Source of the DNA: Escherichia virus TH54 | Sequence record: MT446420.1 | Direction: 5' to 3' (one strand) | DNA length: 64,000 nt | In this document: positions 1 through 64,000 of the stretch, piece after piece | Layout: every line of letters starts with the position of its first letter | Position numbering within the stretch: position 1 is the first letter of the stretch | Made by a program: the position numbers and the translations under genes | Notes under the pieces: model-generated | The model's input: only the letters and a program-made list of their open reading frames with translations | What the model was told of the DNA's origin: nothing | The model's database searches: none

Positions 1-29
1 TCACCAGCAGCTTTGATTAATTCTAACAT
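1..29 (-). CDS. hypothetical early protein, N-terminal fragment (gene continues left of window)
   Basis: ATG at 29 on minus strand, preceded by GGAG and the conserved early-promoter leader; only about 9 codons visible. Confidence 0.3.
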
Positions 30-32
30 TTT

Positions 33-100
33 ATTCTCCGTTTGTTTATTTGGTAACTCAGTATGGAATCATTATGCATCATGACCATCTGGTTGTACAC
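33..100 (-). promoter_or_regulatory. early promoter cassette (-35 GTGTAC, -10 CATAAT) with conserved 5' leader
   Basis: minus-strand GTGTAC-N18-CATAAT, then leader GATTCCATACTGAGTTACCAAATAAACA..GGAG..ATG shared with cassettes at 19.5k, 20.0k, 20.9k and 57.5k. Confidence 0.55.
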
Positions 101-146
101 ATATACTAAATAAAAATACTTAATAAAACCATAAAGGAGAAAGTTT

Positions 147-893
147 ATGATTTTATCCGGAAGAACTGTTGATGAACTCAATGAAAAAGTCCAGGCTGCC
201 TTGGCTAATAATTGGTATTTGTTTGGTTCGACTATGGTGTTGCCGAATACCCCTACGGATAGCAAAGAGCGTTTTTTCCAAACTATGTCCAGCTCGGAAA
301 CTCAGATACCGGGTCCACCTGGTCCCAAAGGAGAACCGGGTGTACCAGGACCAAAAGGAGACCCAGGTGGGGATGGAAAATCTTCTTATCAGATATGGCT
401 TGACTTGGGAAATACAGGAACTGTTGATGATTTTTTAACTGATACAGCAGGAAAGAGGGAAAAATCCGAGGTGTTTTGGAGTGGTATAAACGTTCTATTA
501 ACCAATGGTGTGACTTCAAACATAATTAGTGTTTTAAAGGGGATTCCACCGACTGCAGGGACTCTATCTCCGTTTTTTAGAACCACTGATGATAAGTTGT
601 GGCCATATAACCAAGACAGAAGCCTAATGTTTAAACTCAACCTTATTGGTAATTTTGCAGGAGCCTCGCAAGCTCGAAGTATAACATTAAATTTCGTTGG
701 AACCAACGGAAACACTTATATACAGAATCGTCCGGAAAATGCTACAGATATTTTGTCTTTTACAACGTTCTTTAGCATTGATAAAGATGGGGCAATGGCA
801 ACCAATGGTACAGCTATAACTGTTATGCCAAATGGCGGCAACTTTACAATAACCTCTGCATTGTTAGTAGCCGAACAAACAGTGACTTCATAA
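147..893 (+). CDS. collagen-like repeat protein with tail-fibre-like motif, opposite strand to neighbours
   Basis: 248-aa ORF, AGGAG 7 nt before ATG; eight G-X-Y triplets (GPPGPKGEPGVPGPKGDPGGDG) followed by KSSYQIWLDLGNTGTVDDFL; GC hairpin just past stop. Confidence 0.5.
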   Translation: MILSGRTVDELNEKVQAALANNWYLFGSTMVLPNTPTDSKERFFQTMSSSETQIPGPPGPKGEPGVPGPKGDPGGDGKSSYQIWLDLGNTGTVDDFLTDTAGKREKSEVFWSGINVLLTNGVTSNIISVLKGIPPTAGTLSPFFRTTDDKLWPYNQDRSLMFKLNLIGNFAGASQARSITLNFVGTNGNTYIQNRPENATDILSFTTFFSIDKDGAMATNGTAITVMPNGGNFTITSALLVAEQTVTS

Positions 894-895
894 AC

Positions 896-920
896 AAAAA
901 AGGGCCGTATGGCCCTTAGA
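896..920. terminator. intrinsic terminator hairpin GGGCCgtatGGCCC, A-run upstream and T's downstream
   Basis: perfect 5-bp GC stem with 4-nt loop; reads as hairpin plus U-tract on the minus strand. Confidence 0.5.
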
Positions 921-1111
921 TTGCACTCCAAAAATTATGGAATCTTATAGTATTGATAGCCCAGTTAACAAACCTGCGAGTTTGCTTGGGAGTTGGTTTG
1001 CATATGTACTTGATATTGACCCGACGACCAGTTTCACGACAGACTGCTTCGAGATACCAGCGGCGACCTTTATGAGGTCTTCCATACGATAAGAAGACCT
1101 TGATTTCCTGG

Positions 1112-2122
1112 TTATCGATAATAGGAATTGTGGTTGTCAAGATATACCTCCTCAACAAACTTGTCCCAGAACTTCATGTCCACCTTCGCAGGCATACCAT
1201 TCTTAGCAGCCCAGATGGCATTAGTTTCGACTTCATCAACGATAGCTTCAAGTTCAGCCTGTACATCTTTAAAAGCATGTAACCCTTGTTTGATTTCAAG
1301 GATAAACGGTGCTGTTCGTAAAGGATATTGAAGGTCACCGGTCATATAAATTTCCTTCAGCTGATATCCAGCTCGATAAGCATGACTCAATGCTTTCCAG
1401 TCAATACCTTCATTCGCTTCGGCCTTACGAGCACGTTCACCATATTCGGCATCAAGTTTATTCAGAGATTGCTTGAGCTCGATTAAAGACAGAGTAGTTT
1501 GGTATTTACGACCGAGGACAGTATAGAACGTTTGAGGACCTGTTTTCTCATGGTTATGAAATACCCATTCACAGAACTCGTTTTCAGGGAGCCGGTGCTT
1601 AATATCTTCTACCTTAGTACGTCGTTGCTTAGTAGAACCATCTTCTTGATAATCGACCCATTGTTCAGGAATCTGGTTAACGATTTCCAATACACCACGC
1701 AGTGCAGCCAATCGAGAACCTTTAACACCATATTTGGAAGCTTGCTTGCGGACATACCCCAAATAGGCTTTCATGTTGGTTGTATAGAACCGCGAACGGT
1801 TATCCTGAATAAACTTCCATACATCTGGTAAATCGGATTTGACAACCAGGTCAGCCGGCGTGTGAATCATGTCCAGAGCAACGGTTTCGCCTTCGGCCGC
1901 CAGTTTAAAGAAATATTTCAGACTATAAAGTTCATGGTCAACATCATCTTTTGTATTTTTGGTAGCCGTGTTATTCGTGTTCAGGTTGGTATGGTTCATC
2001 GCCGTCCCAAGTAGAATATCACGAGGATGTGGAACAAAGATTTCTTTAAAATCGACATCAGATTCTGGGGTACTTGTTCCATAAAGGTGGCTACCGAAGT
2101 AGCCTTTCATAATAGTTTTCAT
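1112..2122 (-). CDS. nucleotidyltransferase-fold protein (Pol-beta superfamily motif GS-x10-SDVDF)
   Basis: 336 aa from MKTIMKGYFGSHLYGTSTPESDVDF; GAGGA SD; 4-nt overlap with upstream gene. Confidence 0.6.
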   Translation of the reverse strand: MKTIMKGYFGSHLYGTSTPESDVDFKEIFVPHPRDILLGTAMNHTNLNTNNTATKNTKDDVDHELYSLKYFFKLAAEGETVALDMIHTPADLVVKSDLPDVWKFIQDNRSRFYTTNMKAYLGYVRKQASKYGVKGSRLAALRGVLEIVNQIPEQWVDYQEDGSTKQRRTKVEDIKHRLPENEFCEWVFHNHEKTGPQTFYTVLGRKYQTTLSLIELKQSLNKLDAEYGERARKAEANEGIDWKALSHAYRAGYQLKEIYMTGDLQYPLRTAPFILEIKQGLHAFKDVQAELEAIVDEVETNAIWAAKNGMPAKVDMKFWDKFVEEVYLDNHNSYYR

Positions 2123-2571
2123 TCTTTGTCCTCGAAGTGGATTACTGGGCACATCTTAAATTTACGAGCTTTAATATATTGAATGAAAACATTTTCTTTA
2201 ATTTCCTTTCCTTCACGTTTAGCTTTAATGCGTTCCCATTCTTTTTCTTCTTTACGTAAATCGTACCAGGCCCATAAATTCATTATACAATATACAATAC
2301 CGACGGCTACCGCTAGAATAAGAGCCAGTGTAACCAGTCCTAAAATAAAACCTAAACTTAAGCCAACAGGAGTACTCAATACAAAGAACTGCTCCAATAT
2401 ACCAGCACCTGCAACAGTTAAGCCGAAAATAGTACTACCTGCAAGCACAGAACACATAAAGCACACCCAAACCATTTTCCAGAAGTATGCGCATAATGAG
2501 CGTGGACGTGAATAACTGGCATAAAAACGGTCGTGTAATTTAACGTGCCAAGAGTTTGAATTGATAATCAT
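2119..2571 (-). CDS. predicted membrane protein, about 3 TM helices
   Basis: 150-aa ORF with long hydrophobic stretches (VWVCFMCSVLAGSTIFGLTVAGAGIL; LGFILGLVTLALILAVAVGIVY); AAGGAAA SD. Confidence 0.5.
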   Translation of the reverse strand: MIINSNSWHVKLHDRFYASYSRPRSLCAYFWKMVWVCFMCSVLAGSTIFGLTVAGAGILEQFFVLSTPVGLSLGFILGLVTLALILAVAVGIVYCIMNLWAWYDLRKEEKEWERIKAKREGKEIKENVFIQYIKARKFKMCPVIHFEDKE

Positions 2572-2581
2572 AATATTTTCC

Positions 2582-3142
2582 TTAAGAGTTCATAGTTGGG
2601 ATAACAGAGTTCAGATAAGAGACTAAAACTTTTAGCTCGTCTTTAGTAAATACCACTTCACTTTCGCCGTCATGTCTTTGGACAATGGACAACAAGTCAC
2701 GGCCGTTATGTTGATGCACAGTCAGTTCAGTATTATAATCTAATTCCTCTTCATCGCCTTCAAACGTTTCGCTAGAGCGAATCAGTGCGTCTTGTCCTGG
2801 GACTTTCCATTCAACTTCTGGTTTACATTCTTCCTGGAACAGTTTGAAAATACAATCAAAGAATTTATCAGAATCGCTGATGCTCAGACATTCAATACCA
2901 TTTTCTAAATTAAACCCGTTTTCGTTTTTATAGATATAGGCATACATATCATCATTGATATCAACAGGAGCACTAGCACGACCATTAAGATAATCGTGTC
3001 TATCCAAAACCATTAAATCATAAAGCGGTTTAATATCAGCGATAGTCAGTACGATTTTATCGTCTTCTTGACAAAGCTCAATTGCGTTATTAACTACTTC
3101 AGCGGTCAGTTCGCCAAACAATTCAGTTGTTTCAATAATCAT
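2582..3142 (-). CDS. hypothetical acidic protein
   Basis: 186-aa ORF in a tightly packed minus-strand gene run. Confidence 0.45.
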   Translation of the reverse strand: MIIETTELFGELTAEVVNNAIELCQEDDKIVLTIADIKPLYDLMVLDRHDYLNGRASAPVDINDDMYAYIYKNENGFNLENGIECLSISDSDKFFDCIFKLFQEECKPEVEWKVPGQDALIRSSETFEGDEEELDYNTELTVHQHNGRDLLSIVQRHDGESEVVFTKDELKVLVSYLNSVIPTMNS

Positions 3143-3152
3143 TTTCTGTTCC

Positions 3153-3368
3153 TCAACGGTTATGTTTTAAAATACTATAAAGTGCTTCTACTTGGCTTGC
3201 ATCCAGGTAAATAACATCATCATCTTGCTCAATGGAAATCCCACCAGTATTACCTTTAACAAAATTACATTCGCACACTTCAACCGGGCGGTATACGTCA
3301 CCAACTGGATGCTCAGGCTCCAGAACAATCACACCATTTTCAGAATTACCACTTGGGTCATATAACAT
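3153..3368 (-). CDS. hypothetical small protein
   Basis: ORF with internal ATG at 3368 preceded by GAGGAA; track start is TTG. Confidence 0.35.
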   Translation of the reverse strand: MLYDPSGNSENGVIVLEPEHPVGDVYRPVEVCECNFVKGNTGGISIEQDDDVIYLDASQVEALYSILKHNR

Positions 3369-3459
3369 TACAGTTTCCTCGCTAACCATGAAAAGAATAA
3401 ACCAATTAAAACAGGCCCTATAGCCATTGTTAACCAAGCCCAAGGTTCAAGATAGTAAA

Positions 3460-3717
3460 TCATCTCATGCTCCTGTGCCAACAATTTCTTGGTTCACGTT
3501 TAAAAATTTCATCATGCATTGATTGACAACCAACACAATATATCACACCCCTAATCGCTTGTCTCCGCGCTTCAGGAATTTTTTCATCGCAGTCAAAACA
3601 GAATTCAGCAGACTCCCTTTCAACTGCAACCTGTGCTCTCGCATGGGTGATAGCGGCTTGTACAACCGCTTCCATCTCTAACTGTTCAGCACCATCTTTT
3701 GCAAATCCAACAGCCAT
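3460..3717 (-). CDS. DksA/TraR-type C4 zinc-finger protein
   Basis: 85 aa with CFDC-x17-CVGC spacing typical of the TraR/DksA zinc ribbon. Confidence 0.5.
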   Translation of the reverse strand: MAVGFAKDGAEQLEMEAVVQAAITHARAQVAVERESAEFCFDCDEKIPEARRQAIRGVIYCVGCQSMHDEIFKREPRNCWHRSMR

Positions 3718-3899
3718 TATTCTTTCAACCCATTCAGATAAGCAATTAATTCTTCTTTAGAACTATTCAAATCACGCTTGCACTGTTCTATTCCAGAATA
3801 TGAATAACCTTCACATAATTCAACAGCCAGGTCATTGGATGCGTTTTCAATGTGCCAAGCAAGTTTGATAATTTTTTCAATCTGTTCAGTAGTTAACAT
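3717..3899 (-). CDS. small helical protein, member of tandem MITLEQA/MLTTEQ paralog triplet
   Basis: 60 aa, MLTTEQIEKIIKL N-terminus; similar to two upstream neighbours. Confidence 0.45.
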   Translation of the reverse strand: MLTTEQIEKIIKLAWHIENASNDLAVELCEGYSYSGIEQCKRDLNSSKEELIAYLNGLKE

Positions 3900-4093
3900 T
3901 ATGCAGTCCTGTAATCAATAATTTCGTCAAGGAACATATCCAATGCTTCCAGAGCATTGTCAACCTTTGCTTCTAATTCTTCACCACCACCAAGCGATGG
4001 GGACCAATACGCAAAGTCATTTAGTGTTTCATCTGCTTCGCGAATCGCTTTTACCAATGCTTTAATTCTATCAGCTTGTTCTAAAGTAATCAT
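3899..4093 (-). CDS. small helical protein, tandem paralog
   Basis: 64 aa, MITLEQADRIKAL; start region DNA nearly identical to the 4278 copy. Confidence 0.45.
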   Translation of the reverse strand: MITLEQADRIKALVKAIREADETLNDFAYWSPSLGGGEELEAKVDNALEALDMFLDEIIDYRTA

Positions 4094-4278
4094 TATTCCA
4101 CCAATGATTCAATGAAGGTATCAAGAGCTGCTTTAGCTTCATCCATTTGTTCTTCACACCGATTTCTGGTGTAATAATCAGATAAATCAGATTCAGATAC
4201 TACAGTAAAGAATCGGACTTCTTTCTTGTAGTTGGCGATAAGTTCTTTAAGTTTTTGAGCTTGTTCTAAAGTAATCAT
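4093..4278 (-). CDS. small helical protein, tandem paralog
   Basis: 61 aa from internal Met MITLEQAQKLKEL; about 30-bp identical DNA repeat at its start. Confidence 0.45.
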   Translation of the reverse strand: MITLEQAQKLKELIANYKKEVRFFTVVSESDLSDYYTRNRCEEQMDEAKAALDTFIESLVE

Positions 4279-4481
4279 TATTCCACCACATATGATAATG
4301 AGAAAATTGCTGATGAAAGATGAGTAGCATCTTCTTCGCACAGTTCAAATGGAGCTTTCTGTAAGAGTTCAACAACTTCTTCATCAGTGGCACTGTCCAT
4401 AAAGATTGCATAATCATTAAGATAGATAACAACCTCATCACCAGTATTAACTGCATCAATCTTGATATTTTTAATTCTCAT
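4278..4481 (-). CDS. hypothetical small acidic protein
   Basis: 67-aa ORF directly downstream of an early promoter cassette. Confidence 0.45.
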   Translation of the reverse strand: MRIKNIKIDAVNTGDEVVIYLNDYAIFMDSATDEEVVELLQKAPFELCEEDATHLSSAIFSLSYVVE

Positions 4482-4483
4482 TG

Positions 4484-4540
4484 TATTCTCCTCAGTAGTT
4501 GATGGGATAATAGTACACCCTTTTTATGAGGATGTAAACC
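4484..4540 (-). promoter_or_regulatory. early promoter (-35 GTTTAC, -10 TACTAT) with GGGATA inverted repeat
   Basis: minus-strand GTTTAC-N18-TACTATTAT immediately upstream of GGAG and ATG at 4481. Confidence 0.5.
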
Positions 4541-4547
4541 CCTAAAT

Positions 4548-4582
4548 GAAAAAAGGTCCACCCGAAGGCAGACCTTTTGAAT
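4548..4582. terminator. bidirectional intrinsic terminator hairpin
   Basis: AAAAAA-GGTCCacccgaaggcaGACC-TTTT; sits after the stop of ORF 4582-4965. Confidence 0.5.
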
Positions 4583-4965
4583 TACTCTAGTGTTAACAGA
4601 TACTTAGTCTGAAAGAAAACTCCAACGATATCGTCCAGAGTCGATTGAATAGCCTTAGGTACAACTTTATAGACTCTTTCCGAGCTTTTAATCATTTCAT
4701 CTAAAAACAAAATTGTATCTTTCGGCAAGTCCGAGGCGGACGGTAATGCAGCTTTGTATTGTTTCCCGCTGTAACCTAACCATTGCTCACTGAACTGGTC
4801 GAGTGGACCTTGGATTTCTGTGAAGTAGAAATCATAAGCTTTATGGCGGGCGTAACTTTTGGTTTCAAGATGGGCGGACTTAAAATAAGCCAAAGAGACT
4901 AACAACCACCCAATATATGAATCCACCTCAGACCCACGACCCGTTACGAAATCATCAAATTTCAT
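4582..4965 (-). CDS. hypothetical protein (rI.-1 position)
   Basis: 127-aa ORF immediately downstream of rI-like gene; followed by terminator. Confidence 0.45.
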   Translation of the reverse strand: MKFDDFVTGRGSEVDSYIGWLLVSLAYFKSAHLETKSYARHKAYDFYFTEIQGPLDQFSEQWLGYSGKQYKAALPSASDLPKDTILFLDEMIKSSERVYKVVPKAIQSTLDDIVGVFFQTKYLLTLE

Positions 4966-5272
4966 CTTCCAATTTTACCTTCATTAATTTAGCGTATTCG
5001 ACTGCAGCAGCACGGCCATCAATTTGACATGTGATTTCATTTACACATTGGCTCTTATTGTTCCATTCAGTTTTAATAAAAGCCCAAAATTGTTCGGACT
5101 GCTCGACGCTGGGTTCTTTGAATTGCGAATAGATTTGCATCGCACTATCTGCATACTGGGTAAATTTACCATCTGTAGCAGAGGACATATTTGGGCCTAA
5201 ACAGCCCATTAGTAATAGACTTAGAGAAAGTCCTCGAATAAGGTCCATAAAGGACTCCTTATTGTTGGTCAT
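4955..5272 (-). CDS. rI: lysis-inhibition regulator rI-like protein
   Basis: N-terminal hydrophobic signal/anchor; C-terminus ...AAAVEYAKLMKVKLEDEI resembles T4 RI ...AEMAQSYARIMNIKLETE; lies next to tk as in T4. Confidence 0.6.
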   Translation of the reverse strand: MTNNKESFMDLIRGLSLSLLLMGCLGPNMSSATDGKFTQYADSAMQIYSQFKEPSVEQSEQFWAFIKTEWNNKSQCVNEITCQIDGRAAAVEYAKLMKVKLEDEI

Positions 5273-5319
5273 GATTACGCTTTGCAGCCTTAACATAGCG
5301 GAATACTAGTTAGTAACTG

Positions 5320-5327
5320 TATTTATA
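5320..5327 (-). promoter_or_regulatory. late promoter TATAAATA on minus strand upstream of rI
   Basis: exact TATAAATA about 50 nt upstream of the rI ATG. Confidence 0.4.
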
Positions 5328-5598
5328 ATCTTTTAAACTTGAAACAATATATTGCAAATAAATCAGAAAAATGGCTATCAACCCATATTCTTTGCACTGG
5401 ACTAGTAACAGTCAGCATATAATGTGCTTTTTGTAAATTTATTCCATTTTTATTCGGACATTCTTTATTAACAGAATGGTACGTGCTTGCTACTATTTCA
5501 ATTTCCCTTTCATATCTCTCGCTATCTGTTTGTGTGGGGATAAATGCAATTCCAGCAATAACAAAAATAGAGATATACGTCCAAATCTTATATATCAT
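5323..5598 (-). CDS. small membrane protein
   Basis: 91 aa with one N-terminal TM helix (ISIFVIAGIAFIPT). Confidence 0.4.
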   Translation of the reverse strand: MIYKIWTYISIFVIAGIAFIPTQTDSERYEREIEIVASTYHSVNKECPNKNGINLQKAHYMLTVTSPVQRIWVDSHFSDLFAIYCFKFKRL

Positions 5599-5605
5599 AA
5601 GGACC

Positions 5606-6178
5606 TCAGCTTGTCAATTCGAGCCAATGTTTCCTGCATAAAGATACGTACGATTCATTCCCACCGACCAATACTTGCTCGCCGTCCTTTACAGCAGCAC
5701 CGTCGATTACTCGAGCGGTCATGGTTGCTTTCCGGCCGCAATGGCAGACGCCCTTTAATTCAACCAGTTTATCCGAAATAGCCAGAAGTCTGGCTGAACC
5801 GGGAAATAACTGACCCCGAAAATCTGTTCTTAGCCCGTAACACATAACGGGGATATTGTAATTATCAACCACTCGTGCTAACTGGTCAATTTGCTCTGGC
5901 AACAAAAATTGAGCTTCATCGACCAGGACACAATGGATGTCCTTTTGAGACTCGGCCCATTTATAGAATTCAAACAGGTTCATGTCGGCCGTTACCAGGT
6001 TTGCTTCCTGGCTAATACCAATACGTGATTTAATTTCAGATTCCGAGTCCCGATTATCAATAACAGGCTTTAGCAAAAGCACACTCATTCCACGCTCTTT
6101 ATAGGAATAAGCGGCAGTCAGCAATGAAGCTGTTTTGCCTGCATTCATTGCTGCGTAATGATAAATTAAACTCGCCAT
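5606..6178 (-). CDS. tk: thymidine kinase
   Basis: 190 aa; P-loop AAMNAGKTASLL, VDEAQF and CHCGRKA zinc motif; near-colinear with T4 Tk. Confidence 0.9.
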   Translation of the reverse strand: MASLIYHYAAMNAGKTASLLTAAYSYKERGMSVLLLKPVIDNRDSESEIKSRIGISQEANLVTADMNLFEFYKWAESQKDIHCVLVDEAQFLLPEQIDQLARVVDNYNIPVMCYGLRTDFRGQLFPGSARLLAISDKLVELKGVCHCGRKATMTARVIDGAAVKDGEQVLVGGNESYVSLCRKHWLELTS

Positions 6179-6187
6179 ATCACCTTC

Positions 6188-6373
6188 TTAAAGCGTATTC
6201 ACATAAGCTATTAATTCGTTTTCTTTCTCATCAAATCGATTAGCAAATTCTTCCAGATGGTCGGCATCTATCGGGCCATATTCATCATAAAAGGCGTTTG
6301 CTTCCGTATGCTCGTCCAAAAGCTCATGGATAAGCTCAAACAATCTACTTTTCTGACTAATACTTAAACTCAT
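6188..6373 (-). CDS. hypothetical small acidic protein
   Basis: 61-aa ORF, overlaps next gene start. Confidence 0.4.
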   Translation of the reverse strand: MSLSISQKSRLFELIHELLDEHTEANAFYDEYGPIDADHLEEFANRFDEKENELIAYVNTL

Positions 6374-6576
6374 TTCAGTTCACCATATCGTACAAATTCA
6401 GGGTGTTCACAATCACCAGAATGGAGACCTTCACCTTCATGGTTAGGACATCCTTTATTAGAACAGTACCACCAGTAATCAAATCCACATTCCATTTCAT
6501 CGTTGCATAAAACTGCGATTACTGGCCATTCGCATTTTTCACATTTGGCCGTTTTAAGAATTCGGGCTTGGCTCAT
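6370..6576 (-). CDS. Cys-rich small protein, probable zinc ribbon
   Basis: 68 aa with CxxC...C...C...CxxC...C pattern. Confidence 0.45.
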   Translation of the reverse strand: MSQARILKTAKCEKCEWPVIAVLCNDEMECGFDYWWYCSNKGCPNHEGEGLHSGDCEHPEFVRYGELK

Positions 6577-7027
6577 AATCCACCACTATTAAATCAATAT
6601 CAGGAGTAAACATGTCGATTAATTTAGAAACCTTATCCCAATCGCCGCCAGCAATACCACAACCAATACGAGGAATATAAATTACCGGTTTAAACAAAAG
6701 GGTTTCTGCCTGTAGATTTAATTCTATCATACAATTTACTAAAGCGCCATAATCAAGATTAGGGCCCGGTTCATATTGGGTGTACAAATTATAACACATA
6801 CCAAACCCAGTAGGCTTATGTTTAAAAACAATAGACATATCACCGAGTTTTTCTCTGGAACCATATTCAGTAGTGGTTTTATCTATTTCTAAAACTTTTG
6901 GATAAGCCTTCGCCAACTGTCCAGCTACGCCAGAACCCATTGTGTGAAAGCAGTTGCAACCATGTGCAATAATATTGCCTTGAAGAAAGAGGGCGACAAT
7001 ATCGCCCTTAATATACTGGGTAATCAT
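6554..7027 (-). CDS. macro-domain protein (ADP-ribose-binding/processing fold)
   Basis: 157 aa; GDIV..GNIIAHGCNCF..MGSGVAGQ and later IGCGIAGGDW resemble macro-domain glycine-rich motifs. Confidence 0.5.
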   Translation of the reverse strand: MITQYIKGDIVALFLQGNIIAHGCNCFHTMGSGVAGQLAKAYPKVLEIDKTTTEYGSREKLGDMSIVFKHKPTGFGMCYNLYTQYEPGPNLDYGALVNCMIELNLQAETLLFKPVIYIPRIGCGIAGGDWDKVSKLIDMFTPDIDLIVVDYEPSPNS

Positions 7028-7383
7028 TTAGAGTTCAATCCTCTATTATATGAATCCACTAACCTGTCAACCATACTGGTGCAGGCCGCCTTATATTTTG
7101 CACTTGAAAGAATGCAATCCATTTCAAATAATTTCTTTTCATATTTGTTGGATAATACATTCTTTTTCAAAAGTGTATGTTCAACATCATTTTGACCATC
7201 TTTATATGCCGCGGTGAGCTTGGCGCTGAACTGGATTACACAATCCACATTGCTTGCTGCGCAATAATCTTTAGCCGTCCTCGTTGCATATTCTATGATG
7301 CTGTTGTTGTCATCGCTCTGTACTGAAGCTATTCCTCCCATGCTGAATACTAACCCTATGGCTAAAGTGATAACTCTTACCAT
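7024..7383 (-). CDS. secreted/periplasmic hypothetical protein
   Basis: 119 aa with N-terminal signal peptide MVRVITLAIGLVFSMGGIASVQS. Confidence 0.45.
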   Translation of the reverse strand: MVRVITLAIGLVFSMGGIASVQSDDNNSIIEYATRTAKDYCAASNVDCVIQFSAKLTAAYKDGQNDVEHTLLKKNVLSNKYEKKLFEMDCILSSAKYKAACTSMVDRLVDSYNRGLNSK

Positions 7384-7385
7384 TT

Positions 7386-7928
7386 TTAATCCACCGTTTT
7401 TAATAGGCCTCGTGATTTTAAGTAGTTAGCTTTTTCTAGGACTTGTGAAGCATACTTATTACCAGCTTTCACATTCCACCCTGCGTTATATGATGATAGT
7501 GTTTTCCTTATATCCCCCTTATGAATATCCAACCAGTATGAAAGCTCAATGTAAGCCCAGCGTGCACTGTTCTCTCTCTTGCTTATCATCTTGATTATTT
7601 CTTTATCTGTCATTGTCCACCCAACCTGTTTCACGCGTTCGCGCACGGTTGGAAGATAATTTTGGAATATACCATATGCATGGTGCTTATCTTTATTTAA
7701 TCCAGTATTAATCCCAGCAGAACTCTCCTGCCAGGTTAAACCAGCCATGATATATCCCAAACCATTATGTTGGTGCGGATTTTCTTTGTACTTACCATTT
7801 TTCTGGAACTGTTCTCCAAACGCATAAGCATATTGAAGGTTTTCCATTTGTTCATTACTGAAAGTAGGCTCTACGCTATGGGCAGACATACTAACTGTCA
7901 ATAGTAAGGTGGCGATTACTTTTTTCAT
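7386..7928 (-). CDS. secreted lysozyme-like / lytic transglycosylase-like protein
   Basis: signal peptide MKKVIATLLLTVSMSAHS; E-S...GIFQ...YNAG pattern reminiscent of SLT domain. Confidence 0.45.
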   Translation of the reverse strand: MKKVIATLLLTVSMSAHSVEPTFSNEQMENLQYAYAFGEQFQKNGKYKENPHQHNGLGYIMAGLTWQESSAGINTGLNKDKHHAYGIFQNYLPTVRERVKQVGWTMTDKEIIKMISKRENSARWAYIELSYWLDIHKGDIRKTLSSYNAGWNVKAGNKYASQVLEKANYLKSRGLLKTVD

Positions 7929-7938
7929 GAATTCCCCA

Positions 7939-8397
7939 TTAGATATAAATCACTTTTGTGCTAATTTTTCCTTCCAGACGATTAGAGTTAACAAACGCCA
8001 TACGGCAACACATGGTTGGAGACTTCCCAGGAATAGCGGGGTTAACTGTCATTCCTAACCATAGGTTCTTGTCCGTGATTTCCAGACGAAGTGGACGGTA
8101 GTTCACATTCGGGTCAATTTGTGCTTCAACTTCCGGGAGTGGTTTCATCTCCAAGAATTCAACGATTTCTTTTACATGTGGTGTGATTTTTCCAAACAAG
8201 TCAAAAACATATTGTTCATCAATTTCACGCTGGATTGCACGGTCCAATAGGTGTGGACTGTACTTAATGAAGAATGCTTCAAGGCCTGCTTCTTTACAAG
8301 CCTTGTTGATAGCATTATTAATTTTGAGGAACTCCGTTTCAAAAATGCGACGAAGTTTATTGCGGCGAATGTAAACACTTGAATCGATAGTAGTCAT
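7939..8397 (-). CDS. regB: RegB endoribonuclease
   Basis: 153 aa from MTTIDSSVYIRRNKLRR; near-colinear with T4 RegB; AGGAG SD. Confidence 0.85.
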   Translation of the reverse strand: MTTIDSSVYIRRNKLRRIFETEFLKINNAINKACKEAGLEAFFIKYSPHLLDRAIQREIDEQYVFDLFGKITPHVKEIVEFLEMKPLPEVEAQIDPNVNYRPLRLEITDKNLWLGMTVNPAIPGKSPTMCCRMAFVNSNRLEGKISTKVIYI

Positions 8398-8399
8398 GA

Positions 8400-8453
8400 T
8401 TATCTCCTTTTGTTTGATGGGATAATCATAACTCATTTCAATCTGCTTGTACA

Positions 8454-8455
<2 letters not shown>
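8400..8455 (-). promoter_or_regulatory. early promoter (-35 TGTACA, -10 TATGAT) with GATGGGATA inverted repeat
   Basis: minus-strand TGTACA-N17-TATGAT upstream of regB SD. Confidence 0.5.
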
Positions 8456-9033
<578 letters not shown>

Positions 9034-9037
<4 letters not shown>

Positions 9038-9252
9038 TTCACTTCCTCGCCAGTTGCGATATCATATTCCACCAAACGAATGCCGTCAGTCCAACCTTGC
9101 ACGGAGATATAAGTAGTTGGATAAATCATTTCTTTACCATTCCACTGACCACCGTCCCAGCATTCCAGAAAGTCTTGTTCACCTGGTCCATTAAACCATT
9201 CAACAAATCTCTTCAAAGCTGCATCAGAACCTTCAATTGTCAATTTAGACAT
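9034..9252 (-). CDS. hypothetical small protein
   Basis: ORF from MSKLTIEGSD; Trp-rich. Confidence 0.4.
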
Positions 9253-9544
9253 ATTTTTTCCAGTCACTAATTAATCGCACATCCTGGTCATACGTCAGGA
9301 GGCTACGAGTTATAATACCCTTACATGGTCCAGAAATAAATTCCAGGGTAAAGTAAGGAACCAACTTCATCAAGCGAATACTCGGAGCAGTGCAACGAAA
9401 TCTGGACCCAATAAAAGGTCCAGACAAAAACACATACTCAAAGAAATTTGCTTTATTAAAGATTTCAAAATTCTTTACGAAATCTTCTGACCTAACCTTT
9501 GGAATAAAATAGATTTGGTCAAAAAGCTCTTCATGGGTCATCAT
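9245..9544 (-). CDS. hypothetical protein
   Basis: 99-aa ORF with ATGA overlap to upstream gene. Confidence 0.4.
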   Translation of the reverse strand: MMTHEELFDQIYFIPKVRSEDFVKNFEIFNKANFFEYVFLSGPFIGSRFRCTAPSIRLMKLVPYFTLEFISGPCKGIITRSLLTYDQDVRLISDWKKYV

Positions 9545-10086
9545 TGCATTCCTATCACAAAGAACAGTGGACGTGTGGTTTGATTGGTTTCTTCACATGA
9601 TGCACGACAGCAATGTTGCACCACCTTTATATGGGCATCGTAAATTTTATCCATATCCGGTGTTTTAATAGGTTCATCAATTATATACAGAATACGTGAA
9701 AGTGATAATCCACGGAATTTGCATGCAGTATTACCAATAAAACTACGAACAGAATCAGTGTACAAACGATACTTAATACTTTCTGTATGGTTATTAAAAT
9801 ATTCCTTTCTGATTGCAGTAGCCGAAACATTAGCATATGCCGTGTTATTAGACAAAATAACAATAGAACCGCCATCAGCTAACCATTCCGTAGCAAAAAT
9901 GGATACCGCTTTAGTTTTACCGGATTGGCGCCCGCCATCAAGTTTTAAGGTGCAGCATTCTTTAAACAGGGTTTGTGAATCGGGTACATAAAACCCACTA
10001 TTACAAATGTGTTCTACTCTAGCATCAGAATGGTTTGCAAAAGCATTCATCAGGGATAGATAACTACCGGTTAAAAACGTTTTCAT
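9541..10086 (-). CDS. small P-loop NTPase
   Basis: 181 aa; Walker A GGRQSGKT and Walker B-like ILYIIDEP. Confidence 0.5.
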   Translation of the reverse strand: MKTFLTGSYLSLMNAFANHSDARVEHICNSGFYVPDSQTLFKECCTLKLDGGRQSGKTKAVSIFATEWLADGGSIVILSNNTAYANVSATAIRKEYFNNHTESIKYRLYTDSVRSFIGNTACKFRGLSLSRILYIIDEPIKTPDMDKIYDAHIKVVQHCCRASCEETNQTTRPLFFVIGMQ

Positions 10087-10087
10087 A

Positions 10088-10155
10088 ATTGTCTCTTTTT
10101 AAGTTGTGGGCCGTTCCTTGGCACATTAATTCATCCATGTATCCGAATGTAAACC
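10088..10155 (-). promoter_or_regulatory. putative early promoter (-35 GTTTAC) for P-loop gene
   Basis: minus-strand GTTTAC with AT-rich -10 region and AAGAG SD before ATG 10086. Confidence 0.3.
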
Positions 10156-10250
10156 CCTTACCGCACTCGGGCTCGACCTTATTACAGGTAGGGAAAGGTC
10201 CATCACTCAGAGGACGCGACGTTCATGAGGAGAGGGTCGGTTTGCCTTTA

Positions 10251-10550
10251 TTAAAAAGAACCAGAGCCTTTAATTGTGTTCTGGCGACCTTTATTTTCTA
10301 ATTCAGAATGGTCGATTTCGTATGCTTGTGCTACACCAAAGGCCTTTTTAACTTTAGCTAAAGAACCTTTAGATGTAACAATATTAAAAGTATTACCTTT
10401 AGTAAAATCAACCAAATCCACTTGTACACCCTGTTTACCGAGGCTTGCTACAATAGCATCAACATATTGTTGGTCTAAATTACCCTGAACCCCAATTTGA
10501 AATGCTTTAGGAGCTTTGACTTCAGTAATAAATTCTTGATAAGTTTTCAT
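10251..10550 (-). CDS. internal-protein-like, N-terminal capsid targeting sequence
   Basis: 99 aa starting MKTYQEFITE, matching the conserved CTS of T4 IPI/IPII/IPIII. Confidence 0.6.
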   Translation of the reverse strand: MKTYQEFITEVKAPKAFQIGVQGNLDQQYVDAIVASLGKQGVQVDLVDFTKGNTFNIVTSKGSLAKVKKAFGVAQAYEIDHSELENKGRQNTIKGSGSF

Positions 10551-10552
10551 TT

Positions 10553-10605
10553 ATTCGCTCCAAGTTGATAGGATAATTATACACTATCCCATCATAAAGT
10601 AAACA
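10553..10605 (-). promoter_or_regulatory. early promoter GTTTAC-N17-TATAAT with -10 inside inverted repeat
   Basis: minus strand GTTTACtttatgatgggatagtgTATAAT; GATGGGATA / TATCCTATC arms flank the -10. Confidence 0.6.
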
Positions 10606-10606
10606 G

Positions 10607-10870
10607 TTATGCTTTACCGCCAGAAACAATACCAAAGGTCTCAAAGTCCCATTCAATATCGTCAACATCAACTTTCTTACCAGCAACCACGAATGCGATT
10701 TCGCGACGTTTTGCATAGGTGACAATTTCTTTACCATCACCACCAAAGAAAGAATAACCATTGCGCTTCATGGTGCCAAAGTCTTCAGCATCACCGGCGA
10801 AGGCGCGGACTTTAAAAGCACCGGTAGGAGCTTTAGCAGATTCAGTAATAAATTCTTGATAAGTTTTCAT
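10607..10870 (-). CDS. internal-protein-like, CTS-bearing
   Basis: 87 aa starting MKTYQEFITE. Confidence 0.6.
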   Translation of the reverse strand: MKTYQEFITESAKAPTGAFKVRAFAGDAEDFGTMKRNGYSFFGGDGKEIVTYAKRREIAFVVAGKKVDVDDIEWDFETFGIVSGGKA

Positions 10871-10883
10871 AATGTCTCTTTAA

Positions 10884-11198
10884 TTACTCTTTAGGGAAAT
10901 CACGCAAAAATGCATCATAAAGTTTATTACCAATGCGACGGAATGCTTTTGCCGCATGAACGTTATCCGGATTTGCAATTTTAATCTGCATTACATGACT
11001 ACCAGCCCATGATTTGGCTTCATCATAATAGCCTTTAATTTCTTTAATAGTCTTACGTTTTCCACCAGGGCCATCAACAGTAATTTTCCACGAACCCGTG
11101 CTCGTTTCACTTGGTGGGGTTAATTGTTCAATCCAGACATAACCACCTTCAACACGTTTTTGGGTAGATTCAGTAATAAATTCTTGATAAGTTTTCAT
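10884..11198 (-). CDS. internal-protein-like, CTS-bearing
   Basis: 105 aa from internal Met MKTYQEFITESTQKR; promoter and SD precede this Met. Confidence 0.55.
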   Translation of the reverse strand: MKTYQEFITESTQKRVEGGYVWIEQLTPPSETSTGSWKITVDGPGGKRKTIKEIKGYYDEAKSWAGSHVMQIKIANPDNVHAAKAFRRIGNKLYDAFLRDFPKE

Positions 11199-11200
11199 TT

Positions 11201-11258
11201 TATATTCCATTGTTTGGTTGATAAAATCATTATACAACCTTTTTAGTTAAGCGTACAC
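11201..11258 (-). promoter_or_regulatory. early promoter (-35 GTGTAC, -10 TATAAT)
   Basis: minus strand TGTACG-N17-TATAAT upstream of ATG 11198. Confidence 0.5.
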
Positions 11259-11663
11259 AGCTTTCCCATAGTATTTGTACCAGGTAGGCTTTTGAGAAAT
11301 TTTCTCATTCAGTCTGGCTTGACTGATTTCAATTGACCAGATTGATGGTTGATAATCATTTTTCCATTCATCAGGAATATCACTTAAATCTTGGGTAGAA
11401 ATATCTTTTATGTTAAACCCTCGCTTTAAACATTCTGCAATAAGTTCTTGATGACGGTTTTTAAGGAACAAAAGTTTATCATAAAAGAAGGTAACATGAC
11501 CAGTCCCTAAAAGAAAAGATGATGGGATTTTAAAGTCAGAAACCTTTTTACCATTTTGCACATGCTTACGAACAGCACCAAACACGCGAGGAAGTTCACG
11601 ATATTCAGCCATAAGATGTTGGTCAGCGAGTTCAGATACCAGGGTTAAATTAATGCGAGTCAT
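11247..11663 (-). CDS. denV: endonuclease V (pyrimidine dimer DNA glycosylase)
   Basis: 138 aa, [34 protein letters not shown]...; near-identical to T4 DenV. Confidence 0.9.
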
Positions 11664-11665
11664 GT

Positions 11666-11719
11666 TTGTTCTCCGTAGTTGATAGGGTCATTATAACCCT
11701 ATCATTTGGAGATGTACAC
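11666..11719 (-). promoter_or_regulatory. early promoter (-35 GTGTAC, -10 TATAAT) inside GATAGGGT inverted repeat
   Basis: minus strand GTGTACatctccaaatgatagggtTATAATgaccctatc. Confidence 0.55.
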
Positions 11720-12207
11720 TAATATGCGTCAAAAGTTCCGGTACGGAACGTTTCTATAACTCGTTTGGCTCGGTTCGGAGTCTGGACTTTATACCATCTC
11801 GAGTCGGCCAGTTCCTTAGCGGCGGCTTCCCACGATTTGGCCTTCAACAATCGCATACCCTTAGGAAAACCAGCTACCCCTGCAACACCCATCTGGAATA
11901 CCATATTAATGAGTGCACAACGACGAACTTCATCCAGTACATCATAAACAGGTTTTAAGACAGGATGCCTCAAGATTCCGGCTTTAGCTTTTTCGACCGA
12001 ACGGTTAAACAATGTTTCAGCTTCGTGCTGGGTTATGCGACCATTGCAAACGCGACCCATGAGCTTATCGAGTTCGGCACGAGCAACATCTTTTGATGGG
12101 TTCTTAGTTATCAGTTGCCCGATACCAATGGTCCAATAGCCTTCAGTATCTTTATACAAATCCAACTTACAACCTTCATCTATGCGTAACATTTCGAATA
12201 TATTCAT
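11719..12207 (-). CDS. e: lysozyme (endolysin)
   Basis: 162 aa, [12 protein letters not shown]...[10 protein letters not shown]...; catalytic Glu11/Asp20 context as in T4 lysozyme. Confidence 0.92.
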
Positions 12208-12234
12208 AATACCCCCTTTATATAGGGGTATTTA

Positions 12235-12693
12235 TTATCCGAAAATTTGAGTCATTACCTTGTACATCGATTTACCCATCACATACTGCCATTGACTCGG
12301 TTTAATCAAAGCAAATGCATCGAACTCTGGGACTGTACTACCATCCGGGAAGGTATGATAGGCAGAGCATTTACTATGTCTGAACTGCTCATGCTCGACC
12401 GGAACCGTGTACAGAAACAGGTGAAGATTTTTGTTATCTGAATAGCGGAATTCACCCAGGTCCTTTAAGAATGCTGGGTCATATTGGGTAAACCCGGTTT
12501 CTTCTTCGGTTTCACGGATAGCAGCTTCAATCGGGGATTCATCAGCTTCAACATGACCCTTAGGGATGTCCCATTTGTGTGCAGGCATACCTGGTTTACG
12601 AGAACCGGTCACACGACCCATGAATAACTCTTTATCTTCAGTCATGAAAATAATGCCAGCAGATAATTCTTTCACCTTGTTTTTCTTACTCAT
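12235..12693 (-). CDS. nudE: Nudix hydrolase
   Basis: Nudix box GHVEADESPIEAAIRETEEETG; start MSKKNKV overlaps upstream stop. Confidence 0.8.
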   Translation of the reverse strand: MSKKNKVKELSAGIIFMTEDKELFMGRVTGSRKPGMPAHKWDIPKGHVEADESPIEAAIRETEEETGFTQYDPAFLKDLGEFRYSDNKNLHLFLYTVPVEHEQFRHSKCSAYHTFPDGSTVPEFDAFALIKPSQWQYVMGKSMYKVMTQIFG

Positions 12694-12922
12694 CGTCACG
12701 TTCCCAGGATTGGTTAAAAATATCACTCATTAAAAATTCAAGTCTATTTTCCAATGAAGGGGATTCACTATCAGAAATTTGAATTCTGTATTCAGAAATA
12801 GGGCGGAACATATCCAAGTCAGTTTCTAAATCATCTTTGATTTTCTCTTCTGATGTACCTGTATCATAGGAATACAGATAAGAATCACACGACTCAGATT
12901 TAATATAAATTGCAATACTCAT
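12686..12922 (-). CDS. hypothetical acidic protein
   Basis: 78-aa ORF, coupled to nudE. Confidence 0.4.
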   Translation of the reverse strand: MSIAIYIKSESCDSYLYSYDTGTSEEKIKDDLETDLDMFRPISEYRIQISDSESPSLENRLEFLMSDIFNQSWERDDE

Positions 12923-13506
12923 TTACGGCATTCCTCAATAAAAGAGTTCAATGTATTTTTCTTGGCGATATCGTCGTATACCTTTTTAACTTTAGAAATA
13001 CGAAAAGGTACTTCAATAACCATAGTCCATAAAAGTGATGCAATAAGTCCAACAGCAGCAGAAGAAATGCACGCGCCCATTACAGCTACAGGTGCTTCAT
13101 TTTTACCTGTCAGGAAAAACCACAGGATTGGTAAAAATAAGATTCCAGCCCATGCATAAAACCTGGAACAAATTAACTTATCAAATTCATCTTTCCAGGT
13201 ACGAAATCCATATTTCTTGCTATAAGAAATTAATGGGTCTGGTGTCTGTTCTTTGAGTGGTTCTGGTTGATGCCCATTAATGATGTATCCCATTTTATAT
13301 TCCTTAATTAAAAGCTCTTTCATATGACGATTGCATCGCGACCAATCAACATTTTCAACCTTGATTCCTTCATCACCATCATCAAGGTTCGCCCAATATT
13401 TTTTGGCAATCATAAATTCGTCTCTTGATACAATTATACCTGTATTTTCTGGGCGACGGATGAAGTTTACATCAACACCCATACACCCAGGTTCATAAAG
13501 GGCCAT
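12919..13506 (-). CDS. membrane protein, 2 TM helices
   Basis: 195 aa; hydrophobic segments AWAGILFLPILWFFL and VMGACISSAAVGLIASLLW; C-terminal FIEECRK shared with paralogs. Confidence 0.45.
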   Translation of the reverse strand: MALYEPGCMGVDVNFIRRPENTGIIVSRDEFMIAKKYWANLDDGDEGIKVENVDWSRCNRHMKELLIKEYKMGYIINGHQPEPLKEQTPDPLISYSKKYGFRTWKDEFDKLICSRFYAWAGILFLPILWFFLTGKNEAPVAVMGACISSAAVGLIASLLWTMVIEVPFRISKVKKVYDDIAKKNTLNSFIEECRK

Positions 13507-14195
13507 TACCAGCCCTCCATGGGGAATTCCAGATATACTTGAGCATTAACGCGGATTTCATTGGTAACTTTATTAACACGGTCAGTTTTACGAGATACGC
13601 GACCAAACCAGCGCCAACCGTTACTAACTGTTTTTGTTCCAGTATGCCAGGTCTGCCAGTTGAATTCACATAATGTGCGGTCAGGAGCTTCTTGAACTAA
13701 AAGTTCACCCGCCTTGATTTTTTCCAGAACTTCCTGGTGCCACTGGCGATAGATAAGTTCGCCATCAGGAATCTGACTGAATTCTGCAGTTCCAAGAGCA
13801 AAATTAGTAGGGCAAACAGAAGCGTTAACCAGACCCAGGATGTGTTCAGAATGGTAACGAGGGTTATCATAATCAGGTTGTCCTGCTGTAATAAAATGTT
13901 GTCCTGCTGGAATATCTGGTCGCGGTACGTCATCATGGTGATATCCAGGGATAGCAGGATACCAACCAGGCATTAACATGTGTACACGGGAATCAAATAC
14001 AATATCAGGGCCACATTGCCAATCTTCAGGCAGGTTTTCAATAAAGCTACGAGTAATAGGACCGCCATGCTTATGCGCAAATTCTGGATAGCAGTTAAAG
14101 AACATGGGCTCATTTTTAATCATATCATTACTGATATCTTGAGCAAATTGACCAACTTCACGCATTTGACTATTAAAAGTTTTTGGACTGTTCAT
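13506..14195 (-). CDS. hypothetical protein with His/Asp-rich motifs
   Basis: 229 aa; GYHHDDVP and RYHSEH motifs; preceded by promoter/stem-loop. Confidence 0.45.
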   Translation of the reverse strand: MNSPKTFNSQMREVGQFAQDISNDMIKNEPMFFNCYPEFAHKHGGPITRSFIENLPEDWQCGPDIVFDSRVHMLMPGWYPAIPGYHHDDVPRPDIPAGQHFITAGQPDYDNPRYHSEHILGLVNASVCPTNFALGTAEFSQIPDGELIYRQWHQEVLEKIKAGELLVQEAPDRTLCEFNWQTWHTGTKTVSNGWRWFGRVSRKTDRVNKVTNEIRVNAQVYLEFPMEGW

Positions 14196-14197
14196 AA

Positions 14198-14252
14198 TAT
14201 TTTCCTCATTGATTGTGGGACCATTGTGTCATGGTCCCACTTGGATGTACAC
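14198..14252 (-). promoter_or_regulatory. putative early promoter with 10-bp inverted repeat GTGGGACCAT
   Basis: minus strand GTGTACA upstream; perfect inverted repeat GTGGGACCATgacacaATGGTCCCAC. Confidence 0.4.
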
Positions 14253-14254
14253 AA

Positions 14255-15214
14255 TTATTTTTCGAAAGGACGAATTAAATGTTGGTTAGCCTTAAAGCGT
14301 TTAACATAGTCTTCATGACCCAGTGTGTTATACATATTAACCACGTCCTGATAATGTTCCCAGGCATACTCACGGAACCATCCAGAAGTAATGGAGGTGC
14401 AGACTTTTTCCAGCGCAATATGGAAGCTCATGGATGGAGAGATATTGAACTCATTAGGAACCTGCGAACGTTCCAGAGCGAGCACACATGCTTCTTCATA
14501 AACCCCTGCCAGTTTAATAACATCAGGCAGTGCTTCAAATTTTTCACGTGAGGTCATGACTTCTGAATCATCCTTCATATAGAACTTATATGCAGGCTTA
14601 TCAGCAAGCGCCACAGCCTCGTGGATGGAGTCATGGTCAAGGGTATAGATTGTATCATTAAAGAAAGTTTTCTTGCCCACATCTAGTTTAGGGTGACTGT
14701 ATGACAGTGTTTCTGCCTGACGCTGCAGCATGATTTTCTGCAGTTCATCATTAAGAACAACACCCTTATTGCGAAGATAATTAATATGACTCATGGTCTT
14801 CAGGAAGAATGGGTTGTTCTTCAGGTAACGATGAGACAATTTAATCGCCAGACAAATATCAGGAGTCGCCCAATAGAAACCTGTAAGACGGTCTTTCTTA
14901 ATATGATTTTCAGCGTATTTCAAGAGACGATAACTTGAGGTGAAATCTTCGTCTTGAAGCTCACCAGTAATTTCTCGTACGTTAGTCAGGGCACGGACAA
15001 TATAAGCTTCAAAATAGGTTTCTTTGCCATTGTACATACATTTAAAAGCTTGGACATCAGGGTTATCCACAGGAACATGAGCACCGAACATACGTGCTTT
15101 AAAGTGGTTCCAAGAACCCTGGTCAGCGATAAAGTCCCAATCAGAGTTTTCAATTTTCTGACTTTCAATCAGACCAGCGTTATGTAATGCACGAGAACCA
15201 ATAACTAACATCAT
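14255..15214 (-). CDS. hypothetical protein
   Basis: 319 aa from MMLVIGSRALHNAG; GS...SDWDF spacing loosely nucleotidyltransferase-like; GAGGAAA SD. Confidence 0.45.
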   Translation of the reverse strand: MMLVIGSRALHNAGLIESQKIENSDWDFIADQGSWNHFKARMFGAHVPVDNPDVQAFKCMYNGKETYFEAYIVRALTNVREITGELQDEDFTSSYRLLKYAENHIKKDRLTGFYWATPDICLAIKLSHRYLKNNPFFLKTMSHINYLRNKGVVLNDELQKIMLQRQAETLSYSHPKLDVGKKTFFNDTIYTLDHDSIHEAVALADKPAYKFYMKDDSEVMTSREKFEALPDVIKLAGVYEEACVLALERSQVPNEFNISPSMSFHIALEKVCTSITSGWFREYAWEHYQDVVNMYNTLGHEDYVKRFKANQHLIRPFEK

Positions 15215-15233
15215 AATATTTTCCTCAGTAAAC

Positions 15234-15473
15234 TTAAATTTCAGCAACGTAATCGTTATGCAATTCCCACATATCATCAGAATTATTCTTAATGATAGGA
15301 ATTATCTCATTAGAGATTTCTTCTGCATAAGGGTCATTGATACAGTGAGCATCTTCAAAACGAACACCATAATCAGACTTCTTATAAGAGAAGCCATAAA
15401 TCTTTTTAAACTTGGCACGAGTAATGCGTACCGGTTCATTAGACTTATCGGACATCGGAGCGTAATACCACAT
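15234..15473 (-). CDS. hypothetical small protein
   Basis: 79-aa ORF. Confidence 0.4.
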   Translation of the reverse strand: MWYYAPMSDKSNEPVRITRAKFKKIYGFSYKKSDYGVRFEDAHCINDPYAEEISNEIIPIIKNNSDDMWELHNDYVAEI

Positions 15474-15585
15474 ATATTCTCCTCATATTGTGTAAAGTAA
15501 TAGTATCGCAGTTTTTTGGAGTTGTATACTGCTTCTGCAATATTCTAAAAATAATTTATCCTCCTATCACATCCTTGTGATAATT

Positions 15586-15819
15586 TTAGCAGCTACTCGG
15601 ATACCAGATTTTACCATCGGCACGAGCAACGAAGGTACGACCAGCTTCTTCACCATAACAAGAGCTGTTCAACCAGTCTTCAAGACGGACTTCGCCGTCA
15701 TAATCATCAAGCTCAACACCAAAATCTTGAGCAGAAGCCATATCTTTTACTTTCTTATACAGTGCAGCCAGTTCAAGGGCAGCTTTTTCTAATTCAGCAT
15801 GTTCAACAGCAGTAGTCAT
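15586..15819 (-). CDS. small protein of C-terminal W-x-SS-C family
   Basis: 77 aa from MTTAVEHAELEK, ends WYPSSC; SD lies in upstream gene's last codons. Confidence 0.45.
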   Translation of the reverse strand: MTTAVEHAELEKAALELAALYKKVKDMASAQDFGVELDDYDGEVRLEDWLNSSCYGEEAGRTFVARADGKIWYPSSC

Positions 15820-15829
15820 TTTTATTTCC

Positions 15830-16057
15830 TTAGCAAGACATAGAGGAGTTAAACCAGAAACCTTTACCATCTGGGATACCATAATCACCGCGAATCCAGT
15901 CATACTCTTCGTATTCTGGACAACCCGCAGGAATATATCGTTGAAGACTGTCAGCATACACATGAAAGTATTCACCAGTTTTATCGGCCAGTTGTTCACC
16001 TTCACAGATTAGTGCACGGATTTGGTCTTCAATTTCTTTAACAGTTTTAGCAGTCAT
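15830..16057 (-). CDS. small protein of C-terminal W-x-SS-C family
   Basis: 75 aa, ends FWFNSSMSC. Confidence 0.45.
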   Translation of the reverse strand: MTAKTVKEIEDQIRALICEGEQLADKTGEYFHVYADSLQRYIPAGCPEYEEYDWIRGDYGIPDGKGFWFNSSMSC

Positions 16058-16066
16058 TTTATTTCC

Positions 16067-16264
16067 TTAGCATTCGTAAGAGGAGGACACCCAGGAGCCA
16101 CCCGTAATTGTAATACAGCCATTGTAAATCGTGATATGACGGTCCAGATGGTTTTCACCTTCGATATAGATGTCGGCTTCTTCACGTTCTTCTTTACAAA
16201 TCTGGATAACGTTTTCAATAGCTGCCGCGGCAGTACGGATTGCACAATCTAATTCACGAGACAT
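16067..16264 (-). CDS. small protein of C-terminal W-x-SS-C family
   Basis: 65 aa, ends GGSWVSSSYEC. Confidence 0.45.
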   Translation of the reverse strand: MSRELDCAIRTAAAAIENVIQICKEEREEADIYIEGENHLDRHITIYNGCITITGGSWVSSSYEC

Positions 16265-16273
16265 AATAATTCC

Positions 16274-16555
16274 TTAACATTCAACAGAAGAGGACACCCA
16301 ACCACCATTTTCCAGGTCAGTTGTATAGTCATGAGTATTAACAATAGCCCATTCAGGATGACCATGTTCTTCCCAATGAGCAAGGTCGGCTTTCAAGGCG
16401 CCAGGAGAATAATAGTCACCGCCCATACCGCGAGCAGGGTATATATTAAAATGAGTCTCATATTTGTCTGCAATTTCCTCGGCACGACGAATAGCTTTAT
16501 GGATATCATTTACTGCGGCCAGAAGCTCTGGTTGGTTATGGTTATCATTCATCAT
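16274..16555 (-). CDS. small protein of C-terminal W-x-SS-C family
   Basis: 93 aa from MMNDNHNQ, ends NGGWVSSSVEC. Confidence 0.45.
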   Translation of the reverse strand: MMNDNHNQPELLAAVNDIHKAIRRAEEIADKYETHFNIYPARGMGGDYYSPGALKADLAHWEEHGHPEWAIVNTHDYTTDLENGGWVSSSVEC

Positions 16556-16556
16556 A

Positions 16557-16847
16557 TTAGCACACCTCAGAAGAGGAAACCCAGGCACCAACAGTAACAA
16601 TGCCGTTTTCAACTTGCCCGCCGTTGTTTTCAATATGGTGGGCGAACCATTCGGAACATTCATAACCGACTGGGTGATATGTACGGCCGGTGCCGTAATC
16701 GCCAGTGCTGAATTCGATACCATATTCATCTGCGATTTCTTCACAGTGTTTTTCAATTTCAGAGGTCTTATTTAGAAGAGAATAGATAGCTTTTTCTGCA
16801 GATTTCTCATCATAATACTTGGGGATAGCAATTTCAATTTTATTCAT
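16557..16847 (-). CDS. small protein of C-terminal W-x-SS-C family
   Basis: 96 aa, ends GAWVSSSEVC. Confidence 0.45.
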   Translation of the reverse strand: MNKIEIAIPKYYDEKSAEKAIYSLLNKTSEIEKHCEEIADEYGIEFSTGDYGTGRTYHPVGYECSEWFAHHIENNGGQVENGIVTVGAWVSSSEVC

Positions 16848-17197
16848 GATTTACATTCCTTAATAAAGGTTTCAAGGTCATTACGTTTTGTTTTGTCTAG
16901 AAACTTATTATACTCAGCCATTGCCGAAGCATATCTCTTACGACTAGGAGCATTCACGGCGTTTGTGTGACAAATATCATACACAACCGGGATAAAATAA
17001 GCCACAATAGCCGGAGCGATTATCATAAAGAAACCCATCTCAATAGGCATGACTCCCTCGATTGCAGCCATAACCGTGGTCATTACCAGACCAACCAAAC
17101 CACCAAGCATGGCGGTGACAATCCCTAATAATAAATTGCCACCAATATCATATTCAGCCAATTGATAAACATGTGAGGCAAGACTAGGCCGTTCCAT
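16844..17197 (-). CDS. membrane protein, 2 TM helices
   Basis: 117 aa from MERPSLAS; AAGGAGG SD; C-terminus TFIKECKS. Confidence 0.45.
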   Translation of the reverse strand: MERPSLASHVYQLAEYDIGGNLLLGIVTAMLGGLVGLVMTTVMAAIEGVMPIEMGFFMIIAPAIVAYFIPVVYDICHTNAVNAPSRKRYASAMAEYNKFLDKTKRNDLETFIKECKS

Positions 17198-17543
17198 TAC
17201 GAACCTCCTTAATAAATTCTTCGGCACATTTAATTTTGTGCTCTTCTTGTAGGGAAACACATTTTTGTTCCCACGCTTTAACTCGCCCGCGATAACCTTT
17301 ATTCATATGATTTTGATGCCACACGTTTATCAATAACATGCTCAGGACTGTAATAAAAGGTGCTGCAATTACTAGCGTCCAGGCGACTCCAACACTAATG
17401 ATATTCATATCTCCACAAAGCACCATCATTATAACCCCAACGATGCACATGGACAGAGCTCCAAATGGAGGCATAAGGTCTTTATCAATCTTGTCTGCGT
17501 ATACAAATTTTTCTGGTTTACTTGGCAGATATAACGTTCGCAT
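17184..17543 (-). CDS. membrane protein, 2 TM helices
   Basis: 119 aa from MRTLYLPSKPEK; AAGAGG SD; C-terminus EEFIKEVRNGTA. Confidence 0.45.
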   Translation of the reverse strand: MRTLYLPSKPEKFVYADKIDKDLMPPFGALSMCIVGVIMMVLCGDMNIISVGVAWTLVIAAPFITVLSMLLINVWHQNHMNKGYRGRVKAWEQKCVSLQEEHKIKCAEEFIKEVRNGTA

Positions 17544-18075
17544 TTTGAACCTCTTTAGCATATTCACGACATTCAGCAATAAAACGATTAAGCTTACGTT
17601 TCCGTTTACGACATTCTAATGTGTACTCAGCCGCCAAATCAAAAAGCTCATCTTTATCATAATTTTTAATATCAGTATAAGTTGGGCGGCGGTCAACCAT
17701 TCCAAAGTGGTCACCATTTTCCAACATCAAATAACACACCAAATGGTCATCATCGTCCGCATTAATAAGCTGCTTATAATCACTTGGTTCATTTAACGCA
17801 TACACAGAATAACTCAGTCCAGCGAATTCCACTCGTTGAATACCCAGATTTACATCAATAATTTCCAAGGCATCTGCGAAAGAAAGGTCTTCAGCTAAAG
17901 CAAAAATAAAAGGCAATTTGGTAGTATCACCGCGACTTGTTGTTCTTCTTAAGAAATCATTGGAATAGCCCAGGTCACCACGGATTCTATAAAGAACTGT
18001 ATTAGTTTCAGTGGCAAGACCGCTACCACCAAACCAGTCTACATTTGATATAAGGTCAGTGTATAAGCTCATAAT
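17518..18075 (-). CDS. hypothetical protein
   Basis: 185 aa from MSLYTDLISN; GGAGG SD. Confidence 0.45.
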   Translation of the reverse strand: MMSLYTDLISNVDWFGGSGLATETNTVLYRIRGDLGYSNDFLRRTTSRGDTTKLPFIFALAEDLSFADALEIIDVNLGIQRVEFAGLSYSVYALNEPSDYKQLINADDDDHLVCYLMLENGDHFGMVDRRPTYTDIKNYDKDELFDLAAEYTLECRKRKRKLNRFIAECREYAKEVQNANVISAK

Positions 18076-18087
18076 TTTCTCCTCTCC

Positions 18088-18107
18088 CAATTAGGGGGCA
18101 AAGCCCC
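18088..18107 (-). other. intercistronic GC hairpin GGGGGCaaaGCCCCC abutting the downstream SD
   Basis: perfect 6-bp GC stem between stop of 18117-18710 and GGAGAGGAG SD. Confidence 0.4.
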
Positions 18108-18116
18108 CATTTTATC

Positions 18117-18710
18117 TTACTTAAGCGAATTGATATATTCTTCAATGTCAGCGGATGTGGTATCCACACCAACCTGTGGGCCTTTGAAGGTTTCAACACG
18201 CATCAGAGTGTCTTCAATATCAATCTTAGTCAATGCAGCGATTTCAACAACATCATCTGCAGTCGCAATACCTAGGGCAGATACTTTACGGGTTTCGCGG
18301 ATGTATTCCAGTTTAACAGCTAGTTCCTGACGAGAGTCATCTAGCTCTTTAACTTTCAATTTAATTTCATTACGCATTTCAACATAATCATCTGCCTTCT
18401 TACGAAGTTGTTTAGCAGTGCGACGATACAGGAGACCCAGTTTAGCATGGACCTGGACATCTGCACCATCAGCAATCAGTTTGCGGATTTCACGCTCTTT
18501 TGAAGCGGCGAGTTGGTCTTTTTCATTCGCTAACTCGCGGATGCGTTTTTCTTCATTAACAGACTTAACGTGGGCAGTCTGGAGCTCAGTAATCTTGTCA
18601 ATCAGGGTAGAAGCCGCTTGAGTATATTGGTCTTCAATAGACAGGTTTTTTGCCATTGCAGTACCCAGTTTGGAGCGGATGAATTCAACAAGTTTCTTTA
18701 AAGTATTCAT
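18117..18710 (-). CDS. coiled-coil protein
   Basis: 197 aa, highly charged heptad-like sequence; weak resemblance to PspA/IM30-type coiled coils. Confidence 0.45.
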
Positions 18711-18711
18711 G

Positions 18712-18772
18712 GTATTTCCTTCAGTTGGTTAATGTTTTATTATCCAGGGAACATACTATCATGTTCCCAGAG
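18712..18772 (-). promoter_or_regulatory. early promoter (-35 GTTTAC, -10 TAGTAT) inside GGGAACAT inverted repeat
   Basis: minus strand GTTTACAaacctctgggaacatgaTAGTATgttccc. Confidence 0.5.
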
Positions 18773-18785
18773 GTTTGTAAACATT

Positions 18786-19184
18786 TTATTTCATTTTTGC
18801 GAGGCAGATTTCATTGGCTTCCCATTGAGCTTGCTTAATAATAGCTTTGGATACAGGAACCTTTTGACCATAAGTTTTTGACGTTGAGAGAACAATATAT
18901 TTGTTTGCCTCATTATGCCAACCCCATGATTTTTCGCCATGAGTACCTTTAACAACAGCTGACACCTCAACAGAACAACCATCAGCGCCAATCTTGGTAT
19001 CAACAATCCATTCATTTCGCTTAATTGCTGCTTCCAATGTTGCTGCTTCCGCCATCCAGTGCGTTTCAGGGTCTATTTGTTCAATCTCACGAGTTAACGC
19101 AACTCCCAGGTCTTTTGCATATTTTTGTTGTTCAGGAGTTAATGAATCATATAACTTCTTCATTTCTTTATCTTCAATATTCAT
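18786..19184 (-). CDS. hypothetical protein
   Basis: about 132 aa from MNIEDKEMKK; GAGGAAA SD preceded by GGGGCgaaaGCCCC hairpin. Confidence 0.4.
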   Translation of the reverse strand: MNIEDKEMKKLYDSLTPEQQKYAKDLGVALTREIEQIDPETHWMAEAATLEAAIKRNEWIVDTKIGADGCSVEVSAVVKGTHGEKSWGWHNEANKYIVLSTSKTYGQKVPVSKAIIKQAQWEANEICLAKMK

Positions 19185-19218
19185 AATATTTTCCTCAAGG
19201 GGCTTTCGCCCCAATCAT

Positions 19219-19524
19219 TTAGATTTTGTTTTCCTGTACACCATAATAAAGCTCATCAGACACAATATCCAGGATGCGGCGAACATATTCATCATGGTAT
19301 TGACAGTCAAAATCAAATGCAACAGTAGTTTCCGCTTCACGAGTGAATTTAACTTGCACATTCAGGTGATTAACAACGTTAGTTAATTTATCAGTAAAGA
19401 ACTCTTTTGCTACCGCCTGTTGGACTTGCACTTTGAACTTGGTGTTACGAATCATATTTTCAGCAGATGCGAAATTACCAGTTTTATCAAAGTCAACAAG
19501 CGCCAGGTTGATGATGAATTTCAT
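19219..19524 (-). CDS. hypothetical protein
   Basis: 101-aa ORF downstream of promoter cassette. Confidence 0.45.
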   Translation of the reverse strand: MKFIINLALVDFDKTGNFASAENMIRNTKFKVQVQQAVAKEFFTDKLTNVVNHLNVQVKFTREAETTVAFDFDCQYHDEYVRRILDIVSDELYYGVQENKI

Positions 19525-19527
19525 TTT

Positions 19528-19600
19528 ATTCTCCAGTGTTTTATTTGGTAACTCAGTATGGAATCATTATGCCTTAAAGCAGGGGGCTTGTATACCCCCT
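19528..19600 (-). promoter_or_regulatory. early promoter cassette; -35 in loop of GGGGG/CCCCC hairpin; conserved leader
   Basis: minus strand GGGGGTATACAAGCCCCC hairpin, CATAAT -10, leader GATTCCATACTGAGTTACCAAATAAAACACTGGAG. Confidence 0.55.
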
Positions 19601-19606
19601 TTTTAA

Positions 19607-20038
19607 TTAAATTTCAAATTCTTTGCGGAAGTTGGAAGCATAAGACTGAACTGATGCTTTGTTGAATCCAAACTCACGCACAATCATATCAATAACAGCT
19701 CTACGAGCAGCACCATTAGACATATTGACAGTTTTGAACATATCATAGCATAAATCTTTGTTGCTCATGCCGGAGCGTTTAGGTGCCTTACGTTCAGCTT
19801 TAGGAGTAGGTTTAACTTCTGGTTTAACCTGTCCATCATTCAGACCTTTAAAAATTTTACCTGCCAGCGTTGCCAGTTTAGCAGCTTCGCCACGAGTGAT
19901 ACCAAATACTGCCGGGTTAAATGAAATACCTTCAGCTGTCAGACGTTTGAAGAACATACGTGCTGCGGATTGTGCTTCAGCTTCAGAAGAGTTGTTTAAT
20001 GCCAGTTTAATGTACTTAACCAGTTTTGAAGTTTTCAT
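19607..20038 (-). CDS. hypothetical protein, paralog of 20491-20916
   Basis: 143 aa; C-terminus ...ARRAVIDMIVREFGFNKASVQSYASNFRKEFEI matches paralog. Confidence 0.5.
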   Translation of the reverse strand: MKTSKLVKYIKLALNNSSEAEAQSAARMFFKRLTAEGISFNPAVFGITRGEAAKLATLAGKIFKGLNDGQVKPEVKPTPKAERKAPKRSGMSNKDLCYDMFKTVNMSNGAARRAVIDMIVREFGFNKASVQSYASNFRKEFEI

Positions 20039-20041
20039 TTT

Positions 20042-20110
20042 ATTATCCCGTTTGTTTATTTGTTAACTCAGTATGGAATCATTATGTCTTAGTTAAATTC
20101 CAAAGTACAC
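20042..20110 (-). promoter_or_regulatory. early promoter cassette (-35 GTGTAC, -10 CATAAT) with conserved leader
   Basis: same leader block as 33-100 and 19528-19600. Confidence 0.55.
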
Positions 20111-20111
20111 A

Positions 20112-20408
20112 TTAATTTTCAGAAGTTGGGAAATAAACTTCAAAGTCATACATGTTTACTACCGCAGACGCGATTGCCTGGTACTGCATACCTAAGAAAG
20201 TTTTCTTATTCTTGCGCCACAAGTTAACCATTTCTGTTTTGATGCATGCCAGGGAATAGTTGGATGCAGGATACTGTTTGATGATTGCAACAACTTCTTC
20301 AGAAGCAGTTTCACACAATTCATTCAGTTGAGCTTCAATTTTAGCAGAAATGATTGCTTTGTTTTCTTCTTGAGCTTGGGTAGCGTGCCATGCAGGTGCG
20401 TTAAACAT
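20112..20408 (-). CDS. hypothetical protein
   Basis: 98-aa ORF flanked by two promoter cassettes. Confidence 0.45.
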   Translation of the reverse strand: MFNAPAWHATQAQEENKAIISAKIEAQLNELCETASEEVVAIIKQYPASNYSLACIKTEMVNLWRKNKKTFLGMQYQAIASAVVNMYDFEVYFPTSEN

Positions 20409-20411
20409 TTT

Positions 20412-20478
20412 ATTCTCCAGTGTTTTATTTGTTAACTCAGTATGGGATAATTATACAATATCCCACCTGGAAGTAAAA
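20412..20478 (-). promoter_or_regulatory. early promoter cassette (-35 GTTTTAC, -10 TATAAT) with GGTGGGATA inverted repeat
   Basis: hybrid of the two cassette types: leader block plus GGGATA..TATCCC arms around TATAAT. Confidence 0.55.
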
Positions 20479-20490
20479 CACTTTTCTCAA

Positions 20491-20916
20491 TTATTTTTGA
20501 GCTTTGCGGAAGTTGGAAGCATAAGACTGAACAACAGTCTTTTTGATATCATGGGTGGTAACCAGAACATCAATCAGAGCGCGTCGAGCTGCATTATCAT
20601 TCATATCAATTTCTGCAAATGCCTGGAAGCAAATGTCACGGGCGTTACCCGATTTGGACCGGATTTTTTCTTCTTTAACTTCTTCAATTGGGAATTCAAT
20701 CATTTCAGCTTGGATTAATTCAATGATAGATTCTTTTGACTGTTTGGTGTTTACCTTCAGTTCAGAATTAAGGGACTTGGCGATGGCAACAATCTGGGTT
20801 GAAGTCAGATGAATAAGTGCATCTTCACGAATGCAGATTTCACATACTTCGTCAGCAACCATTTTGTTGGTGATGCGGGTAACAGAGAATGCAGAGGTCA
20901 GGGTCAGAAAGTTCAT
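20491..20916 (-). CDS. hypothetical protein, paralog of 19607-20038
   Basis: 141 aa from MNFLTLT; shares C-terminal ..VVQSYASNFRK and a 30-bp identical DNA block. Confidence 0.5.
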   Translation of the reverse strand: MNFLTLTSAFSVTRITNKMVADEVCEICIREDALIHLTSTQIVAIAKSLNSELKVNTKQSKESIIELIQAEMIEFPIEEVKEEKIRSKSGNARDICFQAFAEIDMNDNAARRALIDVLVTTHDIKKTVVQSYASNFRKAQK

Positions 20917-20919
20917 TTT

Positions 20920-20998
20920 ATTTCTCCAAAGTTTTGTTTGATTCAGTGTGTAACTCAGTATGGAATCATTATGCACCCGGTCAATTCGGATGTACACT
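20920..20998 (-). promoter_or_regulatory. early promoter cassette (-35 GTGTAC, -10 CATAAT) with conserved leader
   Basis: GTGTACAtccgaattgaccgggtgCATAAT plus leader block. Confidence 0.55.
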
Positions 20999-21039
20999 AC
21001 TTTTTGAAGAAAATTTCAAATTTATTCGGGGTATAAAAA

Positions 21040-21078
21040 AGCCCCAACCTTTCGGGAGGGGCTATACCTTGTCGGGGT
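21040..21078 (-). terminator. intrinsic terminator downstream of ORF 21101-21484
   Basis: minus strand AGCCCCtcccgaaaggttGGGGCT followed by TTTTTTAT. Confidence 0.5.
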
Positions 21079-21100
21079 TCCACCTGCAAGGCAAGTGTTC

Positions 21101-21484
21101 TTATCCGCGAGCGAATGCCATTGCAGCGCGTTCGTTGGCACGGTCGGTGATGTTCAAGAATTTATCACGAGCGATTTCGATTGGAGCGCCAACCCAGTCA
21201 GCAGCACCATTACCCGGAGACTGTTTAGGACGGACCATATAAGTCGAAACTTTGGAACCGGCTAGTTTGGCACCTGGTGCCGCGGCATTTTTAACGTCTT
21301 TGGCTTTGATGCCAAATCCAGTTACGATACCCCAAGAAACGCCATTAACTGGTTTCTTGAACATAACACGGTCACCAATTGAAACACCAGCTTTTTCTGG
21401 AGCCACTAAAGAAAATTTACCAGCTTCAGTCAGTACGGATTCGGTGATGGTATTGCGATTTAAAAATTCTGCATATGTAAGCAT
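21101..21484 (-). CDS. hypothetical protein, possibly late-expressed
   Basis: 127-aa ORF; exact TATAAATA about 30 nt upstream on minus strand; terminator downstream. Confidence 0.45.
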   Translation of the reverse strand: MLTYAEFLNRNTITESVLTEAGKFSLVAPEKAGVSIGDRVMFKKPVNGVSWGIVTGFGIKAKDVKNAAAPGAKLAGSKVSTYMVRPKQSPGNGAADWVGAPIEIARDKFLNITDRANERAAMAFARG

Positions 21485-21515
21485 TTTGTTTTTCCATTAT
21501 TAGGGTTGTTGTTAA

Positions 21516-21523
21516 TATTTATA
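21516..21523 (-). promoter_or_regulatory. late promoter TATAAATA on minus strand
   Basis: exact T4 late-promoter octamer upstream of ORF 21101-21484. Confidence 0.4.
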
Positions 21524-21529
21524 TTCCAT

Positions 21530-21720
21530 AGTACCGGATGCACCATCCGCTCGGATTTCTCATACTACCGGACGCACCGTCCGCTCTGGAAAAAACTCCG
21601 TTAAAAGGATGCGCCGTTTCAGCTGTGATATAAGGGGACATCAACAAATCGTAAAGATTTATTAATGCCAGTCCTTAAACAGGGAACATCAGTCCGACGA
21701 CTTACCGGTAGCGACCCGGT
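21530..21720 (-). ncRNA. candidate small stable RNA region downstream of tRNA-Arg
   Basis: non-coding 190 nt with tandem hairpins CGGATGcacCATCCG / CGGACGcacCGTCCG showing compensatory changes, plus ACCGGgtcgctaCCGGT. Confidence 0.4.
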
Positions 21721-21723
21721 TTC

Positions 21724-21963
21724 TCATTCAATTGTAATAGCTAATTTGACTTTAACAACCTTATAATTGGAATCAAGGTCATTGAATTCCATAAAATTTG
21801 TTGCTAATCTGCGAGTCGGGAAACTTAGATATTTATTATGCTCAGGTGGAGCAGTTAATGCAAACCATGGGACTTGTTTATCATTTTCATCAAACTCATC
21901 AAAGCTATAAACCAGCTCGTTGTTGGTTATATCCATAACTGCATATGATTCACTAATAACCAT
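21724..21963 (-). CDS. hypothetical small protein immediately 3' of tRNA-Arg
   Basis: 79 aa from MVISESYAVMD; GAGGA SD a few nt after tRNA 3' end. Confidence 0.4.
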   Translation of the reverse strand: MVISESYAVMDITNNELVYSFDEFDENDKQVPWFALTAPPEHNKYLSFPTRRLATNFMEFNDLDSNYKVVKVKLAITIE

Positions 21964-21978
21964 AATATCCTCAGTAAT

Positions 21979-22055
21979 TGGTCGGGGTGGTGGGATTCTA
22001 ACCCACAACCTACGGTTTAGAAGACCGTTGCTCTATACAATTGAGCTACACCCCG
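21979..22055 (-). tRNA. tRNA-Arg (anticodon UCU)
   Basis: hand-folded cloverleaf: acceptor CGGGGTG/CACCCCG, D arm GCTC/GAGC, anticodon loop CTTCTAA, T arm GTGGG/CCCAC, 3' ACCA; ends +/- 2 nt. Confidence 0.8.
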
Positions 22056-22057
22056 GG

Positions 22058-22131
22058 TGGCCCCATCCGGACTTGAACCGGAAACCTGCCAGTTATGAGC
22101 CGGATGCTCTAACCAATTGAGCTACAGGGCC
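22058..22131 (-). tRNA. tRNA with CAU anticodon, probably tRNA-Ile (AUA-decoding) rather than Met
   Basis: acceptor GGCCCTG/TGGGGCC with two G-U pairs, anticodon loop CTCATAA, T arm TCCGG/CCGGA; no encoded CCA. Confidence 0.7.
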
Positions 22132-22136
22132 TAAAA

Positions 22137-22406
22137 TTAAATTACAAATCCAGCGGGAGCATTATCATCTTTAACCATATGCTGAATTGTATGATAAGTC
22201 ATTTCTTCTGGTGCAACCAGATAAGCCGCCGTATTAACCAACGGGATTAATTTGACTTTATTGAATGTTGAACAACCAATTGACATAAAGGTTTCGCCTG
22301 TTGGATGCTGAATTTCGCCAAATTGACACTCATACGAAATAGAGCAACGTTTGGTAGTGGTTGTCTTTGTTTTAGGGTCGTAAAAAGCTAATTTTAATAC
22401 TAACAT
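22137..22406 (-). CDS. hypothetical small protein upstream of tRNAs
   Basis: 89-aa ORF ending 5 nt before tRNA. Confidence 0.4.
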   Translation of the reverse strand: MLVLKLAFYDPKTKTTTTKRCSISYECQFGEIQHPTGETFMSIGCSTFNKVKLIPLVNTAAYLVAPEEMTYHTIQHMVKDDNAPAGFVI

Positions 22407-22526
22407 AATACCTCAAGTAAAATTAAGTAAAGTAAGTTTGATTAATAGCACATGCTATTATGAAAGGTTCTTTGAGGGAAGAACCTTTGGTAATAGAGGG
22501 TACTTATTAATAATAACGCGTTTTTA

Positions 22527-23003
22527 TTAAAGCATATCAAGTGCTTTAACGGATGGGATTTGGATTTCTTCTTCAATGATGTATAGCTTAACATAAGAAA
22601 TTACACGCATGAAATCACCATCATATTCACAAGCCATACCTAAAAGTTCGGTCAGGGCTTCATTTAGGTAGTATTCTTCATCATCGCCATTTAGCAATGC
22701 ATCTAAATCTTCTACACCCAGAACCTTACTTAAAAATTCATGGGTTAACTGACCAGATTTTACACCAGATGCAATGTGGGCGATAACCAAGTGTTTAACC
22801 ACATCCCATTCTGAATTACCACATTTATTGTGGTTGTTGCAATGCGAACCATGGAAAAGTTCCAGGATATATTTGTACTGTTGAATTTCTTGTTCTTCTA
22901 CACCAAATACAGTCTGGGTTTTATAATTATCACCATCATTTTCCCAGGTTTCAATTTCAATCACATAACCTTTAGGGATGGTCTGACCAAATTTGATATT
23001 CAT
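22527..23003 (-). CDS. hypothetical protein
   Basis: 158-aa ORF. Confidence 0.45.
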   Translation of the reverse strand: MNIKFGQTIPKGYVIEIETWENDGDNYKTQTVFGVEEQEIQQYKYILELFHGSHCNNHNKCGNSEWDVVKHLVIAHIASGVKSGQLTHEFLSKVLGVEDLDALLNGDDEEYYLNEALTELLGMACEYDGDFMRVISYVKLYIIEEEIQIPSVKALDML

Positions 23004-23389
23004 TCACATGTTCCTTCATCAACAATAGTATGTGTATTGGCATTGACAATCTGCCACCAGTCAAAACGGTTGGAACCATAACAAGGTTTATTCTCGTTTT
23101 CTTTAATGATAACGCGCAGTTCATCTTCAGTCGCAGCCTTTGCGATTAAGTCAGCATAACCGCCACGAGGATAATAGCTATCACCAGCAAAGAGCAAAAA
23201 GTTTGTTTTGATATTCTTGAATTCTTCAAGAGTGATAACTGTTCCACCAGGTTGAACAATATCTACATAACTATATCCTAATTTCTGTGCTTCGTTTACC
23301 GCTTCAAGCAGGGTGTCATGTGCCCATCCAATTTGACAATCTGGTTTTTCAGATGGATTTGCCTGATAATCCGCGTACACTTTATACAT
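23000..23389 (-). CDS. hypothetical protein
   Basis: ORF from MYKVYADYQ; start chosen just downstream of upstream stop. Confidence 0.4.
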   Translation of the reverse strand: MYKVYADYQANPSEKPDCQIGWAHDTLLEAVNEAQKLGYSYVDIVQPGGTVITLEEFKNIKTNFLLFAGDSYYPRGGYADLIAKAATEDELRVIIKENENKPCYGSNRFDWWQIVNANTHTIVDEGTCE

Positions 23390-23390
23390 T

Positions 23391-23576
23391 TTACTCACCT
23401 TTGGAGATTTTATCCATAACAAAAGAGATTGAACCAATTAAAAATGCAACTACTAAAGAGATTATATTCTCAGAAGTTGAAAGCATATTCAACATAAAGC
23501 CAGCAAACATGCTAAAACCAAAAGCGGTAACAGCAACAAGGGCAGTAACATTTCTAATTAATTCGCAACGTTTCAT
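23391..23576 (-). CDS. small membrane protein, 2 TM
   Basis: 61 aa, hydrophobic (VTALVAVTAFGFSMFAGFML; SLVVAFLIGSISFV). Confidence 0.4.
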   Translation of the reverse strand: MKRCELIRNVTALVAVTAFGFSMFAGFMLNMLSTSENIISLVVAFLIGSISFVMDKISKGE

Positions 23577-23579
23577 TTT

Positions 23580-23633
23580 ATTCTCCTCAGTAGTTGATGG
23601 GATAATTATACGCTATCCCATTCAAATGTACAC
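23580..23633 (-). promoter_or_regulatory. early promoter (-35 GTGTAC, -10 TATAAT inside GGGATAG inverted repeat)
   Basis: minus strand GTGTACAtttgaatgggatagcgTATAATtatccc. Confidence 0.55.
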
Positions 23634-23888
23634 TTATTTTTTAGGGATACGATAGTAACGCATCTCAACATCTTTCTGCTTGTGCCACTTTTTGATAAGG
23701 TCTTCAGAACCTTTAATGGTAACGATGTCATAGCGACCATCATGCGATACTTCAGCACTTAACTGCATGAAGTTGTCTAATGAACGGCGGAATTCTTCAT
23801 TAGAAAAACTGCCACGCGGGGAACCAACATAAGCAAACTCAACTTTTGCATCTGCGGCTTCGTTAATAAATTCTTGATAAGTTTTCAT
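23634..23888 (-). CDS. internal-protein-like, CTS-bearing
   Basis: 84 aa starting MKTYQEFINE. Confidence 0.6.
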   Translation of the reverse strand: MKTYQEFINEAADAKVEFAYVGSPRGSFSNEEFRRSLDNFMQLSAEVSHDGRYDIVTIKGSEDLIKKWHKQKDVEMRYYRIPKK

Positions 23889-23889
23889 T

Positions 23890-23945
23890 AGTAGCTCCAG
23901 TAGTTGATGGGATAATTATACTGCAACTATCCCATCGCGTACATT
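23890..23945 (-). promoter_or_regulatory. early promoter (-35 ATGTAC, -10 TATAAT inside GGGATAG inverted repeat)
   Basis: same architecture as 23580-23633. Confidence 0.5.
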
Positions 23946-24243
23946 ACATTTTTGAACCACGAATTACACCATAAGCGGCGAAGTCGTCAGAAATATCTTT
24001 AGGAGAGTTCTTACCAGTTTCAATGAAGGCAATGCTTGACTTCTGACTAAAAGAGGTAATTTTGTTATAGTTGGAGTCAAGGAAGGTATAACCATTTTTA
24101 CGCAGCTGGTCAAAGTCTTCAGCGTCGCCTTTACCTTTGAAGTCAACCCATTTGTAGGTGTTTTTCTTCTGAAGGCCCAGAGGCCAGGTTTTTGCTTCTG
24201 CCAGGTAATTGTTTTCTACCAAAAATTCATGAAAAGTTTGCAT
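23944..24243 (-). CDS. internal-protein-like, divergent CTS
   Basis: 99 aa starting MQTFHEFLVE. Confidence 0.5.
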   Translation of the reverse strand: MQTFHEFLVENNYLAEAKTWPLGLQKKNTYKWVDFKGKGDAEDFDQLRKNGYTFLDSNYNKITSFSQKSSIAFIETGKNSPKDISDDFAAYGVIRGSKM

Positions 24244-24251
24244 TTGAAATC

Positions 24252-24524
24252 CTATTTTAGATAAATTGCATATTTTTTATAACCAGCCGTCTCATGACGG
24301 AGACCCTTGTCATTGGCAAAACGCTCAATGTTATTAATTTGGTTCTGGTCAAGTTCTGAAATGTCAAACGCGAAAAAGTTGCGTTTGTTGCCAATTGTTA
24401 TATGGTCAGTTAAGTCAATGCTATACAGGTGATTGATATTGTCAATCATAGCTTTGACTGCTTTACTAATTTTTACTTCTTCATTCAGTTGGGACTCGTT
24501 GAAAAATTCATTGAAAGTTTTCAT
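24252..24524 (-). CDS. internal-protein-like, divergent CTS
   Basis: 90 aa starting MKTFNEFFNE. Confidence 0.5.
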   Translation of the reverse strand: MKTFNEFFNESQLNEEVKISKAVKAMIDNINHLYSIDLTDHITIGNKRNFFAFDISELDQNQINNIERFANDKGLRHETAGYKKYAIYLK

Positions 24525-24532
24525 AAGAAACC

Positions 24533-24865
24533 TTATTTATAAAGTTTTGCCAGTTCTTTACGTCCGCGAGCAGACATAATAAATTGTTCATCGCCAATTT
24601 TAAAATAAGCCATACCGCCGTCAACAGCGATACCAATTTCTTTAGTACCTTCTTTGCCTTTCCACTTGCCACCAGATTTCAGGACAGCTTCAACTGCAGC
24701 TTTGGAATATTTGGACGTTTGAAAACGTTCATTACCAATCTGAAAGAAAACACCATCTGCATTTTTGGTTAAACCAAATTTCAGAGAGCCTTCACTATCA
24801 TCAATTGATTTGGTCTCATTGATGGCGGATTCGGCTAAAAACTCGTTGTAAGTCTTGATGTTCAT
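24533..24865 (-). CDS. internal-protein-like (ipI locus position)
   Basis: 110 aa from MNIKTYNEFLAE; immediately upstream of 57B as ipI is in T4. Confidence 0.55.
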   Translation of the reverse strand: MNIKTYNEFLAESAINETKSIDDSEGSLKFGLTKNADGVFFQIGNERFQTSKYSKAAVEAVLKSGGKWKGKEGTKEIGIAVDGGMAYFKIGDEQFIMSARGRKELAKLYK

Positions 24866-24867
24866 TT

Positions 24868-24925
24868 TAACTCCGTTTGTTCGTTGGTGTAGGAACATAA
24901 TACTGCACCTACACTCATTTGTACA

Positions 24926-24927
<2 letters not shown>
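24868..24927 (-). promoter_or_regulatory. early promoter (-35 GTGTAC, -10 TATTAT inside GTGTAGG inverted repeat)
   Basis: minus strand GTGTACAaatgagtgtaggtgcagTATTATgttcctacac. Confidence 0.5.
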
Positions 24928-25613
<686 letters not shown>

Positions 25614-25614
<1 letters not shown>

Positions 25615-26291
25615 TATATTACCTTATTAATTTTATCAAAAAGTTCTTCGAGTGTGCCATTGTTTTTAATAACAATGTCACTAGCTAGTGGTGGAAGTCC
25701 AGCTTCCGTAATGTGTGTATCAGTAGAATGATTTGCTTCATCGCGTTCTACAAAAATTATTGTAGCACCCATCGCCCGAAGCGAATCAAGTTCGTTCTTT
25801 TGGCGAACATCAGGGACAACGTAATATTTATATCCAGAATAAAGGTTGTCAAGATAGTCGCATGCAAAAGTTTTAATCCAAAACATGCTGTCGAACTCTG
25901 TACAAACGATGTCAGTTCCAAGGGTCTGCATGAAACGTCTAACCGTCCAGGGCTCAACATTATTTAGTGTGTGAAATTCAATGATTTTACGAACCATATC
26001 TGGATTCGGAAGGTCAAGATTGTATTGTTGTTTCAACCATTCAAGAGCATCAACCAGAAGAATATAAGCTTCGGTGTTGTTCATTATCAAGGTTTTTTCA
26101 CGGTCATAACCTTGTCCATCAAAATTTTCCAGGGTCAAATTGTGTGGTAGGTCTTGACGAATCCACGCTTTATAAAGCGCTTCTTTAATCGGACCCGCAA
26201 GCTGCCACTTTGTTCCGTTTTGACTAATAACATAATCAGCAGTCGTATCTTTACCACTGCGTTTTTTACCCACAATCGCAATTAATTTCAT
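25614..26291 (-). CDS. 1: dNMP kinase (gp1)
   Basis: 225 aa with P-loop GKKRSGKDTTAD; colinear with T4 gp1. Confidence 0.85.
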
Positions 26292-26887
26292 ACGTTTCTC
26301 ATAGATGGATGCATTGACTTAGACCTGATTTCCTGTTGCATTGCTGCATTACTATCAATCTGTGGTCTACCTTCTATTATTATACCATCAATTTCTACAG
26401 CAAAAGACTTGAAGTTGAAAGTTGCTGTTGCGTTGATAGCCGGGTCAGAATCTTCTTTATATGAATACTGAATCTCTGACAGGTCGGACGGCCATGCTCC
26501 ATAGTAATGGATTGACATGACAATTTTGTCCTTGTTGTTATCTAAGATATGAAGCGTGACCGCTTCGGGACGACCCTTCGGATGCCATGCTTTTGATTCG
26601 TGTGTGATGTAGTTGTTGAGCGAGAGCATCCATTTATAGATGTCAAGCCACGCTCTTAAGTCTTTGTCACACAGAAAGTTAACAATCAGTGGGTCGAATT
26701 CTATTGTACTACCAGGAAGACTGGAGCGATTTATACCTTGTGTTCCCCCAGGGACATCCGTCACAGGAATGTGAACTCCAGGGAGGGTAACGTCTTGAAC
26801 GTTGAGTTTAAAGGTCTGTGTGAGGTTTGAATCGCTTACCTCTAATATAAAGTTAGTCGTGTTAGTTTGATTATATAAACCTGACAT
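26288..26887 (-). CDS. 3: tail completion / sheath stabiliser gp3
   Basis: synteny between genes 1 and 2; start placed at internal Met MSGLYNQ, uncertain. Confidence 0.55.
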   Translation of the reverse strand: MSGLYNQTNTTNFILEVSDSNLTQTFKLNVQDVTLPGVHIPVTDVPGGTQGINRSSLPGSTIEFDPLIVNFLCDKDLRAWLDIYKWMLSLNNYITHESKAWHPKGRPEAVTLHILDNNKDKIVMSIHYYGAWPSDLSEIQYSYKEDSDPAINATATFNFKSFAVEIDGIIIEGRPQIDSNAAMQQEIRSKSMHPSMRNV

Positions 26888-26972
26888 AGTGCACCTTGTT
26901 TGCTTTAAAACAATCAGTGTTATAATGGTTCTAGACCTTTTGTCCTTACCAATAACACTGACCGATAATAGA

Positions 26973-27806
26973 TTATGAATTTCTCCATACTTTCTGGGAA
27001 GAGAATCTTTTGCCTTTCGACATAAATTGTTGCAACGGAAGCATAACAACGTTTGCCCAGTCGCTGGGCTTGATTTCAGTGATAGTACCTTTTATATTGC
27101 CAGGTATATATGCTTTAATCATCTGGTCAGCCCCTTTAAATCCCTTCACCTTTGACCAATCAATCTTTAGATGAGTCTTGTTTGTAATCGTAGGGGTATT
27201 AGCATATTGCTTAAGAAGTTCCTCAAGGAACTCTTGGCGTGCCTTCGGTGGAATATAGTGCAAGTTCAAACCATACATCAAATTATGCTTACCTAGACCA
27301 AGATAAATGATTAACGGATATTTGTCCCAGTATGGAAGAGTATCCTTATGCTTTGCATCATAGATATAAGCATAAAGTTTACCTGGTTGAGGTTTAGCCG
27401 TTACGTGGCCGCGAACTGATTTCTTAATTGTCTCTGCGAACCATCTGGCAGATTTGGTGTTGCTTGCAGCGCCTTCGTTGGCAATCTTATCTCTTATGCT
27501 CTTTCTAAAGCTATTCACCATTATCAGCTGGCGTTCTGCCTTCGTAAGTTTACCAGCAGGTTTCTTTTTGAGTTTGGATACTTTATAAGCAGTCTGAATT
27601 CTCGAATTGTATCTTGACATGCTTTTGGTAAAGGTCGAATAGTTGATTCCTTTCTCTTCAGCAAACTTCTTCGAGGTCATTCCCTTTTCTTTTGCTGTAT
27701 AAAATTCAACCCCTATCTCAACCCATTGTTGTTCGGATTTACTGGGTTTCGGACCTGGTTTATCTACAGATTCATTGATAAATGTAAAAATACTCATCCT
27801 TTCCAT
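26973..27806 (-). CDS. 2: DNA end protector gp2
   Basis: 277-aa basic protein in gene 2 position between 3 and 4. Confidence 0.7.
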
Positions 27807-28243
27807 CCTAATTTTTTCAGTGAGTTTTCAGTGATTATCCTGAACGTTATACCCATTTTATCTGCGGTAGCTTGCGCAGCTTTCCATTTGTCAGAGTTAA
27901 CGCTCCAAGTGTACATCTCGTTAATAAATCTCTTTTTACTCGCGGCTGTATTATTGACCGGTTTGGTTGGAGGTCTTGTTTCTTTTAATGGCTTAACTTC
28001 AAAAAAGAACTGTTGTCCTGTATCAAACTTAACCCAGAAATCCATATAATATCTGCGCTTTTTACCTTCAGCATTGCAGAAGTATGGAATAATCACAGTC
28101 TCAGAGCCCCATTGAACAACGTTCGGATGGTTGTCTAGCCATCTCATCAGCCACGCCTCCCAGCTTGACCGGTATTGTATTTTCTTCCAGTCGCCCTTAT
28201 ATTTTTCTATATTAGTGGGCTTAAATTTCCCGGAGTATGCCAT
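27794..28243 (-). CDS. 4: head completion protein gp4
   Basis: 149 aa; T4 gp4 length and position, divergent from gene 53. Confidence 0.8.
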
Positions 28244-28271
28244 ATAGCCTCCTAATAAATATTGATATACT

Positions 28272-28279
28272 TATTTATA
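28272..28279 (-). promoter_or_regulatory. late promoter TATAAATA for gene 4
   Basis: exact octamer on minus strand about 27 nt upstream of gp4 ATG. Confidence 0.5.
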
Positions 28280-28291
28280 AATGGAGGCTTT

Positions 28292-28894
28292 ATGCTTTTT
28301 TCATTTTTTAACCCAATTGATTATGATGCAAAAACAATCAGAAAAAATTCAGCATCATTGACGAAAGAAGACGTCTTAAGCATTCCAATGACTGACATCT
28401 TCAGAAACTACCGTGCTTATTTCGATAAGGTCGCTGCTAATTATACGCCAAAAACCTATTACATCGCAGGAGCTCCGAGGCCTGAAGAATTAGCATATCA
28501 GCTCTATGGGAATACGCAGCTATATTGGGTTCTCCTTATGCTCAATGATATCTATGACCCTTATTATGGTTGGCTCGGCTCTCAGGAATCATCTTACCAG
28601 GCATCTATTCAGAAATATTCGAATGTTGGTGGTAACCAGGTCCTTTATCATGTGAATGAAAACGGCGAGAAGTTCTGGAACCTTGTTTCTTATCCTGATA
28701 ATCCATACACATGGTACGATAAAGGTGATAAGAACAAATTATACCCGCAGTATGAAGGTCCATTAGCTGCGGTGGATATCTATGAAGATGCTATCCGTAA
28801 AAATGAATACAAACGCGAAATAAAAATAATTGACCCGGAAGACATTGAGTCATTTATTTCCGCGCTTATCCGTGAAATGGAGAAGGCATTATGA
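28292..28894 (+). CDS. 53: baseplate wedge protein gp53
   Basis: starts MLFSFFNPIDYDAKT with GGAGG SD; colinear with T4 gp53. Confidence 0.85.
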   Translation: MLFSFFNPIDYDAKTIRKNSASLTKEDVLSIPMTDIFRNYRAYFDKVAANYTPKTYYIAGAPRPEELAYQLYGNTQLYWVLLMLNDIYDPYYGWLGSQESSYQASIQKYSNVGGNQVLYHVNENGEKFWNLVSYPDNPYTWYDKGDKNKLYPQYEGPLAAVDIYEDAIRKNEYKREIKIIDPEDIESFISALIREMEKAL

Positions 28895-30633
28895 TTAATA
28901 TGTCAGATAATGTAAGTTGGTTCGTCGGGGTTGTTGAAGACCGAATGGACCCACTTCAGCAAGGTCGTGTACGTGTTCGCGTATGGGGTATGCATCCATA
29001 TGAGAAAGCACAAGGGCCAGTAAAAGGTATCAGAACTGAAGACCTTCCTTGGATGTCAGTATTGATGCCAACATCATCTGCATCGGTTTCTGGAATTCAA
29101 ACTGCCATGACTGGTATGGTCCCGGGAACCCAAGTGTATGGTCACTTTTTAGACAAGTGGAAGCTCAACGGTCTTGTCATTGGCACATATGGTTCAGCCT
29201 CAAGACAAAAAGCAAATCCTAACGAAGGTTTCTCTGACCCCACCGGGCAATATCCGCTTTATATAGGTAATGATGCTGCTGCGCTTAACCGTGGAGGCGA
29301 AGTCGGTTATGGTGCCACTTCGAACGTAATACAAGATGCAAACCTTGATTTGGGTATTAACCCGGATGGTCTTGATTTGAGTCAGGTTAAACCAGATGAT
29401 AATCCTAATTTCACAATTGAAAATATGCTTCATCGTGATGAAGGTCTTCGTTTGAAAGTATATTGGGACACCGAGGGTTATCCTACTATAGGTATAGGGC
29501 ACTTAATTGCACCACAACCTATTAGAGATATGAATCAGATAAACAAAATATTATCTAATCAAATAGGCCGTGAAGTTAAAGGTAACCCTGGTGCAATATC
29601 AATGGACGAGGCTTCTAAGTTATTCCAGGAAGACCTTAAAAAAGTCCAAAATGATATAGGCAAGCATAGTGTTGTAGGTCCGGTTTACAATAAAGAAAAC
29701 CGTTCGAGACAAATGGCTCTTGAAAACATGGCTTTCCAAATGGGATTAGGTGGATTGGCTAAATTCCGTGGAATGCTTAGTGCAATGTTAATAGGTGATT
29801 ATAAGAAGGCATTTGAGGAAGCTCGCAATTCAGTATGGTTTAACCAAACTAAAGGGCGTGCATCAAGAGTATCAATGATTATCCTTACCGGTAATATGGA
29901 ATCATATGGTATTATGGCCCCTAAAGAAAGAGAATTTAATGGCCGTTCTTATAGGATGATTCAAACCTTTGCAGCCCCTACAAATTCTGACCCGGCCGAC
30001 CCGTGGACTCCAGAAGATACGAGGATTCTGTTTAAAGAACCAGAATCAAGTTACAAGGGTGAATATCCTTACGTGCAGACAATGCAAACTGAAGGCGGTC
30101 ATATTCAGGAATTCGATAATACACCCGGGCAAGAACGTTATCGACTGATTCACCCGACCGGGTCCTATGAGGAAGTTGCACCAGATGGCCGTAAAACTTC
30201 GAAGACTGTTGCCGATGGTTATTATATGACCCAGGGTGATTCGAGTACTTATGTTGGTGGTAATAATAAAGTCAACGTTGGCGGTGATGAAACCTATTAC
30301 AATATGGCTAATGTTCGACGTCAGACTGATGGAAACGAAAGTATTCATATCAGAGGGAATGAAACCAAAACTATCGAAGGTGATGGTACAATTATCGTCA
30401 AAGGTAATGTAAGTATTCTTGTCGAAGGTAATGCTGAAATAACTGTTAAAGGTGATGCAAAAACTCTTGTCGAAGGTAACCATGATTATACGGTAAATGG
30501 TAATGTCAAATGGTCTGTTAATGGAAACGTTGATATGACCGTGGCTGGCAATTGGTCCGAAACAATGTCAACAATGAGTTCAATTGCATCTGGTCAATAT
30601 ACTATTGATGGTTCGAGGATTGACATTGGCTAA
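28891..30633 (+). CDS. 5: baseplate hub / tail lysozyme gp5
   Basis: 580 aa; internal T4-lysozyme-like domain (YWDTEGYPTIGIGHLI) and C-terminal VxGxxxxx beta-helix repeats. Confidence 0.92.
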   Translation: MINMSDNVSWFVGVVEDRMDPLQQGRVRVRVWGMHPYEKAQGPVKGIRTEDLPWMSVLMPTSSASVSGIQTAMTGMVPGTQVYGHFLDKWKLNGLVIGTYGSASRQKANPNEGFSDPTGQYPLYIGNDAAALNRGGEVGYGATSNVIQDANLDLGINPDGLDLSQVKPDDNPNFTIENMLHRDEGLRLKVYWDTEGYPTIGIGHLIAPQPIRDMNQINKILSNQIGREVKGNPGAISMDEASKLFQEDLKKVQNDIGKHSVVGPVYNKENRSRQMALENMAFQMGLGGLAKFRGMLSAMLIGDYKKAFEEARNSVWFNQTKGRASRVSMIILTGNMESYGIMAPKEREFNGRSYRMIQTFAAPTNSDPADPWTPEDTRILFKEPESSYKGEYPYVQTMQTEGGHIQEFDNTPGQERYRLIHPTGSYEEVAPDGRKTSKTVADGYYMTQGDSSTYVGGNNKVNVGGDETYYNMANVRRQTDGNESIHIRGNETKTIEGDGTIIVKGNVSILVEGNAEITVKGDAKTLVEGNHDYTVNGNVKWSVNGNVDMTVAGNWSETMSTMSSIASGQYTIDGSRIDIG

Positions 30634-30643
30634 TATACTTCCA

Positions 30644-31165
30644 ATGAGCACTGACCTAGGAGACTCCATGGAAGGAGCTTCAATCGATGTTACGTTTACA
30701 GCTCAATTAGAAACAAACGAAACATTAGTCGAAATAAATATAACTGAATATGAGGCCACCCTTGGCGTTAATGTTGAGGGTAATCATCTTTATGGTGTTT
30801 ATGAATCCGTGTTCGGATTTGCAGATGATGCGCTTAAATATCGGCTTAATGATGAATTCAAAACTGCTGGTTCATGGGAAGACCTTCCTACAGATAAGAG
30901 TACTCAATTGTATCTCTGGAGGGCCCCAGCGAGCCTCCAGAAGGTCTTTTCATACACGGTAACCCTAACCTATGACTTTCAAGAAGAGAGCTCTGGTGGA
31001 GACACAGGGACCTCTGGTGGCAGTAATAGCCGTACAGGTAATGAGACCGACCCACCTCCTGCTCCAGTAAGAAAGACAATGACAAAAGTTTACACAAAAA
31101 CTATCGTCGGCAACTGGTCAAGATGGGCAGATAAATTGCGTTCATACGTATACGCGAGGGATTAA
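30644..31165 (+). CDS. 5.1: gp5.1-like hypothetical protein
   Basis: ORF from [11 protein letters not shown] between gp5 and gp5.4. Confidence 0.55.
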
Positions 31166-31458
31166 TGGCTGGATTAAGTTTCAATCAATGTGTTACAGCA
31201 GGTCATGAAGCCTGGCCACCGACTGTAATCAATGCAACTCAAGGTAAAGTATTCACCGGGGGAATTCCGGTATTAGTTGCCGGAGACCCTATTACCGAGC
31301 ATACCGAAATTAAAAAACCATATGAAACCCACGGCGGAGTAACACAACCAAGAACTCCGAAGGTATTCGTTACCGGCAAGAAAGCTGTTCAAATGGCAGA
31401 CCCGATTTCATGTGGTGATACTGTGGCTCAAGCCTCATCAAAAGTCTTTATAAAATAG
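31165..31458 (+). CDS. 5.4: PAAR-repeat tail spike tip protein gp5.4
   Basis: 97 aa, position and size of T4 gp5.4. Confidence 0.75.
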
Positions 31459-31466
31459 GAAATAAA

Positions 31467-33425
31467 ATGGCTACTCCTACGAATTACCAATTAACAAGAA
31501 CCGTTAACGCTATCCCAAAAGTATTTGTGGGAGCTACGTTTGAAGAAATTAAAAAGAACATCATCGACTGGCTATCAAGCCAGGATGAATTTAAGGATTA
31601 TGATTTCGTAGGTTCGCGAATGAATATCCTGATTGATATGCTTGCATATAATACATTGTATATGCAACAGTTTGCTAATACAGCAGTTTATGAATCATTT
31701 ATCGGAACTGCAAACCTAAGGTCTTCGGTTGTTCAGGCTGCACAGGATAATGGTTATCTTCCATCTTCGCGTTCGGCCGCAAAGACTTCGGTTATGCTAA
31801 CATGTTCTCATGCTCTCCAACCATCGAATATTGAAATTCCGCGCGGGACCAAGTTCCTGGCTTATGCTCGTGATACATCAGCTGACCCTTATATGTTTGT
31901 CACAACGGATAATGTAATCGCGGTAAAAGACATTAATAACCAATATCTGCCGATTGTATCCCTTGCACAAGGCCGCATTATTCGTACCGAACTTTTGTAT
32001 GACCCGAAACAGCCTATTCTTATTCGTGACCCGGATATTGACCGAAAAGAAGTTAAGCTTTTTGTGAACGGCATCGAGTGGACTGACTGGACAAACAAAT
32101 CAATGGTTCATGCTGGTTCAACGTCCACCATTTTCTATATGCGTGAAACTGTTGATGGTAATACCGAATTCTTCTTCGGTGAAGGTGAATCGACCAAATC
32201 TGTTGCCGGTGGCGTATTGGAAGCAAACTATATTGGTGGACTGAAACCCGTACAGGATTCAACAATTGTTATCGAATATCTTCGTACATCAGGGGCTGAT
32301 GCAAATGGTGCAGTTGACTTCAGCTATGCTGACTCCTTGTCTTATATCACTGTTGACAAGATTACCGAAAACTATAATAATGATAAAGATTACGTTGGAG
32401 CTGATGGCGGCGGTGACCCGGAAGATATTGAACGAATCCGCGAACTGGCTGTAGTTAAACGTGAAGCGCAGATGCGTGCTGTCACCGGGACTGATTATGA
32501 TACCTTCGTATCAGAAAGATTTGGCTCAATCGTACAAGCCGTACAGACGTTTACGGACGCAAATAAACCTGGGTATGCGTTTATATCAGTTAAGCCTAAA
32601 TCGGGCTTGTATCTCACCGCAGTGCAGCGTGAGGACATCAAAAACTACCTTAGTGAGTTCAACGTATCGACAATTACACCATCAGTTATTTCTCCTGATT
32701 ATTTGTTCCTTAAACATAATATCAAAGTGTCTTATGCACTGAATAAATTACAGGAATCTGAACAGTGGCTGCAAGCACAAATCATTAACCAGATTGACCG
32801 CTATTATATCGATGAAGTTGAATTGTTTAACCACAGTTTTGCTAAATCGAAAATGCTCACTTATGTGGATAATACTGACCATAGTATTTTGGGTTCGTCT
32901 GCAACGGTGACAATGGTTCGTGAAGTCTTGAACTTCTTTAAGACTCCAGAATCAGGCATTAAATATTATAATCAATATACTAATAGGTCTGTGGAATCAA
33001 GCGAATTCGAATTTATTCCAACTAACCAAAGCGATACTGTTACCTCATATAACGTCCGTATTGTAGCGACTGACCGCAACTCATCAGGCGATGGTAAAAT
33101 GGTCATTGGTCCGTTCCGTCCAGGTGATGTTCAGCTTAATACGAATATTCAACCTTATACAGGTAATGACTTTAATAAGATGACTGCACCAGCTGACCAG
33201 ACTCAATACTTTGTAATCGGTGAAATTGATTATTGGTCTGATTATATCTTCTGGGACATCGCTGCGATTGGTTTGACTTCGGACCGTTTTGAAGTGCAAT
33301 CAATCGAATTGTATGCAGGTCCAGTCCAGGACAATATCTATACAAAAGACGGTTCGCTTATCGTATTCGAAAATGACCTTCGTCCACAGTATACGACTAT
33401 TAATTTAGAACCAATTACATTATAA
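31467..33425 (+). CDS. 6: baseplate wedge protein gp6
   Basis: 652 aa, T4 gene order 5.4-6-7. Confidence 0.9.
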   Translation: MATPTNYQLTRTVNAIPKVFVGATFEEIKKNIIDWLSSQDEFKDYDFVGSRMNILIDMLAYNTLYMQQFANTAVYESFIGTANLRSSVVQAAQDNGYLPSSRSAAKTSVMLTCSHALQPSNIEIPRGTKFLAYARDTSADPYMFVTTDNVIAVKDINNQYLPIVSLAQGRIIRTELLYDPKQPILIRDPDIDRKEVKLFVNGIEWTDWTNKSMVHAGSTSTIFYMRETVDGNTEFFFGEGESTKSVAGGVLEANYIGGLKPVQDSTIVIEYLRTSGADANGAVDFSYADSLSYITVDKITENYNNDKDYVGADGGGDPEDIERIRELAVVKREAQMRAVTGTDYDTFVSERFGSIVQAVQTFTDANKPGYAFISVKPKSGLYLTAVQREDIKNYLSEFNVSTITPSVISPDYLFLKHNIKVSYALNKLQESEQWLQAQIINQIDRYYIDEVELFNHSFAKSKMLTYVDNTDHSILGSSATVTMVREVLNFFKTPESGIKYYNQYTNRSVESSEFEFIPTNQSDTVTSYNVRIVATDRNSSGDGKMVIGPFRPGDVQLNTNIQPYTGNDFNKMTAPADQTQYFVIGEIDYWSDYIFWDIAAIGLTSDRFEVQSIELYAGPVQDNIYTKDGSLIVFENDLRPQYTTINLEPITL

Positions 33426-33447
33426 GCCTCTTCGGAGGCTTTAAGGA
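33424..33447 (+). terminator. hairpin AGCCTCttcgGAGGCT after gp6
   Basis: UUCG-loop GC hairpin; weak U-tract. Confidence 0.35.
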
Positions 33448-33453
33448 ATCTTA

Positions 33454-36400
33454 ATGACTGTTAAAGCCCCTTCTGTTACTAGCTTGCGGATTGATAAACT
33501 ATCTGCCAACCAAGTTAGTATTAAATGGGATGATGTAGGCTCCAACTTTTACTATTTTGTGGAGATTGCACAAATCACAGAAAATGGAGTACGCATCCCA
33601 ACCAGAGATTTAATTTGGCGTGACCTTGGTTATACCGCAGACAATGAATGGTTCGAGCAGGAATATATTCGTCCGTTAACAAGTTATCAGATGCGTGTGT
33701 CTGTTGCGGCAATGGGCTTCGAACGGTCTGATTGGGAATATACCGAAGAATTTGAAACTTTTGCAACAAACGCATATACTTTTGAACATATGCGTGAATT
33801 TAGTTTGGCTAATAAGTTCATTGAAGAAAAATTCACTAATAACAATCAGAGTTATATCAACTTTAACAATGATGCTATTATGGCCTCATTGATGTCCGAA
33901 GACTTTACATGGACCTCCGCATATTCTCATTTGTCTTCAATCTCGAACTATGTTTTACAAGAAGACCAATATCACGAAATCCAGGGACCGATTCAAGCCG
34001 TCTGTGTTGACCAAAACCGCACGATGCTTGCTGAACTTGGTGGAGTTCTTTATCTGTTTGAACGTTTTCAGCCAATGGTTAAAGTCTCCAATGACAAAGG
34101 CCAGAACTGGTATTACATAAGACTCTTTAACGAGCGGGTCGGTAACCCTGTATCAAGAACTGTATATTACCAGACTGATACCACAACTTACGTTCTTGGA
34201 TATGACCGCATATTCTATGGCCGTCAATCAAGCGATATAAGATGGTCTGCAGATGATGTTCGATTCAGTTCTGAAGATATTACATTTGCTAAAGTCGGTT
34301 CGGATATTAATCTTGGATTTGATATTGAAATCTTCGGTAACTATGCAAGACTTCCGGCTTATATTTCGCAAATAGCAGAAGCTATTACGGTTTCGGATGA
34401 GTTCATTTATGTTGCGGCTCGTGGTCGTGTATATAAAGCAAAAACCTCTGATGCGCCGATTGATACAACCCCAGGGTCTCCGACCTTTGGTGAAAAACTA
34501 TTTGAAACTGGTTACAGTACAATTACGGCGAACCCTAAAGCGGTTTGCTATAAAATGGATTCAGTTCAAGGTCATACGTTTGCATTAATTACTGGTGAAG
34601 TTAAAGAAGAAAGACAAGACCCAACTAAACCTGAAAACGTTGTTGACTCTCTGGATAAAGGCGTTTATAAATTAGACCCTGTTACTGATACATGGACGAG
34701 AGTTTTTGGTAATACAGAAGAAGAACGACGCCGAATCGAACATGGTTATGCGAGCATGTCAACTGATGGCATCGAGGTGTTCTTTAGCTCCAGTAACTTC
34801 AAATATTCGGTTGAGCCTGATACTGAACTCCCTCTTAAATATCCTGATGAAGTTAACGAAGCAGTCAAATATGTTTACGACGAACAATGGATACATGATA
34901 AGCATTACCTGATGATGAGCTTCAGGGCTGGTGAAGATTCTGGCTTCGAAGAGTTCAAACCAGGTCGTATGACTTACTATGCAGAGCCGTTCTTTAACTG
35001 GTCAAGACGTGACGATACTCGTTGTTGGATTACGACTTCAGACCGAGCAATGGTCGTCTATAATGATGTTCTTTATCAGTATATCATCGATACATTTAGT
35101 GGAACTTCCCCGGAACGTATCGTGCATGAATATTGGAACAAAGGTCAAGTAACGATTACTGCACCTAACATCGAATTCAATGGCTTTAAAAAATATGCCT
35201 CCGGGATTATGCTTCATAAAAATACCGGGGAATTAATTGGCTATTTTGAGTTTGACTATCGCGTGCGCGATGAAGTGCGTATCATCTGGAAGCCAAAAGA
35301 AATTATGCTTATGGCCGAACTGCAAAACCAGGAACATGATATTCCATGGACTCCAGAAAATGAGAACAAAGAAAAAGACCCTGACCTGCAGCCATTATTA
35401 ACGAAGATGGTTCCGGATAGTTATCTTTTGCAGGATAGTAAATTTGAAAAATTCTGTGAATATTATTTGCAGTTCATCAGTGATGGTTCCGGTACATATT
35501 ATAACAACCTGCTGAATCTTATTCGTAACCAATATCCACGCGAGGAAGATGCATGGGAATACCTCTGGAGTGAAATGTACAAACGCAACATTTACCTCTC
35601 CAAGGAAAAACGTGACGAAGTTGTTCGATTCTTCCAGGCCCGACAGTCTGATTTTTGGGCAACAAAAGGCACAGAAGCATCTTATAAATTCCTGTTCAAA
35701 TTACTGTATAATGAAGATGTTGAAATTGACATCGAATCCAAGAACGGAACCGAGTATGATATCGTAGTTGAATCTGATAATATCAGTGAAGACATCGTAG
35801 GCCAAACCATTTATACCGCAACTGGTCGCAGTAATGTGACTTATATGGAGCGCGATTATAAAGATGGTAAATTAAGATGGCGCATTACGATTCATAACCT
35901 CCTGGGGCGTTTTATTGTTGGTCAAGAAATTAAATCAGAAAGAACCTCATTCGAGGGGATGATTGTGCAAGGTGTTCGTGGTAAAGAGTTGTTGAGCAAC
36001 AACATCGATTATATTAATCGTAACCGCTCTTATTACGTAATGACAATTAAGTCAAACCTTCCAACCTCTCGTTATCGTAATGATGTTTTGAGATTTGTTC
36101 ACCCGGTTGGATTTGGATTCATCGGTATTACGTTGCTGACAATGTTTGTTAACGTTGGTTTGACTCTTAAACACACCGAGACAATCATTAATAAATTAAG
36201 TAACTATAGATGGTCTTCTGGTATTCCGTCTGAATGGAATGACCGAGTTGCGGTGATTGGTGTTGATGGTACTATTGAGAAAAACCCTACCACAGGCGAA
36301 GCAATATATAACATCGCTCCTAATGCTGGTCAGCCTTTCCCATTACCAGCGGATTATGATGCCGAGAATGATTTCTCCATGTTCTATGGGTTGTTACCGT

Positions 36401-36549
36401 CACAACGTCGTGGAAAATATAGTCCACTGTTTGACCAGTCGGCTGTTACATTCTCAAATTGGAGAGCATTAGTTGACCAACGTCTTAAAGATGATATTGG
36501 TAATCCAAGAGACCCGGTTAATCCTACACAGGTAAATGTAAATGAATAA
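33454..36549 (+). CDS. 7: baseplate wedge protein gp7
   Basis: 1031 aa, matches T4 gp7 size and position. Confidence 0.9.
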   Translation: MTVKAPSVTSLRIDKLSANQVSIKWDDVGSNFYYFVEIAQITENGVRIPTRDLIWRDLGYTADNEWFEQEYIRPLTSYQMRVSVAAMGFERSDWEYTEEFETFATNAYTFEHMREFSLANKFIEEKFTNNNQSYINFNNDAIMASLMSEDFTWTSAYSHLSSISNYVLQEDQYHEIQGPIQAVCVDQNRTMLAELGGVLYLFERFQPMVKVSNDKGQNWYYIRLFNERVGNPVSRTVYYQTDTTTYVLGYDRIFYGRQSSDIRWSADDVRFSSEDITFAKVGSDINLGFDIEIFGNYARLPAYISQIAEAITVSDEFIYVAARGRVYKAKTSDAPIDTTPGSPTFGEKLFETGYSTITANPKAVCYKMDSVQGHTFALITGEVKEERQDPTKPENVVDSLDKGVYKLDPVTDTWTRVFGNTEEERRRIEHGYASMSTDGIEVFFSSSNFKYSVEPDTELPLKYPDEVNEAVKYVYDEQWIHDKHYLMMSFRAGEDSGFEEFKPGRMTYYAEPFFNWSRRDDTRCWITTSDRAMVVYNDVLYQYIIDTFSGTSPERIVHEYWNKGQVTITAPNIEFNGFKKYASGIMLHKNTGELIGYFEFDYRVRDEVRIIWKPKEIMLMAELQNQEHDIPWTPENENKEKDPDLQPLLTKMVPDSYLLQDSKFEKFCEYYLQFISDGSGTYYNNLLNLIRNQYPREEDAWEYLWSEMYKRNIYLSKEKRDEVVRFFQARQSDFWATKGTEASYKFLFKLLYNEDVEIDIESKNGTEYDIVVESDNISEDIVGQTIYTATGRSNVTYMERDYKDGKLRWRITIHNLLGRFIVGQEIKSERTSFEGMIVQGVRGKELLSNNIDYINRNRSYYVMTIKSNLPTSRYRNDVLRFVHPVGFGFIGITLLTMFVNVGLTLKHTETIINKLSNYRWSSGIPSEWNDRVAVIGVDGTIEKNPTTGEAIYNIAPNAGQPFPLPADYDAENDFSMFYGLLPSQRRGKYSPLFDQSAVTFSNWRALVDQRLKDDIGNPRDPVNPTQVNVNE

Positions 36550-37546
36550 CTCTACCGTAGTTTACCGTTCAATTGTTACATCAAAATTCAGAACGGAAAA
36601 AATGTATAACTTCTACAGCGCTATCGGAGATGGCGCAACTGAAAATACAATGTATGTCACGTTTGGCCGTGCAGAACCATGGGCCGCAAACGAAAACGAC
36701 CCGGGCTTTGCTCCACCTTATCCGGTTGATGATGCTCAAGGTGTTGAAGATGTTTGGACCAATATGATGGGCGCAGTCAAGGTTTATAAATCCATGCTTG
36801 ACTGCGTGGTTCCTCGTAAAGATTGGGGTGATGTTCGTTATCCTAACCCGCTGAACTTTCAGATTGGTGAAATTGTCGTAAGTAATACAGCGCCATATAA
36901 CCGAACTGATGTTGGTAAAGGTTGGATGGTTTATCGTTGCGTGGATATTCCTGAATCTGGCACATGTTCGATTTATTCCATCACCAATAAGCAAGAATGT
37001 CTTAAGCTTGGTGGCAAATGGACGTCAGACTATGCTTCCAGTCGTGCTCCATCTGGGACTGGTGACACCGAAGGACGTGTTGATATGGGTGATGGTTATC
37101 TCTGGGAATATCTCTATGAGATTCCGCCTGATGTATCCATTAACCGTTGTACAAACGAATATATCGTTGTTCCATGGCCAGAAGAAATTGCAGAAGACCC
37201 GGAACGTTGGGGATACAAAGATAACCTGACATGGCAGCAAAATGATTATGGTTTAATCTATCGTATCAAGGGCAATACAATTCGTTTCAAGGCTTTCATG
37301 GATTCGATTTATTTCCCTCAATTCAGCCTTCCAGGTAACAAAGGTTTTCGACAAATTTCAATTGTTGCTAACCCTCTGGAAATCAAAGCTGCACCTAATG
37401 ACCCGAACATCAAAGCAACAAAAGAATATTACGATGCTATTGATTTGAGTCGTCATTCTGGTGAAATGATTTACATGGAAAACAGACCACCTGTTTATCG
37501 TGCAATGGACCAAACTGAAGAAGTAAATATTATTTTTGAATTCTAA
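36542..37546 (+). CDS. 8: baseplate wedge protein gp8
   Basis: 334 aa, ATGA-type overlap with gp7. Confidence 0.9.
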   Translation: MNNSTVVYRSIVTSKFRTEKMYNFYSAIGDGATENTMYVTFGRAEPWAANENDPGFAPPYPVDDAQGVEDVWTNMMGAVKVYKSMLDCVVPRKDWGDVRYPNPLNFQIGEIVVSNTAPYNRTDVGKGWMVYRCVDIPESGTCSIYSITNKQECLKLGGKWTSDYASSRAPSGTGDTEGRVDMGDGYLWEYLYEIPPDVSINRCTNEYIVVPWPEEIAEDPERWGYKDNLTWQQNDYGLIYRIKGNTIRFKAFMDSIYFPQFSLPGNKGFRQISIVANPLEIKAAPNDPNIKATKEYYDAIDLSRHSGEMIYMENRPPVYRAMDQTEEVNIIFEF

Positions 37547-37549
37547 CTA

Positions 37550-37571
37550 GGGACCTTCGGGTCCCTTTTTT
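37550..37571 (+). terminator. intrinsic terminator GGGACCttcgGGTCCC + T6
   Basis: perfect 6-bp stem, UUCG loop, TTTTTT. Confidence 0.7.
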
Positions 37572-37575
37572 ATTT

Positions 37576-37583
37576 TATAAATA
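37576..37583 (+). promoter_or_regulatory. late promoter TATAAATA for gene 9
   Basis: exact octamer about 28 nt upstream of ATG. Confidence 0.6.
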
Positions 37584-37610
37584 TAACTATATCAATAATG
37601 AGGCTTACCT

Positions 37611-38480
37611 ATGATTAATCAAACTCCAAAACTTTTAATAGATGTCGGCGAAATTGGTAACGCCAGCACCGGCGATATCTTATATGATGGTGGTCGTAAA
37701 ATTAACGAAGATTTTGATAACATCTATAATACCTTCGGTGACCAACGTCTTTATGCAGTCGATAATGGTCAGAACTCCCAAGTCTTGCATGCTACTGGTT
37801 ATTATCAAAAAGCAACAAACATAATCGAATGGAACACTCCTGTTGCGCTTGGTTCTCTCCGTGATGTTGATACCTCCAAGGGTGTTGTTACTGCCAGGAT
37901 TGCCCGCGGTAAAATGGGTGAAGGTATTATCTTCATTAATTCTAATGGGACTTTATCGCCAACTCAATCTTTAGAAATCGAACTACAAGGCACAGATACT
38001 TTCGTTTCGGCTCCGACCAACAAAATTCGCTTCACCAGCCCTTATACAAAGATTACTCTTTGGTGTATCGATGATGCAAACGGTGTCGGTACCTGGGATT
38101 ATTCAATCGAAAATATGTTTGGTGTAAAACACATTCCTTTGGACCGAACTTATAATATTGGCCTGAACGCAAGAGATATTCCCATTGCATTGCGCGGTGA
38201 TTTCAAAACAATGAAACTTTTGTTAACCGCTATATCTACCGATGAAACTAAATACAAAGCATCAGAGGTCATGCTCTTTGTAGACACTCAAGCTAACCAA
38301 GTGTATAGCACAGAATACGGTGTATTGCGTCGTGGTCACGTGGATGACGATGACGAGTTATATACCATTAACTTTAAAATAGGCGCTGACAACTTCGTTA
38401 CGGCGACCGTAAGCGCACCAGTCTCCATGAAGCTCGCCATTAAGGTAGCCGAGACACAAACCATTGGGGTAGCAATCTAA
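37611..38480 (+). CDS. 9: baseplate wedge / long-tail-fibre socket protein gp9
   Basis: 289 aa. Confidence 0.9.
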   Translation: MINQTPKLLIDVGEIGNASTGDILYDGGRKINEDFDNIYNTFGDQRLYAVDNGQNSQVLHATGYYQKATNIIEWNTPVALGSLRDVDTSKGVVTARIARGKMGEGIIFINSNGTLSPTQSLEIELQGTDTFVSAPTNKIRFTSPYTKITLWCIDDANGVGTWDYSIENMFGVKHIPLDRTYNIGLNARDIPIALRGDFKTMKLLLTAISTDETKYKASEVMLFVDTQANQVYSTEYGVLRRGHVDDDDELYTINFKIGADNFVTATVSAPVSMKLAIKVAETQTIGVAI

Positions 38481-40291
38481 TGAAACAAAATTTAAAAATA
38501 GGCGTGATGGTCGATGATGGCACCGGCGATTATCTTCGTCTCGGCGGTCAAAAAATTAATAATAACTTTGATGACCTTTACTACCAGCTCGGTGATGGGG
38601 AAAATCCTCATGCTGCTGGTGCATGGAAAACATGGTCAGTAGCCGACGGCACAACCCTGGAAGCTGTTATGGGTCGTAGTTATGCAGTGAATACCTCAAA
38701 TGGTATGATTACTGTTAAACTCCCTAAAGGAACACCAGCCGAATATAATTACGTTATTCGTTTGCGTGATGTATTTGCAACATGGCAAGTCTCCCCGGTG
38801 ACGATTGTTCCGGCTGTCGGCGACACAATGAAAGGTTCTCCTGACCCTGTGGTTATTCGTCGTAACCTAGCGGATATCGAACTGGTTTATTGTTCTCCTG
38901 GTCGTTGGGAATATATTGACAACAAACAGATTGACAAGATTTCAAATAACGATGTAGCAACCGTTGAGACTCAGCAATTCATTGCAACAGAAGGCCAAAC
39001 GGACTTCCTGGACGTGTTTAATGGTCGTCCTTATAACATTGCTAGCCTCGAAGTTAAACACCGTGGTAACGACCTGTTTTATGGTAAAGATGATATTTTT
39101 GACCCTGATAATGCTGAATTTGGTTCGCCTGGCGCAGCAGCTGGTGAAATTGTATCCCTTGACGGTCGCAATATTCGTTTACGTATGCCTTGTGCTGCTG
39201 GTGATACAGTCATTGTCAGAACATTCAACGATGGTATTGCTCAGTATCGTAGTTCTTATAACCGTCGAGATGTTCAAATTCGTGATTCGAAATTTACTCT
39301 TGAAACCCCGGTTGAAGGTTCTTTGATTGTAGCTGATTTGTCTACTAAGCACACATTTATGGTTACTGAACTGGCGGTATCTCCGAGCAGTCCGATTAAC
39401 CCGAACGCATGTGAAGTTTATATCAACAGCATATTACAACACGAAGCAGGAACTGCAAACTATCCAGCTTATACCTGCGAAGGTGCTAATGGTGAAACTG
39501 CAGAAGAGTGTACAGATAATGGTGGCCAATGGGCCAAATCGAAAGAAGATTATATAACAACCTTTGATGAAAATAACCGCATCGAATCTTTTGAGTTTGC
39601 TCGTACATTTGAAGATGGTGATATTCTGTCCATAGTTTGGTACAATAACGATATCGGTACCACAATGACTCTTGACGAAATTACAGATGAAACAAATAAC
39701 ATTTATGTTTCTCAAGGTCCAGAAGTTTCAATCACCGGCGATATAAGAATTACGGATTATGATAATCCATTTGCTCCTAACCTGGAACCGGTTGACCCAA
39801 GCGAAATTAAACCATCTGCTGTTTCGATTCTCTTTAATATGTTCCATCCAATTGGCACAATTTACGAGAACACGACTAACCCAAATAACCCCGCAACATA
39901 TATGGGTATGGGGACATGGAAGCGCCTTGAAGAGCGTGTTTTGATTGGTTGGTCTGCTGACCCAGCCTCGAACTTCCATACGAACAATAACGACCTGGAT
40001 TCTTCTGGTGTTCCACAGGCAACTGCTGGGGGTACTGGGGGTAATGTACAAATTCACATTAAACCAACCAATATTCCTAAAATTCAGACCGATGAAAAAG
40101 TATTAGTAGCTGATGCAACTGGCCCAATTATTGTTGGTGGTTGTCAGATTGACCCAGATGCACAAGGTCCGGCTTATACGAACTATCGCGAAGATTATGC
40201 GACTATTAATGAAGCTCTTGACCCACTGGCACAGCCAATAGATATACTTCCTCCATATTTGATTGTTTACCGTTGGGTAAGGATTGCATAA
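38480..40291 (+). CDS. 10: baseplate wedge protein gp10
   Basis: 603 aa. Confidence 0.9.
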   Translation: MKQNLKIGVMVDDGTGDYLRLGGQKINNNFDDLYYQLGDGENPHAAGAWKTWSVADGTTLEAVMGRSYAVNTSNGMITVKLPKGTPAEYNYVIRLRDVFATWQVSPVTIVPAVGDTMKGSPDPVVIRRNLADIELVYCSPGRWEYIDNKQIDKISNNDVATVETQQFIATEGQTDFLDVFNGRPYNIASLEVKHRGNDLFYGKDDIFDPDNAEFGSPGAAAGEIVSLDGRNIRLRMPCAAGDTVIVRTFNDGIAQYRSSYNRRDVQIRDSKFTLETPVEGSLIVADLSTKHTFMVTELAVSPSSPINPNACEVYINSILQHEAGTANYPAYTCEGANGETAEECTDNGGQWAKSKEDYITTFDENNRIESFEFARTFEDGDILSIVWYNNDIGTTMTLDEITDETNNIYVSQGPEVSITGDIRITDYDNPFAPNLEPVDPSEIKPSAVSILFNMFHPIGTIYENTTNPNNPATYMGMGTWKRLEERVLIGWSADPASNFHTNNNDLDSSGVPQATAGGTGGNVQIHIKPTNIPKIQTDEKVLVADATGPIIVGGCQIDPDAQGPAYTNYREDYATINEALDPLAQPIDILPPYLIVYRWVRIA

Positions 40292-40956
40292 TGACTACGT
40301 TGACAAATAAAAAGGCGAGTGTAATATCTCGCCATGCTGGTTACCTCCAGTTTGATTATACAACTACTGATTCCACTGCTGTAGCGGGTAACCGCTATAT
40401 CGGTGGTCCGTCTGCTAACCAGACAAATGATGGTGTATTCTATCCAACAGTCCAAAGTGCAATTGATGATATTGCATTTCGTGCTGAACTTCCTGTTGGT
40501 TCGATAATTACCCGTCATGAGAATACCGCCCCTGGATTTATTAGTCAGTCTGATAAAATTAAGTTCACTGGGTCTATTTCTGGTGAAACTCTTGGCGCAA
40601 CCGTGCTTATTAAAGTATTCGGTTTCCCGGTAGAAGTTATTGTTGGTGACTCAAGCGTGCTGGTTGCATCGAAGGTCAATGATGTTCTTTTGACTGCGAT
40701 TTCACAAGGTCTTATTCTTGCGGAAACATCAATTGATGCACTGGACCAGTCTATATTAAATATTACATATAACGACTATCAGAATCATATATTTGAAACC
40801 AAATCCCAATATGGTTGCGTTATGGAACAAACTATTGTTCAACAACCACGTGCCGGGTATGGACAATGGGAATATCTTGGTTTACAAGATGTAACATTGC
40901 AAGGTGGTTCGGTTAATGGTCCAACATCTCTTTACTACTATAAGCGAGTCTACTAA
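40291..40956 (+). CDS. 11: baseplate wedge protein gp11 (short tail fibre attachment)
   Basis: 221 aa from MTTLTNKKASVISR; TAATG overlap with gp10. Confidence 0.85.
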   Translation: MTTLTNKKASVISRHAGYLQFDYTTTDSTAVAGNRYIGGPSANQTNDGVFYPTVQSAIDDIAFRAELPVGSIITRHENTAPGFISQSDKIKFTGSISGETLGATVLIKVFGFPVEVIVGDSSVLVASKVNDVLLTAISQGLILAETSIDALDQSILNITYNDYQNHIFETKSQYGCVMEQTIVQQPRAGYGQWEYLGLQDVTLQGGSVNGPTSLYYYKRVY

Positions 40957-42491
40957 TGACAACGACTAACACGCTAAAACATATTAGCGATAAATCCGAA
41001 TATAAAACATTTGACCCGGCAGGAACTTCATTTCCTCCGTCGGTAACAAATGTTCAGGAAGCATTGGGAGCTTTGGCTCCTATTGCTATTGATGGATTTA
41101 TCCCAGAATCTACGGTTGCAGTACCAGGTATTATTCGCCTGGCGACCGAACAAGAAGTTATTGATGGCATAGGCAATAACACTGCGGTAACTCCCGAAAC
41201 TCTTAAAGCTCGTTTGAATATTCCAACCCAGGCCACAGAGACTGTTGTCGGAATTACCCGTTACGCAACCGATGCAGAAGCTATTGATGGAACAGTAACC
41301 GATGCGGCTATTGTTCCGTCAAGTCTTAAAGCTTCTATTGATAATACATTTAATACCCGCACTTCTACAGAAGACCGTAATGGTGTAATTAAGATTTCGA
41401 CTCAAGCCGCTGCTCTGGCAGGAACAGATGATACAACGGCCATGACTCCTTTGAAGGTTTCATTGGCCATTGGTGCAGCAACTGCAGCTCTTCCAACTTA
41501 TAGCGCAGCAACAACCACTGTACAGGGGATTGTTAAAATTGCAACCCCGGCCGAGGTTCAAGCTGGTGCAATGAATAACGGTGTGGCAGTTTCTCCACTT
41601 GGACTTATTTCATTGACTGCAAATGCCTCCCGCCGAGGGTTGGTCCAATTGGCTTCCAGTGCTGAAGCAATTACAGGTACGGATGCAACAAAAGCAATTA
41701 CTCCACAAGCTCTTCAGGCAAAAACTGGTAATACCGGACGACTTGGCATTGTCAAACTGACAACTACCGTTGGTTCAGGGGATGGTAACACTGCTCTTGC
41801 ATATAATGCAAACGTAATTTCAACCACTGGTGGTACAATTACTGGAACTCTTAACGTCAATGGAACTTTACGTAGAAATGGCCAGGACGTTGTAACCCGC
41901 AATGAAATTAAAGATGATGTTCCAATCGGAACTATTATTATGTGGGGTGGGCAGACAGGAAATATTCCTTCTGGTTGGGAAATTTGTGACGGTGGTAATG
42001 TCGGTGATGCTGGTTTCCGAAATGTCGTTGGTAGTAAATGGGGCGCAACTGGTAATAAGCCAGATTTTCGTGGATTGTTTCCTCGTGGTTCAAACAGCTC
42101 TAACGATGGTGCTATGAAGGAATGGGAAACAAACATTAATATAAGAAACGCCAAGGGAAATGATTCCAAACAAAAACCTAAATTGGGCCAAGGTGTTGGT
42201 TCATATGGTCACGGTACAGTACAGGCACAACAACTCCGTTTCCACAAGCATGCCGGTGGTTTTGGTGAACATGATAATGCCGGTGCATTTGGTAACACAG
42301 TTCGTTCAAACTATGCAGGCACTCGTAAAGGTTTGGACTGGGATAACCGTTCTTATTTTACGAACGAAGGTTATGAAATCGATGGCGCTGGTAGCCGTGA
42401 TTCTCGAACTACATTAAACAGCGAAGGTCTGATAGGTAATGAAAGCCGTCCATGGTCTATGTCCATTCTTTTTATTATTAAGGTCAGATAA
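40956..42491 (+). CDS. 12: short tail fibre protein gp12
   Basis: 511 aa; repeated V.GI.R.AT..E...G motifs. Confidence 0.9.
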   Translation: MTTTNTLKHISDKSEYKTFDPAGTSFPPSVTNVQEALGALAPIAIDGFIPESTVAVPGIIRLATEQEVIDGIGNNTAVTPETLKARLNIPTQATETVVGITRYATDAEAIDGTVTDAAIVPSSLKASIDNTFNTRTSTEDRNGVIKISTQAAALAGTDDTTAMTPLKVSLAIGAATAALPTYSAATTTVQGIVKIATPAEVQAGAMNNGVAVSPLGLISLTANASRRGLVQLASSAEAITGTDATKAITPQALQAKTGNTGRLGIVKLTTTVGSGDGNTALAYNANVISTTGGTITGTLNVNGTLRRNGQDVVTRNEIKDDVPIGTIIMWGGQTGNIPSGWEICDGGNVGDAGFRNVVGSKWGATGNKPDFRGLFPRGSNSSNDGAMKEWETNINIRNAKGNDSKQKPKLGQGVGSYGHGTVQAQQLRFHKHAGGFGEHDNAGAFGNTVRSNYAGTRKGLDWDNRSYFTNEGYEIDGAGSRDSRTTLNSEGLIGNESRPWSMSILFIIKVR

Positions 42492-42500
42492 GGAATAAAA

Positions 42501-44078
42501 ATGATTAACAAATTAGAATTAGCGAATCTTCCGTTTGTCGATGGTGTACCAGAAGCTGACCAGAAACGAATTGAATGGATTCGAGATGGTGATTGCTTAA
42601 CTGCAGCCACTACCAAATACGGGCACGATGGTGCCCTTAATGCCGCCGCTTTGGGTGTACAGACCAACGTTGAAACTTTGGAAAAGAATGACACGACCAC
42701 TAAGGACAAAGTAAACGAAATAGTCGATAGTGTTAACCAGATTAAAGAAGCTCTGGATATTTCTACCGATACAAGTGTTATTCAACAGATTGAAACCAAC
42801 CGTAAAAATATTGTTGACCTCCAAACTGGTTTAGCCGAAACTGATATTGCTTTACTTGATACCGGCACAAATCTCGGTGAATTACAGGAAGATGTTGGTT
42901 ATTATAACCCGCTGGAAGATGGACCATATTTGACCGTTCGTGCCAATATTAACCGTATTAAGCGTGAAATGGGTCATTATGCAAACCAAGATATCAATGG
43001 CGACCCGTTGCCTGAAGGCGAAACCAATGATGCCACCGGGATGAAACGTATTATCATCGATAACAGTACAGCAATTGCAACCACGCAACGCCGTCTTACT
43101 ATTCTCGAGGAAAATTACAATGATTCTGATGTGGGTGGTCTCACGATTAAATTAAATGAGATACGCGAAGAATTAGGTCCGCGTACAGAAGGTATTGGCA
43201 AATCTCCTGTTTATACTCGTTTAACTGCGGTTGAAGCTAAAGCCGGAACCAATGAAACTGACATAGGGAATATCAAAACTGCAATTGGTTTTGGTCAAGG
43301 TCAAAGTATCGCAAACCGTGTCGGGACTCTGGAAACCAAGGCAACAAATTTAGAAAATACCACATCTGGTATGAATACAAGATTGTCAAAGGTTGAAACT
43401 GATATTGGTACCGATGCCGAACCTACTTCAATTAATGGACGTCTGAAAACGTTGCGTGACGATATGACAGGTGTTCGTGTTGTTATCGGGGAAAATACAA
43501 GCAGCGGTTTGCAGGGACAAGTTGTTGCCCTTAACGTTGCAGTAGGTATTAGCGATAGCCCTGCACCAACTTCCTTGATTCCGCGTATGCGTGAAGTCGA
43601 AACTTCTAGTCGCGCAAATGCCGCGGCCATTCAGGATATTCAGGCTGAAATCGGTAACAATCAGTCAGGTATCAAAGGTTCTATCCTAACGATTAAATCA
43701 CAAATCGACGGAACTAACCCAAACGGTTCGACTGTTGCTGAAAAAGGTATTCTCCCGACTGTCGAAGGTCTGGCCAATGAAATGCCGACTAAGCTTAGTG
43801 ACGCTCCATCTGATACGAAGATATATGGTCGCCGTGACGGTGCTTGGGCCGAAATCGTAGGTGGTGATGTATCTGCTCTGACATTGCGTATGGATGGTAT
43901 CGAAACGCGCACCGATGAAGCCGAGACGAAGATAACTGAACTTGAAGGTAAAGTATTAGCCTTAGAAACAGAACTCGCCAAAAGGCCTCCTGTTGCTCCT
44001 ACGGCTGACGGACTCCCTTATGTGCTCGTTGATAATGCATGGGTTCTTTTGTCGACATTCGTGACTGTTGGACCATAA
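42501..44078 (+). CDS. wac: fibritin (whisker) Wac
   Basis: 525 aa coiled-coil protein with C-terminal foldon-like ...GLPYVLVDNAWVLLSTF. Confidence 0.85.
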   Translation: MINKLELANLPFVDGVPEADQKRIEWIRDGDCLTAATTKYGHDGALNAAALGVQTNVETLEKNDTTTKDKVNEIVDSVNQIKEALDISTDTSVIQQIETNRKNIVDLQTGLAETDIALLDTGTNLGELQEDVGYYNPLEDGPYLTVRANINRIKREMGHYANQDINGDPLPEGETNDATGMKRIIIDNSTAIATTQRRLTILEENYNDSDVGGLTIKLNEIREELGPRTEGIGKSPVYTRLTAVEAKAGTNETDIGNIKTAIGFGQGQSIANRVGTLETKATNLENTTSGMNTRLSKVETDIGTDAEPTSINGRLKTLRDDMTGVRVVIGENTSSGLQGQVVALNVAVGISDSPAPTSLIPRMREVETSSRANAAAIQDIQAEIGNNQSGIKGSILTIKSQIDGTNPNGSTVAEKGILPTVEGLANEMPTKLSDAPSDTKIYGRRDGAWAEIVGGDVSALTLRMDGIETRTDEAETKITELEGKVLALETELAKRPPVAPTADGLPYVLVDNAWVLLSTFVTVGP

Positions 44079-44083
44079 CAAAA

Positions 44084-44101
44084 GGGCTTCGGCCCTTTTT
44101 T
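44084..44101 (+). terminator. intrinsic terminator GGGCttcgGCCC + T6
   Basis: hairpin plus TTTTTT immediately after wac. Confidence 0.65.
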
Positions 44102-44103
44102 CG

Positions 44104-44111
44104 TATAAATA
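44104..44111 (+). promoter_or_regulatory. late promoter TATAAATA for gene 13
   Basis: exact octamer 19 nt upstream of ATG. Confidence 0.6.
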
Positions 44112-44129
44112 CAGTAAAGAGGAAAACAT

Positions 44130-45068
44130 ATGGCAACTGAATCATACAACCCAAAACAATTAAAAGATGCAATCCTTCGTCGTCTTGGCGCTCCAATCAC
44201 GAATATCGAAGTCACGACCGAACAGGTTTATGATTGCATCCAGCGTGCATTAGAATTATATGGCGAATATCATTATAATGGTTATAACAAAGGATATCAG
44301 GCTTTTTATATCGGTCATGATGAAGTTTCTCAACAGAAATTCCGTGATGGTGTTTTCGATTTAAAAGGACGTAATATTTTTGCAGTAACGCAGATTATTC
44401 GTACTAACGTCGGTTCATTAACTTCGATGGACGGTCAAGCAACATATCCATGGTTTACGGATTTTGTTCTGGGACTTGCCGGAATTAATGGTGGGATGGG
44501 AAGTTCGTGTAATAGCTTTGGCCCAAATGCTTTTGGTGCAGACCTTGGTTATTTTACACAGCTTATGCAATATCGTTCGATGATGCAAGACCTGATGGTT
44601 CCGCTTCCTGATTACTGGTATAACGACGATACTGAACAACTTAAAATTATGGGCAACTTCCGTCAGGGAGATGTGATTGTAATTGAAGTTTACACCAAAT
44701 CCTTTAATGGTGTTGATGCAATGGCCAGCAATACTGCAGGTTATGGTTATGCTTCCGGTGATTGTTCAAATCCATGGAATGCTGGTGCGCAGTGGGATAA
44801 CCCGGCTCGCAGAATAAGTGGCATGAGAGCCGGTGAGGACCTTGGACTTCAAGATGGTGCATACAACAACCGTTGGGTTAAAGACTATGCCACAGCGCTC
44901 GTTAAGGAAGTTAACGGCAACGTATTGGCTAAACACCAGGGGATGATGATGCCAGGTGGTACCACGGTTGATGGTGTTCGTTTAATTGAAGAAGCTCGTA
45001 TGGAAAAAGAACGTCTCCGCGAAGAACTTGACCTGCTGGATGCACCGACTCCTATATTGGTGGGCTAA
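44130..45068 (+). CDS. 13: neck protein gp13
   Basis: 312 aa. Confidence 0.9.
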
Positions 45069-45853
45069 TGGCTACTTATGACGCAAGATTATTCGCCCGG
45101 CTCGAAGACGGGACCGGGTATGACAATACCAATGCTACAGAGATATTGAACCCTTATGTAAACTTTATGCATCATGAAAATACCCAGACTTTAGCCGATG
45201 CTATTGTTGCTGAAAGTATTCAGATGCGCGGAATGTCTCTCTATTATATCCCAAGACAATTCGTTAAACCGGATTTGTTATTTGGTGAAGACCTCCAGAG
45301 TAAATTTGATAAAGCATGGAAATTTGCTGGATATCTGGATACGTTCGATGCATATCAGGGTGATGGTTCTATCTTTAGTAAATTCGGTATGACTGTAAAC
45401 GATGAAATTACAATATCGATTAACCCTAACCTGTTTAAACACCAATGCAATGGAACCGAACCTATTGCCGGGGATTTGATTTATTTCCCTCTTGATAACA
45501 GCCTGTTCGAAATTACATGGGTGCAACCTTATGACCCGTTCTATCAGGTAGGTCAAAACGCCATTCGTAAAATCACCGCGAGCAAATACATTTACTCCGG
45601 AGAAGAGCTTAAACCCGAATTGCAACGAAATGAAGGTATTAATATTCCAGAATTCAGTGAGCTCGATTTGCAACCAATCCACAATATCGATGGTCTTACA
45701 GATATCAGCGATATCCCTTATGCTGAATCCAATGAGATTAACGCAGAAGCAGCTGAATATGTTAAACCGTATTTTGTGCAGAATGGTCGTGGTCTTGAGG
45801 CTCCACCTAAGGCAAAACAGGACAGCTTTGACGATAGTTTCTTTGATGAATAA
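45068..45853 (+). CDS. 14: neck protein gp14
   Basis: 261 aa. Confidence 0.9.
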
Positions 45854-45896
45854 ATACATTTATTAATGCGCCCGAACTGGGCGCCTGGAGGTTACT

Positions 45897-46768
45897 TTGT
45901 TTGGGCATTTTTATAATTCGTCTCTGCGTCGCTATATCGTTTTAATGGGCGATTTATTTTCCCATGTACAAGTGGCCAGAACCAGAGAAGACACTGGACT
46001 TAAATATATTAAGGTCCCTATTTCTTATGCTTCAAAAGAAAAATTCATGATGCAGCTTGGAAAATGGACCGCTATTCAGAATACACCGACTCCTGACATG
46101 TCACCACAAGAACGTGCTGCTCAGAAGGCTAAAATCGAGACCGTATTGCCCCGTATGAACCTGCATATGGTTGACTTGATGTATAACGGGCAATATAAAA
46201 CGGCTCTCCAGAATCACACACAGGCGCGATTTGCTAATAACGACCCTCGCAAGCAGATATCTCAATATTCTCCTGTACCGGTCAAAATGATTTTCGAGCT
46301 TGGAATATATACAAGGCATCAAGATGATATGTTCCAGATTATCGAACAAATCATGCCTTACTTCCAGCCGCATTTTAATACAACCATCACCGAACTTTAT
46401 ACGAATGAAATTACGTTCGAACGTGATATAAGAATCGTATTGCAGTCCATAGCAATGGATGAGCAAATTGAAGGTGATGCAATGACTCGTCGTAGACTCG
46501 AATGGTCCATTATGTTCGAAGTTAACGGTTGGTTATATCCACCGGTCAAGGAAGTAGCCGGGGAAATCCGTACTATCTATCTTGACTTCTTTGCAAATTC
46601 CAGAGAGCTTGCACCGGAAGGTAATTTCGAATCTGTTGACTCGGAAGCCGTTCCACGAGACGTCGACCAAGAAGACTGGCAAGGCGAATCTGTTCAAACC
46701 TATTCGCAGGATATTCCTGTACCGGTTGACCCAGCACCTCCAGCTCCAAGAAAAAATAGGGTACCATT

Positions 46769-46772
<4 letters not shown>
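45897..46772 (+). CDS. 15: tail sheath stabiliser / connector gp15
   Basis: 291 aa; [13 protein letters not shown] matches T4 gp15 N-terminus; apparent TTG start after GGAGG. Confidence 0.88.
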
Positions 46773-49079
<2,307 letters not shown>

Positions 49080-49108
49080 AAGTAAAGCAAACTATTAGAG
49101 GACTCAAA

Positions 49109-51088
49109 ATGGCTTTATTATCCCCGGGCATTGAGCTCAAAGAAACAACGGTCCAAAGCACTGTTGTTCGTAACGCGACGGGTCGTGCGGCGCTGGTTGG
49201 TAAATTCCAGTGGGGCCCAGCTTTCCAGGTAACTCAAATTACAAACGAAGTGGAACTTGTCGATTTGTTTGGTGGTCCGAACAATATTACGGCTGACTAC
49301 TTTATGAGTGGAATGAACTTCCTTCAATATGGTAATGACCTGCGCACAGTTCGTGTTGTTAACCGTGAATTTGCTAAAAACGCATCCCCAGTAGCAGGGA
49401 ACATCGAAAGCACAATCGCTACTGCAGGTTCTAACTATGCAGTCGGTGACGTTATCCAGGTTAAACACAACCAGACTGTTGTTGAAACCGCTGGCCGTAT
49501 CACCAAGGTTGACGTTGACGGGAAAATCCTTGCGGTCTTCATTCCGTCTGACAAAATTATTGCCTTTGCAAAATCTGTAAATCAGTATCCTGCTTTAGGC
49601 CCGGCTTGGACTGCTGAAATCCTGACCACTTCTTCAGGTGTGTCTGGTACGATTACCCTTGGAAAAATTGTTACCGATTCTGGTATCCTGTTGACCGAAG
49701 CGGAAAATAGTGAAGAAGCTATTACCTCTCTGGAATTTCAGGCTTCCCTACAGAAATATGCAATGCCAGGTGTTGTTGCTCTTTATCCTGGTGAAATCGG
49801 CTCGACTCTCGAAGTTGAAATCGTTTCCAAAGCTGCTTATGATGCTGGTGCTTCGAAGATGTTGGATATTTATCCAGGCGGCGGTTCCCGTGCTTCTGTA
49901 GCTCGTGCGGTGTTTAACTACGGACCACAGTCTGACGACCAGTATGCAATCATCGTTCGTCGTGATGGTGCTATCGTTGAAAACGTTGTTCTGTCAACTA
50001 AAGAAGGCGATAAAGACGTTTACGGCAACAACATTTATCTGGACGACTACTTTGCAAAAGGTACTTCCAATTACATCTATGCAACTTCTCTGAACTGGCC
50101 AAAAGGCTTTGCAGGCATCATCAATCTGATGGGCGGTATTTCTGCAAACGACCAGGTTACTGCTGGTGATTTGATGCAAGGTTGGGACCTGTTTGCTGAC
50201 CGTGAAGCACTGCATATTAACCTGCTTATCGCTGGTGCTTGTGCTGGTGAAGGTGATGCGACTGCTTCCACTGTTCAGAAGCACGTAGTTTCTATCGCTG
50301 ACGAACGTCAGGATTGCCTGGCATTTATCTCTCCACCGAAAGGTCTGTTGGTTAACGTTCCCCTGACCCGCGCAGTGGATAACCTGATTGACTGGCGTAC
50401 GGGTGCTGGTGCATTTGATACTGATAACATGAATATCAGCACGACTTATGCAGCGATTGATGGTAACTATAAATATCAGTATGATAAATATAACGACGTT
50501 AACCGTTGGGTTCCTCTGGCAGCTGATATGGCTGGTCTGTGTGCTCGTACTGATGATATTTCTCAGCCTTGGATGTCTCCAGCCGGTTATAACCGTGGTC
50601 AGATTCTGAACGTTCTGAAATTGGCAATCGAACCTCGCCAGACCCAACGTGACCGCATGTATCAAGAAGCTATCAACCCAGTTGTTGGTTTCGCAGGTGG
50701 TGATGGTTTTGTTCTGTATGGTGATAAGACTGCAACTAAAGTTCCATCTCCGATGGACCATATTAACGTTCGTCGTCTTACGAATATGCTGAAGAAAAAT
50801 ATCGGTGACGCATCCAAATATAAACTGTTTGAGCTTAACGATAACTTCACTCGTGCATCATTCCGTATGGAAACTTCTCAATACTTGGATGGTATTCGTG
50901 CGCTTGGTGGCATTTATGAAGGTCGTGTGGTTTGTGATACTACTAACAACACCCCGTCGGTCATTGACCGAAATGAGTTTGTTGCTAGCATTTATTTTAA
51001 ACCCGCGCGCAGCATCAACTACATCACTCTTAACTTCGTGGCAACAAGCACGGGTGCGGATTTTGATGAGCTGATTGGGCCACAATAA
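49109..51088 (+). CDS. 18: tail sheath protein gp18
   Basis: 659 aa. Confidence 0.92.
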   Translation: MALLSPGIELKETTVQSTVVRNATGRAALVGKFQWGPAFQVTQITNEVELVDLFGGPNNITADYFMSGMNFLQYGNDLRTVRVVNREFAKNASPVAGNIESTIATAGSNYAVGDVIQVKHNQTVVETAGRITKVDVDGKILAVFIPSDKIIAFAKSVNQYPALGPAWTAEILTTSSGVSGTITLGKIVTDSGILLTEAENSEEAITSLEFQASLQKYAMPGVVALYPGEIGSTLEVEIVSKAAYDAGASKMLDIYPGGGSRASVARAVFNYGPQSDDQYAIIVRRDGAIVENVVLSTKEGDKDVYGNNIYLDDYFAKGTSNYIYATSLNWPKGFAGIINLMGGISANDQVTAGDLMQGWDLFADREALHINLLIAGACAGEGDATASTVQKHVVSIADERQDCLAFISPPKGLLVNVPLTRAVDNLIDWRTGAGAFDTDNMNISTTYAAIDGNYKYQYDKYNDVNRWVPLAADMAGLCARTDDISQPWMSPAGYNRGQILNVLKLAIEPRQTQRDRMYQEAINPVVGFAGGDGFVLYGDKTATKVPSPMDHINVRRLTNMLKKNIGDASKYKLFELNDNFTRASFRMETSQYLDGIRALGGIYEGRVVCDTTNNTPSVIDRNEFVASIYFKPARSINYITLNFVATSTGADFDELIGPQ

Positions 51089-51146
51089 TTATCATCGCTT
51101 AGAATGAATTAACTAGCAGCAAAACCGTAGAACCATTATACAGTGC

Positions 51147-51154
51147 TATAAATA
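51147..51154 (+). promoter_or_regulatory. late promoter TATAAATA inside inverted repeat, upstream of gene 19
   Basis: octamer lies in loop between CCGTAGAACC and GGTTCTACGG arms. Confidence 0.45.
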
Positions 51155-51233
51155 AAAGCATAATCGGTTCTACGGGCTCCTGTGGTTGATTCTGGGAAGC
51201 CATTATCTTGAGATGATGAATCATATTACCTAG

Positions 51234-51241
51234 TATAAATA
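51234..51241 (+). promoter_or_regulatory. late promoter TATAAATA for gene 19
   Basis: second exact octamer about 50 nt upstream of ATG 51294. Confidence 0.5.
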
Positions 51242-51293
51242 CATGCATCAGGGGCGCGTACGCGCGACCTGTGTCTATAAAGAGGATTCCTTA

Positions 51294-51785
51294 ATGGAGT
51301 TGACCGATATCACACGCGCTTTCGAATCCGGTGACTTTGCTCGCCCTAACCTGTTCGAAGTCGAAATCCCGTTCCTGGGTAAAAACTTTGCTTTCCATTG
51401 TAAAGCAGCCCCGATGCCAGCAGGCATTGTAGAAAAAGTTCCTGTCGGTTACATGAACCGTAAAATCAACGTTGCGGGCGACCGTACATTTGATGACTGG
51501 ACTATTACGATTTATAACGACGATGCTCATAAAGTTCGTCAAGCAATTGTTGATTGGCAAAACCTGTGTCACGGTATGACTAACGAAATCACCGGTGCAG
51601 CTCCTGCTGATTATAAGAAAACCGCTACTGTTCGTCAGTTCCATCGTGATGGTAAGACCGTTACGAAAGAAGTTGTTATTACCGGCATGTGGCCAACCAA
51701 CGTTGGGGAAGTCCAGATGGATTGGGACAGTAACAACGAAATTGAAACGTTCGAAGCAACGTTCGCAATTGACTGGTGGGAATAA
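51294..51785 (+). CDS. 19: tail tube protein gp19
   Basis: 163 aa from MELTDITRAFESGDFARPNLFEVEI; near-identical to T4 gp19. Confidence 0.9.
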   Translation: MELTDITRAFESGDFARPNLFEVEIPFLGKNFAFHCKAAPMPAGIVEKVPVGYMNRKINVAGDRTFDDWTITIYNDDAHKVRQAIVDWQNLCHGMTNEITGAAPADYKKTATVRQFHRDGKTVTKEVVITGMWPTNVGEVQMDWDSNNEIETFEATFAIDWWE

Positions 51786-51786
51786 G

Positions 51787-51794
51787 TATAAATA
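51787..51794 (+). promoter_or_regulatory. late promoter TATAAATA for gene 20
   Basis: exact octamer followed by 5' leader hairpin ATGAGGCttcgGCCTCAT. Confidence 0.55.
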
Positions 51795-51842
51795 AAGTTA
51801 TTATGAGGCTTCGGCCTCATTTCCCAAACTTCGGAGACTCTA

Positions 51843-53417
51843 ATGGCAGGTTTTAACACAATACTAAATTTTCTTAAGCCTTGGGCTAAAGAAGATGAAC
51901 AAGAATATAAGCAACAAGAAAAAAATAATTTAGAGTCAATGACCGGGCCGAAGTTTGACGATGGGGCTCGCGAAATTGAGTCACAAGAACAAAACGTCCC
52001 GTATAATGCATTGATGCAACAGATGTTCGGGAGTAATGAACCTGAAGTAAAAAATACCAGGGAATTAATTGACACCTACCGCAACTTACTAAATAATTAT
52101 GAAGTTGATAACGCGGTGCAAGAAATTGTGTCTGATGCTATCGTTTTTGAAGACGGTAAAGATGTTGTAGCTCTTAATCTTGATGCTACCGAATTTAGTC
52201 AGAAAATTAAAGACCGAATCCTTGAAGAATTCGCGGAAGTTAATAACCTCCTTAATTTCGAGCGTAAAGGTTCTGACCACTTTAAACGTTGGTATGTGGA
52301 TTCTCGAATTTTCTTCCACAAAATTATCAACCCAGCAAAACTTAAAGATGGAGTTCAAGAACTTCGTCGTCTTGACCCAAGACAAATCCAGTTCATCCGT
52401 GAAATCGTTACACGCATGGAAAATGGTACAAAAATTGTTGACGGTTACAGAGAATATTTTGTATACGATACTGGTCATGAAAGTTATTGTGCCGATGGTC
52501 GTATATATGAAGCAGGTACTAAAATAAAAATTCCTCGTGCGGCGATTGTATATGCGCATTCTGGATTACTCGATTGTTGTGGCAAGAATATCATCGGATA
52601 CTTGCAACGAGCAATTAAACCTGCAAACCAATTAAAACTATTAGAAGATGCTTTAGTCATTTATCGTATAACTCGTGCTCCAGACCGCCGAGTCTTTTAT
52701 ATTGATACTGGGAATATGCCGTCTCGTAAAGCAGCAGCGCATATGCAACATATTATGAACACGATGAAAAACCGTGTCGTATATGATGCAACCACGGGTA
52801 AAATCAAAAACCAACAGCACAACATGTCTATGACAGAAGACTATTGGTTGCAACGTCGTGATGGTAAAGCTGTCACTGAAGTTGATACTCTTCCGGGCGC
52901 GCAAGGCATGTCGGATATGGATGATGTTCGCTGGTTTAAGAACAACCTATATCAGGCTCTCCGAATTCCATTATCTCGTATCCCTAATGACCAAAACAGC
53001 GGCGTTATGTTTGATGCGGGCTCGACAATTACTCGCGATGAATTGAATTTCTCTAAATGGATTAGGCAGCTACAGAATAAATTTGAAGAAGTTTTCCTCG
53101 ACCCGCTTAAAACCAACCTTATCCTGAAAAAAATTATTTCAGAAGAGGAATGGGAAAAGGAACTAAATAATATTAAAGTTACGTTCAACCGTGATAGCTA
53201 TTTCACCGAAATGAAAGACGCAGAAATCATGGAACGCAGAATCAATATGCTAACGATGGCTGAACCGTTTATCGGTAAATATATTTCGCATCAAACGGCT
53301 ATGAAGGATTTCCTCCAGATGTCTGATGAAGAAATTAATCAAGAAGCTAAGCAAATTGAATTGGAGTCCAAAGAGGCTCGTTTCCAAAACCCTGAAGAAG
53401 AAGAAGAGGATTTCTAA
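51843..53417 (+). CDS. 20: portal protein gp20
   Basis: 524 aa. Confidence 0.92.
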
Positions 53418-53674
53418 TGGATGATTTATTTGAAGCCATTAAATCAAACGACCTCGTAGCCGTTCGCAAATATTTTGCTGAAAACATTGGCCCAGTATGC
53501 GGTAGTTTGATTGAAGAACGTAAGATTGAAATTGCACGTTCCATCATGATTGAAGGCGAAGAGCCTAAAGAAGAAGATGAAGGCAAGGACGACGGCAAAG
53601 AAGAAAAGAAAGACAAAAAAGAATCTGATGACGCTGACGAAGGCGACGATGATGAAGATGAGGACGATGAATAA
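53417..53674 (+). CDS. 67: prohead core protein gp67
   Basis: 85 aa, acidic Glu/Asp-rich tail. Confidence 0.75.
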
Positions 53675-54102
53675 TGTTTATTATCCCTGATGATTACGAA
53701 TTAACTCTTGAAAACATCGAAAGTGTTTCCGAAGAAGCTCAGGGACAATTTGATTCATTATCCGAAGCCTTAGAAAAAGACGATATAAATATTATTGTAG
53801 AAAACATGTTTGCAGCCGGTGAATACGAAAAAGCAACGGTTATCGGCGCACTGAATGAAGGTGTTCAGCTTAACGAATTTATCGTTAAACATGTATCGTC
53901 TCGCGGTGAGTTAACCCGCACAAAAGACCTAGCTACTCGTAAGCGTAATGCTTTCCAAACAACTGGTCTTTCTAAAGCTAAACGTCGTCAAATTGCCCGT
54001 CTGGCTACTAAAACAAAAAGAGCAAACCCATCTACGCAAATCAGAGCAGAGCGCAAGCGCAAAAAAGCTCGAGCTAAGCGTAAAGCATTCGGACTTGATT
54101 AA
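53674..54102 (+). CDS. 68: prohead core protein gp68
   Basis: 142 aa, basic C-terminus. Confidence 0.75.
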
Positions 54103-54740
54103 TGGAACAGAAACCAGAGTTACTAATCGAACACTGGGGTCAACCGGGCGAAATTAAAGATGGTGTACCGATGTTGGAATCTCATGATGGTTCCAGCAGC
54201 GGTTTAAAGCCAGGACTTTATATTGAAGGTATTTTCCTACAAGCTGAAGTTGTTAACCGTAATAAACGACTTTATCCTAAACATATTTTGGAAAAAGCCG
54301 TTGCGGACTATATCGCCGAACAGGTTGAAACCAAACAGTCTCTTGGAGAATTAAACCATCCACCTCGTGCAAACGTTGACCCTATGCAGGCGGCAATTAT
54401 TATAGAGGACATGTGGTGGAAAGGGAATGATGTATATGGCCGCGCGCGTATTATCGAAGGCGACCATGGCCCAGGTGATAAACTTGCTGCGAATATAAGA
54501 GCAGGTTGGATTCCTGGTGTATCTAGTCGTGGACTTGGTTCCTTGACTAAATCAGCAAAAGGTTATAGCATCGTTAATGAAGGTTTTAAATTGACGGTTG
54601 GAGTAGACGCAGTATGGGGGCCAAGTGCTCCGGACGCTTGGGTCAAACCAAAGCAGATTACAGAATCACAAACGGCAGTTGCCGATACCAGTGCCGATGA
54701 CGCCTTTATGGCTCTCGCAGAGGCTTTAAAGACGTTATAA
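54102..54740 (+). CDS. 21: prohead core protease gp21
   Basis: 212 aa. Confidence 0.9.
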   Translation: MEQKPELLIEHWGQPGEIKDGVPMLESHDGSSSGLKPGLYIEGIFLQAEVVNRNKRLYPKHILEKAVADYIAEQVETKQSLGELNHPPRANVDPMQAAIIIEDMWWKGNDVYGRARIIEGDHGPGDKLAANIRAGWIPGVSSRGLGSLTKSAKGYSIVNEGFKLTVGVDAVWGPSAPDAWVKPKQITESQTAVADTSADDAFMALAEALKTL

Positions 54741-54743
54741 ATA
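54736..54743 (+). promoter_or_regulatory. late promoter TATAAATA for gene 22
   Basis: exact octamer 30 nt upstream of ATG. Confidence 0.55.
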
Positions 54744-54772
54744 AATGTATATCTTAACAACAGGACTACAAA

Positions 54773-55591
54773 ATGCTTAAAGAACAACTCATTTCTGAAG
54801 CTCAGAATATCGATGCTTCCGTTGCTCTTGATAGTATTTTCGAATCAGTTAATTTGTCCCCGGAAGCGAAAGCTACCTTCGGCACTGTATTCGAAGCTAC
54901 CGTCAAGCAACACGCCATCAAACTGGCAGAATCTCACATTCACGCCATCGCTGAAAAAGCTGAAGAAGAAGTCGAAAAGAATAAAGAAGAAGCCGACGAA
55001 AAAGCAGAGAAAAAACTGAAAGAATCTGCAGCTAAATTCCTGGACCACGTTGCTAAAGAATGGCTCGCTGAAAATAAACTGGCTGTCGACCGTGGCATTA
55101 AAGCCGACCTGTTCGAATCCATGTTCACCGGCATGAAAGAACTGTTCGTTGAGCACAACGTTGTTGTTCCAGAAGAATCTGTCGATGTTGTTGCAGAAAT
55201 GCAGGAAGAACTGGCTGAACAGAAAGAAGAAACCGCTAATCTGTTCGAAGAAGTTGCTAAGCGTGATGCTTATATCAATTATGTCCAACGTGAAGTTGCG
55301 TTGACTGAAGCGACTAAAGACCTGACTGAATCTCAAAAAGAAAAAGTTGGTTCTCTGGTAGAAGGCATGGAATACTCTGATGCATTCGGTACCAAAATTG
55401 GCGCTATCGTTGAAATGGTTAAAGGTCAGGTAGAAGCCACCGACAAACCAATCACCGAAGCCGCTATAAATAAAAATGTAGACGATGCTGCGGCACTGAA
55501 TTACATTTCAGAAGCAGTTGAAGAAAAAGGCACCAAGCCTACCCTGTCCTTTGCGGACTTGTCTGCTCTCGCAGCATCACGAATTTCTTAA
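54773..55591 (+). CDS. 22: prohead core scaffold protein gp22
   Basis: 272 aa, highly helical and acidic. Confidence 0.85.
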   Translation: MLKEQLISEAQNIDASVALDSIFESVNLSPEAKATFGTVFEATVKQHAIKLAESHIHAIAEKAEEEVEKNKEEADEKAEKKLKESAAKFLDHVAKEWLAENKLAVDRGIKADLFESMFTGMKELFVEHNVVVPEESVDVVAEMQEELAEQKEETANLFEEVAKRDAYINYVQREVALTEATKDLTESQKEKVGSLVEGMEYSDAFGTKIGAIVEMVKGQVEATDKPITEAAINKNVDDAAALNYISEAVEEKGTKPTLSFADLSALAASRIS

Positions 55592-55612
55592 TTTAATAAG
55601 GTTATACAACAC

Positions 55613-57172
55613 ATGAAAAAGAATGCATTAGTTCAAAAATGGTCCGCTCTGTTGGAAAACGAAGCTCTTCCGGAAATCGTTGGTGCTTCCAAACAAGCTA
55701 TCATCGCTAAAATCTTTGAAAACCAGGAACAAGATATTCTGACCGCTCCTGAATATCGTGACGAAAAAATCTCCGAAGCATTTGGTTCTTTCTTGACCGA
55801 AGCTGAAATCGGTGGTGACCATGGTTATGATGCTACCAATATCGCTGCTGGCCAGACCTCTGGTGCAGTAACTCAGATTGGGCCGGCAGTTATGGGTATG
55901 GTTCGTCGTGCTATCCCGCATCTGATTGCGTTTGATATTTGTGGCGTACAGCCTCTGAACAACCCGACTGGCCAGGTATTTGCCCTGCGCGCAGTTTACG
56001 GTAAAGACCCTGTAGCTGCTGGTGCTAAAGAAGCTTTCCACCCGATGTATGCTCCGAACGCTATGTTCTCTGGTCAGGGCGCCGCTCAGACTTTTGAAGC
56101 TCTGGCTGCAAGCAAAGTTCTGGAAGTTGGTAAAATTTATTCTCACTTCTTCGAAGCAACCGGTTCCGCGCACTTCCAGGCTGTTGAAGCTGTAACCGTT
56201 GATGCTGGCGCTACTGACGCTGCTAAACTGGATGCTGAAGTTACCAAACTGCTCGAAGCTGGCAAACTGGCTGAACTGGCTGAAGGTATGGCTACCTCTA
56301 TCGCCGAACTTCAAGAAGGTTTTAACGGTTCCTCTGATAACCCGTGGAACGAAATGGGCTTCCGTATCGATAAACAAGTTATCGAAGCTAAATCTCGCCA
56401 GCTGAAAGCAAGCTACTCTATCGAATTGGCACAGGACCTGCGCGCTGTTCACGGTATGGATGCTGATGCCGAATTGAGTGGTATTCTGGCTACCGAAATT
56501 ATGTTGGAAATCAACCGCGAAGTTATCGATTGGATTAACTACTCCGCACAGGTTGGTAAATCTGGTATGACCAACACCGTTGGCGCTAAAGCTGGTGTGT
56601 TTGACTTCCAGGACCCGATTGATATCCGTGGTGCGCGTTGGGCTGGTGAAAGCTTCAAAGCTTTACTGTTCCAGATTGATAAAGAAGCCGCTGAAATCGC
56701 TCGTCAGACCGGTCGTGGTGCAGGTAACTTCATCATCGCTTCCCGTAACGTAGTTAACGTACTGGCTGCTGTTGACACTTCCGTAAGTTATGCTGCTCAG
56801 GGTCTGGGTAAAGGTTTCAACGTTGACACCACTAAAGCTGTGTTCGCCGGTGTTCTGGGTGGCAAATACCGTGTCTATATCGACCAGTATGCTCGTGCAG
56901 ACTATTTCACCATCGGTTACAAAGGCGCTAACGAAATGGATGCTGGTATCTACTACGCACCATATGTTGCACTGACCCCGCTGCGTGGCTCTGACCCGAA
57001 AAACTTCCAGCCGGTTATGGGCTTCAAAACCCGTTACGGTATCGGTATCAACCCGTTTGCTGACCCTGCTGCTCAGGCTCCGACCAAGCGCATTCAGAAC
57101 GGCATGCCGGACATCGTTAACAGCCTTGGCTTGAACGGTTACTTCCGCCGCGTATATGTTAAAGGAATTTAA
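55613..57172 (+). CDS. 23: major capsid protein gp23
   Basis: 519 aa. Confidence 0.95.
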   Translation: MKKNALVQKWSALLENEALPEIVGASKQAIIAKIFENQEQDILTAPEYRDEKISEAFGSFLTEAEIGGDHGYDATNIAAGQTSGAVTQIGPAVMGMVRRAIPHLIAFDICGVQPLNNPTGQVFALRAVYGKDPVAAGAKEAFHPMYAPNAMFSGQGAAQTFEALAASKVLEVGKIYSHFFEATGSAHFQAVEAVTVDAGATDAAKLDAEVTKLLEAGKLAELAEGMATSIAELQEGFNGSSDNPWNEMGFRIDKQVIEAKSRQLKASYSIELAQDLRAVHGMDADAELSGILATEIMLEINREVIDWINYSAQVGKSGMTNTVGAKAGVFDFQDPIDIRGARWAGESFKALLFQIDKEAAEIARQTGRGAGNFIIASRNVVNVLAAVDTSVSYAAQGLGKGFNVDTTKAVFAGVLGGKYRVYIDQYARADYFTIGYKGANEMDAGIYYAPYVALTPLRGSDPKNFQPVMGFKTRYGIGINPFADPAAQAPTKRIQNGMPDIVNSLGLNGYFRRVYVKGI

Positions 57173-57190
57173 TCCTAGATTAAGTTAAAT

Positions 57191-57222
57191 AAAAAGGGAC
57201 CCTTGAGGTCCCTTTCTTGTTT
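57191..57222. terminator. bidirectional intrinsic terminator GGGACCcttgaGGTCCC
   Basis: perfect 6-bp stem flanked by A5 and TTTCTTGTTTT. Confidence 0.7.
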
Positions 57223-57504
57223 TCATACCATACCATTTAAATGAACTTCTACCCGGCGCTTGATAAGGTCTCTGAAGTTAACATTGTTTTCTTGAAGTTT
57301 CAACCAGTTACCATTTTTATCTTTAGTGTGAGTAGAATAATTACCATTCCACCAGAAATCAGTGTCATATGCTAAGTTTTCATATTTTTTAACTAGTTTG
57401 TTCAGAGCATTGCCATTAACACCATTTGGGTATTTGTTGACCAATGCAATAACTTCAATTTCCAATTTTTTAAAGGTATTCAGAAGGAAAGTTGCTTTGT
57501 TCAT
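57223..57504 (-). CDS. small hypothetical protein inserted between genes 23 and 24
   Basis: 93 aa from second Met (MNKATFLLNTFKK), which is preceded by GGAG; early promoter cassette upstream. Confidence 0.45.
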   Translation of the reverse strand: MNKATFLLNTFKKLEIEVIALVNKYPNGVNGNALNKLVKKYENLAYDTDFWWNGNYSTHTKDKNGNWLKLQENNVNFRDLIKRRVEVHLNGMV

Positions 57505-57506
57505 TT

Positions 57507-57571
57507 TAGACTCCATTGTTTGGTAACTCAGTATGAAATCATTATGTCTTATCTTAATCGGGTTGTAAACA
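57507..57571 (-). promoter_or_regulatory. early promoter cassette (-35 GTTTAC, -10 CATAAT) with conserved leader, inside late module
   Basis: same leader block as cassettes at 33-100 and 19.5-21 kb. Confidence 0.55.
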
Positions 57572-57576
57572 ACTTT

Positions 57577-57584
57577 TATAAATA
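57577..57584 (+). promoter_or_regulatory. late promoter TATAAATA for gene 24
   Basis: exact octamer 27 nt upstream of ATG. Confidence 0.55.
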
Positions 57585-57610
57585 AAGTATATCACAAAAG
57601 GAAAGCGCAA

Positions 57611-58891
57611 ATGGCAAAGATTAACAAATTACTGCGCGAGTCAACTATTACTACCAGCAACTCCTTGGGCCGCCCGAATCTTGTTGCTTTGACCCGCGCT
57701 ACGACTAAATTGATTTACCGCGATATCATCGCTGAACAACGTACTAACCAGCCTGTTGCTGCACTGTATGGTGTTAAATATCTTACTCCTGATAACGAAT
57801 TCAGTTTCCAGACGGGCGCTACTTATGGAGGTGAAGTCGGTTCTAAAGACCGTACAACTATTCCAGAGTTAGCTACAGCCACTCAGCCTGTGGCTAAAGG
57901 CGAATATGTAAAATACCAAAATATCGTTTACAAAGCTCTGGTTGATAATCCATTTGCATCGACCACAGAAACAGTGTTATCTGATGTTCTGCAAGAAGGT
58001 CTTATTGCATCGACTATTCGCCTTGTTCCTGATGCAGCACACACCGAGAAATTTGAAACCGGTGATGTTGAAATTAGCAATGCTGTATTCCAGGTTAACA
58101 AATGGAATGCTCCGGTTAAAACACGTAAATTGAAAACTGCATTAACTGTTGAACTTGCCCAGGATATGGAAGCAAATGGTTTTAATGCTCCTGCTTTCTT
58201 AGAAGACCTGCTTGCCACTATTATGGCAGATGAAATTAACAAAGATGTTCTTCAGTCTCTTATTACCGTTTCCAAGCGTTATAAAGTAACTGGCGTTTCT
58301 GACAATGGTTCGGTTGATTTGACATATGATGCAGCCCCGGAAGGCGCACGTAAACTGTATGAACTGGTTTGCGAAATGAACTCCGAAATTCAGAAAACTA
58401 CATCTTATTCCGGTACCTTTGTTGTTGCCTCTAGCCGTGTTGCTGCTATGTTGGCCGGTTCTGGTTGGTTGAAACACAGACCAGAAGATGAGCAATGGCT
58501 CCCCGAAACCGCTTATGGATATTTGATTAATGGTCTCCCTGTATTCTGTGATGTTAACAGCCCATTGGATTATGTAACCGTTGGCGTTAAAGAAAATTAC
58601 GGCGGAAACGAAGTCGTAGGTTCAATCTTCTATGCTCCTTATACCGAAGGCCTGGACTTGGATGATGAAGAGCACGTGGGCGCGTTTAAGGTCATCGTGG
58701 ACCCAGACAGCTTGCAGCCATCTATCTCCCTGATGGTTCGATATGCACTTTCAGCCAACCCTTACACCGTTGCTAAAGACGATAAAGAAGCTCGTATTAT
58801 CGATGCAACCAATATGGATTTAATGGCCGGTCAGAGCAACATGTCTTATCTGCTCGGTGTTAAACTTCCGCCAATCATTTATGAGGCGTAA
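57611..58891 (+). CDS. 24: capsid vertex protein gp24
   Basis: 426 aa; MAKINKLLRESTITTSNSLGRPNLVALTRATTKLIY close to T4 gp24. Confidence 0.9.
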   Translation: MAKINKLLRESTITTSNSLGRPNLVALTRATTKLIYRDIIAEQRTNQPVAALYGVKYLTPDNEFSFQTGATYGGEVGSKDRTTIPELATATQPVAKGEYVKYQNIVYKALVDNPFASTTETVLSDVLQEGLIASTIRLVPDAAHTEKFETGDVEISNAVFQVNKWNAPVKTRKLKTALTVELAQDMEANGFNAPAFLEDLLATIMADEINKDVLQSLITVSKRYKVTGVSDNGSVDLTYDAAPEGARKLYELVCEMNSEIQKTTSYSGTFVVASSRVAAMLAGSGWLKHRPEDEQWLPETAYGYLINGLPVFCDVNSPLDYVTVGVKENYGGNEVVGSIFYAPYTEGLDLDDEEHVGAFKVIVDPDSLQPSISLMVRYALSANPYTVAKDDKEARIIDATNMDLMAGQSNMSYLLGVKLPPIIYEA

Positions 58892-60175
58892 ATGCAAAAG
58901 ATTAATGCACTAATTCACGAATCAACATTAACGGCGGCCAACCAGGTCGCCCGTCCTAATTTGCTTTCTTATACACAGGCTACGAATAAACGAATTTTTA
59001 AAGCACTCGTGGCCGAGCAGAAAACTACCCAGCCTGTTGCAGCGCTGTATGGTGTTCGTGTTCTGAACCCAGATGATAAAATGACTTATCTCGGTGGAGC
59101 AACATTCGCGGGCCAGATTGGTATGTTCGAGCGTAAGAATATCCCAGAATTTACGAACAAAGACGAAGCTTATGCAGTCGGCGATATGTTTCAGTTTGAA
59201 AGTGTTGTATTCAAAGTTCTGGAAGCTTCACCCTTTGCCGGGACACTCGAAACTGATTTAGGTGAAGTTATTTCTGAAGCCATTGCTGCTGGACATATAA
59301 GAATGATGTCAGATGCTGCTTTCACTGATAAATTTGAAAAGGGGCATCCTGAAATTGCTGAAGCTGGGTTCCGTATCGATAAATGGCAGACTGAAGTTAA
59401 ATCCAGAAAGTTGAAAACTTCTTTAACTGTCGAGCTTGCCCAGGACCTGGAAGCAAACGGTTTCGATGCAACAGACTTCATCGATAATATTCTCGGCATT
59501 CAAATGGCAGAGGAAATTAATAAGGATGTATTGCAATCCCTTATTACTGTTAGTTCCCGCTTCAAGGTACAAGGTGTTTCTGAAAAAGGCGTCCTGAATC
59601 TTACTGACCCGAAATATGATAACGCACAGGACCGCGCACGAACCCTGTATTATTATATGTGTGAAATGAATTCTGCAGTTCAACGTCAGACTTCGTTTGC
59701 TGGTACATATGCGGTTGCTTCTTCCCGTTGTGCAGCTATTTTAGCCGCTTCTGGTTGGGTTGAGAAAAAGGAAGACCAAGATGAATTAGCCTATGGTGTT
59801 CTGAAGAATGGTTTGCCTCTTTATGCGGATATGAATAGTCCATGCGATTATGTTATTGTTGGTGTAAATGCGGATATGGGCGAGGGTCAGACGGTCGCAT
59901 CTTTGTATTATGCGCCTTATACGGAAGGGCTTAGCGAAGTTGATGATGAGGGTGATACCTCGGTTGGGGAATTCAAGGTTATTGTTGACCCTGAAAGCTT
60001 ACAGCCTACGGTTGCACTGTTAGCTCGTTATGCTTTGACTGCTAACCCTTACACCGTTGCTAAAGACGATAAAGAAGCCCGCATTATTGATGGAGCTGAT
60101 ATGGATAAGATGGCCAACCAAAGCCAATTGAGTTCTTATCTTGGTGTTAAACTTCCACCACTGGAAAAAGAATAA
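58892..60175 (+). CDS. second gp24-like capsid vertex paralog
   Basis: 427 aa colinear with upstream gp24 (shared SRKLKT..TVELAQD, LQSLITVS, YAPYTEGL, ANPYTVAKDDKEARIID) but more divergent. Confidence 0.85.
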   Translation: MQKINALIHESTLTAANQVARPNLLSYTQATNKRIFKALVAEQKTTQPVAALYGVRVLNPDDKMTYLGGATFAGQIGMFERKNIPEFTNKDEAYAVGDMFQFESVVFKVLEASPFAGTLETDLGEVISEAIAAGHIRMMSDAAFTDKFEKGHPEIAEAGFRIDKWQTEVKSRKLKTSLTVELAQDLEANGFDATDFIDNILGIQMAEEINKDVLQSLITVSSRFKVQGVSEKGVLNLTDPKYDNAQDRARTLYYYMCEMNSAVQRQTSFAGTYAVASSRCAAILAASGWVEKKEDQDELAYGVLKNGLPLYADMNSPCDYVIVGVNADMGEGQTVASLYYAPYTEGLSEVDDEGDTSVGEFKVIVDPESLQPTVALLARYALTANPYTVAKDDKEARIIDGADMDKMANQSQLSSYLGVKLPPLEKE

Positions 60176-60196
60176 GGGCCTTGCGGCCCTTTTTTA
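60176..60196 (+). terminator. intrinsic terminator GGGCCttgcGGCCC + T6
   Basis: hairpin and TTTTTT directly after second gp24 stop. Confidence 0.65.
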
Positions 60197-61201
60197 TTCA
60201 CTAATTAATGCAATCCAAACATGTCTTAATGTTTCTCTTACATTTGCGATAAGTTGCTTTTTAACTTCAACAGGATTTTCTGTTTGGGTCAATTCAAGGC
60301 CTTCACGACCCGCTTCTTCCAGGATATCCTGGACAGTCAAACCCATTACCTTCCCAAAATCCTTTGGCGATACTTCCCCAATCTTACTGATAACATTATT
60401 GATGCGGTTAACAGTCACATAATCAGTGAACTTCCATAAAATATCCAGGTCTTCCTGGGACAACACAACAGCAGCCTTAATAGGCTTATCAGACTTTTTC
60501 TTTTCACTGAATTTAGAGTTCTTGCATTTAATCGCCACACGCTCGCCGTTAGGTAACCAGGCAGGAACATCAGGTTTTAATACAAATCCTTCAGCAGTGA
60601 ATACTTTACCTTCCACCTTTGCATCAAAATCAGTGGTATTTGCTGTAGTCAATCCTGCGTTATCCACTGTAAAATTGTAATCAGGGACCACAGAATCCAG
60701 GTCATTAGGTAGCTTAATTAATTCTTCAAAACTACCTGTAGCCAGGCGCGGAGCAACTTTAAACTTATGAATAATACAAAAGGCTTCCATAAGTGTGTCA
60801 GTCAGGACGGATTCAGAGCCATCTTCCTTAGTAACGCGAATATCAAACACATAGAAATCTTTATCACCGTAATCCACATTCTTCTGGATACCTGACCCGG
60901 CAAACTCACCATAAATCTGATATGCCTGGTAATTAATATCCTGCAAAAGTTTCTGCACAGATTTAATAGAATCTGCGTAGTTCTTTAATACAATTTCATA
61001 ACCATAGAAATCTTCTGCAGGTAGGATAGGTCCAGTGCGTTTCGCGCATGTCACATTGTCTTGTTCAATAATTAATGAAAAATTGGTACCATGAATTTTC
61101 TCACGGGCTACCCATTCACCGCTGGTGAAGCCTTGTAGGCGAATTTTTTCAATGAATTTGTTGTTATAGTGATTTTCAAGGCTGTTATATTTCTTAAACA
61201 T
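60194..61201 (-). CDS. rnlB: RNA ligase 2
   Basis: 335 aa; [19 protein letters not shown]...[12 protein letters not shown] with ligase motif I KxHGxN. Confidence 0.9.
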
Positions 61202-61330
61202 ATTCTCTCACTTTTGATGTTATAAATATCATTATAAATTAGACCCACTATACTTTCTTTCTCTGAAAGGAATTAATAGTCGTAAAGGGTCTAGAACCAT
61301 TATACCGCATTTTTATTTGAAGCAAAAAGG

Positions 61331-61594
61331 TCAGAATTTTACATACAGCATTGGCTTGCCTTCTTGCCAATCATAATTCCAGGTAAAAGATGTAAATTTT
61401 TCTGCTCGCAGAAATTCAGATATCTTTGTGCGGTTTCCTTCTTCATACTCTTTTTCAGAAACTGCCATATTAACAGCATCTTTGCCATTCTCGGCGGCGG
61501 CAATAGCCACTTTGCGAAATATAGAAATAAAGTCATTTGCAACTTTATCTTGTGACTCTTTGGCTATTTGGCGTAGTTCTTCTGCGAATGTCAT
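61331..61594 (-). CDS. hypothetical protein (24.2 position)
   Basis: 87-aa ORF. Confidence 0.5.
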   Translation of the reverse strand: MTFAEELRQIAKESQDKVANDFISIFRKVAIAAAENGKDAVNMAVSEKEYEEGNRTKISEFLRAEKFTSFTWNYDWQEGKPMLYVKF

Positions 61595-61794
61595 TTCTTC
61601 ACCTTTTTGTTATTCAAACGTTTACGATAAACAATCTTTTCTTTCGCTTTAAATTTAGCTTTAGCTTGCTCTACATCAACCCAGGCCTTTGCCATCTCTT
61701 TAGCAGTCCCGCCTAATACCTTGGCGATTTCAATAAATGTCATGCCAGATTCATGCAGAAAATGTACTTTAACCTTATCCATAATGATTCTCAT
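61591..61794 (-). CDS. hypothetical small basic protein (24.3 position)
   Basis: 67-aa ORF with ATGA overlap to next gene. Confidence 0.5.
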   Translation of the reverse strand: MRIIMDKVKVHFLHESGMTFIEIAKVLGGTAKEMAKAWVDVEQAKAKFKAKEKIVYRKRLNNKKVKK

Positions 61795-61795
61795 G

Positions 61796-61842
61796 TTGAG
61801 TTAGTGAAGCTATCTTAACATGGAATTTTTAACTTGTAAACA
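61796..61842 (-). promoter_or_regulatory. early promoter GTTTAC-N17-TTAAGAT
   Basis: minus strand GTTTACaagttaaaaattccatgTTAAGAT upstream of ATG 61794. Confidence 0.45.
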
Positions 61843-61933
61843 TGTTTTTATGCCAGATGAACAATTGTTATGGTATGACCACAAGGACTTACCGGAAGGG
61901 GTCCAGGCAACGTTTGCTCAGTACCATAAAAAT

Positions 61934-61960
61934 AAAGGGACCCGAAGGTCCCTTTTTAAT
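61934..61960. terminator. bidirectional terminator GGGACCcgaaGGTCCC
   Basis: perfect 6-bp stem, A-run and T-run flanks; follows hoc stop on minus strand. Confidence 0.65.
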
Positions 61961-63093
61961 TAATAAACGTAATCGTATATAATACCAGCTTCTAAAGCGG
62001 TGCGATGAATAATTCGACCATTACGAGATTCTTGCACATCAACCTCTGGATAGTCGGTAATCATTTTTTGAAGTGTGTATCGGTGCAAATAATATGGGCT
62101 ATTTGGGTCATCGGTTTTCCAGTCTTGTCCAGCAAGAGCCATTTTCTGAATTTCATCCATAACCCACCAACCACACCAGATATAAGCTGAATTACGTACC
62201 GGCAATGGATGAACGTAAGGTAATTCGCCATCTGGAACTGGTGCGACTTTAGCCGTGACTGTTACATTACCGGTTTTTGTGACAGTCGCCGGGTCATAAT
62301 CAGTCGCCGAAACCACAACAGAAACTTCAATAACCTGGGAACCTTCGGTGCTTGTGTCGATTACTAGAGTATCCGTGGTGCCAACTACAGGAGAACCGTC
62401 TTTCTTCCAAGAATATGCAAAAGTAGCACCAGCAGGCGCGCCAACCACATCTGCTTGAAACGAAGCTGGAGTACCTTCCGGAACATTAATTGATTCTGGA
62501 GTTAATGTAACAGAAACACCCGACATAGTTTTCTTAACAAAAGTTACCGCAGCTCCTTTAGATGCGGTACCATTATTATAATCGGGTGCAGAAACAGTAA
62601 CTTCACAGTTCAATGTATAATTTGCTTCAGCCGATTCGGTGATGGTGATTGTTTTACCAGTTTGCCCTGGGATTACATCGGCATTTCGTTTCCATACATA
62701 AGAAGCAGACGCTCCATCTGGTTGCCCGCTGATATTAGCTGTAACAACTTGAGATTGTCCTATTTCTTTAGTAACAGAGGCTGGGTCTAAAGTCAGCGTG
62801 ATTGCCGGCATTGTTTTATTCTGGATAGTTAAAGTCGTCTCAGCTTCAGCAGTTTCCGGTTCGCCTTCCGCTGGTGTAGTTGTTGCAACAACTTTAATAG
62901 TCTTGCTGCCTGCTGGACCAACAGCAACATAATCCATCGCAGCGGTCACAGAAGATTGAGGAACGCCATCAACGGTCCAAACAAATGATTCAGTACCTTC
63001 AGCTGCAGCACCGGAACCGGTCGCAGTGAAATTTGTTGTTGCTCCAATAACGGCCGTAGCCGCCAAAGGAGCAATATCTACGGTATAAGCCAT
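61960..63093 (-). CDS. hoc: highly immunogenic outer capsid protein Hoc
   Basis: 377 aa with three tandem Ig-like repeats and C-terminal ...ELPYVHPLP..SAYIWCGWWVMDEIQKM as in T4 Hoc. Confidence 0.85.
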   Translation of the reverse strand: MAYTVDIAPLAATAVIGATTNFTATGSGAAAEGTESFVWTVDGVPQSSVTAAMDYVAVGPAGSKTIKVVATTTPAEGEPETAEAETTLTIQNKTMPAITLTLDPASVTKEIGQSQVVTANISGQPDGASASYVWKRNADVIPGQTGKTITITESAEANYTLNCEVTVSAPDYNNGTASKGAAVTFVKKTMSGVSVTLTPESINVPEGTPASFQADVVGAPAGATFAYSWKKDGSPVVGTTDTLVIDTSTEGSQVIEVSVVVSATDYDPATVTKTGNVTVTAKVAPVPDGELPYVHPLPVRNSAYIWCGWWVMDEIQKMALAGQDWKTDDPNSPYYLHRYTLQKMITDYPEVDVQESRNGRIIHRTALEAGIIYDYVY

Positions 63094-63102
63094 AATAAAC
63101 CC

Positions 63103-63771
63103 TTATTTTAAAGTGACAAAAGATGAGTTACGAGTTTCTCGTACTAGAACAGACCCATTACGATTGATGTAATAAATCAAACTGAATAGAGTTTGGTGCG
63201 CGGTGGGATGTGGGAAACTAGTTGGGTGTTCTTTCCAATCTGGTGTCTCGGAAATCCACTGATAAATCCACCATGGAACAGTACAGAATCCAGGGTTCTT
63301 ACCAATAAGCATAAGATTTGGACTAAAGTTTTTTGGCAGAGCAAATACAGGTTTTTCAGATTCGATAACCTTGGCTACAGCCTCTTTGAATTTCTCTTCG
63401 ACAAAGGGAACATCTTCTTCAACCAAAACTGTTGCAGGCTTTTCGATTTCTACAACTTCAACCTTTGCTTCGGCCGGAGCATCAAATAATAGTTTGGCTT
63501 CTTCTTTAGCAGACTCATCGCCTTCGAATTTAGCACCAGATAATTCATCGTCAGCATCAATAAGGTCAGTAATGCTCAGGCCTTCATTATCATCAGGCAT
63601 AGGCATGTCAGCAAATGCTTTAAGTCCTGCTTCCAGGTCAGCCAACATATTATCAAAGGTTTTTGTTTTCTTAACATCAACGCCAAGTGATGCTGCGTAT
63701 TCGGCTAATTTTTCTTTGGCTTCTTTTTTCTCGAGGACACGAATTTCCTCAATGTAGTTCTTGTCAATCAT
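63103..63771 (-). CDS. inh: Inh, inhibitor of prohead protease
   Basis: 222 aa in the hoc-inh-uvsW position. Confidence 0.7.
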   Translation of the reverse strand: MIDKNYIEEIRVLEKKEAKEKLAEYAASLGVDVKKTKTFDNMLADLEAGLKAFADMPMPDDNEGLSITDLIDADDELSGAKFEGDESAKEEAKLLFDAPAEAKVEVVEIEKPATVLVEEDVPFVEEKFKEAVAKVIESEKPVFALPKNFSPNLMLIGKNPGFCTVPWWIYQWISETPDWKEHPTSFPHPTAHQTLFSLIYYINRNGSVLVRETRNSSFVTLK

Positions 63772-63789
63772 GATGAACCTCGGTTAGTG

Positions 63790-63797
63790 TATAAATA
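63790..63797 (+). promoter_or_regulatory. late promoter TATAAATA upstream of uvsW
   Basis: exact octamer 30 nt before ATG. Confidence 0.5.
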
Positions 63798-63826
63798 TAG
63801 ATATATTTATTACCTTGGAATCATCA

Positions 63827-64000
63827 TGGATATTAAAATCAACTTTCTAAATTTTAGTCACGTGCATGTTGAATGTGAAGATGGAATCTTCTACGAACTC
63901 CGTGATTACTTCAGCTTCGAAGCTGAAAACTATCGCTTCAATCCAAAATTCAAGCAGGGAGTTTGGGACGGACGAATCCGCCTCCTGGATTACAATCGTA
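63827..64000 (+). CDS. uvsW: UvsW helicase, N-terminal fragment (continues right of window)
   Basis: MDIKINFLNFSHVHVECEDGIFYELRDYFSFEAENYRFNP... matches T4 UvsW N-terminus. Confidence 0.8.

Follow-up and report, generated by a model that had tools for sequence, protein, structure and literature searches.

Predicted exported products of the vs.1 and vs genes of a T-even phage: a putative transglycosylase and its proposed envelope-protein neighbor

Two adjacent open reading frames (ORFs) in the genome of Escherichia virus TH54 raise the question of what a T-even phage may send into the envelope of its host, and whether a protein long labelled a cytoplasmic tRNA synthetase modifier is part of it. 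We analyzed a 64,000-nucleotide stretch of this genome (record MT446420.1), here called the window. A preliminary description had taken the two ORFs for secreted proteins of the early region. At the level of sequence this reading stands, but it did not recognize them as the named T4 genes vs.1 and vs. Both ORFs are real and lie on the minus strand. One, at 7386-7928, runs from an ATG at 7928-7926 to a TAA at 7388-7386 and encodes 180 amino acids; the other, at 7024-7383, runs from an ATG at 7383-7381 to a TGA at 7026-7024 and encodes 119 amino acids, with the stop codon included in both intervals. Their T4 orthologues are vs.1 and vs, respectively. The larger matches phrog_600 (E 1e-67) and the smaller phrog_1256 (E 1.4e-32), and the region is 96.7-98.7% identical to Gaprivervirus genomes in which the genes are annotated vs.1 and vs. 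Read leftward along the minus strand of this Gaprivervirus-like T-even genome, the block order is regB, vs.1, vs, tk.4, tk. The region is syntenic with T4, with vs placed between vs.1 and tk.4. The features of the locus are:

7386-7928, minus strand: vs.1 orthologue, coding sequence of 180 amino acids, precursor of a predicted periplasmic family-1 (SLT/GH23) lytic transglycosylase
7024-7383, minus strand: vs orthologue, coding sequence of 119 amino acids (phrog_1256 / PF26829), predicted exported four-helix protein
7933-7937, minus strand: putative Shine-Dalgarno-like GGGGA, read from the sequence, 5 nt ahead of the vs.1 ATG and right behind the regB stop
7381-7395, minus strand: vs.1/vs junction, with the vs.1 TAA (7386-7388) 2 nt before the vs ATG (7381-7383)
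7024-7027, minus strand: ATGA overlap of the vs stop with the start of tk.4, a macro domain gene

Much of this is ordinary, the re-identification of two catalogued T4-family genes. The similarity of vs.1 to SLT was already published (PMC1524935), and as the transglycosylase prediction has been in print for about twenty years, repeating it adds little. Public databases also contain a protein identical to the Vs.1 of the window (P0001, 100% identity). T4 Vs.1 itself (phrog_600, often called SLT domain-containing protein) is 65% identical and equal in length, likewise sits between regB and vs, and shares the signal peptide and motifs, with no substantive difference. The one oddity is Vs, which carries the sequence marks of an exported protein. 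The answer we favor, and consider probable, is that vs.1 and vs are a coupled pair encoding predicted exported proteins, a periplasmic transglycosylase and an envelope protein.

Translational coupling is predicted from the junction, where the vs.1 stop lies 2 nt from the vs ATG and a Shine-Dalgarno-like GGTGGA for vs sits within the 3′ end of vs.1. The T4 genes share an 8-nt overlap. A promoter scan gave 12 promoter-like sites against 14.8 expected from shuffles, no enrichment, and we claim no promoter; a terminator scan likewise gave 3 terminator-like sites against 3.6 expected. We rejected the reading of the two frames as chance ORFs, since tblastn found the Vs.1 ORF in 2082 phage records and the Vs ORF in 797, and their signal-like N-termini are conserved. 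Plus-strand ORFs were rejected as an explanation as well; those present have at most 83 codons and run antisense to two conserved genes.

The preliminary description had pointed to an E-S..GIFQ..YNAG pattern in the larger ORF. All three elements are there and correspond to motifs of family-1 lytic transglycosylases:

7719-7733, minus strand: motif I, W66-Q-E68-S-S70, in which Glu68 (codon 7725-7727) is the predicted catalyst; E68 and S70 invariant in the alignment of 44 Vs.1 homologues
7662-7673, minus strand: motif II, G86-I-F-Q89, the equivalent of G-L-M-Q; G86 and Q89 invariant in the same alignment
7479-7493, minus strand: motif III, S146-Y-N-A-G150, the equivalent of A-Y-N-x-G; Y147, N148 and G150 invariant in the same alignment

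No Asp is found among the invariant or nearly invariant columns of these 44 homologues, suggesting that Vs.1 has a single catalytic carboxylate and lacks the second conserved Asp of goose-type lysozymes. We used an hhalign alignment of the Vs.1 profile with Escherichia coli MltE for residue correspondence only; its score is weak (E 0.2), and it places E68 on the catalytic E64 and motif II on the MltE GLMQ. Against Pfam SLT (PF01464) the Vs.1 ORF scores 15 bits, below the gathering threshold of 21.3, and 43 of the 44 homologues match at E ≤0.1 (best E 1.3e-7). The lysozyme-like or transglycosylase fold that the preliminary description had suggested, and had exposed to refutation by structure prediction, withstood modelling with AF2 and comparison with Foldseek. 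The AF2 model (pLDDT 84.4, with residues 1-20 low) has a lysozyme-like, mainly α-helical catalytic fold in which E68 lies inside a predicted helix, 58-73, just ahead of a disordered segment at 71-79. Among its top nine Foldseek matches, most are to SLT-type families, with probabilities of 0.75-0.98 and weak E-values. HMMER searches of the PDB with the single sequence and the profile of Vs.1 found no relative by sequence, and a single-sequence search with Vs found nothing meaningful; the sole matches from these searches were a biofilm protein (E 0.42) and a metacaspase (E 0.37). In NCBIfam, Vs.1 has no match and Vs gives noise only. We found no biochemically characterized member of the Vs.1 family in the searchable literature.

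Signal peptides had been proposed for both ORFs, and both have the expected N-terminal architecture. Our call combines heuristics (a basic n-region, then 10-15 hydrophobic residues as h-region, with small side chains at -3 and -1) with conservation. Vs.1 begins with a basic MKK, continues with the hydrophobic core VIATLLLTVSM and reaches a small-residue cleavage site, SAHS before VEP. Vs has the same n/h/c layout, with MVR, VITLAIGLVFSMGG and IAS before VQS:

7875-7928, minus strand: predicted Sec (SPI) signal peptide of Vs.1, residues 1-18 (MKKVIATLLLTVSMSAHS, then VEP), from heuristic n/h/c analysis, with 44/44 homologues alike
7324-7383, minus strand: predicted signal peptide of Vs, residues 1-20 (MVRVITLAIGLVFSMGGIAS, then VQS), with an alternative cleavage after S23

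A crude filter built on the same rules passes three of the 89 non-overlapping ORFs of at least 70 amino acids in the window, and two of the three are the adjacent vs.1 and vs. Every aligned Vs.1 homologue (44/44) retains the signal-like N-terminus despite sequence drift, and the architecture extends to the distant homologues of Kuttervirus and Kolesnikvirus (Ackermannviridae and Felix-O1-like phages). Among 70 representatives of the Vs family, the N-terminus is SPI-like in about 59, and in seven a lipobox, L-x-G-C, takes the position of the signal peptide; the remaining three or four are N-terminally truncated calls. A lipobox makes sense only in an exported protein and so supports export of Vs. 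The SignalP table of Nolan 2006 covers ORF-numbered genes only, and entries for vs and vs.1 are absent from it. Both proteins would thus be made as precursors with cleavable Sec-type signal peptides, which makes the periplasm the expected site of action of mature Vs.1 (about 18.7 kDa) and Vs (about 11 kDa), starting in the pre-replicative phase. The early timing assigned to the pair in the preliminary description holds through the T4 orthologues only; the PMC9697503 supplement puts both in the early class for RNA and the middle class for protein.

We predict that mature Vs.1 is a family-1 (SLT/GH23) lytic transglycosylase, small and with one domain. Its only acid/base catalyst would be Glu68, where the ES helix ends, and the enzyme would cut the MurNAc-β-1,4-GlcNAc bond without water, leaving 1,6-anhydroMurNAc ends. 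It is very divergent from Slt70/Slt, MltE (EmtA), MltC, MltF and EtgA (PF01464, GH23), at 13-18% identity. Slt70 has superhelical domains that Vs.1 lacks, and MltE is a lipoprotein whereas Vs.1 is predicted to be soluble and exported by Sec. In size and layout Vs.1 resembles EtgA and MltE, Sec-exported specialized transglycosylases of secretion systems. Unlike these family-1 enzymes, it comes from a virulent phage, which expresses it early. The phage transglycosylases of the T7 gp16 N-terminal domain, phiKZ gp144 and phi29 gp13 are carried in the virion and attack from the outside when the cell is infected. The host-type signal peptide of Vs.1 and its place in a pre-replicative gene block instead suggest delivery from inside by Sec.

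A parallel is Kayvirus Tgl, which like the predicted Vs.1 is phage-encoded and Sec-secreted, has transglycosylase motifs and an early-type promoter, and is separate from the late endolysin; it differs in its Gram-positive (staphylococcal) host and its sequence family, which is IsaA/SceD-like (PMC7150955). The existence of such accessory enzymes lends some credit to the idea that Vs.1 is a second, holin-independent lysis enzyme, Sec-exported or SAR-type endolysin-like, that sets lysis time or complements lysozyme, with Vs as its antagonist. Vs.1 is predicted to be exported and keeps its catalytic residues, and the lysis-inhibition gene rI is a few genes away in related genomes. We nevertheless regard this role as improbable. 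T4-like phages already have a holin and the e lysozyme. T4 e mutants do not lyse, so Vs.1 alone is insufficient for lysis. It is also made minutes after infection without causing lysis, and T4 vs.1, like vs, is non-essential in transposon data (bioRxiv 10.1101/2025.11.20.689424). In our preferred reading, a periplasmic transglycosylase paired with Vs, Vs.1 would not be the main endolysin.

Vs is where sequence and annotation part. The secretion proposed for the smaller ORF has the signal architecture on its side but is at odds with the family annotation, valyl-tRNA synthetase modifier, a cytoplasmic function. The Vs of the window is 45.5% identical to T4 Vs and matches it in length and position, and the C-terminal SMVDRLVDSYNRGL segment and four Cys are conserved as well; all Vs homologues match PF26829. 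In the AF2 model of Vs, helices span 24-40, 46-69, 74-90 and 95-116, and the N-terminal 23 residues (pLDDT <50) lie outside the fold. Two further features stand out:

7081-7263, minus strand: four conserved Vs Cys codons, C41 (7261-7263), C48 (7240-7242), C90 (7114-7116) and C101 (7081-7083)
7027-7077, minus strand: invariant C-terminal segment of Vs, S103-MVDRLVDSYNRGLNSK119, from an alignment of 29 sequences

The four Cys are present in every full-length member and invariant across both Vs subfamilies, which are 20-30% identical. In the model, the pairs flank the H1-H2 and H3-H4 loops and probably form two disulfides; the four Cys could also be a Cys4 metal site in a cytoplasmic protein. Mature Vs would then be a four-helix protein with two probable disulfides and, in one clade, a lipid anchor. 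Of the 19 invariant columns in the 29-sequence alignment, 13 fall in residues 103-116, and the second subfamily retains the relaxed form L-x3-Y-x2-G-L. This segment is likely a partner-binding surface.

Whether that partner is a cytoplasmic synthetase depends on how the N-terminus is read. PMC8076793, citing Muller and Marchin 1975 and 1977, describes T4 Vs as a factor that binds host valyl-tRNA synthetase, which implies a cytoplasmic site of action. On this account, Vs.1 is an exported transglycosylase and Vs an unrelated cytoplasmic neighbor that alters the stability and tRNA affinity of the synthetase; the hydrophobic N-terminus of Vs is no functional export signal, or the unexported fraction alone matters. 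The annotation of the family in GenBank and PHROGs agrees with this account, as does the biochemical literature cited in PMC8076793. We think it unlikely. The signal peptide or lipobox, the four invariant Cys and an N-terminus outside the fold all predict export, as does every other feature of the Vs sequence examined, against the residence that its name implies. The signal architecture persists in about 66 of 70 representatives while the sequence drifts, including the seven that have swapped to a lipobox. When His-tagged full-length T4 Vs was produced in the cytoplasm it was insoluble (PMC8076793). The calculated mass of T4 Vs is 11.0 kDa mature and 13.1 kDa as precursor. Muller and Marchin are said to have given in 1977 a size of about 10 kDa for the factor, nearer the mature form, so processed T4 Vs fits better.

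If exported, Vs would have its site of action in the envelope. There it would most plausibly partner or regulate either Vs.1 or some other periplasmic target. The evidence that it might bind or inhibit Vs.1 is gene adjacency. In a sample of eight genera (the window, T4, SP18, AB-Navy4, myPSH1140, S16, PKO111 and PSTRCR_121), vs lies directly downstream of vs.1 in all eight, the genes overlapping or 0-8 nt apart. This adjacency could come from the strong synteny of T4-like genomes alone. In four of the eight genomes the gene after vs encodes a third protein with a signal peptide, phrog_4957; tblastn for phrog_4957 in the window was negative. Aeromonas, RB43-like, Ackermannviridae and Felix-O1-like phages have vs.1 without vs. 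Vs.1 therefore does not need Vs, and that so many phages carry vs.1 by itself also suits the view of Vs as an unrelated neighbor.

Small periplasmic proteins beside or acting on a lysozyme-fold enzyme offer an analogy for the predicted Vs, among them Spackle, Ivy, PliG/MliC and Tsi3. T4 Spackle, like Vs, is an early protein of the T4 type that is helical and has a signal peptide. Comparison of Vs with known lysozyme-fold inhibitors (Spackle, Ivy, Pli and Tsi3) detected no structural similarity. The general profile that Vs shares with Spackle, a small helical signal-peptide protein made early, and the predicted periplasmic location of both Vs and Vs.1 would also suit a role of the pair in superinfection exclusion or in resistance to lysis from without, by altering peptidoglycan or by blocking the incoming tail lysozyme as Spackle does. 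We give this role very little weight.

The same T4 transposon data (bioRxiv 10.1101/2025.11.20.689424) bear on the fitness of both genes. Insertions in vs.1 and vs are both about 10-fold under-represented, with LB control counts per TA site of 26.6 and 22.6 against 179-652 for regB, vs.3 and tk.4. For vs.1 and its homologues, this suggests a measurable fitness contribution of Vs.1-like transglycosylases; the shared under-representation could also be a polar effect of vs.1 insertions on vs. In minimal medium (M9-glucose), vs is the most depleted gene of T4. The table that shows significant depletion of vs (log2FC -2.19) also has a fall for vs.1, of -0.87 with p 0.0055 and an adjusted p of 0.155. 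Translation is limited by amino-acid supply in M9-glucose, and the phenotype of vs mutants fits a role in translation at least as well as one in the envelope, which counts in favor of the synthetase account. For the exported pair that we prefer, the purpose may be to remodel peptidoglycan in a controlled way, to the benefit of phage fitness and above all on cells that grow slowly.

A bolder version of this proposal, which we consider rather unlikely, is that modifying valyl-tRNA synthetase in the cytoplasm is not the role of Vs, or not its only one, and that in vivo Vs is an exported, disulfide-stapled partner of Vs.1 in a conserved periplasmic wall-remodelling module. The phrog_4957 protein would join the two in several genera, the envelope would account for the defect that T4 vs mutants show in minimal medium, and the reported modification of the synthetase would reflect precursor left unexported or compartments mixed in lysates. 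The export signals of the Vs family contradict a functional label propagated since the 1970s. Were Vs periplasmic, a textbook case of a phage-modified host aminoacyl-tRNA synthetase would need re-examination, and a new phage envelope module would be defined.

The two families differ in reach. Vs.1-like predicted exported transglycosylases occur in more than 2000 genomes of large virulent phages of Gram-negative hosts, in Straboviridae, Ackermannviridae and Ounavirinae. A profile search with Vs against 1.84 billion representatives gave just eight matches, which suggests that the Vs family does not extend beyond T4-like phages and phage-sized contigs. A repeat protein of 3694 amino acids matched the Vs profile, probably spuriously.

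The two ORFs lie between regB and tk.4, and the window order regB, vs.1, vs, tk.4 and then tk is that of T4. The features, with both ORFs taken from the mechanical ORF list, are:

7386-7928, minus strand: vs.1 orthologue, product Vs.1, 180 aa
7024-7383, minus strand: vs orthologue, product Vs, 119 aa
7939-8454, minus strand: regB (Pfam REGB_T4, E 3e-72)
6554-7027, minus strand: tk.4, a macro-domain gene (Pfam Macro, E 2.8e-8; phrog_335)
6370-6576: phage zinc-binding protein
5606-6178: thymidine kinase (tk)

The regB stop is 11 nt upstream of the vs.1 ATG, and 2 nt separate the vs.1 stop from the vs ATG, with a ribosome-binding-like GGTGGA within the 3' end of vs.1. The vs stop overlaps the tk.4 ATG as ATGA. 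Over positions 6500-8500 the identity is 98.7% with Escherichia phage vB_EcoM_RZ and 96.7% with Shigella phage SP18 (genus Gaprivervirus), and both records annotate the counterparts of the two ORFs as vs.1 and vs. In PHROGs, Vs.1 matches phrog_600, of unknown function (E 1.1e-67), and Vs matches phrog_1256, 'valyl tRNA synthetase modifier' (E 1.4e-32). From the near-identical annotated relatives, the PHROGs matches and the T4 gene order, both ORFs are assigned by sequence to the vs.1/vs gene pair of a T-even-type phage. Both the Vs.1 protein and the Vs coding sequence already have identical entries in public databases.

The mechanical regB ORF (7939-8454, minus strand) has a GTG start and codes for 171 aa. 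The Pfam RegB match starts at residue 23 and the SP18 regB is 498 nt long (165 codons plus stop); translation probably begins at an internal ATG instead. The T4 orthologue of tk.4 was named AdfM, an anti-DarT2 factor, in a 2025 preprint (bioRxiv 10.1101/2025.11.20.689424). A terminator-like hairpin, AGGGCGATATTGTCGCCCT, with an 8-bp stem including five G-C pairs, is found at 6990-7008 on the minus strand, 16 nt past the vs stop and within the beginning of tk.4, and has a weak T-rich tail behind it. Between the two genes it could serve as a partial stop or as an RNA-stability element; terminator-like sites showed no overall enrichment in the vs.1/vs region.

Both proteins begin with one or two basic residues, an uncharged hydrophobic stretch and a small-residue site (Vs.1, MKK-VIATLLLTVSM-SAHS/VEP; Vs, MVR-VITLAIGLVFSMGG-IAS/VQS). 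Of the 89 non-overlapping window ORFs with 70 aa or more, 3 passed a crude filter built on these rules, namely the adjacent vs.1 and vs plus one beside tk. Such calls are heuristic, and conservation among homologues was taken as the stronger test. The paired signal peptides of the preliminary description are predicted here as well and are conserved among homologues of both proteins; for Vs.1 the pattern is present in every homologue, including the distant ones of Kuttervirus Mutine and Kolesnikvirus phiEa21-4. The third ORF to pass the filter (91 aa, 5323-5598, minus strand) is directly downstream of tk in the neighbourhood of T4 rI / rI.1, begins MIYKIWTYISIFVIAGIAFIPTQ and matches SP18_gp108, annotated as hypothetical. 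Its product is a possible accessory protein of lysis inhibition, either membrane-anchored or exported.

Searches with Vs.1 retrieved 90 cluster representatives, and by tblastn vs.1 is present in 2082 phage records, among them T4-like phages of Escherichia, Klebsiella, Aeromonas, Acinetobacter and Vibrio as well as Ackermannviridae and Felix-O1-like phages. The E-S..GIFQ..YNAG pattern described previously is located in the motifs W66-Q-E68-S-S70, G86-I-F-Q89 and S146-Y-N-A-G150. In an alignment of 44 homologues with identity down to 42%, E68, S70, G86, Q89, Y147, N148 and G150 are among the invariant residues and no aspartate is invariant. The Pfam SLT match of the window Vs.1 is weak (E 0.018, 15 bits against a threshold of 21.3 bits); SLT matches at E <= 0.1 are found in 43 of the 44 homologues (best E 1.3e-7). 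From this alignment AlphaFold gave a confident model (mean pLDDT 84.4), poorly defined only at the N-terminal 20 residues and loop 71-79. The best Foldseek matches in the PDB are mostly lytic transglycosylases and goose-type lysozyme, with non-significant E-values, and the Vs.1 profile aligns weakly with E. coli MltE (E 0.2), placing E68 on the catalytic E64 and GIFQ on GLMQ. The model and motifs agree with the lysozyme-like or transglycosylase fold proposed earlier, and Vs.1 is very probably an exported SLT-fold enzyme.

With the fold and motifs of the family-1 lytic transglycosylases, the window protein falls short only on Pfam score, and its enzymatic role is predicted. Vs.1 would be a soluble, Sec-exported, single-domain member of that family (mature mass about 18.7 kDa, calculated) with Glu68 as sole catalytic residue. 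From family membership and the absence of a second conserved carboxylate we infer non-hydrolytic cleavage yielding 1,6-anhydroMurNAc. Both genes are known, and for vs.1 the transglycosylase idea is already published: SLT matches of vs.1 are listed for all 6 genomes out of 6 (E 0.012-0.74), which the authors take to corroborate earlier T4 PSI-BLAST results (Nolan et al. 2006, PMC1524935), and several GenBank records label the product a lytic transglycosylase domain protein. On the favoured reading Vs.1 would cut glycan strands to a limited extent and would not lyse the cell; T4-type phages have a separate holin-lysozyme system. Alternatively, Vs.1 may take part in lysis as an accessory, Sec-dependent enzyme, with Kayvirus Tgl as a precedent (PMC7150955).

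The window Vs is an orthologue of T4 Vs (45.5% identity), whose N-terminus is MTKILVLCIGLISFSASASA/DTSY. A first search found 28 relatives, all tagged PF26829. The Vs profile had only 8 matches among 1.84 billion representatives and a two-subfamily alignment had 66. By tblastn the second subfamily, from phages with hosts including Klebsiella, Acinetobacter, Enterobacter, Salmonella, Yersinia and Providencia, is found in 387 records, which are only in part separate from the 797 found with the window Vs. On these searches the family appears confined to T4-like phages. In P0119, a highly repetitive protein of 3694 aa and unknown origin, 17 repeats match Vs profile positions 14-54 (E 5e-10); it looks unrelated to phage Vs, the match probably being spurious or compositional.

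We also surveyed the N-termini of 70 Vs representatives. About 59 are of the signal-peptidase-I type, 7 carry a classical lipobox in that position (e.g. ALSGC, LLSGC, LLLGC) and the remaining 3-4 are truncated gene calls. As a swap from a signal-peptidase-I to a lipoprotein signal makes sense only for an exported protein, this pattern is our strongest evidence that the family is extracytoplasmic, and export of Vs is likely. Agreeing with this, the calculated mass of T4 Vs is 11.0 kDa mature and 13.1 kDa as precursor. Muller and Marchin reportedly put the T4 factor at about 10 kDa in 1977. Also in agreement, His-tagged full-length T4 Vs expressed in the E. coli cytoplasm formed inclusion bodies (PMC8076793). 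The lipobox clade is seen at L007 1501-1827 (Enterobacter phage myPSH1140) and in proteins P0122 and P0129-P0134, for example MKKLFVLLVVVALSGC; Asp does not follow the Cys, the residue there being K, R, N or G. The vs.1 gene upstream in the myPSH1140 record (953-1501) is without annotation.

The family owes its name to genetic and biochemical work on T4, in which host valyl-tRNA synthetase (ValRS) is bound by a phage factor that changes the enzyme's properties (Muller and Marchin 1975, 1977, cited in PMC8076793). The window Vs belongs to the T4 Vs family by sequence and position, but the cytoplasmic location implied by the name is contradicted by the predicted signal: host ValRS is cytoplasmic, so the named function conflicts with predicted export. 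A signal peptide on Vs is not discussed anywhere in the searchable literature. The uniform predicted export signals of a 'valyl-tRNA synthetase modifier' family are a side result deserving a bench test.

The Vs model is a four-helix bundle (24-40, 46-69, 74-90, 95-116) with residues 1-23 unstructured (pLDDT < 50). The subfamilies, only 20-30% identical, have ten invariant columns in common, of which four are Cys (C41, C48, C90, C101), and all full-length members retain four Cys in the mature part. In the model each Cys pair brackets one helix-helix loop, and because the two loops share one end of the bundle the cysteines could form a Cys4 metal site rather than disulfides.

In every vs-bearing genome opened, vs is directly downstream of vs.1, overlapping or a few bases apart. 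These represent eight genera (the window, T4, SP18, AB-Navy4, myPSH1140, S16, PKO111 and PSTRCR_121), and in Acinetobacter phages different genes surround the pair (PMC4177764). Because T4-like genomes are strongly syntenic, the linkage is a weaker sign of a functional tie, and a rival reading is mere adjacency, with Vs keeping its canonical cytoplasmic ValRS role. Vs.1 is independent of Vs, as vs.1 occurs without vs in Aeromonas phages, RB43, Kuttervirus and Kolesnikvirus; Vs, where present, accompanies Vs.1.

In T4 both genes are early by RNA and middle by protein (PMC9697503 supplement). In HIDEN-SEQ on E. coli K-12 grown in LB both proved non-essential, 30/32 and 46/52 TA sites of the pair carrying insertions (bioRxiv 10.1101/2025.11.20.689424). 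In M9-glucose vs was the most depleted gene, and a vs deletion had a confirmed plaque defect there; the text of that paper discusses vs only, not vs.1. We took Data S8 of its supplement as the LB versus M9-glucose comparison because the table fits the authors' description of vs depletion. It gives a log2FC of -2.19 for vs (adjusted p 0) and -0.87 for vs.1 (p 0.0055, adjusted p 0.155). LB control reads per site are 26.6 and 22.6 for the vs.1/vs pair, about ten-fold below the flanking regB (178.6), vs.3 (652) and tk.4 (289.6), and the joint depression recurs in the other HIDEN-SEQ tables; across several tables, LB controls included, the pair is 5- to 100-fold below these genes. This fits a shared role, but polar effects of vs.1 insertions on vs, coupled and downstream, would explain it equally well. 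On the favoured reading both proteins would be Sec-exported soon after infection, Vs would be active in the same compartment as Vs.1, possibly restraining or directing it, and the pair would raise phage fitness, more so on slow-growing cells. Joint action of Vs and Vs.1 is a tentative part of this reading, less likely than not. A Spackle-like exclusion function for the pair is another alternative.

In four linkage genomes a gene of phrog_4957 follows vs and codes for a third small protein with a predicted signal peptide; the window has no counterpart. The four are:

1818-2219: phrog_4957 protein, Salmonella phage S16 (L008)
1821-2213: phrog_4957 protein, Klebsiella phage PKO111 (L009)
1800-2246: phrog_4957 protein, Providencia phage PSTRCR_121 (L010)
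2806-3231: phrog_4957 protein, Acinetobacter phage AB-Navy4 (L003)

These proteins, of unknown function, have 130-148 aa and two Cys. The mature start is W-E-K-L-P-G-Y-P in S16 and PKO111 and differs in the other two. With vs.1 and vs, the gene makes a run of three genes for predicted exported proteins in these four genomes.

Follow-up and report, generated by a model that had tools for sequence, protein, structure and literature searches.

Two RNAs associated with phages and prophages, GOLLD and ROOL, often lie beside tRNA genes. They are 400–800 nt long, adopt complex conserved folds and are represented in Rfam. Neither has a known function. T4 has been studied more thoroughly than any other phage; apart from the tRNAs, the only small RNAs recognised in it are RNA C and RNA D (PMC9697503). 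Both (species 1 and 2, genes rnaC and rnaD) are small and structured, have no assigned function, and are encoded with the tRNA genes. The PeSL promoter-terminator cassettes of T4-type phages are conserved intergenic elements found at mosaic junctions in hyperplastic regions (PMC2839356, PMC4122927). The purine riboswitch and the hammerhead offer an architectural analogy only: each is built compactly on a three-way junction whose junction nucleotides are invariant, stabilised by a tertiary or pseudoknot contact.

The window analysed here is a 64-kb stretch (64,000 nt) of Escherichia virus TH54, record MT446420.1, which is a T4-like phage of the Gaprivervirus/Dhakavirus kind. The features of the locus are given below in the order of the minus strand; A4 denotes 28 full T4-like elements aligned by MAFFT with no structure imposed.

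10576–10603, minus strand: promoter-like site TTTACT-16-TATAAT, 10 of 12 positions, from a consensus scan only
10251–10550, minus strand: internal head protein gene, ip7-like (phrog_2667, E=6e-42; VR7 annotation)
10143–10249, minus strand: whole structured RNA module, about 107 nt (alignments, pair counts)
10134–10138, minus strand: first conserved ANGGA motif (AUGGA), specific to T4-like phages (A4 columns 144–148)
10108–10126, minus strand: Block D, AUGUGCCAAGGAACGGCCC, specific to T4-like phages and nearly invariant (A4 columns 156–174)
10087–10100, minus strand: vs.8 ribosome-binding region, AAAAAGAGACAAUU, ahead of the ATG at 10086 (sequence)
9541–10086, minus strand: vs.8 homologue, a single-domain P-loop ATPase of 181 aa (ORF list, phrog_1488, alignment, AF2, Foldseek)

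The RNA module begins 2 nt past the ip7 stop codon. In TH54, ip7, the RNA and vs.8 would be co-transcribed from the putative promoter at 10603–10576. Different ip genes lie upstream of the element among phages, and some phages carry an ip gene between the element and vs.8.

The preliminary description had singled out 10160–10250 as a GC-rich island that could encode a structured RNA. The high GC content is borne out. The 91 nt contain 54.9% G+C against a mean of 40.8% (sd 5.8) for the window, and this value is reached by 0.9% of all 91-nt segments. The full intergenic stretch of 164 nt is less extreme (48.2% G+C, top 7%). An RNA is indeed present, but the true feature is wider than the island, from 10249 to about 10143, and an additional conserved block lies beyond the module at 10126–10108. 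The fold consists of a 5′ hairpin domain, in which P0 encloses P0′, abutting a three-way junction of P1, P2 and P3, and it is tied by a pseudoknot. The parts follow one another as P0, 5′ bulge, P0′ hairpin, three-way junction, linker and pseudoknot 3′ strand.

10245–10249, minus strand: P0 5′ strand AAAGG, partner CCUUU at 10198–10194 (A4 pair 17:64)
10237–10240, minus strand: pseudoknot 5′ strand CCGA, in the 8-nt bulge separating P0 and P0′ (A4 pairs, RNAalifold)
10200–10236, minus strand: P0′, irregular hairpin CC.UC..CUCA.GA ... UC.UGAG.GA.GG (RNAalifold on A4)
10194–10198, minus strand: P0 3′ strand CCUUU (A4 pair counts, mapped coordinates)
10149–10195, minus strand: three-way-junction core, covariance-model match of 47 nt (R1 66.3 bits, P1 covariation, P2 variants)
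10193–10190 and 10157–10154, minus strand: P1, 5′ and 3′ strands
10189–10176, minus strand: P2, ACCU-GUAAUA-AGGU
10175–10173, minus strand: J2/3, CGA
10172–10163, minus strand: P3
10162–10158, minus strand: J3/1, GGUAA
10147–10153, minus strand: linker UUUACAU joining P1 and the pseudoknot; with G10154 it makes GTTTAC
10143–10146, minus strand: pseudoknot 3′ strand UCGG, about 95 nt from CCGA (A4 pairs, RNAalifold)

Covariation across relatives, proposed earlier as a check on the island, was analysed and supports this fold. P0, P0′, P1 and the pseudoknot all contain pairs that vary on both sides. The three inner P1 pairs, counted in 42 distinct cores aligned by MAFFT without gaps, are CG 31 and GC 10; CG 32, UA 5, GC 3, AU 1 and GU 1; and AU 28, UG 6, UA 5 and CG 3, with 1, 0 and 0 unpaired cells. 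The P1 covariation score is 0.244, compared with 0.070 for shuffles (0 of 500 reach 0.244) and at most 0.063 for slid partners. The pseudoknot pairs in A4 are 22:121 (CG 28), 23:120 (CG 16, AU 6, GC 3, UA 3) and 24:119 (GC 19, CG 9), and the P0 pair 17:64 is GC 19, CG 8 and AU 1, with zero unpaired cells in both. Overall, 93% of A4 cells pair, against at most 43% with slid partners. Because the sequences are phylogenetically related, independent events are fewer than these cell counts suggest; the independent double changes are estimated at roughly 6–8 in P1 and 4–5 in the pseudoknot.

RNAalifold on A4 independently predicts the long-range pairs, including the identical three pseudoknot pairs. 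In P0′ it gives 26:62 as CG 16 and AU 12, together with the invariant pairs 27:61, 29:59, 30:58, 33–36:53–56, 38:52 and 39:51. In other lineages P0 can be read off the sequences as GGGAA/UUCCC, GGGAG/CUCCC, GGAAC/GUUCC, GAAUG/CAUUC and GAGUG/CACUC. P2 has the compensatory variants GCCU/AGGC in two lineages (STML-198 and L041b). The G-U pairs are consistent with the minus strand alone. P2 with its GURRNA loop, P3 and the CGA and GGUAA junctions hardly vary, which is partly ascertainment, as most loci were retrieved by patterns fixing those bases. RNAalifold on the rV5-like group recovered P2 with a different P1 register, because the 5′ domain is badly aligned there, and is not counted as support. 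Folding of the island as a single sequence is uninformative, since its stability is not unusual (z = -0.03); for TH54 the proposed nested fold has -13.0 kcal/mol versus -30.8 for a different, non-conserved MFE fold.

The island had also been placed between a weak terminator and a GTTTAC promoter. The consensus scan finds no terminator-like site in the ip7–vs.8 interval (10087 to 10250), and CCCUACC, not the U run of an intrinsic terminator, comes after the P0/P0′ hairpin. GTTTAC does occur at 10154–10149 on the minus strand, but the consensus scan finds no sigma-70-like promoter there. The hexamer 17 nt past it is AATTAA, which agrees at 3 of 6 positions, has no T at position 6 and is not conserved among relatives. 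The linker is kept as GUUUAC in T4-like phages except Tequatrovirus, and it reads GUUUAA in L104, L107 and L112. GTTTAC is part of a conserved RNA linker with GUUUAA in other lineages, not a conserved -35 box.

A DNA-level element was considered, either a recombination linker or a degraded PeSL, kept uniform by recombination at a mosaic junction. The element divides highly divergent alleles: between TH54 and VR7 the island is 95% identical, beyond the conservation of the flanking genes, against 37% for Vs.8. The variable arrangement of the ip genes fits as well, and a stem-loop and a TTTAC-type -35-like hexamer are present as in PeSLs (PMC4122927). Unlike the PeSLs, which occur in many near-identical copies per genome, the core is single. 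The covariance model R1, which covers the three-way-junction core only, matched the window once with filters off (66.3 bits, E about 7e-21), with no other match above 12.6 bits. The PeSL promoter TTTACW-N17-TAYWAT is not present either, given AATTAA 17 nt on and a -10 position that varies in relatives. Recombination explains neither the compensatory changes in four helices nor the one-strand G-U pairs. The covariation in long-range helices sets the element apart from PeSLs, and the core is found beyond T4-type phages, in unrelated families and different contexts. The DNA-level account is very improbable.

A single copy of the 47-nt core per genome is found in many T4-like phages and in rV5-like phages; Klebsiella siphophage-like contigs and several metagenomic phage contigs also carry the core. 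A blastn search gave 1059 places in 1022 phage records, mostly one per record. No genuine copy was found in two scans of 185,579 bacterial and archaeal genomes, and 5,426 E. coli genomes gave zero matches. The RNA is shared by unrelated lineages of virulent phages; the bacterial genomes searched lack it. The 46-kb contigs have Klebsiella phage KP591P1 as their closest named relative, and it does not carry the motif. The peat-type loci, namely L066, L070, L083, L084, L086 and L089 and the Acidobacteriota contigs L096 and L097, were excluded despite neat compensatory changes in P1. They fall within a gene, read from the other strand, for a 542-aa outer-membrane beta-barrel protein (Pfam E=9e-26) and reach no more than 28.9 bits, so they are regarded as chance pattern matches, and the final pair counts leave them out. 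L039 and L065 are uncertain, with overlapping short ORFs.

Among known RNAs, Rfam 15 at the gathering score finds nothing in the window except 2 tRNAs. At E<=10, the region 10040–10300 gives one chance match of 8.4 bits only, and the motif in 10 other loci gives no match. ARAGORN finds just two tRNAs, at 21979–22131, so the element is not identified as a tRNA or tmRNA. Compared through the Rfam scan only, the module of about 107 nt is set apart from GOLLD and ROOL with their 400–800 nt. Short resemblances (CCUGUAAU) to the SRP Alu-domain UGUNR, 16S h45, the tRNA-Tyr anticodon arm and the hammerhead core were rejected because topology or loop size is unfit and the Rfam models are unmatched. The literature searched on vs.8, T4 small RNAs, PeSL and the core sequence nowhere describes the element.

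Outside T4-like phages, the core is often within tRNA or non-coding operons, and like rnaC and rnaD it lies in or beside tRNA arrays. Same-strand tRNA arrays contain or adjoin the motif in seven loci (L028, L068, L094, L112, L038, L004 and L037). In L028 it is situated in about 900 nt without an ORF of at least 55 aa, with four tRNAs at the end. A terminator follows the motif in L038, and in L104 and L112 terminator-like hairpins followed by U runs can be seen. Unlike rnaC and rnaD, the T4 element is about 6 kb off, between denV and vs.8, beneath the annotated vs.8 CDS (complement of 64,938–64,851 in NC_000866). R1 gave no match with T4 68,000–75,000, the region of the tRNA genes, rnaC and rnaD; at the level of the modelled core, the element shows no homology to RNA C or RNA D.

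The location of the element between cistrons and within tRNA or non-coding operons would suit a processing element or a self-cleaving ribozyme that cuts polycistronic or tRNA-containing transcripts. With a junction, a pseudoknot and about 25 near-invariant bases in a compact RNA of about 50–110 nt, it also resembles the small ribozyme classes. Rfam ribozyme models, however, do not match. The strands of the junction (0 nt, CGA, GGUAA), when inspected, are at odds with the hammerhead core, and the sequence alone nominates no cleavage site. We regard such an activity as improbable.

In the T4-like phages examined, the element is always directly upstream of a gene start, 55–60 nt ahead of the ATG, and since it is always in the 5′ leader there, a cis role is possible in these phages. 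The RNA could be a riboswitch or a protein-binding operator for vs.8 translation or stability, with the ANGGA motifs and Block D as the expression platform. Invariant bases at a three-way junction are typical of aptamers. P1 would face competition from an alternative helix, GUAA (10161–10158) with UUAC (10152–10149); this competition, and the MFE fold of TH54 that differs from the conserved one, hint at two conformations. Block D can form a small hairpin, GCC(A)-AGGAA-(C)GGC at 10122–10110, whose loop holds the second ANGGA motif. The hairpin has no covariation support because its stem does not vary.

Against this, the alternative helix never varies, and phages that are not T4-like lack both Block D and the two ANGGA motifs. 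The downstream genes are mutually unrelated: they encode the Vs.8 ATPase, internal proteins (L016, L033, L035), an HNH endonuclease, a tail-like protein or phrog_3330, or are replaced by tRNAs or a terminator, and L028 has its long stretch free of such ORFs. The element matches neither the purine riboswitch nor the hammerhead in sequence or by model, and its class of downstream gene is not consistent; the fold is aptamer-like, but the genes after it are unrelated or absent. A cis-acting leader is unlikely, although less so than a ribozyme. The island had been presented together with the NTPase gene, to which the RNA turns out not to be specifically tied, and it is probably no dedicated vs.8 regulator. 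The T4-like-specific tail with its two ANGGA motifs (10138–10108) may nevertheless touch vs.8 translation.

The neighbouring protein was correctly recognised in the preliminary description as a small P-loop NTPase. Its gene is a minus-strand ORF that starts with ATG, has an in-frame stop 15 nt upstream, and carries LDGGRQSGKT and RILYIIDEP. The suggested homology search gave phrog_1488 (E=1e-70), annotated as vs.8 in JS98 and VR7, and by sequence the ORF is the homologue of T4 Vs.8. An alignment of 22 homologues shows G51, G52, R53, Q54, G56, K57, I135, I136 and E138 to be invariant or nearly so. The Walker A signature GxxxxGK[ST] is G51-G-R-Q-S-G-K-T58. The Walker B motif is L133-Y-I-I-D-E138, with E138 invariant and D or E at position 137. 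In the AlphaFold model (pLDDT 78.9, pTM 0.80), Walker A lies in a canonical strand-loop-helix (strand 46–48, loop, helix 55–70) and Walker B on strand 132–136.

Vs.8 is a stand-alone single-domain P-loop ATPase with a predicted RecA-like fold that would place it in the ASCE division, from a small, phage-restricted family (47 clusters in 1.84 billion representatives). A PDB sequence search gave a single irrelevant match. The top Foldseek matches in the PDB are all RecA-like ATPase domains and are weak (best E 3.8e-3, TM 0.43–0.47); DSH9, RecD, phi28 gp11, phi29 gp16-N and T4 gp17 match with E 4e-3 to 2e-2 and TM 0.41–0.47. The best likeness of the modelled protein, a weak one, is to helicases of SF1/SF2 and to phage packaging motors, in their RecA-like ATPase domains. 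Walker A and B motifs, on a core predicted to be RecA-like, are what Vs.8 has in common with them; it differs from terminases and SF1/SF2 helicases in having no nuclease, second RecA or accessory domains. Pfam Terminase_6N is borderline (22.7 bits against a cut-off of 22, residues 51–129). A large terminase was rejected: the ATPase part is borderline only, there is no second domain, and the gene lies in the early vs cluster, not in the packaging module (JS98 and VR7 annotations).

In T4, the island could be taken for coding sequence, either an N-terminal extension of Vs.8 (219 aa, MRDSRQPVIRSSPSAV...) or small peptides. A single open frame that includes the core extends in T4 from 64,912 into vs.8, and the core differences between T4 and TH54 look synonymous (CCA/CCG, AGC/AGT). 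This explanation is effectively refuted by the relatives. The vs.8 frame is open across the core in only 3 of the 45 distinct elements, a stop is present in ten other Tequatrovirus variants, and two frame shifts are required in TH54 to yield the T4 peptide. The rV5-like copies have a TGA ahead of the core and no usable start codon; the Slopekvirus-like ones likewise have an upstream stop and no start. The N-terminal extensions proposed by gene callers use different frames. Indels are not multiples of three, and close relatives differ by 1 nt (AATTAATG versus AATTATG). Judged from its reading frames, the RNA module is not translated. The T4 copy is hidden beneath an over-extended vs.8 annotation; the fold was overlooked because the reference annotation takes it for the first 40 vs.8 codons. 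The T4 vs.8 start is due for re-annotation to Met41 (64,792).

We lean towards reading the island as a structured non-coding RNA module the size of a gene (10249–10143, minus strand) that is probably autonomous. It would act, probably after processing, by binding a conserved partner; candidates are a macromolecule of the host or the phage and a small ligand. The core sequence is nearly identical across T4-like, rV5-like, Klebsiella siphophage-like and uncultured phages. This near-identity, with the absence from the bacteria searched, points to a phage-specific function aimed at a very conserved host target.

The chances seem evenly balanced that the RNA represents a new class, a phage-specific three-way junction and pseudoknot RNA of about 90–110 nt that is in effect a third small RNA of T4 and acts in trans on a conserved target. 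That target might, for example, be a host RNA-directed defence, or a translation or tRNA factor, which the RNA would decoy or inhibit; the RNA might also be a new aptamer or ribozyme. If this were true, unrelated virulent enterobacterial and metagenomic phages would carry such an RNA alongside tRNA genes. The link with tRNA operons ties the RNA to a current question: why do virulent phages have tRNA clusters, and other RNAs next to these? The motif could be proposed to Rfam as a new family, and a conserved, covariation-supported fold has been overlooked even in a phage as thoroughly studied as T4.

Two minor observations can be offered as ideas only. The two ANGGA motifs might be viewed as CsrA-type sites. 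The P2 loop might be read as a Val codon followed by a purine (GUA or GUG plus R); the product of the nearby vs gene modifies ValRS.

The island at 10160–10250, which the preliminary description had picked out as unusually GC-rich and possibly a structured RNA, is indeed rich (54.9% G+C against a window mean of 40.8%, a value reached by 0.9% of 91-nt windows). The finding is real and of more interest than it was first credited with. The module containing the island is a conserved strand-specific RNA fold, made of a three-way junction, a 5′ hairpin domain and a pseudoknot; it is non-coding, single copy, modular across lineages and phage-only among the collections searched.

10249–10143, minus strand: structured RNA module, about 107 nt, upstream of vs.8
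10195–10149, minus strand: core, a three-way junction of helices P1, P2 and P3
10240–10237 with 10146–10143, minus strand: pseudoknot, 5′ bulge CCGA with tail UCGG
10126–10108, minus strand: block D, specific to T4-like phages
9541–10086, minus strand: vs.8

The 164-nt intergenic sequence has blastn matches in 1022 phage records, nearly always one per record. The preliminary description named absence or lack of conservation of the island in relatives as a refutation; the module is conserved in them. The island is 95% identical to its VR7 counterpart, whereas the Vs.8 proteins of the two phages are just 37% identical, and at the sequence level its conservation is far above that of the neighbouring genes. 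A core of 39–41 nt, ACCUGUAAUAAGGUCGAGCCNRAGYGCGGUAANGGG, is almost identical in rV5-like phages (Vequintavirus), where it occupies an unannotated gap ahead of a small ORF and the tRNA cluster, with TGA immediately upstream and no start codon available.

The downstream gene was rightly described as a small P-loop NTPase. The ORF starts with ATG, encodes 181 residues containing LDGGRQSGKT and RILYIIDEP, and is the homologue of T4 Vs.8 (phrog_1488, E = 1e-70), named vs.8 in the JS98 and VR7 annotations. Among 22 homologues, Walker A (GGRQ[ST]GK[ST]) is invariant, Walker B ends in an invariant Glu, three arginines are likewise invariant, and FFVIGMQ is shared at the C-terminus. In Pfam, Terminase_6N is a borderline match (22.7 bits, cut-off 22) and AAA matches are sub-threshold. 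An AlphaFold2 model built from 16 sequences (pLDDT 78.9, pTM 0.80) displays the strand/helix alternation of a RecA-like core. Every one of its best Foldseek matches in the PDB is a RecA-like ATPase domain, though a weak match (E 4e-3 to 2e-2, TM 0.41–0.47): DSH9 helicase, RecD, reverse gyrase helicase, phi28 gp11, phi29 gp16-N and T4 gp17. Motifs, model and homologues describe a protein that consists of one ASCE ATPase domain standing alone. Its family is small: a profile search of 1.84 billion representative proteins gave only 47 relatives, none longer than 259 residues, and those that carried a name in the first homology search were all from T4-like phages, bar two labelled E. coli. As a member of the T4 Vs.8 family the NTPase is unremarkable, if uncharacterised.

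T4 Vs.8 is annotated at 219 residues (NC_000866 64,253–64,912; locus L003, 5254–5913), and its first 40 codons, which cover the RNA module, are homologous to the island at the DNA level. That the island is protein-coding DNA, as this annotation would have it, is hardly credible. Reproducing the T4 N-terminal peptide from the window takes two frame switches. The vs.8 frame is open through the core in three of the 45 distinct elements preceding a vs.8 gene (T4, JS98 and L045) and carries a stop in ten other Tequatrovirus variants. The N-terminal extensions made by gene callers fall in different frames, and a 1-nt indel within a conserved block separates close relatives. Because the frame is closed in most elements, and because of the frame switches and the indel, the T4 CDS appears over-extended by 40 codons; the conserved vs.8 start is predicted to be Met41 (MRTFLTG), at T4 position 64,792. 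Judged by its reading frames, the island does not encode extra N-terminal residues of Vs.8.

About 100 loci (labelled L) were retrieved by pattern scans of IMG/VR and metagenomes and from blast-selected phage records. The core is a three-way junction.

Elements of the core; J2/3 and J3/1 are the junction strands
P1: 4–5 bp; 3′ strand with a bulged G in most lineages
P2: ACCU-GURRNA-AGGU
J2/3: CGA; CUA, CAA or CCA in a few
P3: GC(N)-loop-(N′)GC, length slightly variable
J3/1: GGUAA

The retrieval patterns did not include the neighbouring P1 bases. In a gapless alignment of 42 distinct cores, the inner three P1 pairs each occur as two to five pair types with 1, 0 and 0 unpaired cells, and the P1 covariation score is 0.244, against 0.070 in column shuffles (0 of 500 reach it) and at most 0.063 with slid partners. 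Variants of P1 include GCCA/U[G]GGU in T4, CUGGU/A[G]CCAG in Slopekvirus-like contigs, ACUA/U[G]AGU (L030), GCAA/U[G]UGU (L052), GGCA/U[G]GCU (L037), CCAU/A[G]UGG (L107) and GCGA/U[G]CGU (L114). P2 is invariant save for the closing pair, where Salmonella phage STML-198, L104 and the second tandem copy of L041 (L041b) have G-C, and P3 varies as GCC/G[U]GC, GCG/CGC, GCG/UGC and GUC/GAC, with the third pair also A-U or G-U. The invariance of P2, the junctions and P3 is partly ascertainment, the patterns that retrieved most loci having fixed these bases; the blast-retrieved phages depart from them only slightly. The sequences are related, and independent double changes are estimated at 6–8 in P1 and 4–5 in the pseudoknot.

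To test the 5′ domain and pseudoknot, 28 full-length T4-like elements were aligned with MAFFT without fitting to any structure. In the window the 5′ helix P0 reads AAAGG/CCUUU; one of its pairs covaries (GC19/CG8/AU1, unpaired 0). The 5′ bulge pairs with the tail 95 nt downstream as CG28, CG16/AU6/GC3/UA3 and GC19/CG9, again with none unpaired. Overall 93% of cells pair, against at most 43% with slid partners. On the same alignment, RNAalifold predicts these three long-range pairs unaided and adds the P0′ hairpin, in which pair 26:62 covaries (CG16/AU12). Covariation across relatives, the check proposed for a structured RNA in the island, is thus seen in P1, P0, P0′ and the pseudoknot. By inspection, the same 5′ architecture recurs with other sequences in other lineages.

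5′ domains and further pairings, by inspection
T4: GGGAA-CAACCUGGA-[CCUCAU..AUGAGG]-GA-UUCCC; listed with it, L074 CCUUAU/AUAAGG and L020 GGGAG/CUCCC
rV5: GGGG-CAGCCAG-[CACAU-GACG-AUGUG]-A-CCCC; tail CUGG
L037: GGAAC...GUUCC; GUGAGGG/CCCUUAC
Klebsiella type: GAAUG-CAAGCGGAUGAAAUA-CAUUC; CGGAU/UUCCG
L094: CGGUU/AGCCG
L112: ACCG/CGGU
L104: ACUG/CAGU

G-U pairs are found in P1, P2 and the pseudoknot. Since they would be A-C mismatches on the opposite strand, the RNA runs in the same sense as the genes. Folding the window sequence gives no unusual stability (z = -0.03). The nested proposed fold has -13.0 kcal/mol against -30.8 for the MFE fold, which uses a helix not conserved among relatives. The T4 MFE fold reproduces P0, its hairpin and P2. 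GUAA of J3/1 and UUAC of the linker (10161–10149, minus strand), bases that never vary, could form a 4-bp helix excluding P1; together with the differing window MFE fold, this hints that there may be alternative conformations.

A GTTTAC promoter and a weak terminator had also been proposed. The hexamer is present at 10154–10149, where a consensus scan calls no promoter, and the scan finds no terminator in the ip7–vs.8 intergenic region. GTTTAC overlaps the P1 3′ strand and the linker that leads on to the pseudoknot. This linker is conserved, reading GUUUAC in T4-like phages except Tequatrovirus, and GUUUAA in L104, L107 and L112. The -10 position downstream varies among relatives; L041b has CATAAT 18 nt after a GTTTAC-type hexamer. 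A promoter at GTTTAC is possible in a few phages but is not the cause of the conservation. PeSL cassettes, which in T4-type phages combine a stem-loop with an early promoter, are present many times in a genome (PMC4122927), whereas the RNA core is single copy.

R1, a covariance model of the core (47 positions), has a single match in the window, 10195–10149, at 66.3 bits, with a runner-up of 12.6 bits (filters off). Nearly all genuine relatives score 41–71 bits, and one second tandem copy 35 bits. Pattern matches in six peat-metagenome contigs (L066, L070, L083, L084, L086 and L089) and two Acidobacteriota MAG contigs (L096 and L097) were rejected as chance, at 28.9 bits on the opposite strand of an outer-membrane beta-barrel gene; in L096 (gene at 94–1722, plus strand) the antisense 34-nt match at first resembled a divergent member. 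With these excluded, no genuine copy was found in 185,579 bacterial and archaeal species (one genome each), and blastn found no module in 5,426 complete E. coli genomes. Rfam 15 has no match at the module, either in the window or at ten further loci, and R1 none in the T4 tRNA/rnaC/rnaD region. RNAC and RNAD are treated as T4's small RNAs of unknown function in a 2022 T4 omics paper. Two T4 reviews searched make no mention of vs.8 or denV, and the core sequence was not found in the literature searched. Candidate viral RNA structures, 10,006 of them, were catalogued in 2023 (PMC10690425). By these comparisons the island appears to represent a class of structured RNA that is undescribed and that T4 itself also carries.

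In T4-like phages the module begins directly after the stop codon of the upstream gene (ip7 in the window, denV in T4). Behind it come a tail peculiar to T4-like phages and then vs.8 or, in some, an internal-protein gene. The tail holds two conserved ANGGA motifs about 20 nt apart (10138–10108, minus strand), the second in a hairpin loop, an arrangement that resembles CsrA/RsmA binding sites or ribosome standby sites. In L016 (10273–10450), L033, L035 and L059, module and block D precede an internal-protein gene (MKTYKEFI...) in place of vs.8, so that the element marks a mosaic junction. A recombination linker acting as DNA would suit such a place; the G-U pairs and covariation point to RNA, and we hold the linker very improbable.

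Slopekvirus-like contigs carry two tandem copies (L041 5092–5249, L044 9022–9180, L090 364–522), the second with a shortened 5′ domain, P3 as GUC/GAC or GCC/GGC, and J2/3 as CA. Outside T4-like phages the module is associated with same-strand tRNA genes: it lies upstream of a tRNA cluster in rV5-like phages and in 46-kb Klebsiella siphophage-like contigs (L028, L030, L034, L043, L047, L061, L091), within a tRNA array in L068, and directly after the last tRNA in L094 and L112. In L028 (5100–6000, minus strand) it stands between opposite-strand protein genes in about 900 nt without an ORF of at least 55 codons, with a promoter-like TTGACA-N17-TAGATT, repeated long stems and four tRNAs. A terminator begins 19 nt past the core match in L038, and L104 and L112 have GC hairpins and U runs at the same place. 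Downstream genes are mutually unrelated.

These tRNA, non-coding and terminator contexts, with the unrelated downstream genes, argue for an autonomous small RNA and against a regulator of one gene family; a cis-acting leader controlling vs.8, for which the position ahead of that gene speaks in T4-like phages, is unlikely. L028-type stretches are built of units bracketed by long imperfect stems (CACAACAGGUAAGAGCAUU ... AGUGCUCUUUCCGUUGUG), with tRNAs at the end, and the stems look like processing sites. That the RNA module is itself a processing element or ribozyme is distinctly unlikely. We lean somewhat towards an autonomous RNA, which in the window phage would be co-transcribed with ip7 and vs.8, possibly processed from that transcript, and would bind a conserved partner through the invariant junction and P2 loop.

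In KP591P1 the operon of the 46-kb contigs is present and the motif is absent from it. TAGAGGGCTTGAWAGTGC recurs upstream of the RNA in Vequintavirinae-type contigs (L004 2320–2350; L037/L049 flanks), and in the L037 type also downstream; it may be a phage promoter or a processing signal.

The window comes from the genome of a T4-like phage. Its minus strand carries the module and tk, tk.4, vs, vs.1, regB, vs.4, vs.5, vs.7, vs.8, three internal-protein genes, denV, e and nudE, an order shared with Escherichia phage VR7 (Gaprivervirus) and, except for the ip genes, JS98 (Dhakavirus). The three consecutive small genes at 10251–11237 (minus strand) each start with MKTYQEFITE, which resembles the leader that targets internal head proteins to the capsid; their number varies among close relatives, with one at this place in JS98 and three in VR7. 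The vs.4 homologue (8759–9037, minus strand) has a Pfam match to the Acb2/Tad1 hairpin domain (E = 2.9e-15), a cyclic-nucleotide sponge family, so its neighbourhood would be an anti-defence region. Genes for tRNA-Arg(TCT) and tRNA-Met(CAT) lie at 21979–22131 (minus strand), about 12 kb from the module, and the same pair often adjoins it in non-T4 lineages.

Follow-up and report, generated by a model that had tools for sequence, protein, structure and literature searches.

In phage T4, the internal proteins enter the head by way of an N-terminal capsid targeting sequence (CTS), and the mutagenesis work of Mullaney and Black found that the first 10 residues of IPIII suffice for packaging (reviewed in PMC9026906), with residues 4 and 7 as the main determinants of targeting and residues 8 and 10 as those of processing (PMC9026906). 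As to their function, T4 Ip1, Ip2, and Ip3 are inhibitors of GmrSD type IV restriction enzymes, each of a different one, and confer no cross-protection (Silas et al. 2025, PMC12373910). When ip4 to ip10 of T4-like phages were assayed against 15 GmrSD groups, with alleles other than those of the phage analyzed here, no reproducible inhibition was obtained, and an apparent signal of ip7 with CLS_011 failed on retest (PMC12373910). The literature currently regards internal proteins as injected anti-defense factors (Repoila 1994; Rao and Black 2010; Silas et al. 2025). Since these proteins are delivered together with the DNA, their action precedes all phage gene expression. This makes them a first line of counter-defense and, in those T4-type phages that are considered for therapy, one of the determinants of host range.

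Here, we analyzed a stretch of 64,000 nucleotides from Escherichia virus TH54 (sequence record MT446420.1; called the window hereafter), in which an earlier note, made from the letters alone, had described three adjacent ORFs starting with MKTYQEFITE. Both the ORF list and a six-frame motif scan returned these ORFs on the minus strand, where we call them ipA, ipB, and ipC, and the span of 10251-11198 that had been assigned to the array runs exactly from the ipC stop to the ipA ATG (Table 1). The start of ipA was taken as the ATG at 11198; the mechanical ORF list ran on to a TTG at 11237. The array had also been placed next to denV, and denV does lie directly upstream of ipA, followed by e (lysozyme) and then nudE. 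Between the ipA stop and the ipB start there are 13 nt.

Table 1. Positions in the window of the internal protein (IP) genes, of the CTS-coding repeats and promoters that accompany them, and of the head genes discussed in the text
Feature	Position	Strand	Remarks
ipA gene, Ip10 family	10884..11198	(-)	104 aa; ATG 11198, stop 10884-10886
ipB gene, RB69 ORF125c family	10607..10870	(-)	87 aa
ipC gene, Ip7 family	10251..10550	(-)	99 aa
denV (endonuclease V), conserved anchor gene of the IP locus	11247..11663	(-)	Pfam Pyr_excise E 9.7e-16; PHROG endonuclease V E 3.6e-62
CTS-coding 30-nt repeat, copy 1 (ipA; MKTYQEFITE)	11169..11198	(-)	exact repeat
CTS-coding 30-nt repeat, copy 2 (ipB)	10841..10870	(-)	exact repeat
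CTS-coding 30-nt repeat, copy 3 (ipC)	10521..10550	(-)	exact repeat
Early-promoter-like module upstream of ipA and ipB	11229..11257	(-)	TGTACG, 17 nt, TATAAT, then ATCAAC; read from sequence
Early promoter upstream of ipC	10567..10603	(-)	TTTACT, 16 nt, TATAAT, then ATCAAC
Second IP locus, downstream of 57A and 57B	23634..24865	(-)	four further CTS-like-leader genes
gp21 prohead protease	54102..54740	(+)	Pfam Peptidase_S77 E 6.6e-102
gp22 scaffold core protein, presumed CTS docking partner	54773..55591	(+)	Pfam T4_CASP E 4.8e-91

Over 1.7 kb, this region shares 98.0% identity with Escherichia phage CJ20 and 94-97% with the corresponding regions of TH57, SP18, VR20, VR7, and VR25, all of them Gaprivervirus (Tevenvirinae). 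The record of VR7 labels the counterparts of ipA, ipB, and ipC as ip10, VR7ORF127c (“internal head protein”), and ip7, respectively, and that of SP18 lists Ip10 along with two internal head proteins. The genes have been annotated since these records, and both they and the hypothesis attached to them are already known in databases and literature. In comparisons with VR7, SP18, TH41, and CJ20, all three genes are under purifying selection, with pN/pS between 0 and 0.17 (ipA, 0-0.05; ipB, 0.05-0.17; ipC, 0.02-0.17) at pS of up to 0.24. The same pN/pS range is found for denV and e; ipA, ipB, and ipC are real genes whose products are constrained. On the far side of ipC, a GC-richer stretch of 160 bp separates the array from a vs.8-like ORF; this stretch is a decayed remnant of the 5′ part of vs.8. 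Considered as a possible RNA, it had no Rfam match and a folding z-score of -0.02, and this candidate was rejected.

The leaders of the four genes at the second IP locus read MNIKTYNEFLAE, MKTFNEFFNE, MQTFHEFLVE, and MKTYQEFINE. Counted over the whole window, there are up to eight genes with CTS-like leaders, spread over three places.

At the level of DNA, the first 30 nt (ATGAAAACTTATCAAGAATTTATTACTGAA) are the same in ipA, ipB, and ipC, and a fourth copy of this repeat, with 2 mismatches, is located at 23859-23888. The chance expectation for such a repeat is 0, as judged from 100 dinucleotide-preserving shuffles of the window that gave no match, and the copies are homogenized within a genome. 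At the level of the peptide, the earlier note had equated MKTYQEFITE with the CTS of T4. This is correct for 9 of the 10 residues but not for residue 9, since T4 IPII and IPIII have MKTYQEFIAE (A9T). The residues responsible for targeting (Y4 and F7) and for processing (I8 and E10) are all kept in the leader of ipA, ipB, and ipC, and all three carry the gp21 motif Leu/Ile-x-Glu in the form of I-T-E at residues 8-10. The tripeptide ITE is cut by gp21 in T4 Alt (ITE-6) (PMC5694885) and also forms residues 17-19, the end of the 19-residue leader of T4 IPI. In ipB and ipC, the leader is further extended by a common short stretch, (S)AKAP..AF. Codons 3 and 9 of the leader are ACA and GCC in T4 and ACT and ACT in this phage. 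That the leader peptide is kept despite codon changes, and that divergent variants retain Y/F4, F7, and [LI]xE, indicates selection on the peptide and not on the DNA alone. A small sample, 41 loci, yielded CTS-like leaders in front of at least 28 body families that are unrelated to one another (65-282 aa), which agrees with the more than 30 internal-protein variants cited in PMC2839356.

Besides gp21 and gp22, the window encodes the portal protein gp20 as well as gp23 and gp24. The N-terminal sites of the last two proteins in this same phage, FLTE/AEIGGDHGY in gp23 and LLRE/S in gp24 (the slash marks the cut), are placed as expected and correspond to the T4 maturation sites. In ipA, a conserved I/L-K-E is also present at residues 51-53, a possible second cleavage site. 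Thus, everything that CTS-mediated packaging and processing require at the sequence level is found in the window, and from this we infer that the three proteins are physically packaged.

We next consider the bodies behind the leaders. The predicted mature proteins comprise 94 aa for ipA (10.6 kDa, pI 9.6), 77 aa for ipB (8.3 kDa, pI 6.2), and 89 aa for ipC (9.5 kDa, pI 9.3); compared with the pI of 9.0-9.7 of T4 IPI*, IPII*, and IPIII*, ipA and ipC are similarly basic, whereas ipB is not basic. The bodies had been described as unrelated to one another, and this was borne out both by blastp of the mature parts (E > 0.5) and by profile-profile alignment, which covers only the first 12-17 residues. 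Neither did blastp detect homology between the mature bodies and T4 IPI, IPII, or IPIII (all E > 0.4). Each of the three instead belongs to a widespread family of its own. ipA is 100% identical to Ip10 of SP18, and over 97% of its length it shares 71.4% identity with the PP01 protein annotated as ip10; its family spans 189 phage records, with 45-53% identity in Enterobacter phages. The ipB family (205 phage records) reaches 71-75% identity in many other coliphages and in Shigella and Salmonella phages, and an ipB paralog is present in the window at 23944-24243 (38% identity, E 4e-14). ipC matches T2 ip7 with 46.6% identity over 96% of its length (E 4e-14), and its family (283 phage records) includes Klebsiella phage proteins with 56-73% identity.

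PHROG membership groups these proteins differently, with ipB and ipC in phrog_2667, and ipA together with the gene at 24533-24865 in phrog_3966. Hidden homology between the bodies was considered as the reason for this co-membership and rejected: hhalign aligns the leader only, and blastp finds nothing. Both PHROGs appear to be composites joined through the common leader. When the ipB/ipF profile was run exhaustively in HMMER, the true relatives were small proteins with CTS-like leaders only; the large proteins (up to ~1400 aa) that the profile also matched were discarded as repeat-summing artifacts involving TIG and EF-hand repeat proteins. Searches of ipA, ipB, and ipC against Pfam, NCBIfam, and PDB sequences gave nothing above threshold, and weak matches of the bodies to DUF1694, NlpA, and flagellin-hook entries were set aside as noise.

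Structure prediction, which the earlier note had proposed as a check, backed the family assignment of ipC but gave no clue to function. The AlphaFold model of ipC (pLDDT 71) has a beta-alpha-beta-beta-alpha-beta-alpha topology, and its sole significant neighbor in Foldseek is Ip7 of phage MX01 (E 2.4e-10, TM 0.70). Against the PDB, Foldseek returned no neighbor at E 0.001, the matches (TM ≤ 0.54) being generic ACT/ferredoxin-like folds. Given that this fold is generic and that the PDB matches lie below significance, no function can be derived from it. The ipA model (pLDDT 52, built on a three-sequence alignment) was too poor to search. Overall, neither the fold nor the sequence of the bodies provided a functional clue.

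To place the array among its relatives, we compared gene order across genomes. The order vs.8, ipC, ipB, ipA, denV, e in the window contrasts with vs.8, denV, ipII, ipIII, e in T4, such that the IP locus is the same as in T4 but the cassettes are located on the opposite side of denV. Between vs.8 and denV, all three cassettes are found in the window, CJ20, SP18, TH41, and VR7; ipA and ipC in VR26; ipA and ipB in UPEC01; ipC only in MN01 and YenP8; and ipB only in EAWsc9. The interval between denV and e varies as well: CJ20 and MN01 carry an extra ipII there, ~95% identical to that of T4, and TH44 carries a different internal protein gene. Three of these genomes retain the traces of the exchange. 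In VR26, the upstream flank and first codons of ipB (..ITESAK) are joined to the ipC body; in MN01, ipC stands directly behind the ipA promoter flank; and the single gene of EAWsc9 has the ipB body behind an ipC-type leader and the ipA flank. The junctions mapped in VR26, MN01, and EAWsc9 identify the CTS-coding repeat, together with the adjacent AKAP codons of ipB and ipC, as the crossover site for deletion and reassortment of cassettes. Compared side by side, these genomes show ipA, ipB, and ipC to be movable cassettes whose gain and loss proceed by recombination in the identical CTS-coding repeat. Such cassette shuffling was reportedly described by Repoila et al. in 1994, and the present variation is the same process.

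Early-type promoters with a -35 element of GTTTAC or GTGTAC precede ipC, denV, and two genes of the second IP locus; in each, a 7-9-bp hairpin holds the TATAAT -10 element in its loop, and ATCAAC comes next. In the ipC promoter, the hairpin enclosing the -10 element is formed by GATGGGATA/TATCCTATC. The module in front of ipA, whose -35 element sits within the 3′ end of denV, is a weaker version, and there is no promoter between ipA and ipB. This ipA flank is also what lies upstream of the recombinant genes of MN01 and EAWsc9. T4 ipI, ipII, ipIII, and denV have the same promoter-hairpin architecture, and these promoter-hairpins correspond to the PeSL-like elements seen by Repoila et al. (1994) at two IP loci (PMC2839356, PMC4122927). 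The canonical late promoter TATAAATA is absent within 9400-12900, as it is from the 110 nt upstream of the T4 ip genes.

That only early-type sigma-70 promoters are found, with no TATAAATA nearby, would fit the idea that the three products are not packaged at all and are early cytoplasmic proteins, their shared 5′ end serving as a recombination or translation-initiation module only; indeed, the identical 30-nt repeat does act as a recombination site. However, T4 ipI, ipII, and ipIII have the same early arrangement with no close late promoter and yet are packaged at ~360 copies each (PMC9026906), and the leader is kept as a peptide across different codons and divergent variants. We consider this explanation very improbable. 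If the proteins do enter the head, they might still be mainly structural or physical parts of it, acting as DNA counter-ions, as packaging or ejection aids, or as scaffold accessories, with no specific host target. This would be in line with the basic character of mature ipA and ipC, with the ~1000 internal protein molecules in T4 heads, whose lysines contact DNA phosphates (PMC3012670), and with the phenotype of T4 IPIII mutants, which assemble heads more slowly and have a burst of ~40% of normal (PMC9026906). But ipB is near neutral, and what is conserved in the bodies is more than charge: they look folded and specific, and their conservation is strong (pN/pS ≤ 0.17). Moreover, all three T4 Ips have specific anti-restriction targets (PMC12373910), and one or two of the genes are missing from near-identical relatives (ipB from VR26, ipC from UPEC01, ipA and ipB from MN01 and YenP8), which means that no one of the three is needed for the head. 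A predominantly structural role therefore seems unlikely to us.

A different question is what packaged and injected effectors would be directed against. Their targets might lie outside the GmrSD enzymes that read glucosyl-hmC DNA and include, for instance, nucleases or glycosylases that sense the Gaprivervirus cytosine modification, or non-nuclease systems; we regard this as possible, though somewhat doubtful. According to genomic surveys, Gapriverviruses lack a dCMP hydroxymethylase (gp42 homolog) and keep denA, denB, alc, and dCTPase (PMC8056088, PMC12115623), and in VR7 the syntenic interval from uvsX to imm contains no gene 42 and no b-gt. With no recognizable dCMP hydroxymethylase in these phages, enzymes against glucosyl-hmC DNA may not be the relevant threat. 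The absence of reproducible inhibition by ip4 to ip10 of any GmrSD group tested points in the same direction, and the sharing of one leader by at least 28 unrelated bodies, even in a small sample, suggests a wide range of targets. On the other hand, the T4 internal or CTS-delivered proteins with known roles are four only, namely, three GmrSD inhibitors and Alt, and the diversity of GmrSD enzymes is very large, the groups tested numbering only 15. In addition, other T-even-type coliphages, T2 and PP01 among them, have members of the Ip10, ORF125c, and Ip7 families with 47-75% identity, which argues for a target common to E. coli hosts and not for one specific to a DNA modification. It is thus with some reserve that we put forward that one or more of ipA, ipB, and ipC may inhibit a defense outside the glucosyl-hmC-directed GmrSD group. 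If this were true, the array and its presence/absence variants would constitute a ready genetic series for new pairs of defense and anti-defense.

Taken together, ipA, ipB, and ipC are genuine T4-type internal protein genes at the denV-proximal IP locus of a Gaprivervirus, a coliphage similar to VR7, SP18, and CJ20, and we find it likely, by analogy with T4, that their products are packaged, processed, and injected and that each would block a host nuclease. The analysis supports the earlier note’s reading of the three as candidate injected anti-defense effectors, with packaging, processing, and function carried over from the T4 precedent. Following T4 biology, each precursor would be docked by its leader on the gp22 scaffolding core while the prohead assembles. 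Subsequently, gp21 would cut after Glu10 (I-T-E/S or V), the mature proteins of ~8-11 kDa would stay in the head, and they would be ejected with the DNA into the next host. For docking, cleavage, and ejection, this sequence of events draws on strong sequence homology to an experimentally dissected system. In the new host, each mature protein would bind and block one specific nuclease that attacks the modified DNA of the phage; this is the most likely function and is proposed by analogy only. A literature search for virion proteomics of VR7, of JS98, or of the Ip7/Ip10 families found no report.

What the present analysis adds to the known annotation are the family assignments, the evidence of purifying selection, the recombination junctions mapped in the CTS repeat, and the count of up to eight genes with CTS-like leaders. 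The Ip7, Ip10, and ORF125c families are among the most widespread internal proteins (189-283 phage genomes), and known targets are limited to those of Ip1, Ip2, and Ip3. The natural variants, carried by otherwise very similar phages, form a series with which the host defense countered by each protein could be traced.

Among described systems, T4 IPII and IPIII (Ip2 and Ip3) come close to the present array: they share a near-identical leader, the denV locus, the module of early promoter and hairpin, and small, mostly basic products, with ipB as the exception. They differ in that their bodies have no detectable similarity to those of ipA, ipB, and ipC, in that their genes lie between denV and e and not, as here, between vs.8 and denV, and in that GmrSD targets have been identified for Ip2 and Ip3 (PMC12373910). 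The model for the proposed function is T4 IPI* (Ip1), an inhibitor of GmrS/GmrD of E. coli CT596 that is packaged by its CTS, cut by gp21 at ITE, and injected (PMC3012670). In contrast to the genes described here, IPI has a 19-residue propeptide and no sequence similarity to them, and it is encoded at the other IP locus, near 57B. The ipC model contains a ferredoxin-like beta-alpha-beta-beta-alpha-beta arrangement, and T4 IPI* is not among the top Foldseek PDB matches listed for it.

With respect to the families themselves, Ip10 (of phages Pol and PP01) and Ip7 (of T2) were reportedly named as internal proteins by Repoila et al. in 1994. Within Ip7, ipC represents a diverged branch that is shared with Gaprivervirus, Dhakavirus-like, and Klebsiella phages, and in T2 and its relatives the Ip7 gene occupies a genome position other than that of the Ip10 and ORF125c matches. 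T4 Alt, an ADP-ribosyltransferase, resembles the three proteins in being packaged in the head, processed by gp21 at ITE-6, and injected, as is proposed for them, but it is a large enzyme whose catalytic domain is known, whereas ipA, ipB, and ipC have no domain match. Finally, the shuffling cassettes described for PeSL and IP loci (Arbiol 2010; Comeau 2014; Repoila 1994) likewise have an early promoter whose -10 element lies in a hairpin and which flanks variable genes, and they, too, are gained and lost between close relatives. The difference is in the site of exchange, since the junctions mapped here fall in the CTS-coding repeat (in VR26, in the adjacent AKAP codons) and not in the promoter hairpin.

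Three close relatives, VR26, MN01 and EAWsc9, each have a recombinant internal-protein gene, with junctions that fall within the repeat that encodes the capsid targeting sequence (CTS). In ipC of the window itself (10521-10553, minus strand), residue 11 is valine as opposed to alanine in all relatives examined, and the leader codons ATT ACT are the same as in ipA and ipB; SP18 and EAWsc9 carry ATC ACA. Such a pattern would fit gene conversion over a short tract, with a neighbouring cassette as the donor. P0033, a 194-aa two-domain internal protein retrieved by HMMER with the ipB/ipF profile, joins an ipB-like domain to a C-terminal domain resembling another internal-protein family (family 9), and this fusion suggests that the bodies of internal proteins are themselves modular.

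Internal-protein genes and associated features in the window and in relatives
Feature	Genome (locus)	Coordinates	Strand	Detail
Recombinant gene	VR26 (L006)	1676-1978		ipB flank and first ipB codons, then ipC body
Recombinant gene	MN01 (L009)	1675-1974		ipA flank, then ipC body
Recombinant gene	EAWsc9 (L011)	1664-1924		ipA flank, ipC-type leader, ipB body
CTS-like-leader gene	window	24533-24865	-	leader MNIKTYNEFLAE
CTS-like-leader gene	window	24252-24524	-	leader MKTFNEFFNE..LNE
CTS-like-leader gene, ipB paralog	window	23944-24243	-	leader MQTFHEFLVE
CTS-like-leader gene	window	23634-23888	-	leader MKTYQEFINE
127-aa ORF, CTS-like leader	window	21101-21484	-	N-terminus MLTYAEFLNRNTITESVLTE
Late promoter, perfect	window	21516-21523	-	TATAAATA, ~30 nt upstream of 127-aa ORF
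ipII	CJ20 (L002)	4722-5024		denV-e interval; ~95% identical to T4 ipII
ipII	MN01 (L009)	2499-2801		denV-e interval; ~95% identical to T4 ipII
Internal-protein gene, different from ipII	TH44 (L005)	3101-3370		denV-e interval

A second internal-protein locus lies downstream of 57A and 57B (23634-24865, minus strand), with CTS-like leaders on four genes, three of which are internal head or virion proteins by their PHROGs label. The denV-e interval, which holds an internal-protein gene in CJ20, MN01 and TH44, is a mere 55-bp spacer in the window (11664-11718).

On the other side of the cassettes, the 160 bp that separate ipC from the vs.8-like ORF (10087-10250, minus strand) correspond to the 5' part of vs.8. 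This gap can be aligned, in frame, to residues 3-41 of T4 Vs.8, but two stop codons break the reading frame, which opens again with the ATG at 10086. An Rfam search of the gap gave no match, and its RNA folding is not unusual. The Vs.8-like protein (9541-10086, minus strand) weakly matches P-loop/Terminase_6N in Pfam (E = 8.5e-05) and the terminase large subunit in PHROGs (E = 5e-4).

The uvsX-imm interval of VR7 (VR7 record 24132-25267) contains neither gene 42 (dCMP hydroxymethylase) nor b-gt, their position being occupied by VR7ORF049c, a hypothetical protein of 167 aa with no match in Pfam. This absence agrees with reports that no known cytosine-modification enzyme is present in Gapriverviruses (PMC8056088, PMC12115623).

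The 127-aa ORF, which had no match in the PHROG search, carries candidate gp21 sites at ITE-15 and LTE-20, and is possibly an eighth internal protein with a long propeptide like that of T4 IPI. Upstream of e, directly before its start codon, a hairpin (CCCCT-ATATAA-AGGGG) stands beside AATAAATA (12208-12240, minus strand). The window's hairpin resembles the arrangement in T4, where early transcripts keep the ribosome-binding site of e masked and a late promoter is located within the hairpin or close to it.

Follow-up and report, generated by a model that had tools for sequence, protein, structure and literature searches.

Why do several neighbouring small genes of a T4-like phage end in related C-terminal peptides, and is it common descent, the DNA that starts the next gene, or the peptide itself that has kept these tails alike? 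We studied this question in a 64,000-nt window (the whole stretch of DNA analyzed) of Escherichia virus TH54 (MT446420.1), a Gaprivervirus-type T4-like phage. The initial annotation of the window claimed related tails for three ORFs with two TM helices each and for a segment near the end of a fourth ORF; all four tails were confirmed in the sequence. The window genes, tails, and junctions with coordinates below are on the minus strand.

The four genes correspond, the fourth of them putatively, to the uncharacterised T4 genes e.2, e.3, e.4, and e.5 (PHROGs 2203, 2330, 2604, and 2607/8788), located from e/nudE to the tRNA region. In the window, the homologues follow the T4 order: e.6, e.5-like, e.4, e.3 ... 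e.2, nudE, e. The databases keep these genes as separate families, and none of them is covered by a Pfam or NCBIfam model; e.2, e.3, and e.4 are already labelled 'predicted membrane proteins'. The e.2 homologue (12919..13506; 195 amino acid residues) is annotated as e.2 in SP18 and JS98. It was assigned to the e.2 family by its full-length match to phrog_2203 (E = 9.8e-67; residues 32-195 aligned to positions 1-166 of the 166-position profile) and by its location just upstream of (130c) nudE; the gene order around e.2 is conserved in 30+ loci. The e.3 homologue (16844..17197; 117 residues) was likewise assigned by a full-length match, to phrog_2330 (E = 1.1e-45; 1-117 versus 1-122 of 122), and by its location downstream of e.4. 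In tblastn, it showed 24-31% identity to Tequatrovirus and Mosigvirus e.3 across 99% of its length. The e.4 homologue (17184..17543; 119 residues; annotated as e.4 in SP18) was assigned by its full-length match to phrog_2604 (E = 4.7e-44) and its location between e.5 and e.3; its tblastn identity to e.4 of T4, T2, and RB32 was 28-33%. We also observed broken versions of these genes: T4 has a split e.2, RB32 a frameshift in e.3, and one further locus (L020) an internal deletion in e.3.

The fourth ORF had been placed at 17518-18075. The tail segment is present there, but the start was wrong: the ATG is at 18070-18072, giving a gene of 17518..18072 (184 residues; phrog_8788, E = 1.5e-112) located, like T4 e.5, between e.6 and e.4. 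Its match to the T4 e.5 family (phrog_2607) was weak, at 6.7e-4 across 34 residues. With the tails masked, its family gave an hhalign score of 23.9 over 76 columns against the e.5-like cluster, compared with 13.6 for the reversed control; the extended tail F-[IV]-x-E-C-R-E-Y-[AV]-K is common to this protein and the T4 and RB69-type e.5. As no hydrophobic TM segment was found in it by Kyte-Doolittle analysis (maximum 1.27), we regard the e.5-like protein as soluble.

Hydropathy bore out the two TM helices claimed for the other three proteins, each of which has two hydrophobic segments, with Kyte-Doolittle means of 1.7-2.3 over 19 residues. These are located at about residues 116-134 and 140-164 in e.2, following a soluble N-terminal part, at about 22-40 and 54-72 in e.3, and at about 26-44 and 54-72 in e.4. 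A low-confidence AF2 model of e.3 has helices at 9-46, 53-81, and 84-116. According to hydropathy and charge counts, the three proteins share one architecture, in which the pair of TM helices is accompanied by a basic C-terminal helix and by the tail motif. Since the tails are net basic, they are probably cytoplasmic by the positive-inside rule.

Directly before the stop codons, e.2 ends in LNSFIEECRK (12922..12951) and e.3 in LETFIKECKS (16847..16876). The e.4 protein ends in EEFIKEVRNGTA, in which EEFIKEVR (17199..17222) is a degenerate form with V in place of C. The e.5-like protein ends in NRFIAECREYAKEVQNANVISAK; its motif, LNRFIAECR (17566..17592), lies 15 residues ahead of the stop. When translated in six frames, the window contained the strict pattern F[IV]x[ED]C[RK] four times, whereas mononucleotide shuffles predict 0.08 occurrences; three of these belong to the tails above, and the remaining one (6111-6128) lies within the thymidine kinase gene but not in its reading frame. 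The looser pattern [FW][IV]xxC[RK] was absent near the C-terminus of all other window ORFs of at least 40 amino acid residues, and no ORF of T4 bases 1-50000 has it at any position.

We then examined how far the motif extends, using the pattern [FW]-[IV]-x-x-C-[RK] within the last 30 residues of plus-strand ORFs of 43 T4-type loci, including T4, RB32, PhAPEC2, JS98, VR5, QL01, SP18, KP182, Edwardsiella PEi20, Citrobacter Moon, and an Enterobacter phage. The pattern was found in 145 of 1993 ORFs, whereas the control loci, which come from more distant phages and carry a nudE homologue, gave 2-3 of 2094. When the tails were masked, the carriers formed about 21-22 BLAST clusters, approximately 13 of two-TM proteins and 7 of soluble proteins, and at least four groups of soluble carriers could not be linked outside the tail. 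The distance from the motif to the stop codon ranged from 0 to 15 residues. With no Cys at +4 (counted from F), e.4 is an exception, and the motif is not universal. The set was defined by the pattern, which makes the conservation of F, I, C, and R in it partly circular; support independent of the pattern comes from the enrichment over controls, from position -3 (see below), and from conservation in orthologues found via other domains. The motif is confined to the e.6-to-nudE accessory cluster of T4-type enterobacterial phages. We found no mention of the tail peptides in the literature searched, and a motif shared by about 20 families is not recorded in the literature and databases searched.

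All four window junctions have a stop/start overlap and a Shine-Dalgarno (SD) sequence inside the upstream ORF, with spacers of 5-9 nt. The e.2 tail carries GAGGAA (12931-12936) in its E-E codons, 9 nt from the ATG at 12920-12922, which forms ATGA with the stop; it serves an RB69 ORF130c-like gene (12686..12922; 78 residues; phrog_2900). The e.3 tail carries AAGGAA (16856-16861) in its K-E codons, again with a 9-nt spacer and ATGA, for the gene at 16557-16847 (ATG 16845-16847). In the e.4 tail, AAGGAGG (17204-17210; K-E-V codons) lies 6 nt from the ATG of e.3 (17195-17197), and the two genes overlap by 14 nt. In the case of the e.5-like gene, which overlaps e.4 by 26 nt, the SD is AAAGAGG (17550-17556; A-K-E-V codons), seven codons 3' of FIAECR. 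Thus, the earlier proposal that the DNA encoding the motif provides the SD of the next gene holds for e.2, e.3, and e.4, but not for the e.5-like gene, whose SD is outside the motif. In the three former genes the SD lies in the x-x codons of the motif; in T4 e.2 and e.3 it is AGGAAA, in the R-K codons. Translational coupling of overlapping genes, with ATGA and an SD in the upstream coding sequence, is common in T4 and compact phages, and all four window junctions share this layout. Unlike in plain coupling, the residues conserved in the tail motif are not the SD-encoding ones, and coupling itself is suggested here by the layout. The junction RNAs were no more strongly structured than shuffled controls (z from -0.17 to +1.11), so masking of the starts by RNA structure is not indicated.

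The SD does not account for the conserved residues, whose codons drift synonymously. In 97 distinct junction DNAs, F was encoded by TTT (65) or TTC (27; 28%), I by ATT (54), ATC (16), or ATA (11; ATC and ATA together 33% of Ile), C by TGT (52) or TGC (45), and R by CGT (31), AGA (23), AGG (20), CGC (9), or CGA (7). AGG made up 22% of the motif Arg codons versus 8% in the background, and W sometimes replaces F. Position -3, which is outside the search pattern, was L, I, F, V, or M in 93 of the 97 junctions and in 19 of 21 cluster consensus sequences; its codons vary (CTT, TTA, TTT, ATT, GTT, and others), and the hydrophobic character alone is kept. F, I/V, C, R, and position -3 are not the positions that encode the SD. 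The best SD-like match started in codon +2 in 30 junctions, +5 in 27, +6/7 in 10, and +9 or later in 27, with a full range of +2 to +27 relative to F. The motif is thus conserved at the protein level independently of the SD, the opposite of a similarity limited to SD nucleotides. The two x-x codons are a separate matter: they contained an SD-like tetramer in 20 of 28 tails ending no more than two residues past the motif, versus 8 of 69 longer tails (97 distinct junctions; Fisher P = 1.5e-8), and at these positions the DNA codes for both peptide and SD. As the next start lies 19-56 nt 3' of the motif in 92 of 95 junctions, some contribution of the translation-initiation region to the conservation is still conceivable.

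The junction repeats coincide with sites of gene loss. The junction from the e.5-like gene to e.4, AAAGAGGTTCAAAATG (17541..17556; SD and start of e.4), and that from e.4 to e.3, AAGGAGGTTCGTAATG (17195..17210; SD and start of e.3), are the left and right copies of a 13/16 direct repeat flanking e.4. In JS98, the junction from the e.5-like gene to e.3 is an exact hybrid of the left half of the former and the right half of the latter. In RB32 and the related contig L021, an e.3 tail, FV(I/S)DCRK, is fused to the LK-stop of e.2 and the nudE start, with the crossover within the shared C-R-K codons (TGCAGGAAA in T4 and L021). These two hybrid junctions mark precise losses, of e.4 in Dhakavirus and of e.2 in RB32 and L021. 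The hyperplastic regions of T4-type genomes undergo modular shuffling mediated by PeSL cassettes, which consist of an early promoter and a stem-loop (Arbiol et al. 2010, PMC2839356; Comeau et al. 2014, PMC4122927). Our repeats are similar in being short, in lying at gene boundaries of a hyperplastic region, and in falling where the precise gain or loss of genes begins and ends. They differ in consisting of coding sequence, SD, and start codon, 9-16 nt in length, with no promoter-terminator module, and in that the exchange leaves reading frame and tail intact, along with the ribosome-binding site of the next gene. Promoter-like sites were not in excess (12 found versus 18.9 expected), and the four gene junctions contain neither a promoter signal nor a terminator-like hairpin; the junction repeats do not fit the PeSL type. 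One weak plus-strand promoter match (17223-17242) is located inside e.4, just upstream of the tail motif, and the stretch that separates e.6 from the e.5-like gene holds the strongest hairpin (18094-18108).

Could all tail genes be paralogues from tandem duplication, with a tail that has no function as a motif and is kept by the double constraint of protein end and next SD? Paralogy is credible for e.3 and e.4, as had been claimed. They are adjacent, share the N-terminus M-x-K/R-P-S/K-L, the two TM helices, and the tail, and match in BLASTP (E = 2e-5) over 84 residues spanning both helices and the tail; after removal of the tails, their profile-profile score was 29.5 versus 24.3 for the best reversed-sequence control. 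More widely, six of 66 masked pairs of two-TM families exceeded all reversed controls, PHROG cross-matches were found (e.3 to phrog_2203, 6.8e-4; e.4 to phrog_2330, 4.4e-3; several distant two-TM families to phrog_2203), and every window junction has its SD in the tail. However, the same claim was not supported for e.2, whose matches to e.3 and e.4 are limited to the last 9-17 residues (tail-removed profile scores 19.6 and 13.9, respectively). The e.5-like protein showed no similarity to the membrane proteins other than the tail, and soluble e.5-like proteins, phrog_20096/29231, phrog_32323, and phrog_22510 have no detectable link beyond the tail to the membrane families or, mostly, to each other. 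Among the window genes, solely e.3 and e.4 look like paralogues without the tail. In addition, the SD-encoding positions are the least conserved in the motif, and the SD shifts over about 25 codons. Common descent of all tail genes is therefore unlikely, and the earlier explanation by paralogy plus SD constraint stands for the e.3/e.4 pair and for the SD-shaped x-x positions, but not for the motif in general.

Selection might instead act on the nucleic acid, either as an initiation cassette composed of the SD and an A/U-rich enhancer, UUUAUU, or as an in-frame recombination joint, with the peptide as a by-product. The nearness of the motif to the next start, the mostly UUU-AUU codons of F-I, and the crossovers of two independent precise deletions within tail/junction repeats agree with this idea, as does the modular shuffling mediated by PeSLs, other short repeated cassettes of T4-type phages (PMC2839356, PMC4122927). 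The free codon drift described above, the replacement of F by W, the conservation of position -3 in hydrophobicity alone, the separation of motif and SD by 4-20 codons in the e.5-like proteins, and the unremarkable structure of the junction RNAs make it very unlikely. A processing, targeting, or nascent-peptide signal seems hardly credible, whether as a relative of the T4 sequence for capsid targeting, MKTYQEFI(A/T)E, which includes the gp21 cleavage site I-x-E, or as a ribosome-pausing signal near the stop that aids re-initiation. Three internal-protein-like window ORFs do begin with MKTYQEFITE, which contains F-I-x-E, the motif is always near a stop codon and the next start, and the rare Arg codons AGG/AGA are enriched in it. 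But the tail is C-terminal rather than N-terminal, no more than 7 of the 21 cluster consensus sequences have Glu at +3, although Glu is invariant at the cleavage site of the capsid-targeting sequence, and the invariant C-R of the tail is missing from that sequence. Most carriers are integral membrane proteins and thus unlikely capsid cargo, and the variable motif-to-stop distance argues against a stop-codon-specific arrest peptide.

We consider it probable that the tail is a conserved peptide motif of the accessory cluster whose x-x positions additionally serve as an SD. The motif, hydrophobic-[E/D/N]-x-[F/W]-[I/V]-x-x-C-R, would make up the final turns of a C-terminal helix, which in the two-TM proteins is probably cytoplasmic. 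It marks members of the cluster: e.2, e.3, e.5-like, e.4 in degenerate form, and many further small families, with e.3 and e.4 as putative true tandem paralogues besides. Because the genes follow one another closely, head to tail, and their stop and start codons overlap, the tail also holds the SD of the next gene, and in TH54 the two free positions have been recruited for it (GAG-GAA, AAG-GAA, AAG-GAG). Unrelated proteins are known to share C-terminal docking peptides for one hub, as in the SSB C-terminal tip and clamp-binding motifs. By analogy only, our tail is also a short C-terminal motif on unrelated bodies, conserved as a peptide; unlike those peptides, it is predicted to be helical and amphipathic, has an invariant Cys-Arg, and belongs to one gene cluster, and its partner is hypothetical. 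Our best guess, a tentative one, is that the motif is a common interaction surface on a cytoplasmic helix. Residues -3, 0, +1, and +4 would share one helical face (the AF2 models of tail proteins are poor, with pLDDT 46.6 and 53.5), through which the tail proteins would bind at the inner membrane, either to a single partner or among themselves. Loss or breakage of e.2, e.3, and e.4 is frequent, so the role of the motif is dispensable. As a side effect, the repeated tail/junction DNA provides short in-frame homologies for the precise loss or gain of whole genes in this cluster.

Four neighboring ORFs of the window, designated A to D, end in related tails with the motif FIxxCR, or a degenerate form of it, in which F is position 0 and R is position +5. 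Megablast searches with positions 12600-18200 matched 275 phage records, and the top matches were T4-like coliphages of Gaprivervirus and Dhakavirus (SP18, VR25, VR20, and others; 86-94% identity). We identified the ORFs from the annotations of SP18, JS98, RB32, PhAPEC2, and T4 and from PHROG scans; every gene in this part of the window is on the minus strand. A (12919-13506) is the homolog of T4 e.2 (phrog_2203, E = 9.8e-67), B (16844-17197) is e.3 (phrog_2330, E = 1.1e-45), and C (17184-17543) is e.4 (phrog_2604, E = 4.7e-44). D (17518-18072; phrog_8788) encodes a soluble protein at the position of T4 e.5, directly after e.6; its start is the ATG at 18070-18072, and not 18075 as in the initial annotation. 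The gene order is e.6, the e.5-like gene, e.4, e.3, an insert of about 3.3 kb, e.2, an ORF130c-like gene, nudE, and e. Neither A-D nor e.6 had a match above threshold in Pfam, NCBIfam, or PDB sequences. Literature searches for e.2, e.3, and e.4 together with segB gave no match, and Nolan et al. 2006 (PMC1524935) did not discuss these genes. A-D belong to the known T4-type ORFs without an assigned function, and their packing is ordinary.

No other gene of the cluster is nearly as conserved as e.6 (18117-18710), which has 75% amino acid identity to T4 versus 21-33% for e.3 and e.4. Its product reads largely as long, charged, helix-type sequence, with no match above the curated cut-off in Pfam and no significant match in PDB. 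The 44-nt gap between e.6 and D contains a perfect 6-bp G+C stem-loop (GGGGGCAAAGCCCCC, 18094-18108) at the position of a putative terminator in the PhAPEC2 annotation; no U-run follows the hairpin on the coding strand.

The four tails agreed exactly with the initial annotation when we reread the window sequence. The two transmembrane (TM) helices that it had assigned to A, B, and C were also found as two hydrophobic segments in each protein (19-residue Kyte-Doolittle means of 1.7-2.3), and a net-basic tail comes after them; D has no hydrophobic segment on the same scale. In the AF2 model of B (pLDDT 53.5, low confidence), helices span residues 9-46, 53-81, and 84-116, and the last one reaches the C-terminus. 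This model and that of D (pLDDT 46.6) are both unusable.

The tail DNA had further been proposed to provide the Shine-Dalgarno (SD) sequence of the next gene. Read base by base, the SD lies within the motif codons of A, B, and C, but motif and SD are separate in D. In A, GAGGAA in the E-E codons is the SD, followed by a 9-nt spacer and an ATG that overlaps the stop codon as ATGA; B has the same geometry with AAGGAA in its K-E codons. In C, AAGGAGG in the K-E-V codons precedes the ATG of B by a 6-nt spacer, and the two genes overlap by 14 nt. C itself is served by the SD AAAGAGG, which lies seven codons past FIAECR, where D encodes A-K-E-V. C also has an alternative in-frame ATG further upstream, at 17559-17561 (MLKRFKMRT...). 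It falls in the codons for E-Y-A in D and, measured from ECREY, matches the location of the T4 e.4 start within the e.5 tail; the annotated start (17541-17543) has a much better SD.

The strict motif pattern had four matches in the six-frame translation of the window, where 0.08 were expected. The fourth, FIADCR at 6111-6128 (minus strand), was rejected as a chance match in an alternative frame inside the thymidine kinase gene tk (5606-6178). Near the C-terminus, the motif is absent from all other ORFs of at least 40 amino acids in the 64-kb window, and a scan of T4 bases 1-50000, about one third of the genome, found it nowhere in any ORF. We then fetched 34 further T4-type loci with e.6 as the anchor, including those of Edwardsiella phage PEi20, Citrobacter phage Moon, and an Enterobacter phage. 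[FW][IV]xxC[RK] occurred within the last 30 residues of 145 of the 1993 plus-strand ORFs from 43 loci, that is, 3-5 per genome, compared with 2-3 of the 2094 ORFs from 58 control loci of more distant phages anchored at nudE. One of the control carriers, a two-TM protein encoded directly upstream of nudE, is probably a genuine member. With their tails masked, the carriers formed 22 BLAST clusters (about 13 small two-TM families and about seven soluble ones), and they fall in at least a dozen PHROGs, none with a known molecular function.

Pure paralogy plus SD constraint, in essence the reading of the initial annotation, would explain these tails by common descent of the whole proteins. For B and C, paralogy is credible from their sequences: BLASTP aligned 84 residues including both TM helices (E = 2e-5), the N-termini are similar (M-x-K/R-P-S/K-L), and the profile-profile score without tails was 29.5, whereas the highest of 66 reversed-sequence controls reached 24.3. 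They can be regarded as tandem paralogs. The same claim was not supported for A and D. Alignments of A with B or C were confined to the final 9-17 residues, and the masked scores (19.6 and 13.9, respectively) were inside the control range. D had no similarity to the membrane proteins except in 13-14 tail residues, and any relationship to e.5 is distant at best. Homolog searches for B and D gave only close relatives (72-95% identity), and thus their alignments were too shallow. The small soluble families had no link to e.5 outside the tail, and mostly none to each other. These comparisons thus do not demonstrate a single superfamily: the carriers have apparently unrelated bodies, and the tail is the sole element common to all of them.

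Another explanation is that the tails are conserved as a nucleic-acid element. Orthologs argue for a peptide motif instead. The e.2 tails are NSFIEECRK (window), NDFIEECRK (VR5), ERFITECRNLR (PhAPEC2), and NNFITECRKLK (T4); the e.3 tails are ETFIKECKS, ENFIKECRK, and KEFVIDCRKIK; and the e.5-like tails are NRFIAECREYAKEV (window), NRFIKECREYAKEA (VR5), EKFVKECREYVKAI (T4), EQFIMECREYVKAN (PhAPEC2), and DEFIKYCRERVQK (KP182). The e.4 tails have a degenerate form (EEFIKEVR, KFVKESRC, EFVKEIRC, and EFVKEVRRK). T4 e.2 and e.3 carry the SD as AGGAAA in their R-K codons, whereas in the window it lies in the two codons after F-I; thus, the SD shifted while F, I, C, and R stayed.

Codon usage at 97 distinct junction DNAs gave the same picture, with free synonymous codon use at the conserved residues: F (TTT 65, TTC 27), I (ATT 54, ATC 16, ATA 11), C (TGT 52, TGC 45), and R (CGT 31, AGA 23, AGG 20, CGC 9, CGA 7). 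Position -3, outside the search pattern, is L, I, F, V, or M in 93 of the 97 junctions and in 19 of 21 cluster consensus sequences, and position -2 is E, N, or D in 76 junctions. From the spacing, positions -3, 0, +1, and +4 would lie on one face of an alpha-helix. The best SD-like match starts at codon +2 in 30 junctions, +5 in 27, +6/7 in 10, and +9 to +27 in 27. No RNA structure above shuffled controls was found at the junctions, nor any promoter or terminator signal of the PeSL type. Nucleotide constraint is visible in part of the motif. In 20 of the 28 tails ending within two residues of the motif, the variable x-x positions are KE, EE, or KG and their codons hold an SD-like tetramer, versus 8 of the 69 longer tails (P = 1.5e-8). 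AGG is about threefold over-represented among the motif Arg codons (22% versus 8%), which fits its role as an SD core in T4-type junctions. The dual constraint suggested in the initial annotation thus holds for the K/E-E pair and some Arg codons, but not for the motif as a whole, in which the F, I, C, and R codons drift. FIxxCR is a peptide motif of the C-terminus that is specific to this cluster and evolves under purifying selection; the ribosome-binding site of the following gene is superimposed on it.

The tails also coincide with sites of gene loss. The e.4 gene is absent from the Dhakaviruses JS98, VR5, and QL01. A 13/16 direct repeat borders this gene in the window, with one copy at 17541-17556 (AAAGAGGTTCAAAATG) and the other at 17195-17210 (AAGGAGGTTCGTAATG), and the JS98 junction, GCTAAAGAGGTTCAAAATGGAACGGCCTAG, consists exactly of the left half of the former copy and the right half of the latter. 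Since Tequatro-, Mosig-, Jiaoda-, and Gapriverviruses have e.4, its loss in Dhakavirus is the parsimonious interpretation. The e.2 gene is missing in RB32 and in a related contig (L021), where the e.3 tail (FVIDCRK in L021, FVSDCRK in RB32) is followed by LK-stop of e.2 and the nudE start; the crossover falls within the codons for C-R-K that are shared (TGCAGGAAA in T4 and L021). Both losses keep the full upstream tail and the full downstream ribosome-binding site. They are similar to the PeSL-mediated shuffling of hyperplastic regions in T4-type phages (PMC2839356, PMC4122927), except that the exchange here is via coding repeats of 9-16 nt.

Cluster members have decayed in laboratory and wild phages. 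T4 e.2 (4722-5209 of the T4 locus) is split into two ORFs of 102 and 63 amino acids, RB32 e.3 (4363-4659 of its locus) has a frameshift in an A-run, and e.3 of a further locus (L020, about 10580-10700) has an internal deletion that touched neither the tail DNA nor the ribosome-binding site downstream. These genes are clearly expendable. The L020 case was rejected as a third motif-mediated deletion; it retains the tail DNA and is not a tail-to-tail crossover.

As for function, the motif may be the terminal part of an amphipathic helix in the cytoplasm, which would act as a shared contact surface, a step that we propose tentatively. The tail helix would bind one common partner, or it would assemble the small membrane proteins with the soluble e.5-like one; this idea agrees with the invariance of Cys-Arg and with the one-sided hydrophobic pattern. 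In a wider reading, which we consider less likely than not, FIxxCR would be both a portable C-terminal 'address' helix and an in-frame recombination joint. In T-even-type phages, a changing array of unrelated accessory proteins, whether small two-TM or soluble e.5-like ones, would use the helix to dock to a common partner or to one another at the cytoplasmic face of the inner membrane, with Cys-Arg as contact or bridging residues. Fused to the start and ribosome-binding site of the gene that follows, the tail DNA would serve as the joint at which cargo genes could be gained or dropped with the tag and downstream translation both retained. A processing or arrest signal in the tail is a further rival to the contact-surface proposal. 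A capsid-targeting sequence (EFIxE) was rejected, as Glu is not conserved in the tails and the targeting sequence lacks C-R. The T4 capsid-targeting sequence MKTYQEFITE itself occurs in three internal-protein-like ORFs (10251-11237, minus strand), N-terminally in the first two and past an upstream TTG extension in the third; we judged its resemblance (E-F-I-x-E) to the tail motif superficial and coincidental.

Two other groups of related ORFs were observed nearby. At 15586-16847 (minus strand), five consecutive small ORFs (phrog_899, RB69 ORF136c-139c-like) end in their own conserved signature, W-x-x-S-S-x(1-3)-C (GKIWYPSSC, GFWFNSSMSC, GGSWVSSSYEC, GGWVSSSVEC, and GAWVSSSEVC); this second tandem array is found in most related loci, between e.3 and ORF134c. 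Upstream of the cluster, two minus-strand ORFs (19607-20038 and 20491-20997) have a C-terminal region in common, AARRA(V/L)ID..VQSYASNFRK, and look like another pair of paralogs.

Literature searches with the tail peptides gave no match, and the breadth of FIxxCR, its peptide nature, and its coincidence with precise indel junctions were unrecorded in the databases and literature searched. If the motif is functionless, our finding shrinks to routine paralogy and compact gene packing. The motif permits a simple mutational test, in which changes of F, I, C, or R are compared with synonymous recoding, and it is a search key for additional members. It also offers a clean natural case in which protein and ribosome-binding-site constraints in overlapping genes are separated position by position. 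In the variable regions of T4-type phages, short coding repeats as well as promoter-terminator cassettes mark where genes are precisely gained or lost. By joining e.2, e.3, e.5, and about 20 further families, the FIxxCR signature gives the first common handle on the function-unknown genes between e.6 and nudE, and suggests that the proteins of this cluster act jointly or on one target.
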